This document shows positions 1 through 64,000 of a stretch of 64,000 nt of DNA, in pieces. The translations under genes were made by a program, and so were the position numbers. This stretch comes from Microcystaceae cyanobacterium (GTDB taxonomy: Bacteria > Cyanobacteriota > Cyanobacteriia > Cyanobacteriales > Microcystaceae): positions 1 through 64,000 of the forward strand of contig JBGTGT010000123.1 of the NCBI GenBank assembly GCA_041746575.1, written 5' to 3'. How positions within the stretch are numbered: the stretch's first letter is position 1; every line of letters starts with the position of its first letter. The notes under the pieces are model-generated. The model saw only the letters and a list, made by a program, of their open reading frames with translations, ran no database searches and had not been told where the DNA came from.

Positions 1-66
1 CTGGTTATCTGGCAAGGTAAAGAAATCAACCCCGATTTATTAATGCAGAAAAAACCTTAACATTAA

Positions 67-98
67 ATACCAGATAGTATAATTTAACTATCTGGTAT
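67..98 (+). terminator. Hairpin after an ORF ending at ~60 (partial, ...LVIWQGKEINPDLLMQKKP*); probable intrinsic terminator
   Basis: ATACCAGATAGT (67-78) / ACTATCTGGTAT (87-98) form a perfect 12-bp inverted repeat followed by a T-rich run. Confidence 0.6.
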
Positions 99-153
99 CT
101 TTTATTTACAAAATCTGATATTAATATAGTATTAGTAGGAAAAGACATTAGCG

Positions 154-546
154 ATGCACTCTATTAACACAGCTAAAAGAGAGCTTTTCTACTGGACAGC
201 TATTTTATTTACGTTTGCGCTGGGTACTTCAGCAGGAGACCTTTTGGGAGAGGCTTCAGGGTTGGGTTATGCCAACTCAGCATTAGTATTTGGGATCACA
301 ATTGCACTCATAACCGTCGGTTATTATTACTTCAAAATGAATGCAATCTTGGCATTCTGGTTAGCTTACATCTTGACTCGTCCCCTTGGAGCATCAATCG
401 GTGATTTACTATCCCAACCCACGAGGAATGGAGGCTTTGGCTATGGAACTGTGGGAACCAGTATACTTTTTCTCTCCATAATCCTTAGCCTAGTGATTTA
501 CTTAAGCTTTAAACCGGAAAAACGAATTTTACCGCCAATTGACTAA
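154..546 (+). pseudogene. C-terminal half of a COG4705/DUF347 membrane protein, probably 5'-truncated
   Basis: Motifs RELFYWTAILFTFALGT, FWLAYILTRPLGASIGD and GGFGYGT. Family-like residues (GKTLA) continue just upstream of the ATG, then hit a stop, so the N-terminal half is missing. Confidence 0.65.
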
Positions 547-577
547 GAAGATTGAAAGGGCGATCGCTTCTACTTAA

Positions 578-880
578 TTCACGAGAAGGGTTTTTTAAAG
601 CTTCTAAACGAATAGTAAAGGTTCTTCTGGGGGCAATAGGCGGCTCGAAAGCGATCGCTAAAGTTTAATCTGAAGAATCCTATGTGATTTTAAATGTTAG
701 GGGCTGACCTTCGTTATCTTGAGTACCTTGAAAAGCGGTGGTATTTGATCAATTAAATTGAATAGTTTCCACATTTTCTTGTTATTGAAGCGTAACTTTT
801 CCCAAAGATTCGGGGGAAGAATCAGGGATATTAAAGGTGAAATAAAATAATAATGTGCGGATGGCAAGTTAGCTGGATGA
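578..880 (-). pseudogene. DUF2808-like protein pseudogene (not in ORF track)
   Basis: Manual minus-strand translation: HYYF/FTFNIPDSSPESLGKVTLQ*QENVETIQFN*SNTTAFQGTQDNEGQPLTFKIT*DSSD*TLAIAFEPPIAPRRTFTIRLEALKNPS. This fits the DUF2808 pattern (F.PPI.PG.T.TI.L...NP) with four stops and a frameshift. Confidence 0.7.
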
Positions 881-945
881 GCAGGGTCTGAGTAACTTTC
901 TCAAAATAGTTGAATGTATAGAAGCTAAAGAAATTATCTATTTTT

Positions 946-1638
946 ATGAAAATTTTAATCGTTGAAGATGATAATCGTATCGCCAACCCCCTAGCCAAAG
1001 ATTTAAGCTATCAATATCACTCTGTCGATCTAGCCAAAGATGGAATAGAAGGATGGGAATACACACAAGCAACTCAATATGATTTAATTTTATTGGATTT
1101 GATGCTACCTAAATTAGACGGGATAAGCCTTTGTCAACAATTACGAAAAAGCAATTATCAGGCGTTAATCTTGATGTTAACAGCCAGAGATACCACTGAA
1201 GATAAAGTGATGGGACTTGATGCAGGGGCAGATGATTATTTAGTTAAACCGTTTAAGTTAGAAGAATTATCCGCTAGAATTCGCGCCTTATCTCGTAGGT
1301 ATTCAGAAATTAAACCTCCCCTATTGATTCATGGTAAATTGCAGCTAGATTCCAATAGTCAAGAAGTAATTTATGCAAAAAATAAAATCAATTTAACTCC
1401 TAAAGAATATATGGTTTTAGAATACTTTTTAAGAAATCCTCATCAAGTTTTAACTCGTTCGGCGATTATTGAAAAACTTTGGACGTTTGATGATTTATCG
1501 GGAGAAGAAACAGTGAGAACTCACATCACAAATTTGCGAAAAAAGCTCAAAGCGGCTGGAAGTCCTGAAACTTTTATTGAAACTGTCTATGGCATGGGTT
1601 ATCGTTTGAGTGCAATTCCTGAAAAATCAGTTTATTGA
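946..1638 (+). CDS. OmpR/PhoB-family response regulator
   Basis: ILIVEDD, LLDLMLP, GADDYLVKPF, winged helix IETVYGMGY. Confidence 0.95.
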   Translation: MKILIVEDDNRIANPLAKDLSYQYHSVDLAKDGIEGWEYTQATQYDLILLDLMLPKLDGISLCQQLRKSNYQALILMLTARDTTEDKVMGLDAGADDYLVKPFKLEELSARIRALSRRYSEIKPPLLIHGKLQLDSNSQEVIYAKNKINLTPKEYMVLEYFLRNPHQVLTRSAIIEKLWTFDDLSGEETVRTHITNLRKKLKAAGSPETFIETVYGMGYRLSAIPEKSVY

Positions 1639-1665
1639 GTTATTATTTCCTTTTCTCTGGAAACT

Positions 1666-2901
1666 ATGTTCAAAAATATTCGCTACCGCTTACTTGTATT
1701 CTACTTGTTAATTTTTGCTTCAATTTTAGGATTTTTTGCTATTGGAGTTCGCTTCATATTTGCCCATACTTTAAGACAACAAATTATCGCGAAACTAACC
1801 GCATTAGGAGAGGGAATTGCTGCTAATGCAGAATGGGAAAACAATCATTTAAAATTTGATAATGATTTTAGATTTCAAAAATTGCTCAATAACCGTCAGT
1901 CTTTACAGTGGTTTGATCGACAAGGATACTCTATCTTAAAGCAGGGCAACTTTGTCATAAATCTTCCTTTTTCTCAAGATGATTTAGTGCAAATTCAACT
2001 AGGAAATCCTAATATTCAAGGCATTATTTTACCAGTCATTGATAGTGATTCTGGGGAATTAATTGGTTACCTAAGAGTTAGTCAATCTCTCGAAGAATTA
2101 GAAGAAACGTTAAAAAAATTAGATTGGGGATTGGGAATTACTATTATCATTGCTTTAATTATTAGCAGTATAGGTGGTATTATTCTAACCAGTCAGGCAA
2201 TGCAACCCATTGAAGAGAGTTTTCAAAGGTTAAAACAGTTTACAGCAGATGCTTCCCATGAACTGCGTAATCCTTTGATGGTAATTGACAGTAATGTTGC
2301 TGTCTCTCTTAAATATTCAGAAGGCATGAGAAAAATAGATCGAGAAAGTTTTGAAGCCATTGCTAGCGCGACAACACAAATGACTCATTTAACTGAAGAT
2401 TTACTAATCTTAGCTCGTGCTGATAAGATTAATACTCTCAAAACTGAACAAGTAAACTTAGAAATTATTTTGCAGAAAATTCTGAAACTCTATCAAATAA
2501 AAATAGATTCAAAAAAGATTGACTTACAACTGAAATTGTCTCAGCCTTTATTGATATTTGGAGATTCCTTAAAACTTGAAAAATTATTCAGTAATTTAAT
2601 CGATAATGCTATTTATTATACCCCAGAATTTGGGATGATTGAAATCCGGGGAAAACAGATAAAATCCTCAATTGAAATTTCAATTAAAGATACAGGAATT
2701 GGCATAGCAACCGAAAATTTATCCCATATTTTCGAGCGATTTTGGAGAGCAGATACGTCGCGCTCTTATTGGGATGGTGGATCTGGGTTAGGATTAGCAA
2801 TTGTTCAATCAAACGTCAATCATCATGGAGGAACAATTACTGTCACCAGTCAGTTAGGAATAGGTAGCTGCTTTACCATCTGCTTACCGATTAATTCTTG
2901 A
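1666..2901 (+). CDS. Sensor histidine kinase (two TM segments, HisKA, HATPase)
   Basis: FTADASHELRNPL, NLIDNAI, DTGIGI, GGSGLGLAI. Confidence 0.95.
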   Translation: MFKNIRYRLLVFYLLIFASILGFFAIGVRFIFAHTLRQQIIAKLTALGEGIAANAEWENNHLKFDNDFRFQKLLNNRQSLQWFDRQGYSILKQGNFVINLPFSQDDLVQIQLGNPNIQGIILPVIDSDSGELIGYLRVSQSLEELEETLKKLDWGLGITIIIALIISSIGGIILTSQAMQPIEESFQRLKQFTADASHELRNPLMVIDSNVAVSLKYSEGMRKIDRESFEAIASATTQMTHLTEDLLILARADKINTLKTEQVNLEIILQKILKLYQIKIDSKKIDLQLKLSQPLLIFGDSLKLEKLFSNLIDNAIYYTPEFGMIEIRGKQIKSSIEISIKDTGIGIATENLSHIFERFWRADTSRSYWDGGSGLGLAIVQSNVNHHGGTITVTSQLGIGSCFTICLPINS

Positions 2902-2938
2902 CTTTTACAGATGATGAAGTAAGTACTATAAAATCAGG

Positions 2939-3609
2939 GGCGTTGCTGAATTGGTAGTGGGTTAGTTATCATTGAAGAGTAGTCCTCTTCTGTCACTTTC
3001 GGAAATAGTAATCGTTGGAAGCTTTATGAAAAGACAGGTTGAGCGATTTGACGAGAATTTTAATTTCTTAATCGAAAATCATTCAGCGATCGCTTATGAT
3101 TAAGGAGTTTCAGAATCTTGAAATCACAAGGGTTTTGCCGAACTGACAAACGGGGGTAGATAAGGTTAATTGAATTTTTATGAAATGTCCGAAGTGTTAC
3201 TCTTCTAATGGAAGAATCCATAAAGTGTGGGTATAGACGGCGATTATCTACTGTAAGCCGGTTATCCTAGCCATGCAGATAGGAGACAGAAGTGGTCAAA
3301 CTTTTGAAGGCTCTATGGAATAGAATCAAAAAATGGAACAGCCGAAGGTATTTAACCGATGGATACTGTGTTTACGCTAATTCCATTGACCCCAAAAAGC
3401 ACACAGTTTTGCCGAAAACTCAATTGACAAGGGTGGAAGGAGAAAATACAAGATTAAGGTACTACCTAACTAGATTACATCAAGGTACTCTTTGTTCCTC
3501 AAAGTCGATAAAAATGTTGTGACATTCAATACGATTATTTATGTACTACCTAGTATTTAAAACCATACCCATTAAATGTCAATCCACCGATTGTAAATTC
3601 AGCAACGCC
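2939..3609 (+). mobile_element. Degenerate, internally deleted IS1-family element
   Basis: 13-bp terminal inverted repeats GGCGTTGCTGAAT (2939-2951) / ATTCAGCAACGCC (3597-3609). InsA start MKCPKC at ~3180. Frameshifted InsB remnant (YLTDGYCVY...TRVEGENTRLRYYL) at 3292-3522. Confidence 0.85.
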
Positions 3610-3790
3610 TACCATCAAGCGTGTACCCCATCGAAAAGGGCGAGAATACCCGTCGGTAAGGTATAAGCTAAGCATCCATCAGACAGAAGATGATGACAAT
3701 ATTGCATTGAGTTAAAATGGTTACTGTATAACTAAAGATCCGCAAAAGGATATCTTAAAACAAAATCGCAAATTCTTAAAAAACGCTGAA

Positions 3791-4426
3791 ATGACCCAAG
3801 TTATTCCAAAATCTTCGCAGATTGTCCCTAAAATTCTTCATTCCCTTAAACTCGGAGAATTAGTAATTATTCATACCGACATCTATTACATTTTAGTGGC
3901 AGATGCCCTGAATCCTCAAGCGGTTAACAAAATTCATCAAATTAAGAAATGGCATCCTTATCAACCATTAACGTTATTAACCAACTACCAAAAAGTCGAA
4001 TCATGGGGCGTTTTGAGTCAAGACTCGACCGTCTTAATTAAGCAATTTCCTTACCCGATTAGCTTGATTATTCCCCACCGAGGCAATCTTTCGGATGAAG
4101 TCACGGCAGGATACAAAACGATTTTTGTTGCTTGTCCTGATGACTTTATTTATCATCTAGTTGAACAATCTTCTTTTCCCCTTGTTTGCACGACGGCGGG
4201 TTTAGGAGCAGATTATAAAGCCACAAAAGCTGAAACTGCATTAACACTGTTTGGTGAGCAAGTTTCTTTGATTGTAGATGGGGGAAAATGTCAGCATAAA
4301 ATGAAAACAACCTTAATTGATTGTAGCTTACCGATCCCAACCATTATGAATTTTGGCGTGATTTCTTTTGATGATCTTCGTCCTATTTTACCCAAGATTG
4401 AATTACCTTCTCATCTCAGAAAATAG
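3791..4426 (+). CDS. Divergent Sua5/YciO/YrdC-fold protein
   Basis: Overall YrdC pattern (HTDIYYIL, AVNKIHQIK, PISLII, LIVDGG, TTLIDC), with several canonical motifs altered. Confidence 0.75.
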   Translation: MTQVIPKSSQIVPKILHSLKLGELVIIHTDIYYILVADALNPQAVNKIHQIKKWHPYQPLTLLTNYQKVESWGVLSQDSTVLIKQFPYPISLIIPHRGNLSDEVTAGYKTIFVACPDDFIYHLVEQSSFPLVCTTAGLGADYKATKAETALTLFGEQVSLIVDGGKCQHKMKTTLIDCSLPIPTIMNFGVISFDDLRPILPKIELPSHLRK

Positions 4427-4516
4427 GATCAGGATTTTTGGGATTACAAGCATAAACAGGATTAAATTAATAACGAGGAGTAGATAATTAAGTAGTTGAC
4501 GGACAATGACTGTTAT

Positions 4517-5809
4517 TATCCCTCTTTTATCAGACTAGGCGAGGTAAAATGAAGAAAAAGTCTGAGAGTCAGACAGAGACTATGGTTAAGCCTTGTCCTC
4601 CTCGATTAACGGTAAAATGTGTCGATACTTACTGTAAACTCTACAGAGATTTATTTATAGAAGTGAGAGCCTATGAAGCCTTTAAAGATCTTCATGTAGG
4701 AATAATAAGTGATATAAAAAGAAAAAGTTTACCAGCGAGCGCCTTGGCGACAGGGTTACAAAATGAACAGGGTTTATTACATTTTCTAACCGAATCGCCG
4801 TGCAAAGCAGAAGAATTAGAAAAAAGAAGATTAGAAATTCTAAGGAAACAAAACAGACTATGTGAAGAGATAATATATTGGAAATTTGGAAAAAACAGAA
4901 AGTAGAATAGTGTTAATCAATACTTATGGCTATTGTGAGGGAATGACTTTTCCTTTAAAATTTAAAGTGTTTAAACCAAAAGAGAAATTAAAAGAAGGAG
5001 ATAAATATAAAACCAAGCCAGATCTAGCAATAGAATTAATCAAAGAATTAAAAGAAATAGAATTTAAGATAAAAAGAGTATTAGCAGATAGTTTATAGGG
5101 AGAAAGTCCCACTGACTTCATCAGTATAATTGAAGACTTAGGAATAAAATATTCAGTAGCTATCCGCAGTAATTATGGTGTATGGCTACCAAAAGGAGCA
5201 AAAGTAAGAGCAAACCGATGGCGAGAGTTTCAACATATAAGATGGGATAGAAAAAGAATCAAGACACAATATTGGGAAACTACCAGAGATAAGGAAGAGA
5301 TAACTGAGGAGGAAACTGGGTTTATTATGACTTGGATTCCTGATATTAAATATAAAGAAGTTGGAGATATTTAGGGAGCAAGAACTTGGGTAGAGTATGG
5401 ATTTAAACAATCTAAAAGTGAACTAGGATGGGCAGATTTCCGAGTCACTCACTATGAACAAATTCAGAAGTGGTGGGAACTAATCATGTCGGCTTACTTA
5501 ATGATTTGTCTTTATAGTGAATCCTTCAATCCTGCTATTGCTTCTATTTCAGAAATCTTTGAAAATTACGAGTTGTGGGATCAAGGAAAAGGTTGGCAGT
5601 CTCTGCTAAATAATGTTGAGTTAATCTTGCGACCTTACCTTTACTTTAATTTTATTTTAAAGTGGCTCAAAATTTTGCCAATTCCTCAGCTTTCTTTGAG
5701 ATTTCCAAAGCTTATCGCCGAGATAAATGATTTTGACTATTTACATTACTTAGTCAAGCTTGGGGATGACTTTTCTTATTCTTCTGCCTAGACTGATGAA
5801 AGAGGGATA
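4517..5809 (+). mobile_element. IS701-family element with pseudogenised transposase (fragments 4549-4905, 4886-5098, 5486-5791)
   Basis: 24-bp TIRs TATCCCTCTTTTATCAGACTAGGC (4517-4540) and GCCTAGACTGATGAAAGAGGGATA (5786-5809), 2 mismatches. IS701 motifs VDTYCKLY..LF.EVR, KRKSL, VLADSL, RTWVEYGFKQSKSELGWADF. Frameshifts, stops and a deletion after RRLEILR. Confidence 0.9.
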
Positions 5810-5835
5810 TAGTGAGGAGGCTAAAGTCCTCACTA
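5810..5835. terminator. Hairpin downstream of gloA (REP-like or terminator)
   Basis: TAGTGAGGA (5810-5818) / TCCTCACTA (5827-5835). Confidence 0.55.
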
Positions 5836-5862
5836 CAAACCTTTGTTTTGAGTTAGATTAAC

Positions 5863-6294
5863 TCAACTTGCTGTTACCGCCGCTTGTGTGGTGTTTGAAG
5901 AAGTTTCCTGTGTTCCCGTTTGAATTAACTCAACTTTATAACCATTAGGGTCTTCAACAAAAGCAATCACGGTTGAGCCATGCTTCATCGGTCCGGGTTC
6001 TCTGGTTACTTTTCCGCCTAATTGATTAATTTTGTCACAAGTTGAGTAAATATCGTCAACGCCTAGGGCAATATGTCCGTAAGCGTTACCAATGTCGTAA
6101 TTATCTACTCCCCAATTATAGGTTAACTCAATCACGGCTTCGGAGGACTCATCACCATAACCCACAAAGGCGAGGGTAAATTTGCCACCCGGATAATCTT
6201 TCTGGCGCAATACTTTCATTCCTAGTAAATCGCAGTAGAATTTGAGGGATTCTTCAAGGTTGTTCACCCGTAACATTGTGTGTAGGATACGCAT
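5863..6294 (-). CDS. gloA: Lactoylglutathione lyase (glyoxalase I)
   Basis: [37 protein letters not shown]. Confidence 0.97.
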
Positions 6295-6403
6295 AATGGG
6301 TTGATGATAATTAAAAATTAAGAGTTGGCATTTGATTTGATGATACGATTATAAAAGAAGAATCAATGAGCTATTCTTTTCCCCATAGAGAATCTCATCT
6401 AGA

Positions 6404-7573
6404 CTAACGTTCTTTGATTTGCACGACTTGATTAAGCTTATTCATCGCCACCGCAATAATCAAATTAAAGCTAAGATAAACCATCATCACCACCACTAAC
6501 ATTTGTACAGCTTGTCCCGTTTTATTGGCAATCGTAGAAGAAATGGCATAAATATCACTATAACCGATCGCAATCGCTAAACTAGAATTCTTCGCTAAAT
6601 TGAGAAATTCACTGGTTAAGGGGGGAATCATTACCCGTAACGCCTGAGGAAAAATAACCAATCGCATCACCAATCCTGACGGCAATCCTAAGGCTTTGGC
6701 AGCCTCCCATTGCCCTTGAGAAACTGATTGAATTCCTGCTCTAACGACTTCTGCGATAAAAGCGGAGGTATAAGCGGTCAAACCAATTAACAAGGTGCTA
6801 AATTCAGGAGAAAGGCTCAATCCTCCCTTAATATTTCCCGCCGCTTGATCATAAATAGGCAATTGCCAATCTACTCCCCAAAGGAGTGTTATGAACAAAG
6901 CGATCGCCAACGCGATTAAAATGAATGGATAGCCTCGGATAGAGCGTCCCTGTTCAATCCGAATGTTGTTGCTTTTTCGCCACAAAATAAGGCTTAAAGT
7001 GGCACAAAATAAAATAAATAAACAAGATAAACCTGTTTTGGCATCAAAATTTGGCCAAGGTAAATAAATCCCCTGATTCGAGAGAAAAATATGCTGAAAA
7101 ATGGCGAGAGGGTTATTGATTTTGGGGAGTTTGAGAAAAACGGCAAAATACCAGAAGAATAATTGGAGTAATAAGGGTGTATTTCTTAGTATGTCGACAT
7201 AGATCATAGACAACTGACGAATTAACCAGTTATCCGATAATCTTGCAATTCCTACCGTAATTCCCAATAAAGTTGCCAAAACAATACCACTAATCATTAC
7301 CCGTAGGGAATTTATTAACCCAACCAACAAAGCACGACCAAAAGAATCTGTCGATTGATAGGGGATAGGAGAATCACCGATACGAAAAGAAGCGGGACGA
7401 TCCGAGTCAAAAAGGAATTTAAAGCTTAAATCTAGACCCAAACGATGAATATTCGCAATTAAATTATGACCTGCATAGAAAAACAATCCCAAGATGAGCA
7501 GTAAGACAAAAGCTTGACCGATTATTTTAAGAATACGTTCATCGCGCCAAAAAGGAATTTTTTCTGATTTCAT
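6404..7573 (-). CDS. Polar amino acid ABC transporter permease (AapQ/BztB/NatG-like)
   Basis: RNTPLLLQL, AFIAEVVRAGIQSV..GQWEAAKALGL, LNLAKNSSLAIAIGY. Confidence 0.9.
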   Translation of the reverse strand: MKSEKIPFWRDERILKIIGQAFVLLLILGLFFYAGHNLIANIHRLGLDLSFKFLFDSDRPASFRIGDSPIPYQSTDSFGRALLVGLINSLRVMISGIVLATLLGITVGIARLSDNWLIRQLSMIYVDILRNTPLLLQLFFWYFAVFLKLPKINNPLAIFQHIFLSNQGIYLPWPNFDAKTGLSCLFILFCATLSLILWRKSNNIRIEQGRSIRGYPFILIALAIALFITLLWGVDWQLPIYDQAAGNIKGGLSLSPEFSTLLIGLTAYTSAFIAEVVRAGIQSVSQGQWEAAKALGLPSGLVMRLVIFPQALRVMIPPLTSEFLNLAKNSSLAIAIGYSDIYAISSTIANKTGQAVQMLVVVMMVYLSFNLIIAVAMNKLNQVVQIKER

Positions 7574-7576
7574 CGT

Positions 7577-8443
7577 TTATTTTAAGTATTTTTGCAGGAA
7601 AGCTTTGGTTTTTTGCCAAGCATCCTGAGCGGCTGCCTCATTGTACCGAGTGCCAGAGGGATTGGCAAAGGCATGATTCGCATTAGGATAAATATAAATC
7701 TCTGCCGTCTTTCCCAATTGATTTAAGGCATTTTCAAACTGTTTAACCGTTTCTGGAGAGGGGTTTTGATCTAACTCGCCAAAAATTCCCAGAATAGGCA
7801 TTTCTAGAGGTTTTAGACGTTCTGGGTTGGTTTCAATGCCACCCCCGTAGTAAATCACCGTTGCATCAATTTGTTCAGGTAACAGCAGAGCGGCATTTAG
7901 AGACCATAATCCTCCAAAACACCAGCCAATTGTGCCAATTTTAGGAGCTTTTTCTGTTTTTTCAAGATATTGATAGGCTTGTTTAAGGTTTTGATTTAGC
8001 TGATTTGGTTGATTTAAGGCAGTACTCATTAATTTTTTGGCTTCTTCAGGCGTATCTGCTGGTTTTTCGCCATAAAGATCCACTGCTAAGGCGGTATAGC
8101 CTTCTCCTGCTAATTTGTCTGTCATCATGCGAATATTATCATTTAAACCCCACCATTCATGGATGACAATAAGGGCAGGTAATTCAGCATTAGCGTTGCG
8201 AGGACGAGATAAATAGCCTTGAAGCGGTTCATTGTCTAAGTTACCATAGATAACCGATTTTCCGGTAGCGGGTTGCTGAGGGGATTGAGAGACAAAGGGA
8301 GAAGCAACGGGGCGATCATTGTGGTGTAATTGTCCCATTTGTTGGGGATAGGATAAGCTGGGATGAGTGACCATCCCAATTCCTGTCCAAAGAATCGCAC
8401 AAAGGAAGCCTAAGATAGTTAAAGGGAAAAAATAGCGTTTCAT
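7577..8443 (-). CDS. Dienelactone hydrolase family protein with N-terminal signal/TM
   Basis: IHEWWGLN, GWCFGG nucleophile, HAFANPSG. Confidence 0.92.
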   Translation of the reverse strand: MKRYFFPLTILGFLCAILWTGIGMVTHPSLSYPQQMGQLHHNDRPVASPFVSQSPQQPATGKSVIYGNLDNEPLQGYLSRPRNANAELPALIVIHEWWGLNDNIRMMTDKLAGEGYTALAVDLYGEKPADTPEEAKKLMSTALNQPNQLNQNLKQAYQYLEKTEKAPKIGTIGWCFGGLWSLNAALLLPEQIDATVIYYGGGIETNPERLKPLEMPILGIFGELDQNPSPETVKQFENALNQLGKTAEIYIYPNANHAFANPSGTRYNEAAAQDAWQKTKAFLQKYLK

Positions 8444-8771
8444 GAATCAAGTAATTGTAATCAGTAAATCGTCGTAATTCAGTGTATCATTGACACTCCC
8501 TTGCTATCATGGCGTATCCTGCGACCCTTTACCCAGTTTGCCTTGGGTTAAAATCACGTTTGATGAAATGAATCAGAGAAGATGCGCCGAAACCAGAACC
8601 TCAAATCTGGATTTTATCCCCTTCAGAGCGTCTGAAATCGGTGATGGTGTCAATTCCTTCAGCAAGGGCATTCGGCATCAGAGATTAAATTCAGAAAATT
8701 CAGGGGTTGTATGAAAAAGTTTACCGAAAAAAGGGAATCCTGAGTCTGTAACCCTTTAGAAAATAATCATC

Positions 8772-9236
8772 ATGACTGATAACCTGATTAATGCCACTCT
8801 ATCTGCCGCAGACCGTAAAGTCGTTTTAGATGCTATCAATACCATTAAGCAAAAATTACCCTTTTTAATTGATTTAAGTCCTAGTGAACGGCAAGCGTTA
8901 CCAAAAATGGGAGATAAGAGTCGTGCTTTTGTGACAAAAGCCTTGGAAATCGCAACGCAAAACCCTGATTTTTTGCCCCGTTCTTTTAATGTTGAGGATA
9001 TGAAGAAGGATGTAGCACTGCATGAAGCGTTATATCCCATCTGGCAAGCTTTAACCCAATTATGCGAATTGGTGGACGATACGCAGATAGCAGTGGGAAG
9101 CGAGGCTTATGTGGCAGCTTTATTGGTGTACAAATATGGCAAAAATAATCCAACGGTATCTGGTTTAGATGAGGTGATGGATAATTTAGGAAAGCGGTTT
9201 GTCCGTCGTTCTCGTCAAGTCTCTGAAAGTCTTTAA
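8772..9236 (+). CDS. Hypothetical helical protein, likely conserved
   Basis: 154-aa ORF; LPFLIDLS..ER..LPKMGDKSRAFV and VGSEAY..AL..Y resemble a widespread family of unknown function (from memory). Confidence 0.8.
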   Translation: MTDNLINATLSAADRKVVLDAINTIKQKLPFLIDLSPSERQALPKMGDKSRAFVTKALEIATQNPDFLPRSFNVEDMKKDVALHEALYPIWQALTQLCELVDDTQIAVGSEAYVAALLVYKYGKNNPTVSGLDEVMDNLGKRFVRRSRQVSESL

Positions 9237-9309
9237 GCAATCGCTATCTAAAGACCAGAAAACTTGACGATAAAACATTTTATTGCTCAAAAAGTGTTTA
9301 ATTTTATAG

Positions 9310-9330
9310 GAGCGTAATACTATTACGCTC
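9310..9330 (+). terminator. Palindromic hairpin downstream of the 8772-9236 gene
   Basis: GAGCGTAATA-C-TATTACGCTC followed by TTTATT. Confidence 0.6.
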
Positions 9331-9485
9331 TTTATTGTGTCTGGGAAGAAATACAGCGTTTTGCCAGTTTATAATATATCGCATTAATAGTAGGAGGGCG
9401 TAGGTTTGTATCCAGAAGGATATGATATTAATTAACAATTTTCTGTCCCTAAAAATTAGGATAAAACGCCTACAATGGGAGACTG

Positions 9486-9674
9486 AACTCGGAGATCGGG
9501 GCTTTGAACTCGGAAGTTAAGATTTAAAGCTCAAAAACAATAAGCGAAAACTCGGATATTGAAGTTTAAAACTGAGAAGTTAAGATTTAAAGCTTAAAAG
9601 TTAAAAGCGGAAACTCGAAATTTGAAGTTTAAAACTGGGAAGTCGAAGCTTTAAACTCAAATATTAGAGAAAAT
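9486..9674 (+). repeat. Nine degenerate 21-bp tandem units with 63-bp higher-order period
   Basis: Units start at 9486, 9507, 9528, 9549, 9570, 9591, 9612, 9633 and 9654, e.g. AACTCGGAAGTTAAGATTTAA vs AACTGAGAAGTTAAGATTTAA. Confidence 0.85.
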
Positions 9675-9906
9675 AAAGAGGTTGATGCTATCGTTAACAT
9701 TATTAAGATTTAGCGTTAAAACAATAACGAATTTCTCGCTTCAATATAAAATTCTTGTGCTATAATCCCTGAGGATATAATTATTATGATTAATAATTAA
9801 AAGTCTGTTTTTGTAGCAATAGTTACGATGATTAATGAGGGTTAATTTTATGATTAAAAAATAAAAAGGATTGACGCTATTTTTAATTTTGTAAACTAAA
9901 AAATTT

Positions 9907-10713
9907 ATGTCATTTTTCAAACGTCGTCAATTTTTGGCTTTTACAGTTTTTTGTTTAAGCAGTTTAGGAGTCACAGCGGGTTGTCGCTCCTCTTTAATGG
10001 GGAATAATGCAGAAAACCCCACTGAATTAACGGTTTCAGCAGCAGCTAGTCTAAAAGATGTCTTAGAAGCTATTAAACCCCTTTACTTAAAAGACAATTC
10101 CAAGGTGAATTTAACTTATAACTTTGCATCATCGGGGTCATTACAACAACAAATTGAACAAGGTGCGCCCGTTGATATATTTATCTCTGCCGCTCCCAAA
10201 CAGATGAATGCGTTACAAGAAAAAGAATTAATTCAAGCGGAAACCCGCCAAGATTTGCTGAAGAATCAAATGGTTTTAATTGTTCCCCAAGACAATAACA
10301 AAATCAAGGGATTCACTGATTTAAAAACAGCTGACTTTGATAAGATGGCCTTAGGTGAACCTGAAAGTGTTCCGGCCGGCAAATACGGTCAAGAAGTCTT
10401 AAAAACTTTGGGACTTTTTGACACCGTTAAATCCAAAGCGGTTTATGGGAAAGATGTGCGTCAAGTCTTAAATTATGTGGCGACAGAAAATGTTGATGTA
10501 GGCATTGTTTATCGGACTGATGTAAAGGCATCTGATCAGGTTAAAGTGTTAGAAACTGCCCCAGAAAATAGCCATTCTCCGATTATTTATCCGGTTGCTG
10601 TGGTGAAAACCAGTGCTAACCCAGAAGCGGCCAAGAAATTTATTAATTTTCTCCAAAGTGATACGGCTGGAAACGTTTTTGAAAACGAGGGTTTTATCCA
10701 CCTAAAACCCTAA
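9907..10713 (+). CDS. modA: Molybdate ABC transporter substrate-binding lipoprotein
   Basis: SAAASL, FASSGSLQQQIEQGAP, SVPAGKY; KRRQFL twin-Arg-like leader with TAGC lipobox. Confidence 0.95.
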   Translation: MSFFKRRQFLAFTVFCLSSLGVTAGCRSSLMGNNAENPTELTVSAAASLKDVLEAIKPLYLKDNSKVNLTYNFASSGSLQQQIEQGAPVDIFISAAPKQMNALQEKELIQAETRQDLLKNQMVLIVPQDNNKIKGFTDLKTADFDKMALGEPESVPAGKYGQEVLKTLGLFDTVKSKAVYGKDVRQVLNYVATENVDVGIVYRTDVKASDQVKVLETAPENSHSPIIYPVAVVKTSANPEAAKKFINFLQSDTAGNVFENEGFIHLKP

Positions 10714-10734
10714 ACTTTTGATTCCCCATTTCTG

Positions 10735-12672
10735 TTGATGAATATTGACCTTTCTCCGATGTGGATTTCCCTTAAAACGGCCAGCGTGGCCACCCTTTTT
10801 GCCTTTTTATTGGGGGTTTTGGCCGCTCGTTGGATGATGGGTTATCGTCGCTGGGGTAAAGGATTGATTGATGGATTATTAACTGCTCCATTGGTATTAC
10901 CGCCTACGGTAGTTGGATTTTTATTACTGCTGTTGTTGGGAAAAAAAGGGATAATTGGTCAAGTTATTATGAAATTTGACTTTACAGTCATTTTCACTTG
11001 GTACGCGACCGTTATTGCCGCTACTGTTGTCGCTTTTCCTTTAATGTATAAAACCGCCTTAGGGGCATTTAAGCAAATTGACCCAAATTTACTGGCTAGT
11101 GCCAAAACCTTAGGTGCATCAGAATGGACTATTTTTAGGCGTGTCTTGCTTCCTTTAGCAAAACCGGGTTTAATTGCGGGAATTTTACTTTCTTTTGCGC
11201 GTGCTTTAGGAGAATTTGGCGCAACGCTGATGTTAGCGGGGAGTATTCCGGGAAAAACCCAAACCATTCCCATTGCTATCTTTTTTGCTGCCGAAAGTGG
11301 TGATATGGATAAAGCGTTAGGGTGGGTGGGGATTATCTTGGCTATTTCGTTAAGTGTCGTGATCGGCGTTAACTATTGGACAGAAAATCAAGATTTATTA
11401 GTTAAATACCGTCAAATACTGCCCCTTTGCTGGCAAAAGCGACCCAAACGTTTAAAAGGACAAGCGGCCACTATCGCAAAACGATTGAAGAATTTCCCCG
11501 TCTCGTCGGATACTATTGAACTTGATGTCCAAATTCACAAAAAATTAGCCAATTTCACTTTAGATGTTGCCTTCAAAACGCTTCAAACCCCTTTAGGCTT
11601 GTTAGGCAGTTCGGGCGCAGGGAAAAGCCTGATTTTACGGTGTATTGCTGGCTTAGAAACACCCGATAAGGGACGAATTGTGCTAAATGGCCGAGTTTTG
11701 TTTGACTCCGGAGCAGGGATTAATTTACCCCCTCAACAGCGTCATGTGGGTTACGTATTTCAAAACTACGCTCTTTTTCCTCATCTTACTGTGGCGCAAA
11801 ACATCGCTTTCGGCCTGCCGAAGCACCTATCTTCGCTTAAAGTGCGTCAAATCGTCGAAAAACAACTGATCGACATTCAATTGGCTGAATTAATCCACCG
11901 CTATCCTCACGAACTCTCAGGGGGACAACAGCAAAGAATAGCCTTAGCAAGAGCATTAGCAAGTAAACCTGATATTTTACTATTAGATGAACCTTTTTCT
12001 GCTCTGGATACTTATCTAAGAGACACCTTAGAAAAACTACTGCGAAATCGCCTCACGCATTATCAAGGGGTTACCCTCTTCGTCACCCATAACCTTGAAG
12101 AAGCGTATCGGGTGTGTCCCCATCTTTTAATCTTGCAAAAGGGCAAAATTTTGATCAAAGGCACAAAACAAGGCATTTTTGAAAATCCTACTTTGTTTGA
12201 CGTTGCTAGAATCACAGGTTGTAGAAATTTCTCCCGCATTAGTCCAGTTAACTCGAAAAATCAAGTTACGGCTATTGATTGGGGATGCCAACTGAGCTTA
12301 CCTCCAGAAAATTCAGTTTCATCCGCTTCTTATATCGGGATTCGGGCGCATCAAATTATGTTTCCCACTTTAGAACCCAGTAATGTGTTTTCCCAAGCGA
12401 ATACCTTTGACTGCTGGGTAACTGCTGCCAGCGAAACCCAACACCGCATAACTCTTTATCTTAAGCTGAATTCGCCTCCCACCAGTCCCCATGATTATCA
12501 CTTGCAAGCAGAAGTCTTTAAAGAGAAATGGGTTGTCCTACAAACCTACCCCTTTCCTTGGCAAGTTCAACTGCAACCCCAACGCCTCATGTTGCTTCAG
12601 CATTCCGCTGAATCTTCACTGAGTTTCCCGACAAGTACAGAGTATTCCAATCGTGCAAAGTACGACGTTTAA
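10735..12672 (+). CDS. modBC: Fused molybdate ABC permease/ATPase
   Basis: PLVLPPTVVG and FARALGEFGAT (ModB); [23 protein letters not shown] (ModC). Confidence 0.93.
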   Translation: MMNIDLSPMWISLKTASVATLFAFLLGVLAARWMMGYRRWGKGLIDGLLTAPLVLPPTVVGFLLLLLLGKKGIIGQVIMKFDFTVIFTWYATVIAATVVAFPLMYKTALGAFKQIDPNLLASAKTLGASEWTIFRRVLLPLAKPGLIAGILLSFARALGEFGATLMLAGSIPGKTQTIPIAIFFAAESGDMDKALGWVGIILAISLSVVIGVNYWTENQDLLVKYRQILPLCWQKRPKRLKGQAATIAKRLKNFPVSSDTIELDVQIHKKLANFTLDVAFKTLQTPLGLLGSSGAGKSLILRCIAGLETPDKGRIVLNGRVLFDSGAGINLPPQQRHVGYVFQNYALFPHLTVAQNIAFGLPKHLSSLKVRQIVEKQLIDIQLAELIHRYPHELSGGQQQRIALARALASKPDILLLDEPFSALDTYLRDTLEKLLRNRLTHYQGVTLFVTHNLEEAYRVCPHLLILQKGKILIKGTKQGIFENPTLFDVARITGCRNFSRISPVNSKNQVTAIDWGCQLSLPPENSVSSASYIGIRAHQIMFPTLEPSNVFSQANTFDCWVTAASETQHRITLYLKLNSPPTSPHDYHLQAEVFKEKWVVLQTYPFPWQVQLQPQRLMLLQHSAESSLSFPTSTEYSNRAKYDV

Positions 12673-12732
12673 GGGAATAAATAGAGGGAAAATTCCGAAA
12701 ACTGAGGGCGGACTTGCTCAATTTAAGGGGAA

Positions 12733-15012
12733 ATGTTACCCTTCCCTATAGAAGTGTTCGTTCAATCTATTCCTTCCTACGTGAAATTTCCTTTTTTTAA
12801 GTCTTCTGCCTCCTCTCGTCTGTCTGAATCCGTCACCGAATCCACGTCATCGGGTTTAGGCACGTTTGGCGGCGTTTTTACCCCTTCTATCCTCACCATC
12901 TTAGGGGTAATCATGTATCTCCGCTTTGGTTGGGTGGTGGGCAATGTCGGGTTAATTGGGACATTACTCATTGTCACCCTCGCCAATGTCATCACCTTTC
13001 TCACCGCCTTATCCGTCTGTGCGATCGCCACGGATCGAGTTGTACGAGTAGGGGGCGCATATTATATGATAAGTCGTTCTTTGGGCATCGAAACAGGAGG
13101 TGCAGTTGGCATTCCGCTCTATTTCGCTCAAGCTCTCTCTGTTGCTCTCTATACCATTGGTTTTGCAGAAAGTGTCGTCCAAACCTTTCCCCATCTCAAT
13201 CAGTTATATGTTGCGTTAATTGTGACCATTTTGGTGGGAATTTTAGCCTTAACCTCCGCCAGTGTGGCTATTAAGGCGCAATACTTCATCATGGCTGCCA
13301 TTGTCCTTTCCCTTATTTCTTTCTATTGGGGTCGTCCCTACGAACCGACACAAATTGAATGGTTTATCAGCAATAAAGAACCTTTCTGGGCTGTTTTTGC
13401 GGTCTTTTTCCCTGCTGTGACAGGAATCATGGCTGGTGTCAATATGTCAGGGGATCTCAAAGATCCGACCAAGTCTCTCCCCATCGGCACACTGGCGGCA
13501 GTGATCACGGGTTATCTTATTTATATGTCTTTGCCTATTTTCCTTGCATTACGGGCAAATAGTGCCAATTTAATTGCTAATCCTTTGATTATGGAAAAAA
13601 TGGCTTTGTGGGGGCCGGCTATCTTGTTGGGGGTATGGGGAGCAACCCTGAGTAGTGCTATCGGCAGTATTCTCGGTGCGCCTAGGGTATTACAAGCGTT
13701 GGCTAGAGACCGAGTTTTACCCCATTGGATGCGTTTTTTAGGGCAAGGAAGCGGGAAAGATGACGAACCAAGGATTGGCACAGCGATAACCCTAGCTGTT
13801 GCAATTGCGGCAGTTTATGTCGGGGATTTGAACTTGATTGCGCCCGTTTTAACCATGTTTTTCCTGACGACATATTTGGTGTTAAACGTCTCAGCGGCTA
13901 TTGAATCTTTGTTGCAAAGTCCCTCCTTTCGCCCTTCTTTCCCCGTTCATTGGACATTATCCCTCTTAGGAGCAATCGGTTGTCTAGTGGTGATGTTTCT
14001 GATCAATGCTATTGCCACAATTGTAGCGGCGGTCGTTGTTTTAGGGATTTACTTCTGGGTGAGACAACGGGAATTAAGAGTCACATGGGGGGACGTAAGG
14101 CGAGGGATTTGGATGGCTTTGTTGAGAACTGCCATTTTACAAACGGATCATCAAAAAGATGGCAAAAATTGGCGACCTCAAATTTTAGTACTGTCTGGCG
14201 CACCGACAAAACGCTGGTCTTTAATTCAATTAGCAGACGCTTTGACCCATAATCGGGGCTTAGTGACTGTCGCCAGCATCTTACCATTGGGATCACGGGA
14301 TCTCGCCCGACAAGCTCTGTTAGAAAAACGGATTCGTAACTATTTAGAACGCAGAGGAATTCCGGCTTTAGTCCGCTTAGTCACTGCACCCGATCCCTTT
14401 GATGGGGCTGAAAAATTGGTTGAAGCCTACGGTTTAGGCTCAATTGTCCCTAATACCATTTTATTAGGTGCTAGTGAAGAAGTCAGTCACCGCGATCGCT
14501 ATTGTCAGATGATTGCTCGTTTATATCAAGCCAGACGAAATATTGTTATTTTAAGTGAAAATTTGCAAAAGATGCCGACTAAAAAACGTCCTAGACAAAT
14601 TGACGTTTGGTGGGGGGGAACGGTTTCTTCTAACGGTAGCTTAATGCTTATTTTAGCTTATCTCTTGCGCAGTAATACCTTCTGGCAAGCCGCCGATATT
14701 TACTTAAAGCTAGTTGTCCCCGATCAAACCGCCGCTCAAGCCGCTCAGATCAATTTAAAGGAATTTGCAGAAAATCTAAGAATTGACACACTTTCTCAAG
14801 TTATTGAGGCAAATAATCGTCATTTCACTGATATATTGCATGAATCTTCTCAAAATGCTGACTTAATTTTTCTAGGACTAGCCAAACCCGAAGAGAATTT
14901 TACCCAATACTACGAACAAATGCAAGAGCGATTAATTCATCTTCCCCCCACAATTTTGGTTCTTGCTTCTCCTGATTTCGATTCGCACGCTATTTTAGGG
15001 AAAAACAAGTAA
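12733..15012 (+). CDS. Cation-chloride cotransporter (SLC12-like, APC superfamily); start uncertain
   Basis: GTFGGVFTPS.L.ILGVIMYLRFGWVVG, GGAYYMISRSLG, FFPAVTGIMAG, KNWRPQ, IDVWW. Confidence 0.88.
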   Translation: MLPFPIEVFVQSIPSYVKFPFFKSSASSRLSESVTESTSSGLGTFGGVFTPSILTILGVIMYLRFGWVVGNVGLIGTLLIVTLANVITFLTALSVCAIATDRVVRVGGAYYMISRSLGIETGGAVGIPLYFAQALSVALYTIGFAESVVQTFPHLNQLYVALIVTILVGILALTSASVAIKAQYFIMAAIVLSLISFYWGRPYEPTQIEWFISNKEPFWAVFAVFFPAVTGIMAGVNMSGDLKDPTKSLPIGTLAAVITGYLIYMSLPIFLALRANSANLIANPLIMEKMALWGPAILLGVWGATLSSAIGSILGAPRVLQALARDRVLPHWMRFLGQGSGKDDEPRIGTAITLAVAIAAVYVGDLNLIAPVLTMFFLTTYLVLNVSAAIESLLQSPSFRPSFPVHWTLSLLGAIGCLVVMFLINAIATIVAAVVVLGIYFWVRQRELRVTWGDVRRGIWMALLRTAILQTDHQKDGKNWRPQILVLSGAPTKRWSLIQLADALTHNRGLVTVASILPLGSRDLARQALLEKRIRNYLERRGIPALVRLVTAPDPFDGAEKLVEAYGLGSIVPNTILLGASEEVSHRDRYCQMIARLYQARRNIVILSENLQKMPTKKRPRQIDVWWGGTVSSNGSLMLILAYLLRSNTFWQAADIYLKLVVPDQTAAQAAQINLKEFAENLRIDTLSQVIEANNRHFTDILHESSQNADLIFLGLAKPEENFTQYYEQMQERLIHLPPTILVLASPDFDSHAILGKNK

Positions 15013-15140
15013 AAATGTGCTTTTATTGTCTGTTGCTACTAATCTAACCCTAGAAAGCCCTCTCTGTCCTCTGTAACCTGCCTCAAACCTTAAATCCTTA
15101 TATTTTCTTTCTGCGTTTAAATCTAACCCGCTTTTGAATT

Positions 15141-15347
15141 ACGTGAGTTCGACCATCAGAAAAGCTACGAAACTTCTTCATTTAATTTTTTTTCATTTAT
15201 TTTGTGCAGGGGGTGCGGGGGAGGCACTCCGTCCCCCGTTGGGGGGTTTGAGGGGCTAGTCCCCCAATCAAGAATTTGTTTTTCCTTTCCCAATTCCAAT
15301 CAGAATGAACAAAAAAATTGAGATAATTGCCCTCGCCGAACTCACGT
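15141..15347. mobile_element. 207-bp non-autonomous element (MITE-like)
   Basis: TIR ACGTGAGTTCG (15141-15151) / CGAACTCACGT (15337-15347), flanked by direct repeat TTGAATT (15134-15140 and 15348-15354); GC-rich structured core; no transposase. Confidence 0.8.
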
Positions 15348-15423
15348 TTGAATTGATGAATTCAATAAAAACCCTCAGGGAGGATGATAAACTAAGGGCT
15401 GATCAGACACCCAATCAATCATC

Positions 15424-16809
15424 ATGGTAGCAGTCGCCATCTTAGCCGCCGGCAAAGGAACACGAATGAAATCCCATCTTCCCAAAGTTTTACACCCTTT
15501 GGGCGGAAAAAGTTTATTAGAACGGGTTTTAGAGAGTACGAGCTTGCTTAATCCGAGCCATCGTTTTGTGATCATAGGCTATCAAGGAGAAAATATCCAG
15601 AATTCTCTGAAACACCTCGAAAAAATCGAATTTGTCCAGCAAACCGAACAATTAGGCACCGGACACGCCGTTCAACAACTTATTCCCCATCTTCAAGGGT
15701 ATGAGGGGGATTTATTGGTTTTAAATGGCGATGTTCCCCTTTTACGACCTGAAACCCTACAAAACTTAATTAGACTTCATCAAGCTCACCAAAGTGCGGC
15801 GACGCTCTTAACAGCCCATTTACCTAATCCGAGCGGATATGGACGAGTCTTTTGTGACAGTAATAACCTAGTGACTCAGATTGTAGAAGATAGAGATTGT
15901 AGTGCGGCGCAAAAAAACAATCATCGAATTAATGGGGGCATTTACTGCTTTAATTGGCCTAAATTAGCTGAAGTACTGCCAAAATTAACCTCAAGTAACG
16001 ATCAAAATGAATATTACTTAACCGATGTGGTTCAATTTATAAATCCTGTGATGGCTATGGACGTGGACGATTATCAAGAAATTAGTGGTATTAACGACCG
16101 TTTGCAATTATCCCAAGCTAATGAAGTATTACAGCAACGAATTAAAGAAAAATGGATGAAAGCAGGCGTAACCCTCATCAATCCTAGTAGTATTACCATT
16201 GATGACACTGTTATACTTTCTCCTGATATTGTCATTGAACCCCAAACCCATTTACGAGGAAATACGACCATTGGAACGGGAAGTCGCATCGGACCGAGTA
16301 CATTAATCGAAAGTAGTGAAATTGGCCAAAATGTGACCGTTTTATACTCCGTTATCAGTGATAGTCGGGTGGCGAGTCATTGCAAAGTCGGCCCCTATAC
16401 TCATTTACGGGGAGAGACGGATATTCATGCTCATTGTCGTTTAGGGAATTTTGTCGAAATTAAGAAAACCACCGTTGGTCAAAATTGCAATGTGGCGCAT
16501 TTAGCGTACTTAGGAGATGCAACGCTAGGAGAACGGGTAAACGTAGGTGCAGGAACAATTACCGCTAATTATGACGGATTTAACAAACATCAGACTATTA
16601 TAGGCGATGGAACGAAAACAGGAGCAAATAGTGTCTTTGTTGCGCCTGTCACTTTAGGGCAGGATGTCACCGTGGCGGCAGGTTCAATCATTACCCACGA
16701 TGTCCCCGACGGGGCGTTAGCGATTGCCCGTGAAAGACAGCGAATTATGGAAAATTGGGCAGAAACCGTGAAAGCAAGGCGAAAAGACCGAGAAGAATCA
16801 GATCAATAG
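15424..16809 (+). CDS. glmU: Bifunctional UDP-GlcNAc pyrophosphorylase / glucosamine-1-P acetyltransferase
   Basis: [37 protein letters not shown], hexapeptide repeats. Confidence 0.98.
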
Positions 16810-16813
16810 CCGA

Positions 16814-16834
16814 AAGGTGGGCATTGCCCACCTT
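16814..16834. terminator. REP-like palindrome between convergent glmU and prx; probable bidirectional terminator
   Basis: AAGGTGGGCA-T-TGCCCACCTT. Confidence 0.65.
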
Positions 16835-16841
16835 CTGTGAT

Positions 16842-17276
16842 TTACTTAGCCGCTTTTAAGATATCTTGGGCGTGGGATTCGGTTTTTACTTTTTCATCTA
16901 CATAGCTGATGGTGCCTTCTGCATCAATAACATAGGTCACCCGTTTTGCGTAGCCTCCTCCTTCTACATCATAGGCTTTGGTAATTGCGCCATCTTTATC
17001 CGCTAAAAGGGTGAAAGGTAGCCCATATTTTTCTTTAAACGCTTTATGAGAGGCTTCGTCATCCATACTAACTCCTAAGACAACCATATCCTTCCCTTGA
17101 TATTCCGTATAGTTGTCACGGAAGCTTTGGGCTTGTTTTGTACAGCCAGGGGTGTCATCTTTAGGATAGAAGTATAAAACGACGATTTTTCCTTTAAAAT
17201 CAGATAAGGAAACTGTTTTTCCTTCATCGGTGGTGGTTGTAAAAGCGGGGGCAACCGTTCCAACTGCTAAAGCCAT
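16842..17276 (-). CDS. bcp: Peroxiredoxin, BCP/PrxQ type (single Cys)
   Basis: LYFYPKDDTPGCT. Confidence 0.92.
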   Translation of the reverse strand: MALAVGTVAPAFTTTTDEGKTVSLSDFKGKIVVLYFYPKDDTPGCTKQAQSFRDNYTEYQGKDMVVLGVSMDDEASHKAFKEKYGLPFTLLADKDGAITKAYDVEGGGYAKRVTYVIDAEGTISYVDEKVKTESHAQDILKAAK

Positions 17277-17499
17277 AATTTCCTCTTGAGGGTAAAACGA
17301 TAATTAAGGTCGATCATAAAATGAATGGACAACAGATGGCAAGGAAAAGAAAAAAGGACGAATTTTGGCCATGAATTTTCTTTAATTCTGTCGGAGAATC
17401 ACAACTGAGAGATGAGGTTAGATAAGAGACTTTTTAAAAGCAGGAAAGAGGAAGGATTGCGCTATTTTTCCAAGTCGGATTTTCGAGGGTTTGAAATTT

Positions 17500-18093
17500 T
17501 TATTTTCCATAGACTTTCTTTTCTTTAGCAATCAATCTCGCCGCTAAAATTCCCCCTAAAAAGCCAAATAAATGACCTTGCCATGAAACATAAGGATTCG
17601 TCGGTAAGATACCCCAAATTAAAGTACCGTACAAAGAAAAAACAATTAGGGATAAGAAAATCGAAGCAGGATTGCGCTGAAACCATCCTCTGAACAATAG
17701 AAAACCTAAATATCCAAATATTAAAATACTCGACCCAATATGAATTGAACCCGGTACAGCCAATACCCAAACCCCCAATCCCCCGACGATCATAGTAATC
17801 AGGGTTACAATCCAAAAATCGCTGGTTTCTTGTACCATCACAAACCATCCTAAAATCAAAAAAGGAATCGTATTCGCTATCAAATGTGGAAATCCACCGT
17901 GAAGAAAGGGGGCAAATAAGATGCCTCTTAAGCCGATTAACTGATGGGGTATAATTCCCAAACGATCTAAAGATCCTTGAAAAAGAAACTGATCTATAAT
18001 TTCTAAAACCCAGAAAAGTGTCACAAAACTTCCCAGTATTGTCCCTTGTCTTTTAAGGTGTCCAGAGATTGAAGTGTGATGAGGGGTGGCCAT
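17500..18093 (-). CDS. Rhomboid-family intramembrane serine protease
   Basis: PFLHGG..HLIAN, HIGSS, SWQGHLFG. Confidence 0.9.
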   Translation of the reverse strand: MATPHHTSISGHLKRQGTILGSFVTLFWVLEIIDQFLFQGSLDRLGIIPHQLIGLRGILFAPFLHGGFPHLIANTIPFLILGWFVMVQETSDFWIVTLITMIVGGLGVWVLAVPGSIHIGSSILIFGYLGFLLFRGWFQRNPASIFLSLIVFSLYGTLIWGILPTNPYVSWQGHLFGFLGGILAARLIAKEKKVYGK

Positions 18094-18156
18094 GATTTTG
18101 CGAGTATTATGGATTATCTTAATTTCTATTATAGGAAAAATAAACAGTGATCGCCA

Positions 18157-19074
18157 CTAAAAATTATCTTTGCGGGTTGTAAAAGTAGATTGACTTAATT
18201 CTAAATAAATATGCTCCAATTGAACAGATTGACGAGAAATTGAATCAATGGTGATCCCTTTAAATAAGTGCAAAATTTCTGGTAATTCTAACATCTCCCG
18301 AAACCAAAATCCTAATTGTTTTCCGTAACGTCTATGGGTTAATCCCAGTGATTTTGCCCTCGCTAATAGTTCTGTTTCTTGAGAACTTTGAATAAACACA
18401 ATTTCCTTAGCGGCGATATGTTGTCGTAACTCATCCAATGTTCCTTCAGTAATAATTTGTCCTTGTTGAATAATGCCAATTCTTTGACAGAGATGTTGAG
18501 CTTCATCGAGTAAATGAGTGGTTAATAAAATGGTTAGTCCTTGTTGTTGTAGCGTCTCAATTAACTGCCAAATTTCGTAACGAGATTCAATATCTAATCC
18601 CGTAGTTGGTTCATCTAAAATCAGTAATTTTGGTTGATGAACTAAGGCCGAGGCAATACTTAATTTCCGTTGCATACCCCCGCTCAGGTTGTCAACGAGA
18701 CAGTGAGATTTATGTAGTAAATTAACTGCCGCTAAACTCGATTGAATCTGCTTATTTTGGATAGCTCTAGATAAACCATAAAGCTGACTAAGAAACGCTA
18801 AATGTTCTTGACACGTTAAATTTCGATAGAGTAAATTCTCTTGGGGGACAACCCCTATCCATCTTCGAGTGGATGCAGAAACGGGATATCCATTAATTTC
18901 TACGTTTCCACTATCAAGATTTAATAGATTACAAATAATATTAATTGTGGTGGTTTTTCCTTCACCGTTATTCCCTAATAAACCATAAACTTCTTGGGGT
19001 TTAATCGAAAAGCTAAGTTGCTTAAGGACTTGATATTTTTTATAGGATTTATGAACATTTTGAAGTTTTAACAT
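18157..19074 (-). CDS. ABC-2-type exporter ATP-binding subunit
   Basis: GNNGEGKTT, LSGGMQR, LILDEPTTGLD, TTH. Confidence 0.9.
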   Translation of the reverse strand: MLKLQNVHKSYKKYQVLKQLSFSIKPQEVYGLLGNNGEGKTTTINIICNLLNLDSGNVEINGYPVSASTRRWIGVVPQENLLYRNLTCQEHLAFLSQLYGLSRAIQNKQIQSSLAAVNLLHKSHCLVDNLSGGMQRKLSIASALVHQPKLLILDEPTTGLDIESRYEIWQLIETLQQQGLTILLTTHLLDEAQHLCQRIGIIQQGQIITEGTLDELRQHIAAKEIVFIQSSQETELLARAKSLGLTHRRYGKQLGFWFREMLELPEILHLFKGITIDSISRQSVQLEHIYLELSQSTFTTRKDNF

Positions 19075-19144
19075 ATAAAAATGATCTTAAAAAAATAGAA
19101 TGATCGAGTTATTAATATAAATATAATTTAACCTATCATATAAA

Positions 19145-20308
19145 TTATCTTTTTTTCTCTTGCTTGAGCGAATAAACGTGGTCAAACCATCCTTGCTTCC
19201 AAAAAAAATAAATCAACACTCCAGCAACACACAGCATTATTAAGATACAAATATAGTAACTCCATTTCCAGTGTAATTCTGGCATATAGGTGAAGTTCAT
19301 TCCGTATAAACCGACAATAAAGGTTAGGGGAATAAAAATCGTAGAAATTACGGTTAATAACTTCATCACTTCATTCATGCGATTACTCATCGAAGAAAGA
19401 TAAACATCCATCAAGCTTGATGCCAATTCTCGATAGGTTTCAACAATATCTAATAGTTGAATAACATGATCATAGCAATCTCGAAAATAAAATTTTATGT
19501 CATCATTAATCATCGAATGTTGTCCACGAATTAATAAATCTATCACATTTCTTAGGGGCCAAATTGCTCGTCTTAAGGATAATAATTCTCGCCTGACTGC
19601 ATAAATTTCTTGCAAATGATCATGCTGGGGACGACTGACTAATTGATCTTCCAAATCTTCAATTCGATCCCCATAATCCTCCAAAACGGGAAAGTAGTTA
19701 TCAATCATTGCATCTAATAATAGATACATTAAATAATCTGCCCCCTCTTGGCGAATTTTTCCTTGATTTTCTCGAATGCGTTTTCTAACAGCATCAAAGC
19801 AATCTTGATCATCTTCTTGAAAGGTAAGTAGATAATTTTTACCTAATACGAAACCCACTTGCTCGCTGGCAAATCCCATCTCGTCTGGATTTGCTTGTAC
19901 CATGTGGGCAATAATCACCAATTGTTCGTTATAGTCTTCGACTTTAGGTCTTTGGGGAACATTAACAACATCTTCAAGTAATAAGGGGTGCAAGTGAAAT
20001 ATCTCTCCGACTTGCTTGAGAATTCGTTCACTACCTAACCCTTGAATATCCATCCAAGAAACCGTATTTGTGCCTAAATAAGGTCGTAAGGCATTAGGGG
20101 TTACATCAACTTTACGAATAGCTTGAGCGGGATCATAATCAATTAAAATAATTCGCGAAGGAAACGCATCAGGTTCAATACTTAACGTTCCCGGTTCACT
20201 CCCCGGTTCATCATAAAAATAATCAAAATAATCTTCTTCTTCCGCTTCAGTCACTTGTTGAAGGGTAGGATCAAAGATGGAATAGTCTTGAGAAAGACGT
20301 TGATTCAT
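19145..20308 (-). CDS. corA: Magnesium/cobalt transporter CorA
   Basis: QRPKVEDY, LTFQE, GLYGMNF..MPEL. Confidence 0.95.
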   Translation of the reverse strand: MNQRLSQDYSIFDPTLQQVTEAEEEDYFDYFYDEPGSEPGTLSIEPDAFPSRIILIDYDPAQAIRKVDVTPNALRPYLGTNTVSWMDIQGLGSERILKQVGEIFHLHPLLLEDVVNVPQRPKVEDYNEQLVIIAHMVQANPDEMGFASEQVGFVLGKNYLLTFQEDDQDCFDAVRKRIRENQGKIRQEGADYLMYLLLDAMIDNYFPVLEDYGDRIEDLEDQLVSRPQHDHLQEIYAVRRELLSLRRAIWPLRNVIDLLIRGQHSMINDDIKFYFRDCYDHVIQLLDIVETYRELASSLMDVYLSSMSNRMNEVMKLLTVISTIFIPLTFIVGLYGMNFTYMPELHWKWSYYICILIMLCVAGVLIYFFWKQGWFDHVYSLKQEKKR

Positions 20309-20561
20309 AAGATTAGTCCGCTCGAAAACACCAGTTAAACTTGAAACATTTTGTTATCCTAACGCTATATTAACCAAGGGTATCGTTAGGTAAGCTTTTT
20401 GATTTTAGCAAAAATTGAAAAATTTCAAACTTGATCTAGCTTAGTTTCTTTTAGAACGTCTACTCATGGTAAGATAGCTCAGTCATAACGCTTGTGTCAA
20501 AGTGAATCTCTCAAAACCTGACAGCAATTGCACTCAATCTTTCCCCTCAGGTTAATATTAA

Positions 20562-21806
20562 TTACTCTTGAACTTTAAACACAGAAATTTCCGATTGTAA
20601 TCCCTGAGCCGCATCATCTAAGCGTCGTAAAACCGTACTGGTTTCATGCAAAGAATCCGCCGTTTGTTCTGAACCTTCGCTTAGTTTTTCCATCGCTTCT
20701 CGGATGTGTTGTGCTCTATAAGATTGTTCTTCCATGCGCTTGCTGACTAATTCAAATTGCGGGGTAATGCTTTGCACTTGTTTAATGACTTCTGCAATTT
20801 TATGACTAATTTTGCCCACATCTTCCACACTGTTACTCACTTCTTTATTAAATTTATCTATTTCCATAACGCCAATAGAAACCGCCGACTGTATTTCTTT
20901 AACCATTTGTTCAATCTCCAATGTAGCAACAGCCGTTTGATCAGCTAAACGACGAATTTCTCTGGCAACCACTGCAAAGCCCGCCCCATATTCCCCTGCT
21001 TTTTCTGCTTCAATGGCGGCATTTAAAGAGAGTAAATTTGTCTGATCAGCTACTTTTGTAATTGCTAAAACGACACTATTAATATTATGCGCTTTTTCAC
21101 TCATAACTCCCAATTTAGACGAAATCGCCGTAGTTGCATTCACCAATTGACGCATACTGTGTTGCATAAACATCAAACCTTCTTGTCCTTGACTGGCTTG
21201 ATGGGCTGTATGTTGAGCAGAATCCGTAATTTGTTCTATGGTTCTGACCAATTCTTCTGAGGTGTTGGCAATTTTTTGGGCGGTACTGGTTACTTCATTC
21301 GTCGCAGAAATTTGTTGCGTTAAAGTCATTTCTAACTCTTGACGAGAAGCGGCCATTTGGGTAGTTGCGCTAGTAATCTGTGTCCCTGATTGTTGAACCT
21401 TAGAAATTAAAGAATTAAGGTTTTCTGTCATTTTTTTTAACACCCCTAATAGCTGACCAATTTCATCATTAGAGTTCACTTCTACCTTGGTGGTTAAATT
21501 TCCGGCTGACACTTCTTCCGCAATCTGTGCCGCTTTATTCAGTGATTTTGTAATATTATGAGTCAGCCAATAACTTGATATCAAATTGGCTAAAATAGCG
21601 GCAATAAATACCATTGAAACAAGCGTAATAGTAGATTCCCCAATAACTTCAATAGATTCTGCGGTTATCGGTTCTCTGCCTTGTTCGACCTTGGCGCGAA
21701 TATCCTCATAAGTGGTTTTAATTTTACCGTAAGTAATAAATGCGCCCACTAACATAATAGCCGCCGGAAAGATAATCAGACCGAAAAGTTTAGACTTAAT
21801 TGACAT
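20562..21806 (-). CDS. Methyl-accepting chemotaxis protein (WspA-like signalling domain)
   Basis: Two TM segments, HAMP (NDEIGQL), ADQTNLLSLNAAIEAEKAGEYGAGFAVVAREIRRLADQT. Confidence 0.92.
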   Translation of the reverse strand: MSIKSKLFGLIIFPAAIMLVGAFITYGKIKTTYEDIRAKVEQGREPITAESIEVIGESTITLVSMVFIAAILANLISSYWLTHNITKSLNKAAQIAEEVSAGNLTTKVEVNSNDEIGQLLGVLKKMTENLNSLISKVQQSGTQITSATTQMAASRQELEMTLTQQISATNEVTSTAQKIANTSEELVRTIEQITDSAQHTAHQASQGQEGLMFMQHSMRQLVNATTAISSKLGVMSEKAHNINSVVLAITKVADQTNLLSLNAAIEAEKAGEYGAGFAVVAREIRRLADQTAVATLEIEQMVKEIQSAVSIGVMEIDKFNKEVSNSVEDVGKISHKIAEVIKQVQSITPQFELVSKRMEEQSYRAQHIREAMEKLSEGSEQTADSLHETSTVLRRLDDAAQGLQSEISVFKVQE

Positions 21807-22013
21807 AAAAATTTAGAGTTTTTGGGAGGTCGCTGTTTAAATTTTCCCTGATTTGCTCTTCGTTTTGTCGTTTTCTCAGGAGAAATTTTACAATTAGTTA
21901 AGATCCTGAACAAAAAATGGGTTTAATCTGACAAAAATTTCAGGATATTTTAACAATTTGCCCCCTCTTAATGGTATGATTTCTTAGCGAGATAGTGTTT
22001 TCTTTTATAAATA

Positions 22014-22667
22014 GTGCTTCCCCAAAGATATCAACGACTCAAAAAAGTATTAGGACAGAGACAGCCAGATTTAACGGTTTTGACGGAAGATGTCCATAAA
22101 TCTCATAATTTTTCAGCCATTGTCCGTACCTGCGATGCAGTGGGAATCCTAGAGGTTCACGCCGTCAATACTATATCGGAGTTGCCCGATTTAAGTCCAG
22201 TGGCTAAGGGCAGTGAAAAATGGGTCAATTTACAGATTCACCCCAATATTATTACGGCGATTACTCACTTAAAACAGCAACATTTTCGGATTTATGCCGC
22301 CCATTTGAGTGAAGAGGCGATTGATTATCGTTCCGTAGATTATACCCGACCAACGGCAATTTTAATGGGCGCAGAAAAATGGGGGGTGAGTAACCAAGCT
22401 GCCACCCTTGCTGACCATCATATTACAATACCAATGATGGGCATGGTGCAATCTTTAAATGTATCCGTTGCGGCGGCGGTGATTTTGTTTGAAGTACAAC
22501 GCCAACGCTTAATCGCCGGATTCTACGATCATGTCCGTCTTGATTGCGATCGCTATGATCAATTATTATTTGAATGGGGCTATCCCCAATTAGCAGAAAA
22601 GTATCGCACCGAGGGTAAAACTTATCCGATCTTAAACGAACAAGGCAACATTTTACCCCCATATTAA
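22014..22667 (+). CDS. trmH: tRNA (guanosine-18-2'-O)-methyltransferase
   Basis: RQPDLTV, HNFSAIVRTCDAVG, MGAEKWG, IPMMGMVQSLNVSVA. Confidence 0.93.
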   Translation: MLPQRYQRLKKVLGQRQPDLTVLTEDVHKSHNFSAIVRTCDAVGILEVHAVNTISELPDLSPVAKGSEKWVNLQIHPNIITAITHLKQQHFRIYAAHLSEEAIDYRSVDYTRPTAILMGAEKWGVSNQAATLADHHITIPMMGMVQSLNVSVAAAVILFEVQRQRLIAGFYDHVRLDCDRYDQLLFEWGYPQLAEKYRTEGKTYPILNEQGNILPPY

Positions 22668-22830
22668 AGGAAGATTAACCTAATTTGCCTGAGTATCTTG
22701 TCCTTCTCCCCTCATTGAAAAACGTGACAATTGCTCAACGTTGGCAAGCCCTTAAAAAGAAAATTGAAACATCATCCTTTAAATAACGATAGAATAATAA
22801 ATTATGAATAATAAATGAGGAGATTTTTGG

Positions 22831-23247
22831 GTGCTAAAAACAATTTTAATTGCCCTTGATTGTTCGTCTGCTTCAGATACGGTTTTACGAGGTTTAGATC
22901 ACCTTAATCGAAAAGACTCAACCCAAATTATCTTTATTCATGTCATTCCAACGGTTACCCATGAAGAAAACGTCGAAGTTGATCGCCCCGGTCTATCTTC
23001 TGACGCCCGTTATAGCCAAGCAGAAGCTCAATTACGGCAATATGTGGAAAAATTTAGCAACAGTACCTTTGAAATTACTCAAGGCGATCCCTCAGACGAA
23101 ATTGTTCGTCTAGCCAACATTTATCAAGCCGATCTAATTGTTCTCGGCACCCGAGGATTAACGGGCATGAGTCGTATTATTGAAGATTCTGTTAGTAGCT
23201 CAGTGATTGCAGATGCACCTTGTTCTGTTTTTGTAGTTAAAGTTTAA
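22831..23247 (+). CDS. Universal stress protein
   Basis: ILIALD.S, GDP..EIV, ADLIVLGTRG, SVSSSV...APCSVFVV. Confidence 0.92.
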   Translation: MLKTILIALDCSSASDTVLRGLDHLNRKDSTQIIFIHVIPTVTHEENVEVDRPGLSSDARYSQAEAQLRQYVEKFSNSTFEITQGDPSDEIVRLANIYQADLIVLGTRGLTGMSRIIEDSVSSSVIADAPCSVFVVKV

Positions 23248-23248
23248 G

Positions 23249-25150
23249 TTAATTACAACCCATTGCAGTTCTAGAAAATATCGTTTGTTTCTCTTCAAAG
23301 ACATTATGAAGTCTCAAAAAGTCGGTAGCGTTTTCCTCATTGAGGGGTTGGGAAAAGTAATAACCTTGCATCATTTTACATCCTAAATTGTGCAGAATTT
23401 CTAATTGCTGTTGTGTCTCTACCCCTTCAGCGACTACTCTTAAGTTAAAACTTTTCCCTAGGGCAATTAATGCTGAAATCATGGCTGTATCCTCGGGTTC
23501 GTGGGCTAAATTCTGAATAAAAGATTGTTCGATTTTGACTTTTTGGAAAGGAAAATCTTGGAGATAACCAATGGAAACTAATCCTCGACCAAAATTATCC
23601 AAAGAAAGATAAACTCCCAATTCTTTTAGTTGTAATAAAACCTGACGAGATAATTCTAGATTATCTAAAATGCTTTGTTCTGTAATTTCTAACTCTAAAT
23701 TCTGGGGAGGTAATCCTGTTTTAGTTAACACCTGTTCTAATAATGTTAGAAAATCAGGGTGTTGCAATTGTCGTTTTGATAAATTAATCGAAAGAAGAAA
23801 AGCGGGAAAATTGCAGTTTTGCCATGTTTGAAATTGTTTACAAGCCGTTTCTAAAATCCATTGGGTAATAGGCATCAATAACGTAGTTTTTTCTAACCAA
23901 GGCAGAAATTGGCGGGAATAAATTAACCCTTTCTTAGGGTGTTGCCATCGGATTAATGTTTCCATTACCTCAATTTGCTTTGTCTCAATATTAAATTGAG
24001 GTTGATAACAGAGCTTTAATTCTTTATTATCTAGCGCATTTTTTAACCGACCTTCAATTTGGTCCAGTCGGGTTGATTTAATCTGAAGATGAGATGATTG
24101 AGCAGAACTAACCCCTAGTTTTGAAGGTGTGGCTTGCTGTTTTTTAGCTTGCAAATTATGCTCCAAACGCTCGGTTAACGATTTTATATCTTGCCCATCT
24201 TGAGGATAAATAACTAGCACAATATGGGTAGTTACCGTAATAGAAAATCGCTCCATTTCGATGGGCTGACTTGTGGTCTGCATAATGCGCTTGCGGATTT
24301 TTTCCCCATTTTCAACTTCCTTCAATTGAGGAAGCAAAATAGAAAATTTGTCCTCTGTCCAACGAGCCACAATATCAGATGAACGGACACAACTATTAAG
24401 GGTTTCTGCCATTTTTTGTAAGACTTGGTTACCAATGACTAAACCGTAAGTCTCGTTAATTTGATTTAATTGAGCAATATCTACTAAGAGTAAAGCAAGA
24501 TGATTTCCATTGCGTTTTGCATTAGCCAAGGCGATAGAAAAATATTCATTAAATAAAATTTGATTGGGTAAACCCGTTAAATTATCAAGATAAGCTTGAT
24601 CATGAAAGGTATCATCATCTCTGTCTTTTGTGTCAATTTTACTGTCTTTTTCCTCAGTAAATAAAGAAGACTTATCAATGTGAGAATCAGATAAAATTAA
24701 GGTACTTTTTTCATGAACATTTTGCTCACCGGCAAGAGATTTATGAATAATTTTACTTTCTATTGTTTGATGTTCATATTCAGCTTCTGTTACGTTACTA
24801 ATAATATGATAACTAGCATTAATGTCGCAACCGAAATTTATTAAATCTCCATCTTTAAGCTCATGAATTAAGCATTTTTCACCATTGACAAAAATTCCGT
24901 TATGACTTTTGTTACCATCTAAATCTCCGTCTAAAATCCAATAGGAAAATTTATTGTTTTTAAGGTTACTTTTTTTAATTAAAGTAGCGTGTTTGCGGGA
25001 TGCTTTTCGAGAATCTAAAACAATAGAATTGTCGTTTTGTCGACCCAAAGTATATTTTGCACCGTTTAGGGTAATCATCCGTCTTGAAGCGGCATCTTCT
25101 AAGATTAAAAGATAACGCAGAGTAGAATTGCTTTGTATCGTTGTATTCAT
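23249..25150 (-). CDS. FHA-GGDEF-EAL protein with degenerate catalytic motifs
   Basis: FHA (LGRQ..N, SRKHA, S.NG); GGDEF position reads TEDKF; EAL domain ETL, LDNFGRG, KIEQS. Confidence 0.88.
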   Translation of the reverse strand: MNTTIQSNSTLRYLLILEDAASRRMITLNGAKYTLGRQNDNSIVLDSRKASRKHATLIKKSNLKNNKFSYWILDGDLDGNKSHNGIFVNGEKCLIHELKDGDLINFGCDINASYHIISNVTEAEYEHQTIESKIIHKSLAGEQNVHEKSTLILSDSHIDKSSLFTEEKDSKIDTKDRDDDTFHDQAYLDNLTGLPNQILFNEYFSIALANAKRNGNHLALLLVDIAQLNQINETYGLVIGNQVLQKMAETLNSCVRSSDIVARWTEDKFSILLPQLKEVENGEKIRKRIMQTTSQPIEMERFSITVTTHIVLVIYPQDGQDIKSLTERLEHNLQAKKQQATPSKLGVSSAQSSHLQIKSTRLDQIEGRLKNALDNKELKLCYQPQFNIETKQIEVMETLIRWQHPKKGLIYSRQFLPWLEKTTLLMPITQWILETACKQFQTWQNCNFPAFLLSINLSKRQLQHPDFLTLLEQVLTKTGLPPQNLELEITEQSILDNLELSRQVLLQLKELGVYLSLDNFGRGLVSIGYLQDFPFQKVKIEQSFIQNLAHEPEDTAMISALIALGKSFNLRVVAEGVETQQQLEILHNLGCKMMQGYYFSQPLNEENATDFLRLHNVFEEKQTIFSRTAMGCN

Positions 25151-25220
25151 TTTTGACTCCTTATTTTTATGGCATAGGATTTCTCAAAAAGCAAGCGTCA
25201 AATTTAATGAAGACATCAAT

Positions 25221-27353
25221 TTAACCTCTAATGTTCTCCCGCAAAAATTGCGTCGCATAATCAGCCTTTAAGGGTTGACTAAACCAAAAACCTTGAATTT
25301 CTTCGCAATTTAACCGTTGTAATAATTCCAGTTGTTGTAGCGTTTCGACTCCCTCTGCAATCACCCGCAGTCGAAAACTACGGCCGAGGGCAACCACGGC
25401 GGTAATAATCGCTTCATCTTGGGGATTTTCCGTCAAACTATGGATAAACGATTGATCAATTTTCAAAGTGTGAAAGGGATATTTTTGTAAATAGCCCAAA
25501 GAAGAATATCCTGTCCCAAAATCATCCATAGAAAGACGCACACCTACATTTTTTAAATTTTGCATCGTTTCTAATGCTGATTCTGAATTTTGCATGATGG
25601 TGTTTTCGGTGATTTCCATTTCTAACCATTGCGGTTCGAGTCCTGTTTCTTCAAGGGTATCTTTCACCATTGTTACTAAATCGGGTTGTTGAAACTGACG
25701 GGGTGAAAAATTGACAGCCACCGGAATTGGGGGTAAGCCTGCCTGTTGCCATTGACGGTTTTGTTCACACGCTGTTTTCAGAACCCATTGCCCCAAGGGA
25801 ACGATCAAATCTGTTTTCTCCGCTAAGGGAATCAATTTCAACGGGGAAACATCCCCCAGTTCAGGGTGATACCATCGTAAAAGGGCTTCTATCCCTGTAA
25901 TTCGCTGATCTTTCAACTTTAATTGAGGCTGATAATTGAGAGTAAATTCATTGTTTCGTAAAGCTTCGTGCAGTAGGCGTTCTAATTTCAAGACTAAAGA
26001 AGCCTTAGAGGTCATCGTTGAGCTATAAAAGCGATAATGGTTTCTACCCCGCTCTTTTGCCCGATACAAAGCCGCATCAGCATTCTTCATTAGGGTTTCT
26101 CTATCCGTTCCATCTTGGGGATAGATGGCAATCCCAATACTACACTTAGCATAGAGTTGATGACCTGCCACTTCAAAGGGATGTTTCAATTCACTGAGAA
26201 TTCGTTGGGCAAGATTAATTGAATCCTCTGCACTACTAATATCGGTCAATAATAGGGTAAATTCGTCCCCCCCCCAACGCGCCACTAAGTCTCCACTTCT
26301 CACGCAACCATTTAAGCGTTGACCAAAACGTTGCAGTAATTGATTTCCGACACTATGTCCAAGGGTATCGTTAATGTTTTTAAAGCAATCTAAATCCAAG
26401 AACATCACCGCCAGCAGACTGTCTTGTCGTTGCGCTCTTGCCACCGCCCCATCTAGTTGTTCATCAAACCAATCCCGATTGGGTAGATCGGTTAAAGTAT
26501 CATGATAAGCTTGATAGGCAAGGGTTTTTTCTACTTCTTTGCGTCCTGTGACATCAAATAAGTAACTTCTCACCAGCTTATTTTCTGATAAATAATGGAC
26601 ATACTGCTCAAAAAAATCGTCCTTGATGCAAATTTCTCTGAGTAATAAATTTCCTTCCGTATTTTGCCCTCCTAAGAGTCCTTTTAATACAGGATGCTGT
26701 AATTTTTCTTGATGAATCGTTTTAAATTTAATACTAGCCGCCGGATTGAGATAGGTAATTTCGCCGTCAAAGTTAATTTCCACAATCGGATTCGGACTTA
26801 ACTCTGGAAACGAGGCTAATCTTACTAAGTCAGCAGAACTGCGTTCCCCCTCACTGCTAGGAGCAATTGGCTCGGCAGATAAGTTTTTGAGGTCGTCATC
26901 TTTAATAAGGGTTGCTTTGCTGGCTTCTTCACCGATGCTGGTGGCTTCGTTAATCTCATCGAGATCACTGGTATCGGGCGGATTAAACAGAGCAATTTTA
27001 AGCGAGGTAGAGAGAATATAATAAGTTACCTTAGAATCACTGCCAAATAAAACAACATCCCCGTGTTTTAGGTCATGAGCGACAGCAGAACGACCATTAA
27101 TAATTAAGCCATTGGTACTGCGATTCCCTTGTAAATCCCCATCAATAATCCGATAAGAATAGCTATCGGGTTTGGGACTCACCTTAATTCTCAAAAGAGT
27201 TGCATGACGACGGGAAATGACCCGATCATAAATTACAATGTCATTTGTAGATTCACGCCCCATCGAATAGGTAGATTCTTCGAGGGCAATAATGCGACGG
27301 GCTTTTTGATCTTCAATGATCACAATATGACGGAAAGGAGGGATAGTATTCAT
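25221..27353 (-). CDS. FHA-(PAS-like)-GGDEF-EAL diguanylate cyclase/phosphodiesterase
   Basis: FHA (MGRE..N, ISRRHA, STNG); intact GGDEF; EALLRW, DDFGTGYSS, KIDQS, EGVE. Confidence 0.93.
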   Translation of the reverse strand: MNTIPPFRHIVIIEDQKARRIIALEESTYSMGRESTNDIVIYDRVISRRHATLLRIKVSPKPDSYSYRIIDGDLQGNRSTNGLIINGRSAVAHDLKHGDVVLFGSDSKVTYYILSTSLKIALFNPPDTSDLDEINEATSIGEEASKATLIKDDDLKNLSAEPIAPSSEGERSSADLVRLASFPELSPNPIVEINFDGEITYLNPAASIKFKTIHQEKLQHPVLKGLLGGQNTEGNLLLREICIKDDFFEQYVHYLSENKLVRSYLFDVTGRKEVEKTLAYQAYHDTLTDLPNRDWFDEQLDGAVARAQRQDSLLAVMFLDLDCFKNINDTLGHSVGNQLLQRFGQRLNGCVRSGDLVARWGGDEFTLLLTDISSAEDSINLAQRILSELKHPFEVAGHQLYAKCSIGIAIYPQDGTDRETLMKNADAALYRAKERGRNHYRFYSSTMTSKASLVLKLERLLHEALRNNEFTLNYQPQLKLKDQRITGIEALLRWYHPELGDVSPLKLIPLAEKTDLIVPLGQWVLKTACEQNRQWQQAGLPPIPVAVNFSPRQFQQPDLVTMVKDTLEETGLEPQWLEMEITENTIMQNSESALETMQNLKNVGVRLSMDDFGTGYSSLGYLQKYPFHTLKIDQSFIHSLTENPQDEAIITAVVALGRSFRLRVIAEGVETLQQLELLQRLNCEEIQGFWFSQPLKADYATQFLRENIRG

Positions 27354-27778
27354 GTTACAGCCAGCATAGCAAAGACAGTAAGGCTAGTATTAAGATTCCC
27401 CTAATCAGGTAAAAACTAACATTTATTGATACTTATTTTATGAGTTTATCGGACTGCAGAAACTCAGTATTACCCCTAAAACTTTTTACAGAATCATCTA
27501 TCGTGGGAGGTAAGTATTGTCCGCAAATTTATAGAAACCAAAGACGGCGATCGCTTTGTATCCCTTGAGAGATTAATCCATTCAGTATATATTATATTCT
27601 ACTGACCGCTCCGCGTAGTAAATGGTCATCAAAAATTGAAGGGTTGGGGATGCTCTTACGATAGAATTACTTTTTATCTCTAATTTTTTAATTTAGTCTA
27701 CAATATGATATGAACCTCAAAATTTATAACTTAATTAATTAGTTTAGACCCCTTATTTTTCACTAATTTATTAACATT

Positions 27779-28237
27779 ATGCTTACTGTCGCTCGCAGAC
27801 AGTTTACGCTAGAAGAATACCACCGGTTAGGAAAACTCAGCTTTTTTAAGGAGGATGAACAAGTCAAATTAATTAAAGGAGAAATTATTTTAATGTCTTT
27901 TAAAAAGTACACCTTATTCTATTTGTAATACTAGGCTGGGAAAACAACTCTATCAATTAATAAAGGATAAAGCGACTATCAGAATCCAAGAACCTGTTAT
28001 TTTCCCTAATGACAGTGAACCCCAACCTAATGGGGTTATTGGGGTTAATAAAGAAGATGACTATTTACCCTCTCATCCTCTCATCCTCAAGATGTTTTAT
28101 TGTTAATTAAAATCTCTGATAATACCCTAAGTTACGCTCAAGGCATTAAGTTAGCATTTGATGCTGAAGATGGCATTTCTCACTACTAGGTTGTTAATTT
28201 AGTAGATAATTATCTCGAAACGTATAGTGAACCCTGT
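27779..28237 (+). pseudogene. Uma2-family endonuclease pseudogene (not in ORF track)
   Basis: MLTVARRQFTLEEYHRLG..F.EDEQVKLIKGEII.MS, frameshift, IRIQEPV..PNDSEPQP, YLPSHP with tandem CTCATCCT duplication, DVLLLIKISDNTL, stop in HY*VVNL, truncated after YSEP. Confidence 0.85.
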
Positions 28238-28525
28238 CTAGCGTCGATGTTTTTGCTGACTTAAACGGGGTAAAGGAGGTTGATGGGAACTGGGGGGAAG
28301 ATAGTGTGTGGGGGGGTCTTCGGTAATTACAGGAGAAACAGCTTGGGTTTGCCACCAGCGTAAAACAACGGCTAATAGTGTCATACCAATTCCGACAGAG
28401 AATAAGCTAATACGGCCGCCTACACCACCCATTACCGCATCTACCGCACCGACAATGAGAATAAAACTAGAAAGCGGCTCTTTACGGTAAGCTTTTCTCA
28501 AAAAACGGGGAATTAGGAGATTCAT
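28238..28525 (-). CDS. Small membrane hypothetical protein
   Basis: 95-aa ORF with two hydrophobic stretches; RFLRKAYRKEP..SF...VGAVD resembles a conserved cyanobacterial hypothetical. Confidence 0.7.
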   Translation of the reverse strand: MNLLIPRFLRKAYRKEPLSSFILIVGAVDAVMGGVGGRISLFSVGIGMTLLAVVLRWWQTQAVSPVITEDPPTHYLPPSSHQPPLPRLSQQKHRR

Positions 28526-28650
28526 AGGGGAAATAGAAGGTCAATGGATTTAACTTAGGATAAGGGTATCCTACTTTTAGCATATCTTACCCTTGAGAAA
28601 TTCGGTAGAAGGGATAAACGCGATGTGTAACGGTTGACGATTCACTATCA

Positions 28651-29460
28651 TTAACCGAAGCGTCCACTGACGTAATCCTTGGTGGATTCATGGGCAGGAT
28701 TTTGGAAAATGACTTCAGTTTTGTCATATTCTACTAAATAACCAACTTTGCCCCCTTTATCAGTGGCTTCTGCGTTATAGAAAGCGGTCAAATCCGATAC
28801 CCGGGAAGCTTGTTGCATATTGTGGGTGACGATAACGATGGTGTAATCTTGTTTAAGTTCGTGGAGAGTTTCTTCTACTTTCATGGTAGAGATAGGGTCA
28901 AGAGCGGCGCAGGGTTCATCCATGAGGATAACATCAGGTTGGACGGCAATGGTACGGGCAATACAGAGACGTTGCTGTTGTCCTCCCGATAACGCTAGGC
29001 CACTTTCTGGTAATTTATCTTTTACTTCGTCCCAAACAGCCGCTTTATGGAGAGATTCCTCGACAATTTGATCCATTTCGGCTTTACTGCCTCTGAAACC
29101 ATTTAAACGTACCCCAAATGCTATATTTTCATAAATAGACTTAGGGAAGGGATTGGGTTGCTGGAATACCATGCCAATTTTACAGCGTAATCCAACGGGA
29201 TCAACAGAATTCGCATAAATATCTTGGTCGTGGTAAGTAATTTTCCCTTTCACTCGGCAAATCGGGATTAAGTCATTCATGCGATTTAGGCAACGAATCA
29301 CGGTACTTTTGCCGCAACCTGAAGGGCCAATAAAGGAGACCACTTTGTTTTGAGGAATATTAAGGGTAACATCTCTGACCGCTAAATTAGAACCATAATA
29401 GACGTTAAGATTCTGAATTTGAATCACAGAGTCAGTTAAAACAGAGGGATAAGTCATCAT
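28651..29460 (-). CDS. pstB: Phosphate ABC transporter ATPase (second copy)
   Basis: [39 protein letters not shown]. Confidence 0.96.
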
Positions 29461-29503
29461 AGGAGTTTAAATTAGGTATTAGGAATTCAATATTCAAAAA
29501 TTA

Positions 29504-30325
29504 TTAACCAAAACGTCCGCTAACGTAATCTTGGGTTGCTTGTTCTTTCGGATTACCAAAGATGGTTGCTGTTTCGTCAAATTCGACTAAATAACCAATT
29601 TTTGAGCCAACGCCTACCGCTTCTGCGTTAAAAAAGGCCGTCATATCTGCGACCCGCGTAGCCTGTTGCATATTATGGGTAACAATAATAATGGTATAGT
29701 TTTCTTTCAATTCGTGCATTAATTCCTCAATTTTTAGGGTAGAAATGGGATCTAAAGCAGAACAGGGTTCATCCATCAATACCACGTCAGGTTGGGCGGC
29801 AATGGCACGGGCAATACAAAGACGTTGCTGTTGTCCACCGGATAAAGAAAAGCCGCTCTCATTCAGTTTATCTTTGACTTCATCCCACAAAACGGCACGT
29901 TTTAAGGACGTTTCTACCAATTCATCCATGCCGTCCTTGTTTTGGAGCATCTTATTCACCCTTGCTCCGTACACCACGTTATCATAAATGCTTTTGGGGA
30001 ACGGATTGGGACGCTGAAAGACCATGCCAACCATATATCTGACCGCAATAGGGTCAATATGGGGGGCGTAGATATCGTGGCCATGATAGGTGACTTTCCC
30101 TGTCAGGCGAAAACTCTCAATGAGGTCATTTAAACGATTAAAACAGCGCAGAATGGTACTTTTTCCGCAACCCGAAGGACCAATAAAGGCAGTTACTTTG
30201 TTTTTGGGGATGTCAATGGAGCAATCCCTCACGGCGTGGTACTTGCCGTAATAAATATTGACGTTTTCGGCTTTAATTACCGTTTCCGTCGTGGGTTGCT
30301 TATCGGTCAGCGTGTTTTCGATCAC
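29504..30325 (-). CDS. pstB: Phosphate ABC transporter ATPase
   Basis: [39 protein letters not shown]. Confidence 0.96.
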
Positions 30326-30345
30326 GGGTTGTTCTCTCTTTTGAA

Positions 30346-31260
30346 TTAATAAACTTTACGTCGGGTGGCTAATCGGGCAGTGATACTGGTAATGAGGACT
30401 AATAAAATCAAAATTAAAGCCCCTGCCCAAGCCAATTCCTGTTGGGGCTTAAAGGGAACAATGGCGTAGTTATAAACCAGTACCGCTAGGGTGGCAATGG
30501 GTTCAAACACCCCTTTCGGCCAGAAATTGGAGAATAATGCCGTGAAAATGAGAGGAGCGGTTTCTCCCGCCGCACGGGCAACTGCTAGGGTTATCCCCGT
30601 CAAAATAGCAGGGACAGCGGCCGGCAGGACGATTTTTAAGACGGTCTGATAATTATACGCTCCTACTCCCAAGGCTGCCCAACGAATGTTTTGAGGGACA
30701 ATTTGCAGGGCTTCATCGGTAGTCCGAATAATGGTGGGTAACATCAGAACGGCTAAGGCAACCCCTCCAGCGATCGCAGAATAACCGATTAACCCTCTTT
30801 CTGCACCAAAAATGGGCGCAACCAGCAAACCGTAGGCAAACATCCCTGCAATAATCGAGGGAACACCACTGAGGACGTTGGTGGCAAAACGGATACTTTG
30901 GGCAACCTGATTGCCCCCGCTAAATTCCGACAGATACACTGCCGCAAACACACCAATGGGAACAGAAATGGCTGTGGCAATGGCAACCACAATAATGGTG
31001 CCGATGATGGCATTCGCTAACCCTCCCCCTGACAAACCGGGTGGTGGGGGTAATTGGGTGAATAAGGCGGGGCTAATGGTGCTTAATCCTTGCTTAGCAA
31101 CGTAAAAGAGAACGAGAAACAAAGGAATAAGCGTCAAAGCAATACACAACCCCGATAAACCCGTCATAATTAGCCCAAACAGAGAACGGGGGCTAGTTGA
31201 CTTTTTGGGAAGAATCTTCCCTAATTCCTGATGTTCGCTAGAATCGGTAAAGCTTGTCAT
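30346..31260 (-). CDS. pstA: Phosphate ABC transporter permease PstA
   Basis: [19 protein letters not shown]; position in operon. Confidence 0.95.
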
Positions 31261-31291
31261 CGTATTTGGTTACTGAAATTACTGACAGGGT

Positions 31292-32218
31292 TTAATATTT
31301 GGCTTTAACTTGATTGACGATATACTCCGCTAAAACATTGACAATTAGGGTTAAAATCAACAAAACCAATCCAGCGTACATCAACGCAGACACTTGAATC
31401 CCAGAGGCTTCCGCAAATTGATTCGCTAGTAAAGAAGAAATTGTGTTGGCAGGGGCAGTTAAAGACGGGTTAATTTGGTTAGAATTTCCAATTAACATGG
31501 TTACAGCCATGGTTTCCCCCATCGCACGCCCTAATGCTAACATAATCCCCCCTACAATGCCCGAAAAAGCGGCCGGCGTTAATACACGGAAAATGGTTTC
31601 CCAACGGGTTGCTCCCAATCCGAGAGAGGCTTGACGCAAATCAGGGGGTAAGGCGGCCAAAGAATCTCGGGAAATCGCCGTAATAATCGGTAAAATCATA
31701 ATAGAAAGCACGAGAGCGGCCGGTAGCATACTGGGGCCGGTAACGCCTAAACCCAAATTTTTGAGGAAGGGAATCACCACAAAAATGCCCCATAATCCGT
31801 AGACGACACTGGGAACTGCCGCTAATAATTCCACTAAAAAGACCAAAACGGTGCGGATTTTGAGAGGAATAAAATTTTCACTGAGGAAAATTGCTGTACC
31901 CACGCCTAGAGGAATCGCAATTAATAGAGAAAGAAAGGAACTAACAACCGTTCCGTAAATAACAGGTAATGCGCCGAATTCTTCCCGTCCTTTGACCGGA
32001 TTCCAAGCACTGGTAGTAATAAAATTCAGACCAAATTGCTGAATCGCCGGCCAGGCGCGTAAAAAGATTAATAGTCCAATTGTTATTAAAATAACGGCAA
32101 TCGCAATGGCAAAGATTTTTGTCATTATAATGAAGCCATTATCCAGATTCTTCTCTAAGTCTGAACGAGAGCCGAGATTAGTGGTATTAGCGTCTTGGGA
32201 AAAGCTAGGGGAAGTCAT
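31292..32218 (-). CDS. pstC: Phosphate ABC transporter permease PstC
   Basis: ELLAAVPSVVYGLWG, LGRAMGETMAV. Confidence 0.95.
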   Translation of the reverse strand: MTSPSFSQDANTTNLGSRSDLEKNLDNGFIIMTKIFAIAIAVILITIGLLIFLRAWPAIQQFGLNFITTSAWNPVKGREEFGALPVIYGTVVSSFLSLLIAIPLGVGTAIFLSENFIPLKIRTVLVFLVELLAAVPSVVYGLWGIFVVIPFLKNLGLGVTGPSMLPAALVLSIMILPIITAISRDSLAALPPDLRQASLGLGATRWETIFRVLTPAAFSGIVGGIMLALGRAMGETMAVTMLIGNSNQINPSLTAPANTISSLLANQFAEASGIQVSALMYAGLVLLILTLIVNVLAEYIVNQVKAKY

Positions 32219-32477
32219 TGGCGTTTTGGCTTTGAGATTTTGAATTTTGGATTGACCAATGCGTCAATTTCGTTTCTTGGATGCTATTGGACATTTGTCT
32301 TATCTATCTCCAGAGAGCAACGGTGGCAGGTTACGACGCAAGAAATAGCTGGATTTTTGAGAAATTTTCCTGAATATTCAGCTTTTTCTCTAATCTATGA
32401 CTTCAAACGTCGAACTTTTGCAACCGTTCCTCCTTATTGTCTAATATTTTTGTAACAAAAAATACAAAATTAATGGG

Positions 32478-33623
32478 TTAGTTCACTTTAATCGTGTAAT
32501 CAGGGGTAATTTGGTCGGCGGCTTCGGCCACTTTCTGCCGCACGTTTTGAGGTAAGGGAATGTAACCTAATGAACTACTGACATCTTGCCCTTTGGTGAG
32601 TCCGTATTGAATCATCGCTTCAGTGGCGATCGCTTTGTCCTTATCTTGGTAATCTTTATAAACTAAGAGCCAAGTGTAAGTGACGATGGGATAAGATTGA
32701 TCGCCTTCAGGATTGGTGATAAATGCCCGTAAATTTTCGGGTAATTCCACAGCTTCAAGTGTTTTAGCGGCAGATTCATCGTTCGGTTCAATAAAGTTAC
32801 CCGATTGATTTTCTAAAGCCGCCATCGTTAAACTATTATTTTTGGCGTAACCATACTCGACATAGCCGATAGCCCCTTTTGTCTGCTGAAGTTGAGCGGT
32901 TATCCCTTCATTTCCTTTTGCCCCAATGAATTTGCCTTTTTTCGGCCATGCGACACTTTTGCCCTGTCCGACGGATTTTTCCCATTCAGGACTGATTGCG
33001 CTCAAATACATGGTAAATACACCTGTCGTGCCACTACCATCGGCGCGGTGAACGACTGTAATCGGTTGATCGGGTAATTGTAAATCGGGGTTTGCCTCGG
33101 CAATTTTGGGGTCATTCCAGCTAGTAATTGAGCCGTCAAAAATGCCAACTTGGGCTTCTTGGGTTAACTTTAAGCCTTCGAGTCCGGGAAGATTATAAGC
33201 CATCACGATACTTCCTGCCGTCATAGGCAACAACAGAACGCCCCTGCTTACTTTCTCAATTTCTTCGTCTTTCATCGCTACATCAGATGCGCCAAAATCC
33301 ACTGTGCCTTGGAGAAATTGCTCAACCCCTGCACCACTACCGACGGATTGATAATTAACTTGAAGATCGGGGACTTCTTGATTGAGTGATACAAACCAAT
33401 TTTGATATAAAGGGGCAGGAAAAGATGCCCCTGCGCCGGTTAAAGCAACTTGGCCAGAAAGGGGCGGTTTTTCCATCGCAACCGTTTCAGTATTGCCGTC
33501 AGTAGCAGTGTTATCAGAGGTTGTGCCGCCACCGCAGGCGGTTAAAGTCGCTAATAATGCCAGAATTGAGCCAGTATATACTAAACGGTTAGAGAAACTC
33601 ATATAAGGAATGCTTGTCTTCAT
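32478..33623 (-). CDS. pstS: Phosphate-binding lipoprotein PstS
   Basis: Lipobox LTAC, GAGASFPAPLY, YQSVGSGAG, DFGASD, HRADGSGTT. Confidence 0.96.
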   Translation of the reverse strand: MKTSIPYMSFSNRLVYTGSILALLATLTACGGGTTSDNTATDGNTETVAMEKPPLSGQVALTGAGASFPAPLYQNWFVSLNQEVPDLQVNYQSVGSGAGVEQFLQGTVDFGASDVAMKDEEIEKVSRGVLLLPMTAGSIVMAYNLPGLEGLKLTQEAQVGIFDGSITSWNDPKIAEANPDLQLPDQPITVVHRADGSGTTGVFTMYLSAISPEWEKSVGQGKSVAWPKKGKFIGAKGNEGITAQLQQTKGAIGYVEYGYAKNNSLTMAALENQSGNFIEPNDESAAKTLEAVELPENLRAFITNPEGDQSYPIVTYTWLLVYKDYQDKDKAIATEAMIQYGLTKGQDVSSSLGYIPLPQNVRQKVAEAADQITPDYTIKVN

Positions 33624-33672
33624 AAGAACAATTTTTCAATTTAAATCATTAACTATACAAATCTTAGTAGGG

Positions 33673-33705
33673 ATTGTATCGGTTATTGGTAAAGAACAGT
33701 TTAAG
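33673..33705 (-). promoter_or_regulatory. Putative SphR (Pho) box and -10 element for pstSCAB
   Basis: Minus strand reads CTTAAACT-gtt-CTTTACCA (11-bp period, resembling the cyanobacterial PyTTAAPyPy(T/A) box), then 8 nt, then TACAAT. Confidence 0.65.
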
Positions 33706-33871
33706 AAAATGATTTTTTTTGTTAACTATCAGCAAGATTGTCAAAATTTTTAGGGTTTTCACCCTTAACGACCCTATCAATGCCATAAATTCATCTGAGA
33801 GGTCACATAATCCTAAATTCAGTTGGATTGATGTATGACCCACAAAACCGAAAAAGCTGACAAATTTTTAA

Positions 33872-33904
33872 GTTAATGTTGGCTTAAACTGCTTGTGCTA
33901 AGAT
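33872..33904 (+). promoter_or_regulatory. Putative SphR (Pho) box and -10 element for the divergent PstS-family gene
   Basis: GTTAATGT-tgg-CTTAAACT, 8 nt, TAAGAT; same geometry as the pstS promoter. Confidence 0.55.
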
Positions 33905-33967
33905 GGTTGATATAAAATACATCAAAATATTTTGTTTTCTTGTCCGAATCCTTCGGTGAGGTAAAAA

Positions 33968-34993
33968 ATGAAAATCTTAGAAACAATGGTTATTTTAACT
34001 ACAACAACTTTGTTTACGGCTTGCGCTTCTGTTGATCCTACACAAATTAAACCAATTAATATTGATGGATCAAGTACCGTCGCCCCGATTACCGATGCGG
34101 TTTTAAAGGCTTATCACGCCGAACCGAAAAAAGAACTCGAAAAAATTGATATTAATGCTAGTATTTCAGGAACAGGGGGAGGATTTAAGAAGTTTTGTGC
34201 AGGAGAAACCGAAGTAAGTGCAGCCTCTCGTCCGATTTCCACCGCCGAAATGAAGGCTTGCACGGATGCAGGAATTCGCTTTATTGAACTGCCCATTGCC
34301 TATGATGCGGTAACGGTTGTCGTGAATCCGAGTAACCCAGTCGAGAGCATAACGGTGGCAGATTTAAAAAAAATATGGGAACCTCAAGCACAGGGAAAGG
34401 TCAAAAATTGGCAACAAGTTAACCCCCGTTTTCCGAATCAACCGCTCAATCTTTTTGCGCCTGATCAAGATTCGGGTACATTTGATTATTTCACAGAGGC
34501 GATCGTCGGTCAACCGAAGGCAAGTCGTACCGATTATGTAGCGAGTTCAGATGATGAAATTTTAGTTCAAGGGGTAATGCAAGATGCCAACGCCCTAGGT
34601 TATTTTGGCTATGCTTATTATGAGGAACACAAAGATCATTTAAAAGCGTTAGCCATTGAGAACGGAACAAATCGTGTCTTACCTTCCCCTGAAACCGTCG
34701 AAAATAATCAATATCAACCTTTAGCAAGACCTTTATTTATTTATGTCAATGCTAAATCAGCCCAAGAAAATCCAGCCTTAGAAGCTTTTATTAAATATTA
34801 TCTTAAAAAAGCCCCTGAGCTAGTTGAAAAAGTGGGTTATATTCCGCTTCCTGCTGATGGTTATAATCTAGCAGAAATTCAATTTCAACGTTTTGAAGTG
34901 GGAACGGTTTTTGATGGCAAAATTGATCACAATCTGGCCATTAGTGATTTATTACGCAAACAAGCTAAGTTTGAATCGGCGAATAGTAATTAA
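33968..34993 (+). CDS. PstS-family phosphate-binding lipoprotein (second, divergent type)
   Basis: Lipobox FTAC, IDGSSTV.P, SGTGGGFKKFC, DSGTFDYF, YQPLARPLFIYVN. Confidence 0.92.
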   Translation: MKILETMVILTTTTLFTACASVDPTQIKPINIDGSSTVAPITDAVLKAYHAEPKKELEKIDINASISGTGGGFKKFCAGETEVSAASRPISTAEMKACTDAGIRFIELPIAYDAVTVVVNPSNPVESITVADLKKIWEPQAQGKVKNWQQVNPRFPNQPLNLFAPDQDSGTFDYFTEAIVGQPKASRTDYVASSDDEILVQGVMQDANALGYFGYAYYEEHKDHLKALAIENGTNRVLPSPETVENNQYQPLARPLFIYVNAKSAQENPALEAFIKYYLKKAPELVEKVGYIPLPADGYNLAEIQFQRFEVGTVFDGKIDHNLAISDLLRKQAKFESANSN

Positions 34994-35015
34994 AGAAAAC
35001 CTCATCATTGCGCCA

Positions 35016-36137
35016 CTATTCTAATCCTTTGCCCAAAACCGAGTCTATCATTAAGGTGGCTTGATTATCTCCGTGATGAGGCATCCCATCGGTATGATTT
35101 ACCCCAAATGCTTGAAAATATTGACGAACAGAGTCAGGAAAATCAGGAAAGTCAAATGAATTGTCACCTTCTGCAATATCTGCCCAAAAATTTCTTAATT
35201 TCGGCGCAAATTGAAGGGCGACTTCTTCCGATAAGTTTAAAGGAGAAGACGTCAACAAACGCATCATAAAAGGAAAAGAGCGATCGCCTAACCAATCGCG
35301 GGATATTTCTGATAAGTTTGCAAAATCAGGCACATTCTTGATGTTATAAGACTGAATATTGCATTTTATTTTTGCAGAATGATGGGTTTCTACTTCAATT
35401 ACCCGATAGGGATGGGGATAACTGACCAATGAGCCTGTCGTAATTTCATAAATATCGTTATCATTGATAATATCTTGCACATGAAGATGGCCGGTCAATA
35501 TCAATTTAACCCCGTGTTTTTTTAGGATGGCTAATAACTGAGGAGCGTTATCTACCATATACCGTTTACCGAGTTCATGGGTGGCTTGATTGGGTAAATG
35601 TTCAATAACATTATGGTGAATCATAACTAAGATTAATTGATCGGAAAACTGAGATAAACTATCATCCAACCACCTTAATTGTGTCTCATCAACATATCCT
35701 AATTGTTTGCCTTCCGAATTAAATTGATTAGAATTCAAGCCAATTAACTGCACATTTTCTAAAATCTTTTGAGTATAATAGGGACGATTGGGCTGATCAT
35801 AGCCGAAGGGCTGATAATAAGTTGGAAAATCAATTAAACCCAGACTTTCAGTGGTAGAAATGGGGGTTAAAACATCGTGATTTCCAGGGATAACATAAGT
35901 CGGAAAGGGTAACGTTTTTAATTTTTTGATCAACCATTGATGATTTTCTCTTTCTCCGTCTTGGGTTAAATCTCCCGGTAGTAGAAGAAAATCAAGTTCT
36001 AATTGCTTTAGATGATCAATGGCTTGTTCAAAGGCAGGAATACTGACTTCTACAAGGTGAAAGCGATGGCTATGATGTTTAATCGTAAGAGGAAGGGCAA
36101 TATGAGGATCACTAATAACGGCAAAACGAAAAGTCAT
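35016..36137 (-). CDS. Calcineurin-like metallophosphoesterase
   Basis: ISDPH, PGDLT, PGNHD, HH, TGHLH. Confidence 0.92.
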   Translation of the reverse strand: MTFRFAVISDPHIALPLTIKHHSHRFHLVEVSIPAFEQAIDHLKQLELDFLLLPGDLTQDGERENHQWLIKKLKTLPFPTYVIPGNHDVLTPISTTESLGLIDFPTYYQPFGYDQPNRPYYTQKILENVQLIGLNSNQFNSEGKQLGYVDETQLRWLDDSLSQFSDQLILVMIHHNVIEHLPNQATHELGKRYMVDNAPQLLAILKKHGVKLILTGHLHVQDIINDNDIYEITTGSLVSYPHPYRVIEVETHHSAKIKCNIQSYNIKNVPDFANLSEISRDWLGDRSFPFMMRLLTSSPLNLSEEVALQFAPKLRNFWADIAEGDNSFDFPDFPDSVRQYFQAFGVNHTDGMPHHGDNQATLMIDSVLGKGLE

Positions 36138-36271
36138 AACATTGTAGCCTTTAATAGGGGATAATAAACAAAGGATAATGAACTCTTGTTAAAGTTTGCT
36201 TTTTTTTAAAAGAGACTTTTCAGCAAAATGTGTTAGGTATCAATGATTTTATCAGGTAGGAGGTCGTTATA

Positions 36272-36907
36272 TTGGCTAGAGTTCGAGTTCGTCAGCACGT
36301 TAACCCCTTAAGCTATAAATATCGTAACCCAATTAAGCCCCCATCGTGGGAGCAAATTTACAATAACCCCCGTCAATTGTTACATTTAGACATTGGGTGT
36401 GCCAGAGGAAAGTTTTTACTTAACATGGCACAAATTCAACCTGAAATCAACTTTCTGGGCATAGAAATTCGTGAGTCTTTAGTGATTGAAGCGAACCAAT
36501 ATCGAGAGCAATTAGGGTTAAACAATTTACATTTTTTGTTCGGTAACATTAATATTTCGCCGACGACTTTATTTCAATCTTTTCCGGCAAATATCTTGCA
36601 AACAGTTTCTATCCAATTTCCCGATCCTTGGTTCAAAAATCGTCATTTAAAACGGCGTATGGTTCAACCTGGATTAGTCTTAGCCATTGCTGAGTGTTTA
36701 AGAAAAGAGGGTCATGTTTTTTTACAATCTGACATTGAAGAAGTTGCCAAAGAAATGAGTGATCGCTTTTTAGAAAATTCGACTTTTATGCAACAGCATT
36801 CATGCCAATGGTTAGCGGATAATCCTTTTCCCGTTGCGACTGAAAGGGAGATAGCTACCTTTAATAAAAATCAATCAGTTTATCGCACTTTATTAAAAAA
36901 AAGATAA
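36272..36907 (+). CDS. trmB: tRNA (guanine-N7)-methyltransferase
   Basis: RVRQHVNP, DIGCARG, GIEIR, QFPDPWFK.RH. Confidence 0.96.
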   Translation: MARVRVRQHVNPLSYKYRNPIKPPSWEQIYNNPRQLLHLDIGCARGKFLLNMAQIQPEINFLGIEIRESLVIEANQYREQLGLNNLHFLFGNINISPTTLFQSFPANILQTVSIQFPDPWFKNRHLKRRMVQPGLVLAIAECLRKEGHVFLQSDIEEVAKEMSDRFLENSTFMQQHSCQWLADNPFPVATEREIATFNKNQSVYRTLLKKR

Positions 36908-36911
36908 TCGG

Positions 36912-38003
36912 ATGATTAATGTTTATACTCAGCCTGAAAAAGGAAAAATTTGGTTACAAAAATATCAGGGATGTCGTCCCCTTTTTGCATGTATTTTAGG
37001 GTTTACGGAGACAGGCTTAATTCAAGGGATCTCGGCGGCGGGTAAAACCCCCGAAGATCGACGTTATACTGCGATCGCTGATGCTGAATTTTTAATAAAA
37101 GGGGTTCAATCTTCTTATACTTACCCCTTACCCCCTTTACATGAAGGAATTTCTCCTGTATTCATCACCCGAAGTCTTCTGGCAGCTTGTGACATTCCGA
37201 TTTATCTGTTTAATGCTGGGTTGCCGATCCCTCCAGTGGTGTCTGGAATTGACCTAGGCGGAATCCCTGCTCAATGTCTATCTTCAGGTCAATCTTTACC
37301 TTTAAGCATTGTAAAACATCTTTTTGAACAAGGATTATACTGGGGCGAACAATTAAGCAAAAATGCAAGTAATTCTTATGTAATACTAAGTGAATGTGTG
37401 GTGGGTGGTACAACGACAGCATTGAGTATTTTAACGGGTTTAGGCATCGATGGACGGGGCAAGGTGAACAGCAGTTTTCCCCTATGCAACCATGAGAAAA
37501 AATGGGAAATTGTGCAGAAAGGACTCATAAATGCTCAATTGTTGCACAATAATCCGCCTGACCCTTTTTTTTTAGTAGCAGCAGTGGGTGATCCGATGCA
37601 AATTGTCGTAGCAGGAATGGCAATTACCGCAAGTCGTTGCAGTGGAGTTCTTTTAGCTGGAGGAACCCAAATGTTAGCGGTTTACGCCTTGATTCAGTCT
37701 ATTATACAACAATATAGTTTATCTGCCAACTTAGATCAAATGGTGGTAGGGACAACGCGCTGGGTAGCCGAAGATCCCACAGGGGACACAATTGGATTAG
37801 CCAGAGAACTTGAGACAGCGATATTAACATCAAGTGCTTTAAATTTAACAAATTCTAGGTTTAATAGTCTAAAAATGTACGAAAAAGGCTTTGTCAAAGA
37901 GGGAGTAGGAGCGGGAGGGAGTGCGATCGCCGCTTCCCTCTATCGAGGCTGGACATCGGATCAATTATTAGAAATTATAGAATCTTTATTACTGGAAAGT
38001 TGA
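36912..38003 (+). CDS. cobT: NaMN:base phosphoribosyltransferase (cyanobacterial/archaeal CobT type)
   Basis: GISAAG.TP, ECVVGGTTTAL, LAGGTQM, YEKGFVKEGVGAGG. Confidence 0.9.
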   Translation: MINVYTQPEKGKIWLQKYQGCRPLFACILGFTETGLIQGISAAGKTPEDRRYTAIADAEFLIKGVQSSYTYPLPPLHEGISPVFITRSLLAACDIPIYLFNAGLPIPPVVSGIDLGGIPAQCLSSGQSLPLSIVKHLFEQGLYWGEQLSKNASNSYVILSECVVGGTTTALSILTGLGIDGRGKVNSSFPLCNHEKKWEIVQKGLINAQLLHNNPPDPFFLVAAVGDPMQIVVAGMAITASRCSGVLLAGGTQMLAVYALIQSIIQQYSLSANLDQMVVGTTRWVAEDPTGDTIGLARELETAILTSSALNLTNSRFNSLKMYEKGFVKEGVGAGGSAIAASLYRGWTSDQLLEIIESLLLES

Positions 38004-38096
38004 GAGATTAATGCAAAACGATGCGATAAAAGAGGGTGAGATTTAACCCACCCCCTACGACTTACTAAGACTCAGAAATTGTGATTCTAATTGTCC

Positions 38097-38537
38097 TTAA
38101 CCAAGGTTAAGTTTAACCACTTTATTTTTTTCTTCTTCCGCTTTAGGCAAAGTAAGATGAAGGATACCCTCTTTATAATCTGCCGTTACGTTGGTATTTT
38201 GGACTAAAGCTGGAAGGGCGATTACGCGCTGGAATTTACCATAACGGAATTCAGAACGAGTAACACCGTTTTCTTCCGTTTTATTTTCGACTTTCCGTTC
38301 GCCGCTGATAGAAACGGTATCTTTGGTGACTTGAACATCCAAATCTTTTGCTTCCATACCGGGAACTTCAAGTTTTAATAAAACCGCTTCATCAGTCTCC
38401 GATAATTCTGCGGCAGGATTAAAGGTCAATCCATTTCCTTCTTGCCAAGTGGGGAATAGAGAATCATCAAAAAGACGGTTCATCCGACGTTGTAAAATTT
38501 CTAACTCATGGAAAGGGTTATAACGAGTTAAAGACAT
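38097..38537 (-). CDS. hspA: Small heat shock protein (Hsp20); ATG at 38537 preferred
   Basis: RYNPF.E, LEVPG, ISGERK, SEFRYGKFQRVI.LP, GILHLTLPK. Confidence 0.95.
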   Translation of the reverse strand: MSLTRYNPFHELEILQRRMNRLFDDSLFPTWQEGNGLTFNPAAELSETDEAVLLKLEVPGMEAKDLDVQVTKDTVSISGERKVENKTEENGVTRSEFRYGKFQRVIALPALVQNTNVTADYKEGILHLTLPKAEEEKNKVVKLNLG

Positions 38538-38700
38538 ATTTTGTCCTCCCAAGTATTGCTTGATTGAGTTCCTTTTGTTTTTATTTTACTGAAGTAAAGG
38601 GGGGGGTGAAAATACGGTTTTCCAGAAAAGTAAGGGTAAGATCAGCGTACTTTAATTCTTTTTATCTCGGTAGGGAAAACCGAAAAAGAGGTTCGGTTCT

Positions 38701-39876
38701 CTACCTTTTGGTACGAGAAAGACGGGGAATTTGCGGTTTCAGTAAACCCTGTCGCCATAAAACCGTTACAGAAATCGTGGCAATAGCAACCATCACGCCT
38801 AAGCAGAAAGGATAGCCAAAATACCAGTTTAATTCAGGCATATTCCAAGGAGAGGCATCAGGATTAAAATTCATGCCATAAATGCCAGCAATAAAGGTTA
38901 AAGGACTAAAAATCGTCGCCACCACCGTTAGAACTTTCATCACTTCGTTATTTTTATTTCCCAGTGCCGATAAATACAAATTCAATAAGGCCTCGATCAT
39001 TTGTAACGCAGTGTCGATTGTTGCCGTAATCTGAGTCGCGTGATCGTGGCAATCTCTAAGTCCTGTTCGGACTTTCTTGCTGATCCAATGCTGACCGTCT
39101 TTGAGGAGGAAGTCAAGGGCTTCTCGCTGAGATTGAATGCCTTGATTTAGGGTAATCAGTTCTTTTCTGATGGTATAAATTGTTTCTAAGGTTTGTACGG
39201 TCGGTTTGAAAAAGATTTCCTCTTCCAAAATTTCCAATCTTTCCCGACACAAGGTCAAAGCAGGGTAATAACTATCAATTACTGCATCCCAAAGAGCATA
39301 ACATAAATAATCTGCACCCATTTGCCGAATTTTTCCTTTATTATTAAGGATGCGATCCCTGACTAAATCAAAACAATCCCGTAATGGTTCTTCTTGAAAA
39401 GTCAGCACGTAATTTTTACCTAACACAAAACTGACTTGTTCTAACCAAAAGCCGTCCCCTTTCGGTTTTAAAATCGCCGCTTGGGTTAAAATCAATAAAC
39501 AACTGGGATATTCTTCAATTTTAGGTCGCTGAGGCACATTTACTACATCTTCTAGGAGATAAGGATCTAAACTAGCCATTTCGCCTACTTGATAGAGGAT
39601 TTCTTCTGTGCCTAATCCTCCAATATCTATCCAAGAAATAGAAGGACTTTCAACATAAAGACGACAGTCTTCTGGGGTTAAATCCTGACGACTGATCGCC
39701 TGTTGACTATCGTAATTGATCAGGGCAAGCACCGTCCGATAGGCATCGTGGGCAATGCGTAATGTTCCCGGTATCGTCCCCGGTGTTTGATAATGATAAG
39801 TCAAGGGGTTATCCTCATCGGGAGAAATGGGGCAGGATTGGGCTTGATGAACCGAAAATTGGCGTTGAAAGGACAT
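38701..39876 (-). CDS. corA: Second CorA-family transporter
   Basis: PGTIPGTL, QRPKIEEY, LTFQE, GIYGMNF...NMPEL. Confidence 0.92.
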   Translation of the reverse strand: MSFQRQFSVHQAQSCPISPDEDNPLTYHYQTPGTIPGTLRIAHDAYRTVLALINYDSQQAISRQDLTPEDCRLYVESPSISWIDIGGLGTEEILYQVGEMASLDPYLLEDVVNVPQRPKIEEYPSCLLILTQAAILKPKGDGFWLEQVSFVLGKNYVLTFQEEPLRDCFDLVRDRILNNKGKIRQMGADYLCYALWDAVIDSYYPALTLCRERLEILEEEIFFKPTVQTLETIYTIRKELITLNQGIQSQREALDFLLKDGQHWISKKVRTGLRDCHDHATQITATIDTALQMIEALLNLYLSALGNKNNEVMKVLTVVATIFSPLTFIAGIYGMNFNPDASPWNMPELNWYFGYPFCLGVMVAIATISVTVLWRQGLLKPQIPRLSRTKR

Positions 39877-40301
39877 TAAGCTAAGGTTAAAGCAATAAAA
39901 TGAATCAAGGGGAATTTTACTTAATTATATCGTCAATCTCTAAAAGCTTTTCTGGGTTTTTGGCGGGTCGGTCTCAGCCGAATTCAGCAACTTCTCAAGC
40001 GAAATCTAAGGGGTAAAAATTCACCTTTTATCGAAGCGATTAAGGCAGATTAGGGTCAGGATAAGGACATTTTCTGAGAGAAATTATACCCTCTGCTGAA
40101 CGGAATCTTGCTAAAACTTAGGGATGATTTTCTAACCGACAGATGAACAGTAATCTTGATGGGACACTTTGGCAGGGCAGAGAGCATTTGAAAAAAAATT
40201 TTTGATCAACTTTCTACATTAGAGTTATAGTTTAACTATGACTAATAAAAAACAACCCAGTAACACTATTGTTACAAAACATCGAGGATAAGTGAACAAT
40301 T

Positions 40302-40703
40302 ATGCCTGATATGGAACCGACTCCTATAACGGGAAAAGCCCTTCTTCAAAAGGTCAAAGAGCTTTCTCACCTTCCCCGTCGAGAAACCGCTAAAGAATGT
40401 GGTTATTACACTATCACAAAAGCGGGAGAACAACGAGTCAATTTGACAGACTTTTATGACGCAGTGCTTGCGGCTAAAGGTGTTCCTCTTGATCCAGAGG
40501 GAGCAAAAGATGGTCGAGGACGAGAACCGACTTTTCGTGTCAGTGTCCACAAAAATGGTCAAATTGTCATTGGCTCTACCTATACTGAAAAGATGGGATT
40601 AAAGCCGGGAGATGAATTTGAAATTAAATTGGGTTACAAACATATCCACCTTAAGCAACTAGACGAGGATCAACTCTCGGGTGGAGCAGATGAAGCGGCC
40701 TAA
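40302..40703 (+). CDS. Cyanobacterial AbrB-like regulator (cyAbrB2/Sll0822-like clade)
   Basis: GKALLQKVKEL, AKECGYY, RVSVHKNGQIVIG, PGDEFEIKLGYKHIHL. Confidence 0.92.
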   Translation: MPDMEPTPITGKALLQKVKELSHLPRRETAKECGYYTITKAGEQRVNLTDFYDAVLAAKGVPLDPEGAKDGRGREPTFRVSVHKNGQIVIGSTYTEKMGLKPGDEFEIKLGYKHIHLKQLDEDQLSGGADEAA

Positions 40704-41004
40704 TTGTCCCTTTGTCTGAGTCAGTTTGCGAGATTTGCTCAGTTAGAAGGGGGAGAGAGGGGCAATGTCTGAAACGAATAGATCCCTCTGTCATAGAGAT
40801 TTAATTGTCTCATCATTCCGAGACAGTATGTTTAACCCCCAGCAGGTTTTTGTAAGGAGAAGATTAAGTGATTTTCTTCAAACAGAAACCTGCCGATCTG
40901 CTTTACCTTAAATTTAGAGATAATGAGTAATAGGTTATTGGGCTTGGCTTATGAATCAGAAGTGAGAAATCAGCATCGTCTTTTCTTATTCGTTATTAAT
41001 TATC

Positions 41005-41814
41005 ATGGAAAATTGGTCGGATTGGCCATCTATTCTTAAAGTGACTTTTTTTTTAGGAATTTGGTTAATCCTGTGGCTTCCTTTAGCTGTTCCTTTCGCT
41101 TTTGCCGTCAAATGGAAGCCTTTTAAACCCTTCACTGTTCAGCAAAAATTACCCCTTGTGTTGATGCTCTACGGACTCGCTCCTTTGCTTATCGTGGGGA
41201 TTTGCCATCTTGAACACACGACTTTAAGCGATTATGGACTTTTTTGGCGAACGTCCTTCTTTGTATCGGCTTTATGGGGATTGGGTTTAGGCGGATTCAG
41301 TTTAATTGGCGTTTTTGTCTTAGAAGGAGGAATGGGATGGGTGCAATGGCATCTTGAGCAGATGCCTCAATTGCTGAAGTGTTTGTTTCCTTTGCTCGTG
41401 ATTGCGTTATGGGTAGGAATTACAGAAGAAGCTATTTTTCGAGGTTTATTTATAACCCAACTGGAAAATCGCTATTCTCCCCTTTTAGCGGCTGCAATAT
41501 CGAGTGCTATATTTGCTTTACTCCACTTGATTTGGGAACGCAAAGAAACCATTCCCCAGTTACCGGGGTTATGGTTAATGGGAATCGTTTTAGCACTAGC
41601 GCGTGGGTTTGACGGAGGAAGCATTGGATTAGCGTGGGGACTTCATGCCGGCTGGATATGGGGATTAGCGACGTTAGAGGCGGCACAGTTAATCAGTTAT
41701 CCTTCAGCGCGTCCAATTTGGCTAACGGGATTCTATCAGCATCCTTTAGCTGGGATGGCAGGTATTTTATATTTGCTTTTAGTCGGGAGTATTTTAGGGT
41801 TATTAAAAGGATAA
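41005..41814 (+). CDS. CPBP (CAAX/Abi) family intramembrane metalloprotease
   Basis: EEAIFRG, FALLH, GLHAGW. Confidence 0.9.
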   Translation: MENWSDWPSILKVTFFLGIWLILWLPLAVPFAFAVKWKPFKPFTVQQKLPLVLMLYGLAPLLIVGICHLEHTTLSDYGLFWRTSFFVSALWGLGLGGFSLIGVFVLEGGMGWVQWHLEQMPQLLKCLFPLLVIALWVGITEEAIFRGLFITQLENRYSPLLAAAISSAIFALLHLIWERKETIPQLPGLWLMGIVLALARGFDGGSIGLAWGLHAGWIWGLATLEAAQLISYPSARPIWLTGFYQHPLAGMAGILYLLLVGSILGLLKG

Positions 41815-41903
41815 AAGTTGATTCGCCTTCAAATCTCCTTTCTACAAAATAAGACGACAAATCACGTAGATCTATCGTCTTATTCAAGAGAATAAGTATC
41901 AGA

Positions 41904-43382
41904 CTAAACCGTGGCAGGTTTAGGGTTCGGTTTGGGAATATCGATACAGGCGATCGCTGTTACGACTCGCTCCGCTAATTCAGGGCTGACATGGCGAAAT
42001 AGGTCAACCTGTCGCTCTTGAATGGGCTTCATACATTTACCTAAACTGCCGGCAATATTATGCACCAAACGGTCTTTTTCATCAGGCTGAAGCATCTCGT
42101 AAAACATCTGTGCTTGATCGTAATAATCTTCCTCATCGAGAGCAAGACGATCAGCCATTCCCTCCAAATGATAAGGGGGGTCTTTAGCCGTTTCGTCCGC
42201 CGTCGGATAAGGATGATGGGTCGGGTTATAATTAATGCGAGAGCCGTTATTGCTATCTACCCGCATCAGTCCATCCCGATAAGGTGTATTCGCCGTTGTG
42301 GCATGGGGTTGATTGACAGGAATTGTATCGTAATTTACCCCTAGGCGATAACGATGGGTATCTGCATAGGACATAATTCGCGCCTGTAGCATTCGATCAG
42401 GTGACCAAGAAACCCCCGGAACGACGTTGCCCGGCGAAAAAGCGGCCTGTTCGACCTCTGCAAAGTAATTTTCAGGATTACGATTGAGTTCCATTTGACC
42501 GACTTTCTGCAAAGGATAATCGCCGTGGGGCCAAATTTTAGTCAAATCGAAAGGATTCCAAGGGAAAGTTTGGGCTTGTTCATCGGTCATGGTTTGAATA
42601 TACATCGTCCATGAGGGATAATTGCCCTGATCAATGGCATTGTATAGGTCTTTGGTCGCCCAACGAGGTTCGATGCCTTGCATCTGCATCCATTCTGCTT
42701 CTGTGAAGTTTTTGATGCCTTGATCGGTTTTTAAATGAAATTTAACCCAAATTCGTTCATTGGCTTGGTTAATTAGACTAAAGGTGTGACTGCCATAACC
42801 ATTCATGTGTCGCCATCCCATCGGTGCGCCGCGATCGCCCATTAACCAAAGAACTTGATGGATACTTTCTGGAGATAAAGACCAAAAATCCCACCACATT
42901 TCATCCTGTCGCCAGTGTGCTTGAGGATGCTCTTTCTGAGAACGAATAAAGTCCATAAACTTCATCGGATCTCGCACAAAAAAGATCGGCGTGTCGTTGC
43001 CGACTAAATCCCAATTTCCGTCTTCGGTGTAAAATTTCATGGCAAACCCTCTGAGGTCACGATAGACGTCTGAACCCCCTTTAGACTTAGCAACGGTCGA
43101 AAAACGCACGAATACTTCCGTTTGTTTGCCTATTTGTGAAAATAATTTAGCTTTGGTGTATTGAGTAATATCATCAGTTACTGTAAACGTTCCATAAGCC
43201 CCCGAACCCAATGCGTGAACCACCCTTTCAGGAATTCGTTCGCGGTTAAAATGGGCCATTTTTTCAAGAAGAGTATAGTCTTCTAGGAGTAACGGTCCCC
43301 GTTTCCCCACCGACTTAGAAACCTCGTTACTAGGAACGGGAATTCCGGCGGCGTTGGTCAATGTTTCTTTTTGATTTTCCAC
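41904..43382 (-). CDS. Monofunctional small-subunit heme catalase
   Basis: FNRERIPERVVHA, RFSTV, GNWDLVGN, EQAAFSP, proximal Tyr in RIMSYADTHRYRLG. Confidence 0.95.
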   Translation of the reverse strand: MENQKETLTNAAGIPVPSNEVSKSVGKRGPLLLEDYTLLEKMAHFNRERIPERVVHALGSGAYGTFTVTDDITQYTKAKLFSQIGKQTEVFVRFSTVAKSKGGSDVYRDLRGFAMKFYTEDGNWDLVGNDTPIFFVRDPMKFMDFIRSQKEHPQAHWRQDEMWWDFWSLSPESIHQVLWLMGDRGAPMGWRHMNGYGSHTFSLINQANERIWVKFHLKTDQGIKNFTEAEWMQMQGIEPRWATKDLYNAIDQGNYPSWTMYIQTMTDEQAQTFPWNPFDLTKIWPHGDYPLQKVGQMELNRNPENYFAEVEQAAFSPGNVVPGVSWSPDRMLQARIMSYADTHRYRLGVNYDTIPVNQPHATTANTPYRDGLMRVDSNNGSRINYNPTHHPYPTADETAKDPPYHLEGMADRLALDEEDYYDQAQMFYEMLQPDEKDRLVHNIAGSLGKCMKPIQERQVDLFRHVSPELAERVVTAIACIDIPKPNPKPATV

Positions 43383-43793
43383 GCTCTAAAATCCTTTTTA
43401 TTGATTCGGGTTAAACGATTACTTTTTTTAGATTAATTCCTGTTTTTGGGGTTTACATCTAACTAAAGTTCAAGAGTATTGAATAAGATTAAGCGTTTTT
43501 GCTTAAGTCGATGGAGATAAAGCAATCTAACTTAGATAAGAATTTTAAGGCTCAAAACTTAAAACCTTGGGTAGAGATAAATTCAAACAAAAACCCTTAA
43601 TATCGAAAGGATATAGTGTTTTTTGACTATTGAATTAATAGGTAAACGGTCAAGTCTGGCCCCTTGTTAAATTAAAACCTGAAAGATTGAAATCCTATAT
43701 TATGAATTTTCACATGGGGTGTTATGAACGTTCAATGACTGAAGATTTTTGCTATTTTTTTAAACATCAAACATCATTTGCGCGATTACTTAA

Positions 43794-44690
43794 ATGAAAT
43801 CTAAACACCATTCGAGCAAAAAAATAGGGGATACCTGGCCACAAGAAGGTAAAGAATTAATGAGGGGCGCAGCAGGGGGGTTTTTATTTGGTGTTCCTTT
43901 GTTATACACTATGGAAGTTTGGTTTATTGGGTCTTATATTGAACCGCCTGTTCTGCTCGGAATTTTGATGATTACGTTTATTGTTATTTTTCTTCTCAAT
44001 CGAGTAGAAGGATTTCGTCCTCAAGAAAGTGCAACCCTATTGGGTGCCATAGCAGAAACCATTGAAACCCTTGCGATCGCTATTATTTGCGCCACGATGA
44101 TTTTAATCGTTTTACAGCGAATTCAATGGGGAGCACCGCTCAATGAAACCCTAGGTAAAGTCATTTTTGAAGCGGTTCCTTGTGCGATCGGGGTTGCCTT
44201 ATCCCACTCAATTCTCAGTGGAGAACCTGAAATAAAGCTAAACAATTCTTCGGCGGGAGATTCTTCTTCTAATCCCTCTCAAAAATTGATTTGGACGGAC
44301 ACTTTAGCTGATTTAAGTGCCACCTTAGTCGGCGTGATATTTGTTGCTTTTAGTATCGCCCCTACGGACGAAATTGACCTATTAGCTTCGGCGGCCACAG
44401 CTCCTTGGTTATTATTAATTATTTTTGCTTCTCTATTAATCACTTATGTCATCGTCTTTGCAGCAGGATTTACGAACCAAAGCAAACGTCGTCAACAGCA
44501 GGGAATTTTTCAAAAACCGCAAAGTGAAACCTTAGCTTATTATCTGATTTCTCTGTTTGCTTCCGCCTTAATGCTGTGGTTTTTTCAAAAACTATCTTTC
44601 CAAAATACTGGGTTAATGTGGTTACGTTACAGTATTGTTTTAAGTTTGCCCGCTAGCATCGGGGGCGCAGCAGGGCGGTTAGCCGTATGA
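43794..44690 (+). CDS. TIGR02587-type integral membrane protein
   Basis: GGFLFGVPLLYTMEVW, IAPTDE, ASIGGAAGRL. Confidence 0.85.
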   Translation: MKSKHHSSKKIGDTWPQEGKELMRGAAGGFLFGVPLLYTMEVWFIGSYIEPPVLLGILMITFIVIFLLNRVEGFRPQESATLLGAIAETIETLAIAIICATMILIVLQRIQWGAPLNETLGKVIFEAVPCAIGVALSHSILSGEPEIKLNNSSAGDSSSNPSQKLIWTDTLADLSATLVGVIFVAFSIAPTDEIDLLASAATAPWLLLIIFASLLITYVIVFAAGFTNQSKRRQQQGIFQKPQSETLAYYLISLFASALMLWFFQKLSFQNTGLMWLRYSIVLSLPASIGGAAGRLAV

Positions 44691-45085
44691 AAAAAACAGG
44701 GATTATGCCGGAGAGAACCTTAGCCGAAAAAGTCAGCTTTGCTATTTCCTTGATGATTTTAGGATTCATTTTAGCGGTATTGATTTATAGTTGGATGACA
44801 GGAGATAATCAGCCGCCCATTTTAACGGTTAAGATTGACGGTGAAATTTACCAAAAAAATCAGCAATTTTATGTCCCCTATGCTGTTACAAACACAGGCG
44901 GAAAAACGGCTGAATCTGTCGAAGTTAATGCTGAATTAAAGCTGAGTGAAGAAAACAGTGAAGCAGGCACGCAATCCATTAACTATTTATCAGCAGGAGA
45001 GAAGGAAACGGGAGCTTTTATTTTTAGCCATGATCCCGATTTGGGAAAACTACAAATACGAATTGCTAGCTTTAAGCTTCCCTAA
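44687..45085 (+). CDS. TIGR02588-type protein (coupled to the upstream gene by an ATGA overlap)
   Basis: AEKVSF.IS, FYVPY.V.N.GG.TAESV, F.FS.DP. Confidence 0.82.
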   Translation: MKKTGIMPERTLAEKVSFAISLMILGFILAVLIYSWMTGDNQPPILTVKIDGEIYQKNQQFYVPYAVTNTGGKTAESVEVNAELKLSEENSEAGTQSINYLSAGEKETGAFIFSHDPDLGKLQIRIASFKLP

Positions 45086-45128
45086 TTTAAAACAACTAAA
45101 AGTTAAAGGAATGACCCGACAGAAACCC

Positions 45129-45971
45129 CTAATATCGCTTCCTGTTACCGATAACTTTTTCCCTACCGTTCGACTCCTGCAAGAAGTCTAATGGTTGAAA
45201 ATTGAACATCCGATAACGGGCTTGAACAAATAAATAAATCGCATAAGCGATTAAACCAAAGGCAACGATCCCTAACAGTAATTTACCATAAGGTTGTTGG
45301 GCTAAACTCAACAATGCGCCATCGAGTCCTTTAACTTCCTCAGAATCTACTTGATGGGCGGCTCGCATCACAAAAAAGCCGATGATAATAAAGACAAATC
45401 CTCTAGCAGCGATGCCAAAACGACTAATATTCACGAGCCAAGTTTGCTGTTCAAAATCCAATTCACTGAGGTTTAATTTTTTACGAAACTTTATTTTATA
45501 AGCTTGATAAATTCGCCAAAAACCAATCCCAATAATCAACGCACCTACCAATCCGACTAGCCATCTGCCAAAGGGTTGCCCCATGACCATTGCTGTCCAA
45601 TCTTGCTTAGAATCTCCATTATTACCACCCCCTGAACCCACGGCTAATAAGGCGGCATTAAAAGCCACACCCGCATAGGCAAATCCACTCAACGCCGCAC
45701 CCAAGCGAGTCGCAATTCCTTTAAGGTCTGAGCCATGATGTTCAGGATCACCAATCGCTTCCGTCAAACGCCACAGCACATATCCGACTAATCCGATCGC
45801 AATTAAAATCAGTATGATACTGCCCAAAGGTCGGGCTGCAATCGCTTGTAACGCCCCAGTTGTATCAGTGGTTTGACCCCCCAAATTAAAGGCCGCTAAT
45901 ACGGCTAAAATTCCGATCAGGGCGTACACCACTCCTTTGGCTACGTAGCCAAATCTTGCAAAGGTTTCCAT
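45129..45971 (-). CDS. DUF1206 membrane protein
   Basis: ARFGYVAKGVVY, repeated QPFG/QPYG..L units, GLDGAL. Confidence 0.85.
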   Translation of the reverse strand: METFARFGYVAKGVVYALIGILAVLAAFNLGGQTTDTTGALQAIAARPLGSIILILIAIGLVGYVLWRLTEAIGDPEHHGSDLKGIATRLGAALSGFAYAGVAFNAALLAVGSGGGNNGDSKQDWTAMVMGQPFGRWLVGLVGALIIGIGFWRIYQAYKIKFRKKLNLSELDFEQQTWLVNISRFGIAARGFVFIIIGFFVMRAAHQVDSEEVKGLDGALLSLAQQPYGKLLLGIVAFGLIAYAIYLFVQARYRMFNFQPLDFLQESNGREKVIGNRKRY

Positions 45972-46337
45972 TGTTTTATTGTTTAATTTTTTAAATGATC
46001 TTGCATGCCAAAGGTTTCACGCTTTGACTAAGCATATCTTAGTTATTCTAAAGAAAAATAGCCTCTATCTTTTTAAGCAATTTCCTTTACTTCTGATGAT
46101 AGATTCTGCCCCATTTGATCTGATCATTTTGGAGGGGAAAAAGATATCTACAACGACTGAACAACTAGAGGAGAGTAACTTAATATTTCTATATAATGGT
46201 AACTGATCGCCTGACTTCAATACGTATTAATAATATTGGGGGGAGATTATTTTTCCTTCTGTAGTCAGAGGTGAGAAGAAGACTAATCGGATTAAAATAT
46301 TAGGTGACATTAAAACTTAAATTAAAAAGCAATCACC

Positions 46338-46499
46338 ATGGATATTATTCGTCTAATTTGTGCTGTTTTCTTGCCCCCTCTGGGTGTTTTTTTGCAAACC
46401 GGACTGAGTGGACAATTCTTCTTGAACATCCTATTGACTTTATTAGGGTATGTTCCGGGCATCATCCACGCTGTTTGGATTATTACCACTCGAAAATAG
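46338..46499 (+). CDS. YqaE/Pmp3 (UPF0057) proteolipid, 53 aa (not in ORF track)
   Basis: MDIIRLICAVFLPPLGVFLQTGLSGQFFLNILLTLLGYVPGIIHAVWIITTRK*. Confidence 0.93.
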   Translation: MDIIRLICAVFLPPLGVFLQTGLSGQFFLNILLTLLGYVPGIIHAVWIITTRK

Positions 46500-46715
46500 G
46501 CTGATACAATCAATCAGCAAATTGCTGAGAAAAAGCGGCAGAGAAAAAATTTAAAATAAAATTAAAAATAGCGCAGGTTAGTTATTCACGGCATAATCGC
46601 TTAAGCTTAAAATCACTCTTTTGAGATAAAGCATTTCACAGCTTGAGGTAGATAAATTTTATTTTTCTTTGTGGCTTTAATTAAGAACACGCCTAATCAA
46701 AGCTATTTTTTCACA

Positions 46716-48242
46716 ATGAATACTTCAACTGAAATTAACCCCTCTTTTTGGATTCAATCCACGCCTCAAACCCATTTTCCGCTCCTCGATGGTGAGATCA
46801 CGGTAGATGTTGCGATTGTTGGCGGCGGCATCGCCGGATTAACTGCTGCTTATTTACTCAGCCGAGCGGGAAAAACCGTTGCTGTGGTGGAAGCGAAACA
46901 AATCGTCACGGGAGTCAGTGGTCATACCACCGCTAAAGTGACAGCATTACATCAACTTATTTATGCAGATTTAATCGACCAATGGGGGGAAGAGAAAGCC
47001 CGACTTTATGGGGAATCCAATTTGTCTGCCCTAGAAAAAGTGGCTGAAATTGTTGAAAGAGAACAGATAGATTGCGATTTTCGTCGTTTACCTGCCTATA
47101 CCTTCGCGCTACCCCATAATGATCTGAGCAAAGTTGAGGCAGAAGTCAAAGCCGCCCTTAAATGTGGTCTTCCTGCCTCTTTTGTCACCGACACGCCATT
47201 GCCCTTTACGACGCCGGGGGCTATTAAGGTAGAAAATCAAGCCCAATTTCATGTACGCAAGTATTTATTACATTTAGCAAATCTTGTTGTCAGTAATGGG
47301 GGTCATATTTTTGAACAATCCTCCGTAAAGACGGTAGAAGAAGGGCAACCCCACCGCGTTATCAGTTCGCAAGGCACCGTTAATGCTAAAACCGTCATTG
47401 TAACAACGAACTTACCCATTCTTGATCAAGGTCTCTTTTTTGCCAAAACCTATCCGAAGCGTTCTTATATTGTTGGGGCAACTATTGACCCAGCGGACGC
47501 ACCAGAAGGGGTATTTATTGGTTATGGTAAAGAATATCAATCCATTCGCACCACACCCGATGGAGATGAGCTATTGCTCCTTATCGGCGGACAAGGGCAT
47601 AAAGTCGGCACAAAAACCGATACTGAAACCTGTTATCAGAGTTTAGAAAATTATGCCACCACCCATTTTCCGATTAAAACCCTTAAATATCGCTGGTCTA
47701 CTCAAGATATGGTGTCCTTCGATAAAGTTCCCTATATCGGCAAGTTAACCCCTATCAGTCAAAATATTTATGTTGCTACTGGTTTTAGTTTGTGGGGCAT
47801 GACCAACGGCACGTTATCAGGCATGATTTTATCAGATCTTATTTTGGATCAAGACAATCCTTGGATCTCCCTCTATGATGCCACTCGCGCCACCTCCTTT
47901 GTGACCTCAGAATCCATCAAACAAAACCTAGATGTCGGAAAACATTGGTTTGGCGATCGCTTTAAAGATCTTTTTACCTCAGATTACGAAGATTTAAAAC
48001 CAGACCAAGGAAAAGTCATTACTCGTAATAATGAAAAAATAGCTGTCTATAAGGATTCTCAAGGGAATTTACAGGAAATGTCTGCAGTATGTCCCCATTT
48101 GGGTTGTATTGTTAACTGGAACAATGCCGAACAAAGTTGGGATTGCCCTTGTCATGGGGCGCGTTTTAGCTGTGAAGGCAAAGTCCTCCGTGCGCCTGCC
48201 ACTCAGGATTTAGAACACAAAGAACTATCGGTTAAGGGTTAA
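46716..48242 (+). CDS. FAD-dependent oxidoreductase with C-terminal Rieske [2Fe-2S] domain (YhfW-like)
   Basis: VGGGIAG, GVSGHTTAK, GFSLWGMTNG, CPHLGC...WDCPCHG; ATG at 46716 preferred. Confidence 0.9.
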   Translation: MNTSTEINPSFWIQSTPQTHFPLLDGEITVDVAIVGGGIAGLTAAYLLSRAGKTVAVVEAKQIVTGVSGHTTAKVTALHQLIYADLIDQWGEEKARLYGESNLSALEKVAEIVEREQIDCDFRRLPAYTFALPHNDLSKVEAEVKAALKCGLPASFVTDTPLPFTTPGAIKVENQAQFHVRKYLLHLANLVVSNGGHIFEQSSVKTVEEGQPHRVISSQGTVNAKTVIVTTNLPILDQGLFFAKTYPKRSYIVGATIDPADAPEGVFIGYGKEYQSIRTTPDGDELLLLIGGQGHKVGTKTDTETCYQSLENYATTHFPIKTLKYRWSTQDMVSFDKVPYIGKLTPISQNIYVATGFSLWGMTNGTLSGMILSDLILDQDNPWISLYDATRATSFVTSESIKQNLDVGKHWFGDRFKDLFTSDYEDLKPDQGKVITRNNEKIAVYKDSQGNLQEMSAVCPHLGCIVNWNNAEQSWDCPCHGARFSCEGKVLRAPATQDLEHKELSVKG

Positions 48243-48316
48243 GTAAGGTCAGTAAAGGATCACGAAAAGAGGAAAGCAAAGACTATAAGAGCCCAATTTC
48301 CTCTTTTTCTTCTCTT

Positions 48317-50389
48317 TTAAAGTAACATCAATAAAGGCCCAGTTTGCTCTGTACCCCTGACATTTAGGTCACTGTGACAGAAAATTAGTTTTTCTTCTAC
48401 TCTCGCTAAAAGATCCTCGAGAAGACGGCTCAAACGCGCTTTATCCGCTTCCACTTCATCTTCAAGAGAAATCGGTCGTCCAGACCAATCTTTAAGGAAA
48501 ATCGGCGCACCTAAGAGGACGGCAGACCCCCCTTTTTCCCAAAGCGGTGAGGCAATATCTAGCCAAAAATGCCATTTATGAGAACGTCGCAGAGAACGAT
48601 ACTGAAAAATCGTTGCTAAGGTCACAGCCTCCTCTTTTTGACCAAAAGATTGAACAGGGCGGGGATTAGCGGTAATTGTGCCACGTTTTAGCAACTGCAA
48701 AAATTCTTTGAGGTTCATTTGCACAAAATCAGCTTTTTTTTGATACAATTGAACTCTTTTGCTGATTTCCCAATAATGCTGGCACGTTTCCATCAATTCT
48801 CGCAAGGCAGAGGCTTGATCATAGGAGAGAGAGGAATTAAAATCGATCAGTTCATTCATTGCCCCGTGTAAAACCATCAAAGGACTAGGGGACGGTTGTT
48901 GAGAAATTTTCGCTTGTGTTTCTTCAATCCATTGACAAATTCTTCGATAGGCTTCCGTTGCTCGATATCCCAAGCGATCTCGACGAGAAAAGGACTCAAG
49001 GGGTAATAAACGAGGATTTTCAGGATCAATATGATAGCAATAATCCACTATTAAACCGGCACGAACGGGGTCAATATCGGGAATTAAACGTTTTCCTATA
49101 AAATTTTGCTCTATTATGGCTTTTTGGCTTAAAATAACTAGCATTTCTGCCACTTCGTCTTTTAGAACCCATCTTCCTAAACCAGAATAGACTAAACCCA
49201 GTAAGGTTAATAAGGCACGCACGAGAGGAGAACTGATGAGAGGACGTTGTTCGTTTAACGCCGTAATGGCAATCCCTGACGCTGCAATAATCTCCATAAG
49301 ACTATATCGGGCAATTTCATCTAAACCGGGGGAAATAATGGCAATTTCTTCGGGTTTTATTTGCTTCTTTTCTACCGCTTCAATAATATAGGCGGCCGTT
49401 TGCCGTAATAATTCTGACCGTAAAGGGGTTTGAAGGGACTGAACAAAAGGGGGCAAAGAAACGATATTAAGCGGATTGAGGGCTAAAGGAACGATAATAT
49501 CAACCAATTCTCTGGCCAGTCCTCCTGTTGCTTCTAACTGGATTATTTCACAGCGATTAGCTAATTGGGAAACCGCCGTGGCATCTGCTCCCAATCCTAA
49601 GCGAATTTGACCCTGCGGATTAAAGGTAAAAACGCCATTAGCTCCAGTATTTAAGAGTAAATTTGCTAATTGAACAAAAATAGCCGGATAATCGTCTAAA
49701 TCATCTGCAAAAATCCCTTGATAACGTTCTTGAAGATAACGTTGATACTTCACATCGGGCAGTAAATCGCGCCAGTAGAGGGTATAAATCAAGCCGTAAC
49801 TTAATAATCCTCTCTCTAAACACCAGTTTTGCCACTCAATAATTAATTTACCCCGTAAAGCAATGATTTCCTCTGTTTCTGCTCCTAAACCCACTTCTGG
49901 CAAGCCTTCTCTGAGTAATACGGGAATCTCCTCAACGGGCAGGCCACTTGTCCCCGCTAGTTGCAGTAAATCCAAGGTTTGACGAACAAAACGAGATTTG
50001 CTTACTTCATTTAAGCTTAACCAGTCTTTTTCAAGGGAAGGCCGCCATAACTGAGTTGCTAAGTCTTGTTCCGTTTCAGGGCGCAATCTGAGGGGAAATT
50101 GGGCATTCAGTCCGAGCTTTTCAAATAAAATTGGCCAAAATAAGCTTATTTCTTCTGAAATAAAGCCCAAGAACGTTTTACAAAGAATGGGATAACGACC
50201 TCCCACAGCGATCGCTAGTTTATCGGCTAAAACCTTTCTATTATCATCATTTGCGGCAAAAACAAGGCTTTGTGGCATTAATTTCTGTTTTTTTTCATTT
50301 TTTTCTAGCCAATCACAAAATTTCTTCTGTAGTCTTGTCGTTTTGCCACTGCGACTGCTCCCTTGAATCCATTGTGCTGTCTCGCTCAC
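48317..50389 (-). CDS. Cyanobacterial protein with degenerate UvrD/SF1-helicase-like fold
   Basis: P-loop-like GSSRSGKTT, FADDLDDY at the motif II position, EEIAIISP. Confidence 0.6.
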   Translation of the reverse strand: MSETAQWIQGSSRSGKTTRLQKKFCDWLEKNEKKQKLMPQSLVFAANDDNRKVLADKLAIAVGGRYPILCKTFLGFISEEISLFWPILFEKLGLNAQFPLRLRPETEQDLATQLWRPSLEKDWLSLNEVSKSRFVRQTLDLLQLAGTSGLPVEEIPVLLREGLPEVGLGAETEEIIALRGKLIIEWQNWCLERGLLSYGLIYTLYWRDLLPDVKYQRYLQERYQGIFADDLDDYPAIFVQLANLLLNTGANGVFTFNPQGQIRLGLGADATAVSQLANRCEIIQLEATGGLARELVDIIVPLALNPLNIVSLPPFVQSLQTPLRSELLRQTAAYIIEAVEKKQIKPEEIAIISPGLDEIARYSLMEIIAASGIAITALNEQRPLISSPLVRALLTLLGLVYSGLGRWVLKDEVAEMLVILSQKAIIEQNFIGKRLIPDIDPVRAGLIVDYCYHIDPENPRLLPLESFSRRDRLGYRATEAYRRICQWIEETQAKISQQPSPSPLMVLHGAMNELIDFNSSLSYDQASALRELMETCQHYWEISKRVQLYQKKADFVQMNLKEFLQLLKRGTITANPRPVQSFGQKEEAVTLATIFQYRSLRRSHKWHFWLDIASPLWEKGGSAVLLGAPIFLKDWSGRPISLEDEVEADKARLSRLLEDLLARVEEKLIFCHSDLNVRGTEQTGPLLMLL

Positions 50390-50509
50390 AGATTGTCCTC
50401 GCTTAACTTTGCTAATATATTCCCTACAATAGTAGAAAAGATCGAGTCAGTAAGAGGAAATAGGGCATTTAGCCCGTTGATTTGAATTTTTGTTATTCAC
50501 TTAAACACC

Positions 50510-51811
50510 ATGAAAATGCCTTCACTTTTTAAAGCGGTTACCCAATGGGTTTCAGAAACACCCGAAAGAGCCTTAGATAAAGCTTATCGCGCCGCCTGTA
50601 AAATCAAAGAAATTGAAGATAAACATTTTCAAGGTAAACCGGCTTTTCCCGAAAATTCAGCCTTTGGAGAAAGTTTAACTGCCTCTTTGATTTCGGAAGT
50701 CAATGGACATTTAAAAGCGATTGAAATGCGGATAGGAATGTTTAAAACCAGTCGCTATTTTTTGAATTTATATGATCCCGATAAAGTACCAAAACAAGAA
50801 CTAGCAGATTCTTCTGGCGTTGAATCATTAATGTTAGAAAAGTTAAAAATTATTGATCAGGTTACGGCGCGTTATCATCGTCAAGTCGTTTTTGAAAATA
50901 ACAATTCATCTGCAATTAAGCCCCTAACTCAACCTGAAAGTTTAACCGTTAGAAAAGAACCTCGTCCTGAAGCAAAAGATCCTAATCGAAAACTAGAAAC
51001 TGCTACTCAGAAAACGGGGGTTTTACCTCGTTCTTTCCTGAAAACAATTAATAAAATTAAGCAAGAAATTGATCCCAATTCAGTTGATACTGAAGAAGAA
51101 GTTATTAAAAAGTATCGCACTTCCCGTTATAAAACGGCTATTTCAATTAAATTTATTCTTTTTCTTATTATTGTTCCCTTGCTTACCCATCAACTGACGA
51201 AAACTTTTTTATTAACTCCCCTTGTAAGAAATTATTTTTCTTACCACGAACAGATTGTTTTTATTAATCAAGATTTAGAAGAAGAAGCCTTTACAGAACT
51301 CAAGCATTTTGAAGAACATTTACGGTTTCAAACTTTATTAGGAATTGCCCCTACATTAAGTGAAGAAGAAATTGAAGAAAAGCTAAGAGAGGAAGCGCAG
51401 GAAGTTTCAGAGCGATTCCGCCGACGAGGAGTTAATGCTTTTGCGAATATTTTTGCAGATATTTTTTCTTTAGTTGCTTTTGGGGTTGTTATTGCTATAA
51501 GTCGTGAGGAAATCGAAACGGTGAAAGGATTCTTAGACGAAACGCTCTATAGTTTAAGTGATTCTGCAAAAGCGTTTTTAATTATTCTGTTTACGGATAT
51601 GTTTGTCGGTTTCCACTCTCCCCACGGCTGGGAAGTGATCTTAGAAGGGATGGCGCATCATTTTGGACTTCCTGAAAACCGAGAGTTTAATTTTTTGTTT
51701 ATTGCGACTTTTCCCGTCATTTTAGACACGGTGTTAAAGTATTGGATTTTCCGTTACTTAAATCGTATTTCTCCTTCTGCTGTTGCCACTTATAAAAATA
51801 TGAATGAATAA
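50510..51811 (+). CDS. pxcA: Proton extrusion protein (CemA family)
   Basis: TPERALD.AY.AA, LSDSAKAFLIILFTDMFVGFHSPHGWE, ISPSAVATY..MNE. Confidence 0.93.
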   Translation: MKMPSLFKAVTQWVSETPERALDKAYRAACKIKEIEDKHFQGKPAFPENSAFGESLTASLISEVNGHLKAIEMRIGMFKTSRYFLNLYDPDKVPKQELADSSGVESLMLEKLKIIDQVTARYHRQVVFENNNSSAIKPLTQPESLTVRKEPRPEAKDPNRKLETATQKTGVLPRSFLKTINKIKQEIDPNSVDTEEEVIKKYRTSRYKTAISIKFILFLIIVPLLTHQLTKTFLLTPLVRNYFSYHEQIVFINQDLEEEAFTELKHFEEHLRFQTLLGIAPTLSEEEIEEKLREEAQEVSERFRRRGVNAFANIFADIFSLVAFGVVIAISREEIETVKGFLDETLYSLSDSAKAFLIILFTDMFVGFHSPHGWEVILEGMAHHFGLPENREFNFLFIATFPVILDTVLKYWIFRYLNRISPSAVATYKNMNE

Positions 51812-52023
51812 TATATCCTCTCATTTTAGAGACGTTTTATGAAGATAGAGATAAGGCAACAATAACAAAATTGAAGATTGAATCAGGAGGAAAGCTCAGA
51901 TATTCCGCTCATCAAACACTTATCTTAATTTTTTATTAAATTTTCTTGAATTCTTATTTTTTTTTGTTACGTTAAATAGGCTATTGATTCATATCATTAA
52001 TGTAAATACGGAGATTAGAAGCA

Positions 52024-52119
52024 ATGACCACCGACCAACTGCTGTTATTAGCGGGTTTATTACTGCCTGGCCTTTTGCTTTCTGCTTTAGTAATGGGAAG
52101 TTTTGCTAAGGGTGGTTAA
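52024..52119 (+). CDS. Putative 31-aa single-TM small protein (not in ORF track)
   Basis: MTTDQLLLLAGLLLPGLLLSALVMGSFAKGG*, with GGAG ~10 nt upstream. Confidence 0.65.
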   Translation: MTTDQLLLLAGLLLPGLLLSALVMGSFAKGG

Positions 52120-52368
52120 GCTTGAAAGGATGGCTTGAAGCAAATGCTTTGTCAAGAAAGTTTTAGGCGATATTACGTTGAAAATTGTCTTTTTATCCTG
52201 ACCATTTCCCTTTCATGTAGATTCAGTCCAATGAAAGTTTAAGAGAATGTAACCCCCGAATGGGTTATAATCAAAGATTGGGGATTTAACGCTAATGCAC
52301 CTAGTGAGATCGTCTCCCTAAGTTTATTTAGATCCTTCTTTTTGAGTCGTTTACCGTCAAAATATCAG

Positions 52369-53766
52369 ATGAAAGTTACCCAGGAAAAGCTCCCTGACAG
52401 TCAAATTAGTTTAGAAATTGAAATTCCGGCAGAAGTGTCAAAAAATACCTACGAAAAAGTGGTCAGCAATTTTGCTCGCTCCGCTAATATCCCCGGATTT
52501 CGTAAAGGGAAAGTCCCACGCCCCATTTTGTTACAACGTCTGGGAACAAAGAATATTAAAGCCGCAACCTTAGAAGAATTACTGCAAAAAAGCATAGAAG
52601 ACGCCATTAAACAAGAAGCGATAGAAACCCTCGGCAATTATCAACTTCGCTCCAATTTTGAAGAACTGCTTCAATCCTTCAACCCCGGAGAAGCATTTAC
52701 TTTTTCTGCCTCTGTGGATATTCCTCCCACCGTAGAACTAGGGGATTATCAAAGTTTAAGTGTTAAAGCAGAAGAAATCGCCTATAATCCCCAAAAAGTG
52801 GAAGATGCCCTCAAAGAACATCAAGAACAGCAAGCAACGCTGATCCCCGTTGAAAATCGAGGCACAGAGATGGGAGACGTCGTTATTATTGACTATCAAG
52901 CCCGTTATGCCAAAGACGAAGCGAGTGAAGGGATTGAAGGCGTTCAGGGGACAGACTTTAAAGTGGAAATGGAAGAAGGTCGCCTCATTGAGGGAATGAT
53001 AGAGGGAATGGTTGGGATGAAAGCCGATGAAACCAAAGAAATTGCCGTTACTTTCCCTGAAGATTACCCCCAAGAAAATTTAGCGGGGGAAGCCGTGATT
53101 TTTACCGTGACGCTCAAAGAAGTCAAAGCCAAAGAGCTGCCGGAATTGGATGATGAATTTGCCGAAGAAGTCAGTGAATTTGAAACAATAGCAGAGTTAA
53201 GAGAATCTTTAGAAAATCAATTTAAAGAACAAGCCGAAAATACTACCAAAAATAGTATTAATGGTGCAATCATTCAAGAATTAGTTAAGATTAGCACCTT
53301 TGATATTCCTGAGACCTTAGTTCAAGAAGAGGTAACGCAGGTGTTAATGCAATCTGCCACCCAACTCGAGCGGATGGGAGTGGATGTTCGGTCTTTCTTT
53401 ACCCAAGACAATCTACCTATGATGCGGGATAATGCTCGTCCTGAAGCAACAGAACGACTGAAGCAGAGTTTGGCCATCGAAAAATTGGCCGAGGTCGAAG
53501 GATTAGAACTCGACGAAGCGACTATCACCGAACGGAGTAAAGAACTTCGGGAGCAACTACAGGGACAGCAGATTGACGAAGAAAAGTTCAAAGAAGTTGT
53601 GATTAATGAGTTAAAAGTCGAAAAAACGCTGGATTGGTTGCGAGAAAAGGTTAAAGTGGAACTTGTCCCCGAAGGAACATTGAGCGAAGATAGCGAAACC
53701 ATCGCGCAGGAAGATACGGAGGACGTAACGGACGTAGAAGCCGTAGTAGTTACTGAAGAAGAATAA
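52369..53766 (+). CDS. tig: Trigger factor; ATG at 52369 preferred
   Basis: MKVTQEKLP, IPGFRKGKVP signature, FKBP-like TFPEDY, LPELDDEFA. Confidence 0.97.
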   Translation: MKVTQEKLPDSQISLEIEIPAEVSKNTYEKVVSNFARSANIPGFRKGKVPRPILLQRLGTKNIKAATLEELLQKSIEDAIKQEAIETLGNYQLRSNFEELLQSFNPGEAFTFSASVDIPPTVELGDYQSLSVKAEEIAYNPQKVEDALKEHQEQQATLIPVENRGTEMGDVVIIDYQARYAKDEASEGIEGVQGTDFKVEMEEGRLIEGMIEGMVGMKADETKEIAVTFPEDYPQENLAGEAVIFTVTLKEVKAKELPELDDEFAEEVSEFETIAELRESLENQFKEQAENTTKNSINGAIIQELVKISTFDIPETLVQEEVTQVLMQSATQLERMGVDVRSFFTQDNLPMMRDNARPEATERLKQSLAIEKLAEVEGLELDEATITERSKELREQLQGQQIDEEKFKEVVINELKVEKTLDWLREKVKVELVPEGTLSEDSETIAQEDTEDVTDVEAVVVTEEE

Positions 53767-54091
53767 CAAGACTCTATCCCGATCCAAACCCTTAGAAAGC
53801 CCTCTACACTATGATAGGAGGGCGATTTTTTGCCTTTTTTTCTGGAAGGAGGTATCCTGGACAGGGTACGCCGTAGCGGAAGGTTTTGGCAGGATACAAG
53901 CAACTATTACGGAGAAATACGCAAGACTTAAAAAAGAATCAAGAAAAGTTAGGGGATTTTACTTGACTTTTAGGTTTTTTTACAGTTAGATATGAGATGT
54001 AATTTTTGCTTAAAAGGCCTTAAGGTGATCTCACTAAGAGATCTCTCAAAAACCCTAAAAAACGCAAACTCTCTAGGAATCGTACTATCCG

Positions 54092-54784
54092 ATGAAATTT
54101 CCTTTAAAAACCTTAGCTGTGGTTGCTTCTGGCTCTGTTGCCGCTTTTGCGGTTGCCGGTAATGCTTCTGCGGCGATTTTGACCGAATCCTTCTCCGCTA
54201 CCGTTCCCCTGCAAAACACTAACTTTAATACAAGTGTTGCTCTATCCCATTTTGACCCTAGTTTGGGAACCTTGCAAATGGTAACCATTGGCTTAGCAGG
54301 CGTAGTACAAGGGAATGCTTCGGCAGAAAGTCTTGATGCCTCTCCTGCCACCGTTAACTTGAACCTAGGCGCATCAATTACGGCAACTGGCCCCGTTGCT
54401 TTATCAGTAAACGTTACGCCCGTCAATATGCAGGTCTTCAATGCGTCTGCTTTCGATGGAGTAATTGATTTTGCTGGAACCTCTGGTATCGCTTTCACTA
54501 ACGTTACCGGTTCTGATACGGATTCTTCTATGTTGACAGCTCCTCCGGCTGATTTATCTCCCTATATTGGCTTAGGAAACGTTATTATCGGCATTGGTGC
54601 TTTAGGAAACTCTTCCGGCAGTGGCGCCGGTAACCTGATTACCCAATTCCAAACCCAAGCGGGTGCAGAAGTGACCATCACCTATAAGTACGATACGGGT
54701 ACAACGTCAACCCCCGAACCGGCTACCCTTCTCGGCTTAATGGCCTTTGGTGCGGCAGGAATTGCCAGTCGTCGTAAAGGCTAA
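54092..54784 (+). CDS. PEP-CTERM sorted protein (choice-of-anchor E-like domain)
   Basis: Signal peptide, FDPSLGTL, C-terminal TPEPATLLGL-TM-RRK. Confidence 0.88.
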   Translation: MKFPLKTLAVVASGSVAAFAVAGNASAAILTESFSATVPLQNTNFNTSVALSHFDPSLGTLQMVTIGLAGVVQGNASAESLDASPATVNLNLGASITATGPVALSVNVTPVNMQVFNASAFDGVIDFAGTSGIAFTNVTGSDTDSSMLTAPPADLSPYIGLGNVIIGIGALGNSSGSGAGNLITQFQTQAGAEVTITYKYDTGTTSTPEPATLLGLMAFGAAGIASRRKG

Positions 54785-54821
54785 AACAGCAGTCTGTCGA
54801 AAGTATAAGTAAGATGTATGA

Positions 54822-54858
54822 AGTGCGTTTCCTGTATAAGGCGCACTGTTTTTATTTT
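54822..54858 (+). terminator. Intrinsic terminator between the PEP-CTERM gene and convergent ppc
   Basis: AGTGCGTTT / AAGGCGCACT stem followed by GTTTTTATTTTT. Confidence 0.55.
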
Positions 54859-54894
54859 TAGAGGATGATGGAGTAACAAAAACCAACCATCGCA

Positions 54895-57800
54895 TCAACC
54901 GGTATTTCGCATCCCGGCGGCAATGCCATTAATCGTTAATAAAGCTCCTCGCAATAGCTCGTCTTTAGAATAACGATAATGAACGACCCCAGACTGGGAT
55001 TGCTGATAATATTGACGTAATCGAGTCAATAAGGAAACTTGTAGGAAGCCTAACGGTACAATTGTTCCATTGCGAAGTTGTACCGAACGCTGGAGGGGTA
55101 AATCCCCATCTAACAGCCGTTGATGTTCGGTAATCAAGAGAACCATCTGACACGTGCGACGGTACTCCTCAGAAATGCGTTGAAAGAGTCGGTCAAAGCG
55201 TTCCTTATCATTCGGATGGGATAACTCCTTGACATAATGATGAGCCATCTGTAGATCCACCTTAGAAAGGGTCATTTCCACTTTAGAAATCACCATGCGG
55301 AAAAAAGGCCATTTGACATAAAAATACTGCAATAGGGTTAAATTTTCATCGGGGTCACTGGTTAAAAAGGTTTCCAAGGCTGTACCCACCCCATACCATG
55401 CCGGAAGCAGAAAACGACTTTGCGTCCAACTAAATACCCAAGGAATAGCGCGCAGAGTACTTAAATCCTTTTTGCCACTCTTACGTCGTGCTGGACGCGA
55501 ACTGATTTGTAACTCACTAATTTCGGGAATGGGGGTACAAGAAAGGAAAAAATCCAGAAAATCTGGCTGTTCATAGACCAAACTGCGATACGCTTGTCGT
55601 GCCTTGGTAGCCAACTCTTCCATCGTGTCATTCCACGGTTCGATGTCATCAAAGCCACTGCCTAGCAAACTGGACTGAATGACGGCGGTGGCAATATTTT
55701 CTAAGTTATATAACGCTAATTCAGGTAGAGAGTATTTAGAAGCCAATACTTCCCCCTGTTCAGTAATTTTAATCCGTCCATTAATCGTTCCTGTTGGTTG
55801 TGCCATGATGGCCGCATAGGTCGGACCTCCTCCCCGTCCGACTGAGCCACCCCGTCCGTGAAAGAGTCTGAGGTCGATATCGTAAGCTTTAGCTACTTTT
55901 TGTAGAGCTTTTTGGGCTTTATGAATTTCCCAGTTACTACTTAAAAAACCCGAATCTTTGTTACTATCCGAGTACCCCACCATAATTTCTTGCAAATTAA
56001 GCGGTTCAAGTCCTTGCTCGACGATTTTTTGGGGTGCGTCGTGACCCCCCGCTAAGGCACTGCGATAAAGGGGTAAATCGAATAAGCTTTTCATGATGGC
56101 CGGCGCCCTTTTGAGGTCATCTACTGTCTCAAAAAGAGGGGCTATGCGAATCGTCATGGCGTTGGTGGCGGGGTCGTACAGTCCTGCCTCTTGCGCTAGT
56201 AACATCACCTCTAGTACGTCACTGGCCTCATTGGTCATGCTGATAATGTAGGTTTGACAGATTTCTAGACCGAATTCCAGTTGTAATTGACGCAATACCC
56301 TTAAGGTTTCGATGGTTTCAGTTGTTTTAGGGCTAAAGGGAATCTCATGGGGAATAAGAGGGCGACGGGTGCTTAATTCCGCCACTAGCCAGTCAATTTT
56401 TTCCGGTTCTGAGAGGTCTGTGTAGGGGCAGGGTAGAAGTCCTAAATAATCCGCAATTTCAGCAATCGCATCGGCATGAACGGTAGATTCTTGACGAAAA
56501 TCTAGCTGAGTGAGATTGAAGCCGTAAATTTCTACTTGACAAATTAAATTATCTAGTTCTAAGCAACTTAAGCCTGTCTCTGCAAGGGTTGTCCGAATTA
56601 AGGCCAATTCCGACCAAAATTCAATGCCTGAGCAATAACTATGACGGGGATTCATCCGAGTCGCCAGTTGCCGTTCTTCGGGATTTGCTAATAAATTATT
56701 GCGCCTTTTAGTATTTTCAAGGCGTTTCTCAATATACGCCAATTTAAGACGATAAGGCTCTTGACGGTAACGAATCGCTAACTCATCGTAGATGTGGGGC
56801 ATTTCCATTTTGTCCCGTTCTAAGGAGTCGAGTAAACTCTGGGAAACATGACTCCAATGAAGAGAAGGACTGAGAACCTCAGCAAGGTCTTTAATGGCGT
56901 GTAAATATTTTCGTAAGACCATTTCCCGTTGATAACAGGCAGTTTTCCATGTCACCTCTGGGGTGACAAAAGGATTGCCATCGCGATCGCCCCCCACCCA
57001 AGAACCAAAGCGACAAAAATTGGCTTTTGGCGGTCGTAAACGGGGAAAATAGCACTGTAAAGCTTGGGAAAGGCGTTTAGAAAGTTCGGGAATCGCATCA
57101 AATAGGACTTCGTCGAAATAGTGTAGGGCATAGTCCACTTCGTCTAAAACAGTGGGTTTGAACTGATGAAGTTCATCGGTGCGCCACCAAAGGCGAATTT
57201 CTTCCATTAGTTGCGCTTGAGCCGTTTCTGCTTCCCAAGAGGTGGTCAATCCCATCCCTCGAAACGCTTCTTCAGCCTGGTCTAAACAGCGTAAAATTCC
57301 AGCGATACGGCGTTGTTTGCGTCGGATGGTATGACGAACAATTTCTGTAGGATGGGCTGTAAAAACGAGGCGAATATCTAGATGATTGAGTAACCGTTGA
57401 ACTTGTTGAGGCGGAACGTTTAATTGCTTTAATTGTAAGAACAACCAGTGAAATGTGCCATTTTTTTGTGTATTTTCCCCTTCTTCAAGGCTTTTCTCTA
57501 ACATGTTGATGCCAAAAACCAGAGGAGAAATAGATTTTTGGGCTTTTTGACGTGTCTCTGCTTCTTTTTCTTTCTCTTCTTTCATTTCTTGATAATTTGC
57601 CCGTCGAGCCAGTTGCTGATCTCGTTGTTCGTAGTGTTGCTCTACAATATTAATTAATTGGAAATAGAGGGCAAAGGCTCTGGCCGCTCGAATCGCTTCA
57701 TTAAGTTCAAGGGTTTCAATCACTTCAGAAATAGATAAGTCTAAGTCGGCGGCTGTTTGACCTTCTGGGGAACACATTGCCCGTAGTTGATTAAGCAAAT

Positions 57801-57939
57801 CCACTAAATCCTGACCACACTCGGAATGCAAAACGGATTCCCAGAGATTTTCTACCAATTTCAAGCGATGTTGCAGGAGAAGTGTTGAGGTAGTGAAGAT
57901 ATTGGTATTCGTTAGGGAAGATTGAAGTAGCGAACTCAT
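54895..57939 (-). CDS. ppc: Phosphoenolpyruvate carboxylase
   Basis: [53 protein letters not shown]. Confidence 0.98.
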
Positions 57940-58206
57940 GGGAACCTCTAAAAGCGTACCTTAGTGAATAACATAGCGATTAGCTTGACCACTCAATGAT
58001 ATCAGCGATCGTCAAAGATGCGAGAAAAATGGCGGATTGATCCCCTATTTTCTGGGTAATTCCTTAAAAAATGGGCTATTGTGATTTCACAAGCTATCCA
58101 TTGTAGCTTGTATTTTTGATCAAAAAAGTGACGGATTGTACTGAAATCCTACGGTCTAATGGGTTCAAAAACGGAGATCCCTTTGTCTTTTGACAACCGC
58201 ACCGAA

Positions 58207-58416
58207 TCATGAGTCGGTAAAAACGTCCTTTTCATCGGACAGTGCCTCATTTGGCACATTCAGAAGAGGTAAACGTTCTCCCCGAAAGATCTCTTCGCTC
58301 ATTTCACCTATTTGACTCAATCCCTGCTCAATTCCCCGAATAACGGCTATACCAACTAAGAAAGGAGGTGTGAGTAGGCTCAACAAGATTTTGCTATCAA
58401 TTTCAAGGTTATTCAT
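58207..58416 (-). CDS. Small hypothetical protein upstream of ppc
   Basis: IGEMSEEIFRGERLPLL resembles a conserved cyanobacterial small protein; ATG at 58416 preferred. Confidence 0.65.
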   Translation of the reverse strand: MNNLEIDSKILLSLLTPPFLVGIAVIRGIEQGLSQIGEMSEEIFRGERLPLLNVPNEALSDEKDVFTDS

Positions 58417-58691
58417 TGTTAAAGTCCAAAAAAGAGAAAGAGGCTGATGGGTATCATTATAAATTATTTGACCTATTAAAGTCATCAAAGCGAGTCATAG
58501 TAAAGGTTTTCACCCTTCATTTTGCCTTTTTTAGACTGCACTCAGCGATATCTTCGAGAAATTCATTTATTTTTTTTCAGGAAAATTTCCCTTAGGTGGC
58601 GTTGATTAGATTAAGAACAATGGCAGTGAATTTAAACATTGCTTCTCATGTAAAGCTCGATTTAGTTAACCCTCACCTCTTGCAAAAGCTT

Positions 58692-59792
58692 ATGATTGTT
58701 ATCATTAAACCAGCAACACCGCAAATCGAAATCCAAAGAATTAGTCATGAAGTTGCCAATTTCAATGTCAAAGTTGAAAAAACTGAAGGTAACCAAAAAA
58801 TAATTCTAGGCTTAATTGGAGAGACATCTACCCTTGATTTACGCCAAATTCAACAAATTAGTCCTTACATTGAAAAAGTGATTCGTATTGAAAAACCTTT
58901 TAAACGAGTCAGTCGCGAATTTCGCAATGGACAAGCGTCTGCTGTCACGGTTTCCACGCCCAATGGTATTGTAACCTTCGGTGAAGCCTTTCCCCTTGTT
59001 CATATTGCTGGCCCTTGTTCGGTAGAAAGTGAAGAGATGATTGTGGCGATCGCAAAACAATTAAAGGCTACTGGGGCGAAATTTCTTAGAGGAGGAGCCT
59101 ATAAACCTCGTACCTCTCCCTACGCTTTCCAGGGTCACGGAGAATCTGCTTTACACTGGCTAGCGACAGCACGCCAAGAAACAGGATTAGGCATCATTAC
59201 CGAAGTAATGGATGGAGACGAATTACCTCAAATCGCTGAAGTTGCCGATATTATCCAAATCGGCGCAAGAAATATGCAGAATTTCTCCCTCCTAAAGAAA
59301 GTAGGACGGCAAGATAAGCCCGTTCTCCTCAAACGAGGGTTATCCGCTACCATCGAAGATTGGTTAATGTCTGCCGAATACATCCTCGCCGAAGGAAATC
59401 CCAATGTAATTCTCTGTGAGCGAGGTATTCGTACCTTTGACCGCCAATACACTCGAAACACCTTAGATTTATCTGTTGTTCCCGTTTTACGAACTTTAAC
59501 CCATTTACCAATTACCCTCGACCCCAGTCATGGTACGGGTAAAGCTGAATACGTTCCTGCCATGGCCTTAGGAGCGATCGCAGTAGGTGCGGATTCCTTA
59601 ATGATTGAAGTGCATCCTAATCCGGCGCAAGCGTTATCTGATGGGCCCCAATCCTTAACGCCTCAAGCTTATGCCACATTAATGCAAAAAATGGTGACTT
59701 TAAGCGAAACTTTGGGACGGGATTCTCAGCATCCGTTAATCTCTGTTCCCCATCCTTTGCGTGAATCAGAGAAACTGCCAATTTGTGCTTGA
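58692..59792 (+). CDS. aroF: 3-deoxy-7-phosphoheptulonate (DAHP) synthase, type I-beta with N-terminal regulatory domain; ATG at 58692 preferred
   Basis: IAGPCSVES, RGGAYKPRTSPYAFQG, QIGARNMQN, LKRG, CERGIRTF, DPSH, SDGPQ. Confidence 0.95.
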   Translation: MIVIIKPATPQIEIQRISHEVANFNVKVEKTEGNQKIILGLIGETSTLDLRQIQQISPYIEKVIRIEKPFKRVSREFRNGQASAVTVSTPNGIVTFGEAFPLVHIAGPCSVESEEMIVAIAKQLKATGAKFLRGGAYKPRTSPYAFQGHGESALHWLATARQETGLGIITEVMDGDELPQIAEVADIIQIGARNMQNFSLLKKVGRQDKPVLLKRGLSATIEDWLMSAEYILAEGNPNVILCERGIRTFDRQYTRNTLDLSVVPVLRTLTHLPITLDPSHGTGKAEYVPAMALGAIAVGADSLMIEVHPNPAQALSDGPQSLTPQAYATLMQKMVTLSETLGRDSQHPLISVPHPLRESEKLPICA

Positions 59793-59868
59793 GTCTCTCA
59801 TTTTATAGCTTGAACTGTGTCAACACTTATCTTTTCCGTCTTTTGTCAACCTTCCTTTGAACTAAACC

Positions 59869-61590
59869 ATGACGATTCCTTCTAAATCCCAATCCCAAAA
59901 CCTCAGCTTTGTGGGTCAATTTATCCCTCATGCTACTACCGAATCCGTTATCATGATTGGCGATAACCCTCTCACCATTGACGACGTGGTTAAAGTCTCC
60001 CGTCAAAATATCCCCGTTCTCATTAGTCACCAAGAGAAGGTGTTACAAGGGGTTCAAGCCTCCTGTGATTGGGTCGCTGAAGCAGTGGCTTCTGGTGAAC
60101 CCATTTATGGTATTACGAGTGGTTTCGGCGGCATGGCAAATGTGGTCATTAAACCCGAATTAGCGAAAGAATTGCAGAATAATCTGATGCGCTATCATAA
60201 GGTAGGAGCAGGAAAACCCTTGCCTTTGGCAGATATTCGGGCAGGAATGCTCTTGAGAGCGAATTCTCATCTTTATGGTGCGTCTGGTATTCGTTTAGAA
60301 CTGATTCAACGCATTGAAACTTTTCTCAATGCAGGCGTTACTCCCCACGTTCCCGAATTTGGCTCAATTGGCGCAAGTGGCGACTTGACCCCCTTAGCTT
60401 ACATTTGCGGCTCATTAGTAGGGTTGAATGACTATTATACGGTGGATTTTCAAGGGGAAACCTTAACAGCCCCCCAAGCACTAGAACGCCTAGGATTACC
60501 GACACTGGAATTACTGCCCAAAGAAGGTCTGGCCATGATGAATGGTACATCAGTAATGACGGGAATTGCGGCAAATTGCGCTTATGACGCTCAAATTCTC
60601 TTAGGATTATCTTTGGCATCTCACGCTCTTGCTCTACAAGGGTTAAACGGCACCAATCAATCTTTTCATCCTTTTATTCATCAGTGTAAACCCCATCCCG
60701 GTCAGGCGTGGTCTGCTCAACAAATGCTCAACTTAATTACGGATTCTCGCTTAATTCGCAATGAATTGGATGGATCTCACGATTATCGCGGGGAACAACC
60801 CATCCAAGATCGCTATTCTCTCCGTTGTCTTCCCCAATACACGGGGCCAATTGTGGAGAGTATTGCCGATATTATGCGCCAAATTGAGGTAGAAATTAAC
60901 TCAGTCACCGATAATCCGTTAATTGATGTGGCTAATCATGCCAGTTATCACGGGGGCAATTTCTTAGGGCAGTATATTGGGACAACGATGGATCAATTGC
61001 GCCACTGTTTAGGATTACTGGCAAAACATCTTGATGTGCAGATTGCCCTGTTAGCGATGCCAGAATTTAATAATGGTTTATCGGCTTCTTTGGTCGGTAA
61101 TACGGAGCGTCCTGTCAATATGGGTCTTAAAGGGCTACAGATTACAGGTAACTCGATTATGCCCTTGTTGACCTTTTACGGCAACTCTTTGGTTGATCGC
61201 TTTCCCACCCATGCTGAACAATTTAATCAGAATATCAACAGTCAAGGGTTTGGTTCTGCTAATTTAACCCGTCGTTCAATCGAAATTTTCCAGCAATACA
61301 TCGCCATTGCTTTGATGTTCGGTGTACAGTCAGTGGATTTACGAACGAAGAAAATCGCTAATCATTATGATGCGACTCAATGTCTATCTCCTGCCACTTT
61401 ACCCTTGTATTTAGCCGTTAAAGATGTAGTGGATAAAACCCCTTGTGCGCAACGTCCCTACATCTGGAACGACAACGAACAGGCATTAGACGAACATATT
61501 GCCCGAATTTCGCAAGATATCGCCACAGGAGGTCAAATTGTGCAAGCGATTCGCCAAATGATTCCCAGTCTCAAAGATAGTTTGAATTAA
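59869..61590 (+). CDS. MIO-dependent aromatic amino acid ammonia-lyase, likely tyrosine ammonia-lyase
   Basis: MIO-forming GSIGASGDL, catalytic Tyr loop PIYGITSGFG, QDRYSLRC, NSVTDNP, HGGNF; selectivity segment LQNNLMRYHKVGAG. Confidence 0.92.
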   Translation: MTIPSKSQSQNLSFVGQFIPHATTESVIMIGDNPLTIDDVVKVSRQNIPVLISHQEKVLQGVQASCDWVAEAVASGEPIYGITSGFGGMANVVIKPELAKELQNNLMRYHKVGAGKPLPLADIRAGMLLRANSHLYGASGIRLELIQRIETFLNAGVTPHVPEFGSIGASGDLTPLAYICGSLVGLNDYYTVDFQGETLTAPQALERLGLPTLELLPKEGLAMMNGTSVMTGIAANCAYDAQILLGLSLASHALALQGLNGTNQSFHPFIHQCKPHPGQAWSAQQMLNLITDSRLIRNELDGSHDYRGEQPIQDRYSLRCLPQYTGPIVESIADIMRQIEVEINSVTDNPLIDVANHASYHGGNFLGQYIGTTMDQLRHCLGLLAKHLDVQIALLAMPEFNNGLSASLVGNTERPVNMGLKGLQITGNSIMPLLTFYGNSLVDRFPTHAEQFNQNINSQGFGSANLTRRSIEIFQQYIAIALMFGVQSVDLRTKKIANHYDATQCLSPATLPLYLAVKDVVDKTPCAQRPYIWNDNEQALDEHIARISQDIATGGQIVQAIRQMIPSLKDSLN

Positions 61591-61728
61591 GGAAGGTGTG
61601 AGGGATAAGGTACGAGGGGTTAATGCGGCATCGTTCTATATTTTCTTAATCCTCTCGTCTTCCTTGCTCAAAATTTCTGAATTCCACCATCAATCTACTG
61701 TATCCTTTGTCAACCTTAACCCCCTTAT

Positions 61729-62253
61729 ATGATGATGACACTCAACTCAACGAATCGCACCCCCAATGAATTAATCGGTAAACATCTCGTTTATACCTAC
61801 GATAATGGCTGGCAATACGAAATTTATGTCAAGAATGCCCATACCTTTTGCTACCGTATCCATAGTGGCATTGTCGGCGGTCGTTGGGTTACTGATCAAT
61901 CAGCCGATATTGTGCAAATTGCTGACTATGTTTTCAAAATCTCTTGGGATGAACCGACAGGAACGGTCGTTTGCGTCACTGTTAATCTAGAACGCCGAGA
62001 GATTCATGGAGCGATCTTTTTACCCCAATGGATTGAACAAAATCCCCAAAAAACCGTTTGCTATCAAAATGAGCATCTGGCGCAAATGTATCATTATCGA
62101 GATACAGGAGCTACTTATCCGAAAATGGTCGTTTGTGAGTTTGCCACGATTACTTTTATGGAAGATTGTGGCGCAGACCGAGATGATGTGATTAATTGTC
62201 ATCCTAGTGAATTACCGTCCCATTTTCCCTATCTAGATCGCCTTGCTTCTTGA
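61729..62253 (+). CDS. padC: Phenolic acid decarboxylase
   Basis: YTYDNGWQYE.Y.KN, YRIHSG.VGGRWV, KISWDEPTGT, HG.IFLP.W...P.KTVCYQN; the two Tyr, Arg and Glu catalytic positions are present. Confidence 0.93.
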   Translation: MMMTLNSTNRTPNELIGKHLVYTYDNGWQYEIYVKNAHTFCYRIHSGIVGGRWVTDQSADIVQIADYVFKISWDEPTGTVVCVTVNLERREIHGAIFLPQWIEQNPQKTVCYQNEHLAQMYHYRDTGATYPKMVVCEFATITFMEDCGADRDDVINCHPSELPSHFPYLDRLAS

Positions 62254-62564
62254 ATCTTGTTTTTTGGGAAAGAATCACTCATTCTCTATTGTTATTGAGA
62301 GACTACCCAAAAATCACTCTCTCAAAGTTTAAATTAACCTAAAAAATGTAAGGATTGATACGGAAAACCGATATTTTGTTAAGAATATCAAGCCCACGTT
62401 AATTGATTTTAATGTGCTTTACAAAGGTTAACACTTAATCATCTGTTGATGATATAAACGCAATTAATGCGGTTCAATGAACAGATTACTGGAATACTGA
62501 AAAACCAATTTCAATTATTTGCCCCATCTTCCCTTATTTATTCTCAAATTCAGGAGATTAAACC

Positions 62565-63476
62565 ATGACATCCATGAAATACAAAGGTTTTCGCATTGCA
62601 ACTCTAATGGCAGTCGGTTCAACCTTAGCCTTCGCAAGCCACGCCAATGCTACTACCCTGAAAGTCACCATTGAAAGTTTAGCCCCTGCCAATGGAGCAG
62701 TAGTGACTCCTCTTTGGTTTGGTTTGCATGATGGAAGTTTTGACTCCTTCGATAGTGGTAGTGCGGCTTCAACAGGTATTATGCACCTTGCAGAAGACGG
62801 AATTGTCGGTTTAGAAGGAACCGTTCCGGGCGTTGTGGATTATTTATTAGCCAATGGACTGAATCCTGCCGTCTTGCCTCCTCCTGATAATACTATTGCC
62901 GGAATTTTTGCCAATAGCGCGGCCGGAGCAAATGGTGGGGTTCAAGGGATCATCACAGACGTTCCCATTGGCATCGGCCCTGGCCAGACTTTTTCAAGTA
63001 AGATTCGCATTAATGACGCGACGCAAAATCGCTATTTTAGCTATGGTGCGATGTTTTTCCCCAGCAATGACGCATTTATTGCTAATGGTAACCCCTTGGC
63101 GTGGGAAATCTTCGATGGAAGCGGTAAATTTAAGGGGGCTGACTTTATTATCGGTCGCAATGATATTTGGGATGCCGGCACAGAAGTCAATACGGAAACA
63201 CCGGATGATGTCCCTTTTACCTTTGATCGGGTTATTTTTGGCACCGACGAAAACGGCGTCATTACTCCTCATGCGGGTTTTCTGCCTGCCGGAAGTGGCG
63301 GTGTCTTGGACTTCAACAATGGCCAATTTGCTAACGCTGACTTTACCAATAATCCAAACTATCAACTCGCCCGTATTACCGTTACTCAAGTACCTGAACC
63401 CTCTGCCATTCTTGGTTTATTCACCATCGCAGGATTAGGCCTATTAGGACGCCAGTTAAAAAAACATAAGGAGTAA
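62565..63476 (+). CDS. PEP-CTERM sorted protein with spondin-N-like domain
   Basis: TPLWFGLHDG, LAEDG, MFFPSNDAF, WDAGTEVNTE, VPEPSAILGL-TM-KK. Confidence 0.9.
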   Translation: MTSMKYKGFRIATLMAVGSTLAFASHANATTLKVTIESLAPANGAVVTPLWFGLHDGSFDSFDSGSAASTGIMHLAEDGIVGLEGTVPGVVDYLLANGLNPAVLPPPDNTIAGIFANSAAGANGGVQGIITDVPIGIGPGQTFSSKIRINDATQNRYFSYGAMFFPSNDAFIANGNPLAWEIFDGSGKFKGADFIIGRNDIWDAGTEVNTETPDDVPFTFDRVIFGTDENGVITPHAGFLPAGSGGVLDFNNGQFANADFTNNPNYQLARITVTQVPEPSAILGLFTIAGLGLLGRQLKKHKE

Positions 63477-63496
63477 TCCCCTTACTGCAAAGTCTA

Positions 63497-63578
63497 TGGG
63501 CAGAGCGAGACTCGAACTCGCAAGACCGAAGCCGCCGCATTTTGAGTGCGGTGCGTCTACCAATTTCGCCATCCGCCC
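63497..63578 (-). tRNA. trnL: tRNA-Leu(CAA), CCA not encoded
   Basis: Acceptor GGGCGGA/TCTGCCC+A, D-loop AATTGGTA, anticodon arm CCGCA-CT CAA AA-TGCGG, long variable arm, GTTCGAGTC T-arm. Confidence 0.97.
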
Positions 63579-64000
63579 GAAGGGTCAGCTTTTTGATTAT
63601 AGTCCTTTTGGCAATGCTTAAGCAAGTGATCGTATTCAGGAGAGCTTGCCCAGCGATCAATTTCTCTTGCCCGTAAAACAGGAACAGGATGGCTCAGTTG
63701 TTCGGTATGCGCCGTTTTTAGCATTTCTCCTAATTGAGTCTCGCTAATCGCATCATAATCTCTCGCTTGCTCGATGAAAGCTCCTAAGTTTAACTGAGGC
63801 GCAAGGGTAGGAGAGCCTCCTGTTAATTTCATCAAGACCGACATCACCACTTTAGGATCTTGCATTGCTAACAAAGCAGCGCGATCGCAACTGAATTCCG
63901 CACAGCGTACCCATTCTAACATCTGTTGTTGTAACGATTGAGCAATCACCGTTCCCCAATTGGGCAATAATTGAGCCGCTAAGACAATGAGATTGGCTAA
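63557..64000 (-). CDS. M48-family metallopeptidase, 3' part (5' end outside window)
   Basis: W.RCAEFSCDRAALL, LMKL.GG, SHP.PVLRA.E; frame stays open to the window edge. Confidence 0.88.
   Translation of the reverse strand, partial: LANLIVLAAQLLPNWGTVIAQSLQQQMLEWVRCAEFSCDRAALLAMQDPKVVMSVLMKLTGGSPTLAPQLNLGAFIEQARDYDAISETQLGEMLKTAHTEQLSHPVPVLRAREIDRWASSPEYDHLLKHCQKDYNQKADPSGGWRNW

Follow-up and report, generated by a model that had tools for sequence, protein, structure and literature searches.

Results and Discussion

Phenolic acid decarboxylases (PADs) of the PadC/PDC type are known for removing external hydroxycinnamates and are often controlled by PadR. We wanted to know whether such an enzyme could stand at the end of a biosynthetic route, because a 64,000-nucleotide stretch of a Microcystaceae cyanobacterium genome (contig JBGTGT010000123.1; hereafter, the window) contains a PAD gene behind genes for a DAHP synthase (aroF) and a 4-methylidene-imidazole-5-one (MIO) ammonia-lyase. 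The initial annotation had described three intact genes on one strand, separated by 76 and 138 bp, and our analysis confirmed the open reading frames at these positions (Table 1).

Table 1. Features of the aroF-lyase-PAD locus and its right flank
Feature	Positions	Strand	Remarks
Type I-beta DAHP synthase (aroF)	58692..59792	+	366 aa; N-terminal ferredoxin-like domain; shikimate-pathway entry
12-nt repeat	59842..59853	+	Ahead of lyase start; exact second copy at 61706-61717, ahead of PAD start
MIO ammonia-lyase	59869..61590	+	573 aa; PF00221, E 1e-144; ASG motif
Cofactor-free phenolic acid decarboxylase (PAD)	61729..62253	+	174 aa; PF05870, E 2e-74
Spondin-domain PEP-CTERM protein, secreted	62565..63476	+	3' of PAD
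tRNA-Leu(CAA)	63497..63578	-	Right flank; outside pathway

Layout and flanks of the locus

Because the three genes share one strand, are separated by short gaps, and have no terminator-like site on the plus strand inside the unit, we regard them as a putative operon. A promoter scan returned 8 sites compared with 11.8 in shuffled sequences and a terminator scan 5 compared with 5.3, thus no excess in either case, and RNA folding, computed for both gaps and two flanking stretches, gave z scores of -1.5 to +0.8, none beyond the shuffles. The 12-nt repeat ahead of both the lyase and PAD starts was noticed by eye; it has five copies genome-wide and is absent from the corresponding gaps of relatives. 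The tRNA-Leu(CAA) gene is retained in same-genus genomes but with different neighbors. An island integrated at this tRNA was considered and rejected: any att-like repeat on the upstream side is at most 10 nt long, same-genus synteny is disrupted on either side of the locus, and the GC and GC3 of the locus genes equal those of adjacent genes, so the evidence amounts to a patchy distribution and a recent island is unsupported. The lyase was detected in 3 of 89 family genomes, and the PAD in none of 36 same-family genomes and 9 of 401 genomes of the order.

Residues of the lyase and the decarboxylase

The genome carries one MIO lyase and one PAD. The lyase contains the ASG triad (GASGD at residues 168-172), matches the structures 2nyf and 2nyn, and belongs with the Nostoc/Anabaena phenylalanine ammonia-lyases (PALs) and the CybB-like group; none of the NCBIfam lyase or mutase models matched it at cut-off. 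Tyrosine-type enzymes are recognized by H/L, Y/H, F/H, or S/H at positions 89/90 together with N/Q at 435/436 (PMC9321829). The window lyase agrees at both pairs, having Y/H at the pair that is F/L in the Nostoc and Anabaena PALs, as well as N/Q, and these residues predict a tyrosine ammonia-lyase (TAL). Two loci of Herpetosiphon aurantiacus (L077 and L081) encode lyases 65% identical to it that also have Y/H, and a TAL from this species is listed in PMC9321829. In the same study, two of the 10 predicted TALs used phenylalanine exclusively and another two were inactive, and a cyanobacterial TAL had slight phenylalanine activity. The best structural match, 2nyf, is a Nostoc punctiforme PAL; according to PMC9324945, the nostoclide subcluster of this organism encodes a structurally characterized PAL, NclD, which is probably the same protein.

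The PAD fits the PF05870 family profile and matches 15 solved sequences. In the ungapped range of its alignment with 4alb_A (offset +11), residues Y22, Y24, Y42, R52, E75, T77, and T79 correspond to Tyr11, Tyr13, Tyr31, Arg41, Glu64, Thr66, and Thr68 of the Bacillus subtilis enzyme, and thus all seven catalytic residues (list from PMC10915792) are kept. Two changes shared by the PADs of its clade could alter substrate range: F-x-Y replaces I-D-Y ahead of the catalytic Arg, and Leu replaces Phe in the H-G-x-I-F-F strand. As the initial annotation had noted, there is no PadR gene beside the locus; the genome has two PF03551 matches, on contigs C8 and C80. Both genes are under purifying selection, with dN/dS of ~0.05 for the lyase and ~0.04 for the PAD at near-saturated dS.

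The window aroF is an extra copy

The window aroF, whose ATG start agrees with homologue starts, matches PF18152 and PF00793 and scores above the cut-off of NCBIfam PRK13396. A separate housekeeping aroF, a point raised in the initial annotation, is present on contig C126; it is ~64-65% identical to the window copy and adjoins what we take to be a mutS2-like gene. The window aroF is thus an extra copy, the counterpart of the DAHP synthases of cyanobacterial furanolide clusters, and is itself under purifying selection (dN/dS ~0.16 against the L229 copy, dS near-saturated). With a single housekeeping outgroup, percent identities give no lead on its origin: it shares 66-70% identity with 35 cluster copies, and these in turn share 66-74% with the housekeeping copy. 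In the aroF tree, the window copy does not group with that of L006.

The lyase and PAD are inherited together

The comparison of gene neighborhoods covered the top 80 of 415 lyase loci as well as 80 of 87 PAD loci. In one cyanobacterial PAD clade, the lyase adjoins the PAD or lies one gene apart at all seven loci with visible context (the window, L005, L006, L086, L229, L235, and L236), with a gap as short as 42 bp in L235 and L236. These seven lyases form an exclusive clade in a tree of 89 sequences (support 0.998), and the PAD tree of 90 sequences recovers the same clade with eight members (support 1.0); the additional member is L085, on a contig that begins too late to show a lyase. This clade also takes in PAD proteins recorded under the names Leptolyngbya sp. 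PCC 7375, Adonisia turfae, and Leptothoe strains. By contrast, aroF is intact at only three of the seven loci; it carries an internal deletion in L005 and was not found in the stretches examined of L086, L235, and L236, which indicates that de novo supply is not invariably part of the unit. We conclude that the conserved unit is lyase plus PAD and that the aroF-lyase-PAD triplet, which the initial annotation took as one unit and proposed to look for in other genomes, is not conserved as such.

In the lyase sample, PAD adjoins 4 of 55 Y/H lyases compared with 0 of 24 F/L lyases, a purely descriptive split that reflects about two independent events. Unrelated lyase-PAD pairs also occur in Bacteroidota and in a Polyangiaceae-labelled clade, the latter with an unrelated S/H-type lyase. 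Because the two genes are each rare yet repeatedly found side by side, their linkage is more than chance. In L230, a pairing of related type has decayed, with a stop inside PAD. A PAD on a Streptomyces clavuligerus plasmid (one of 86 plasmid records) has no lyase within 9 kb, and L091 shows what appears by eye to be the usual detoxification arrangement, with a PadR-like reading frame divergent from PAD.

Comparison with known systems

The pairing of aroF with a lyase is not new; it already forms the head of the cyanobacterial furanolide clusters for cyanobacterin (cyb), maculalactone (mac), and nostoclide (ncl), in the first of which CybB converts tyrosine to 4-coumarate (PMC13288894 and PMC12395478). 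Where these clusters continue with a CoA ligase, a ThDP acyloin enzyme, and a furanolide synthase (CybC, E, and F), the window has PAD, and coumarate would therefore lose its carboxyl group rather than be activated. Tail-enzyme queries taken from neighboring clusters gave at best 27-30% identity in the window genome versus 48-72% in genomes with such clusters, and the sister lyases L016 and L020 are located in CoA ligase-ThDP-synthase clusters.

Natural de novo formation of vinylphenol has likewise been described. According to PMC6692506, the Streptomyces bagremycin/ferroverdin cluster combines a DAHP synthase (FevY/BagF) and a TAL (BagA) with a decarboxylation step in a proposed route from tyrosine to p-vinylphenol. 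What sets the window apart is the decarboxylase, a cofactor-free PAD in place of the UbiD/UbiX pair, which, according to that source, requires prenylated FMN. Further, vinylphenol is there an intermediate, esterified to an aminohydroxybenzoate (AHBA), whereas no UbiD/UbiX, AHBA synthase, or ester-forming ligase is present among the reading frames of 48000-64000. The window aroF and lyase score far under the cut-offs of the corresponding models (305 of 700 for BagF and 275 of 1000 for BagA). The PadC/PDC enzymes of Bacillus, Lactobacillus, and Enterobacter (PF05870) share family and catalytic residues with the window PAD but act on outside phenolics, whereas the window PAD is tied to an enzyme predicted to make its substrate. 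Engineered strains with PAL/TAL plus pdc yield 4-vinylphenol by the same two reactions (PMC10360455), with genes joined from different organisms; the window holds a natural pair under selection. The enzymes and reactions are thus already known, and no natural unit of lyase and cofactor-free PAD was found in the literature searched.

A proposed route to 4-vinylphenol and its alternatives

Overall, we consider it probable, judging from residues and gene context, that the unit makes 4-vinylphenol (4-hydroxystyrene) de novo from the aromatic pool of the cell, as the initial annotation had claimed; residues, co-inheritance, purifying selection, and the separate aroF speak for this claim, and the lack of triplet conservation speaks against it. 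The extra DAHP synthase would increase shikimate flux, the lyase would deaminate L-tyrosine to p-coumarate, and PAD would convert this, without cofactor, to 4-vinylphenol and CO2. p-Coumarate inhibits a cyanobacterial TAL with a Ki of 0.051 mM (PMC9321829), and the PAD step would also clear a product inhibitory to such lyases. There is no other evident p-coumarate consumer in the genome: a gene for photoactive yellow protein (TIGR02373), whose chromophore pathway combines TAL and pCL, was not detected in this genome (0 of 1; 99.8% complete), a weak negative since no control genome passed the cut-off. A search for styrene monooxygenase gave no match anywhere, the controls being likewise silent. 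Given that the lyase-PAD pair has no conserved tailoring gene next to it, the product would most likely exit the cell as the free, volatile phenol. The initial annotation listed candidate roles for it (allelochemical, antioxidant, volatile signal, or sheath or UV-screen monomer), and our results favor none over the others. PAD may have been joined to a furanolide-type aroF-lyase head, taking the position of the three tail enzymes (CoA ligase, ThDP enzyme, furanolide synthase), and the unit may later have been transferred as a block between distant cyanobacteria.

The same two reactions could instead deliver 4-vinylphenol as an intermediate for unlinked or lineage-specific enzymes, by O-methylation to vinylanisole, bagremycin-like esterification, thiol addition, or oxidative coupling in the sheath. 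Esterification of p-vinylphenol in Streptomyces is a precedent, and candidate enzymes neighbor several loci: a SAM methyltransferase and MddA in L086, a P450 in L230/L241, and a peroxiredoxin and a PLP enzyme, presumably cysteine synthase-like, in L235/L236. The genome also has one strong unlinked O-methyltransferase (contig C47), and the secreted spondin-domain gene is linked in four of the eight clade loci. We nevertheless consider this unlikely, since the modifying genes do not recur across the clade, the C47 methyltransferase has no aromatic-pathway neighbor, and the spondin model resembles only non-enzymatic domains. Quite improbable, in our view, is a catabolic or overflow route in which the lyase releases ammonia from own or imported tyrosine and PAD disposes of the carbon as a waste volatile. 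The pairing is present in heterotrophs, and the examined stretches of 3 of 7 clade loci, 2 of 2 Bacteroidota loci, and 18 of 18 high-GC loci have no aroF; however, the DAHP synthase, intact and under purifying selection, would drive carbon in, which would be wasteful for nitrogen salvage, the loci read contain no linked amino acid transporter, and the lyase falls in a biosynthetic-cluster group.

It is also conceivable, but very improbable, that the genes are uncoupled and that a leftover furanolide head, possibly phenylalanine-preferring, lies beside a PAD that detoxifies external phenolics. Such heads are frequent, at 32 of the 76 lyase loci counted among the top 80 of 415; the PAD of L121 sits next to a truncated CoA ligase and insertion-like DNA, which suggests that such joins can be accidental; and cyanobacterial PADs occur unlinked in L120, L227, L231, and L232 and, in genome G637, without a lyase. 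Matching exclusive clades of both genes over several families at near-saturated synonymous sites, the gaps of down to 42 bp, the unrelated pairings in other phyla, and the absence of an adjacent PadR gene argue against it.

If 4-vinylphenol is indeed made de novo, a textbook detoxification enzyme is employed as a final biosynthetic step, bacteria have several times evolved the same two-enzyme route as was engineered to produce a styrene monomer, and the locus exemplifies a biosynthetic cluster rewired via a tail swap. It also predicts an unreported volatile from cyanobacteria and provides a TAL-PAD pair, already adapted to its host, for making 4-vinylphenol in phototrophs. More tentatively, and at somewhat less than an even chance, lyase plus cofactor-free PAD may be a recurrent natural two-gene pathway with at least three to four independent origins (two cyanobacterial PAD lineages, Bacteroidota, and the Polyangiaceae-labelled clade), releasing free volatile 4-vinylphenol as a signal or defence, with a photosynthetic CO2-to-hydroxystyrene route from a cut-down furanolide cluster in cyanobacteria and the spondin protein as part of the function.

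The spondin-domain gene has counterparts in spondin/RTX genes of 56-58% identity, which separate the lyase from PAD in L006 and L229 and precede PAD in L085, and a search with the window protein as query did not find it in the L005 genome. A role as a phenol-coupling enzyme was considered and rejected: the structure model (pLDDT 94) matches only F-spondin/mindin domains, which are non-enzymatic. The spondin-domain protein is likely a co-inherited passenger or an optional fourth gene.

DAHP synthase, lyase and PAD genes in the window

The initial annotation had described three intact, co-oriented genes separated by 76 and 138 bp, and our reading of the ORFs bore this out. Family scans identified the product of aroF as a type I-beta DAHP synthase with a ferredoxin-like domain, the second product as an aromatic amino acid lyase, and the third as a phenolic acid decarboxylase (PAD). 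In the window's genome (4.2 Mb in 134 contigs, 99.8% complete), lyase and PAD are each single-copy, and the separate aroF copy that had been in question is present on another contig (C126; 65% identity to the window aroF). PadR-family matches occur in this genome only on other contigs, in agreement with the earlier remark that no PadR lies near PAD. By its relatives and family hits, the host is a cyanobacterium.

We note that the same 12-mer stands shortly ahead of the lyase and PAD starts. The genome holds 5 copies, 2 being those in the window, and the 12-mer is not present in the corresponding gaps of relatives; the shuffle expectation (mean 0.01) overstates the evidence because the repeat was spotted by eye. 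Further, three short direct repeats and an inverted repeat upstream of ppc are possibly a regulatory element, and a small unannotated ORF without a Pfam match has matches in 29/31 genomes searched, making it a conserved cyanobacterial protein without assigned function.

Coordinates of features in the window and in relatives' loci
Feature	Location	Strand
aroF	window 58692-59792	+
Lyase	window 59869-61590	+
PAD	window 61729-62253	+
Spondin gene	window 62565-63476	+
12-mer ahead of lyase	window 59842-59853	
12-mer ahead of PAD	window 61706-61717	
Region upstream of ppc with direct and inverted repeats	window 58025-58138	
9-pair inverted repeat	window 58089-58111	
Small unannotated ORF	window 58207-58488	-
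aroF with internal deletion	L005:7278-7934	
Methyltransferase genes with lyase-PAD	L086:1-4216	
High-GC lyase-PAD pair (example)	L099:4293-6504	
aroF-lyase with truncated CoA ligase, PAD	L121:2371-6516	
Y/H MIO lyase cluster	L200:892-9360	

Selectivity and catalytic residues

The solved structures closest to the window lyase are the Nostoc and Anabaena PALs; at the position of F-L in these proteins the window lyase has Y-H, and it contains both the ASG triad and the N/Q pair. According to PMC9321829, tyrosine-type lyases combine Y/H, F/H, H/L, or S/H with N/Q, a rule limited by the finding that, among ten predicted TALs, two were Phe-only and two inactive. The same paper reports a Km of 0.086 mM for Tyr and slight Phe activity for a Rivularia TAL, which p-coumarate inhibits (Ki 0.051 mM). 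The Y/H lyase loci of Herpetosiphon aurantiacus are 65% identical to the window lyase, and we infer that the characterised TAL of this organism is one of them. The window PAD matches 15 PAD sequences with solved structure. Ungapped alignment to B. subtilis PadC (4alb_A; offset 11) showed that 7/7 of the catalytic residues listed in PMC10915792 (Y11, Y13, Y31, R41, E64, T66, and T68) are kept, as Y22, Y24, Y42, R52, E75, T77, and T79.

Linkage of lyase and PAD

PAD was found in 0/36 genomes of the same family, 2/151 of another family, 9/401 of the order (counting the window's own genome and one partial match), and 1/301 across the phylum, namely the window's own; lyase was found in 3/89 family genomes. 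Of 415 lyase relatives, the best 80 were analysed (55 Y/H, 24 F/L, and 1 L/M), and PAD adjoins the lyase at 4 of these (4/55 Y/H, 0/24 F/L). When metagenome PAD loci were considered (80 kept of 87), a lyase adjoined PAD in 20/80, and in 15/54 of PAD loci with at least 1.5 kb of upstream sequence.

FastTree trees were built excluding L001 (a duplicate of L005) and three short PAD matches and, for the lyase, S/H lyases. The window lyase forms an exclusive clade with those of loci L005, L006, L086, L229, L235, and L236 (support 0.998, 89 sequences), and the PADs of the same seven loci, together with that of L085, form another (support 1.0, 90 sequences); internal branching differs between the two where support is weak. 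L016 and L020, the sister lyases (0.92), sit in furanolide-type clusters. Intact aroF is present in the window, L006, and L229, is internally deleted in L005, and was not seen in L086, L235, or L236. In the fetched regions, L229 has the order aroF-lyase-spondin/RTX-PAD with every gene intact, and L235 and L236 have an F/H lyase 42 bp from PAD without aroF. Between the window and L229, dN/dS is about 0.16 for aroF, 0.05 for lyase, and 0.04 for PAD, at a dS (1.9-3.8) close to saturation.

In L005, aroF is missing some 150 residues through an in-frame internal deletion, the result of decay or assembly error. In L086, genes for MddA (methanethiol S-methyltransferase) and a class I SAM methyltransferase immediately precede lyase-PAD, with a gap of 11 bp, making the locus a candidate source of methylated vinylphenol.

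A spondin-domain PEP-CTERM gene, a possible fourth member of the unit, follows the window PAD. Counterparts 56-58% identical lie inside L006 and L229, a fragment precedes PAD in L085, and none was found in the genome of L005. The window's genome has three paralogues, other unplaced relatives outscore the linked ones, and the protein model (pLDDT 94) matches solely F-spondin/mindin domains; we read the gene as a likely co-inherited passenger.

Relation to furanolide clusters

Neighbours were counted at 76 of the best 80 lyase loci, L046, L051, L065, and L068 being left out because they contained a stop or gave a short match. With several contigs ending early, aroF is immediately upstream in 32/76 and a CoA ligase is nearby in 65/76; a complete CoA ligase, ThDP enzyme, and FabH-like set is present in 24/76. 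The same gene set makes up the clusters for cyanobacterin, maculalactone, and nostoclide (PMC13288894, PMC12395478, and PMC9324945), and aroF plus lyase is therefore a known cluster head. The window unit likewise has aroF and lyase but is not a member of the furanolide clusters, and the furanolide tail has no close match in its genome (best 27-30% identity). Of six clade genomes probed with a furanolide-synthase-like query, four gave a FabH-level match only and two carry furanolide-synthase-like genes elsewhere. Of the triplet initially proposed as a unit, the aroF-lyase part was already known as the furanolide head, and the lyase-PAD part holds as recurrent. Several switches between Y/H and F/L among furanolide-cluster lyases in the tree suggest repeated Tyr/Phe substrate changes, as judged from these residues.

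Proposed pathway and alternatives

The extra aroF would promote shikimate entry, and housekeeping genes would provide Tyr; the lyase would convert Tyr to p-coumarate and NH3, and PAD would convert p-coumarate to 4-vinylphenol and CO2, easing product inhibition of the lyase. Decarboxylation is the sole evident coumarate fate, since neither a close match to the CoA ligase tail nor, with a weak control, a PYP was found in the window's genome. Because no tailoring gene recurs, the simplest end product would be free 4-vinylphenol, and we consider it the probable one, with every reaction predicted; its further modification in trans appears unlikely. A role of lyase-PAD in nitrogen salvage or overflow is rather improbable, and it is very unlikely that the two genes are uncoupled remnants; we conclude that the lyase-PAD unit is real, selected, and recurrent.

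In its proposed function, the unit resembles the vinylphenol arm of the bagremycin/ferroverdin cluster (PMC6692506) as well as engineered PAL + pdc strains (PMC10360455), but it is a member of neither. Full-text literature with few subscription journals, judged by the titles listed, yielded neither a natural lyase-PAD unit nor cyanobacterial 4-vinylphenol, and either may be mentioned in furanolide-mining supplements. The enzymes are known, as are the aroF-lyase head and vinylphenol chemistry in nature, and what is apparently undescribed is the lyase-PAD arrangement.

Other lyase-PAD pairings

Two Bacteroidota loci carry a Y/H lyase and PAD with a gap of about 40 bp or below, their PADs forming a clade of their own. 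In 18 high-GC metagenome loci (within L087-L123), PAD is tightly paired, on the same strand throughout, with a lyase of 29-34% identity (lyase first in 15, PAD first in 3). These lyases (566-568 aa) reach no NCBIfam cut-off and have S/H in all 14 with the site covered and N/Q in all 12 read; they make up an uncharacterised lyase subfamily and are only candidate TALs because HALs and aminomutases show S/H as well. The corresponding PAD clade (support 0.978) contains two proteins labelled Polyangiaceae, and L108, where no lyase was seen with a downstream stretch of 284 bp.

A second cyanobacterial PAD clade (L120, L121, L227, L228, and L230; support 1.0) displays partial lyase linkage. PAD is unlinked to lyase in L120 and L227, and L230 has the order PAD (with an internal stop), ORF, lyase, P450; we infer an L230-like order with intact PAD, divided between two contig ends, in genome G605. 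In L121, aroF-lyase is followed by a CoA ligase truncated after about 24 codons, then by insertion-like DNA and PAD, a snapshot of cluster rewiring with a PAD from a clade other than the window's, or what could also be misassembly. Two divergent cyanobacterial PADs (L231 and L232) had no lyase in the stretch examined. The deep branches of the PAD tree are weakly supported; a single origin for all lyase-PAD pairings is impossible because the lyases differ too much.

Finally, locus L200 of a same-family cyanobacterium (G446), with the same gene set as L068, combines its lyase with an aminodeoxychorismate-synthase-like gene, AurF N-oxygenase, methyltransferase, aroF, prephenate dehydrogenase, and a short ORF that is presumably chorismate-mutase-like. 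From its gene content, this cluster looks like a route from p-aminophenylalanine to p-amino- or p-nitro-cinnamate.
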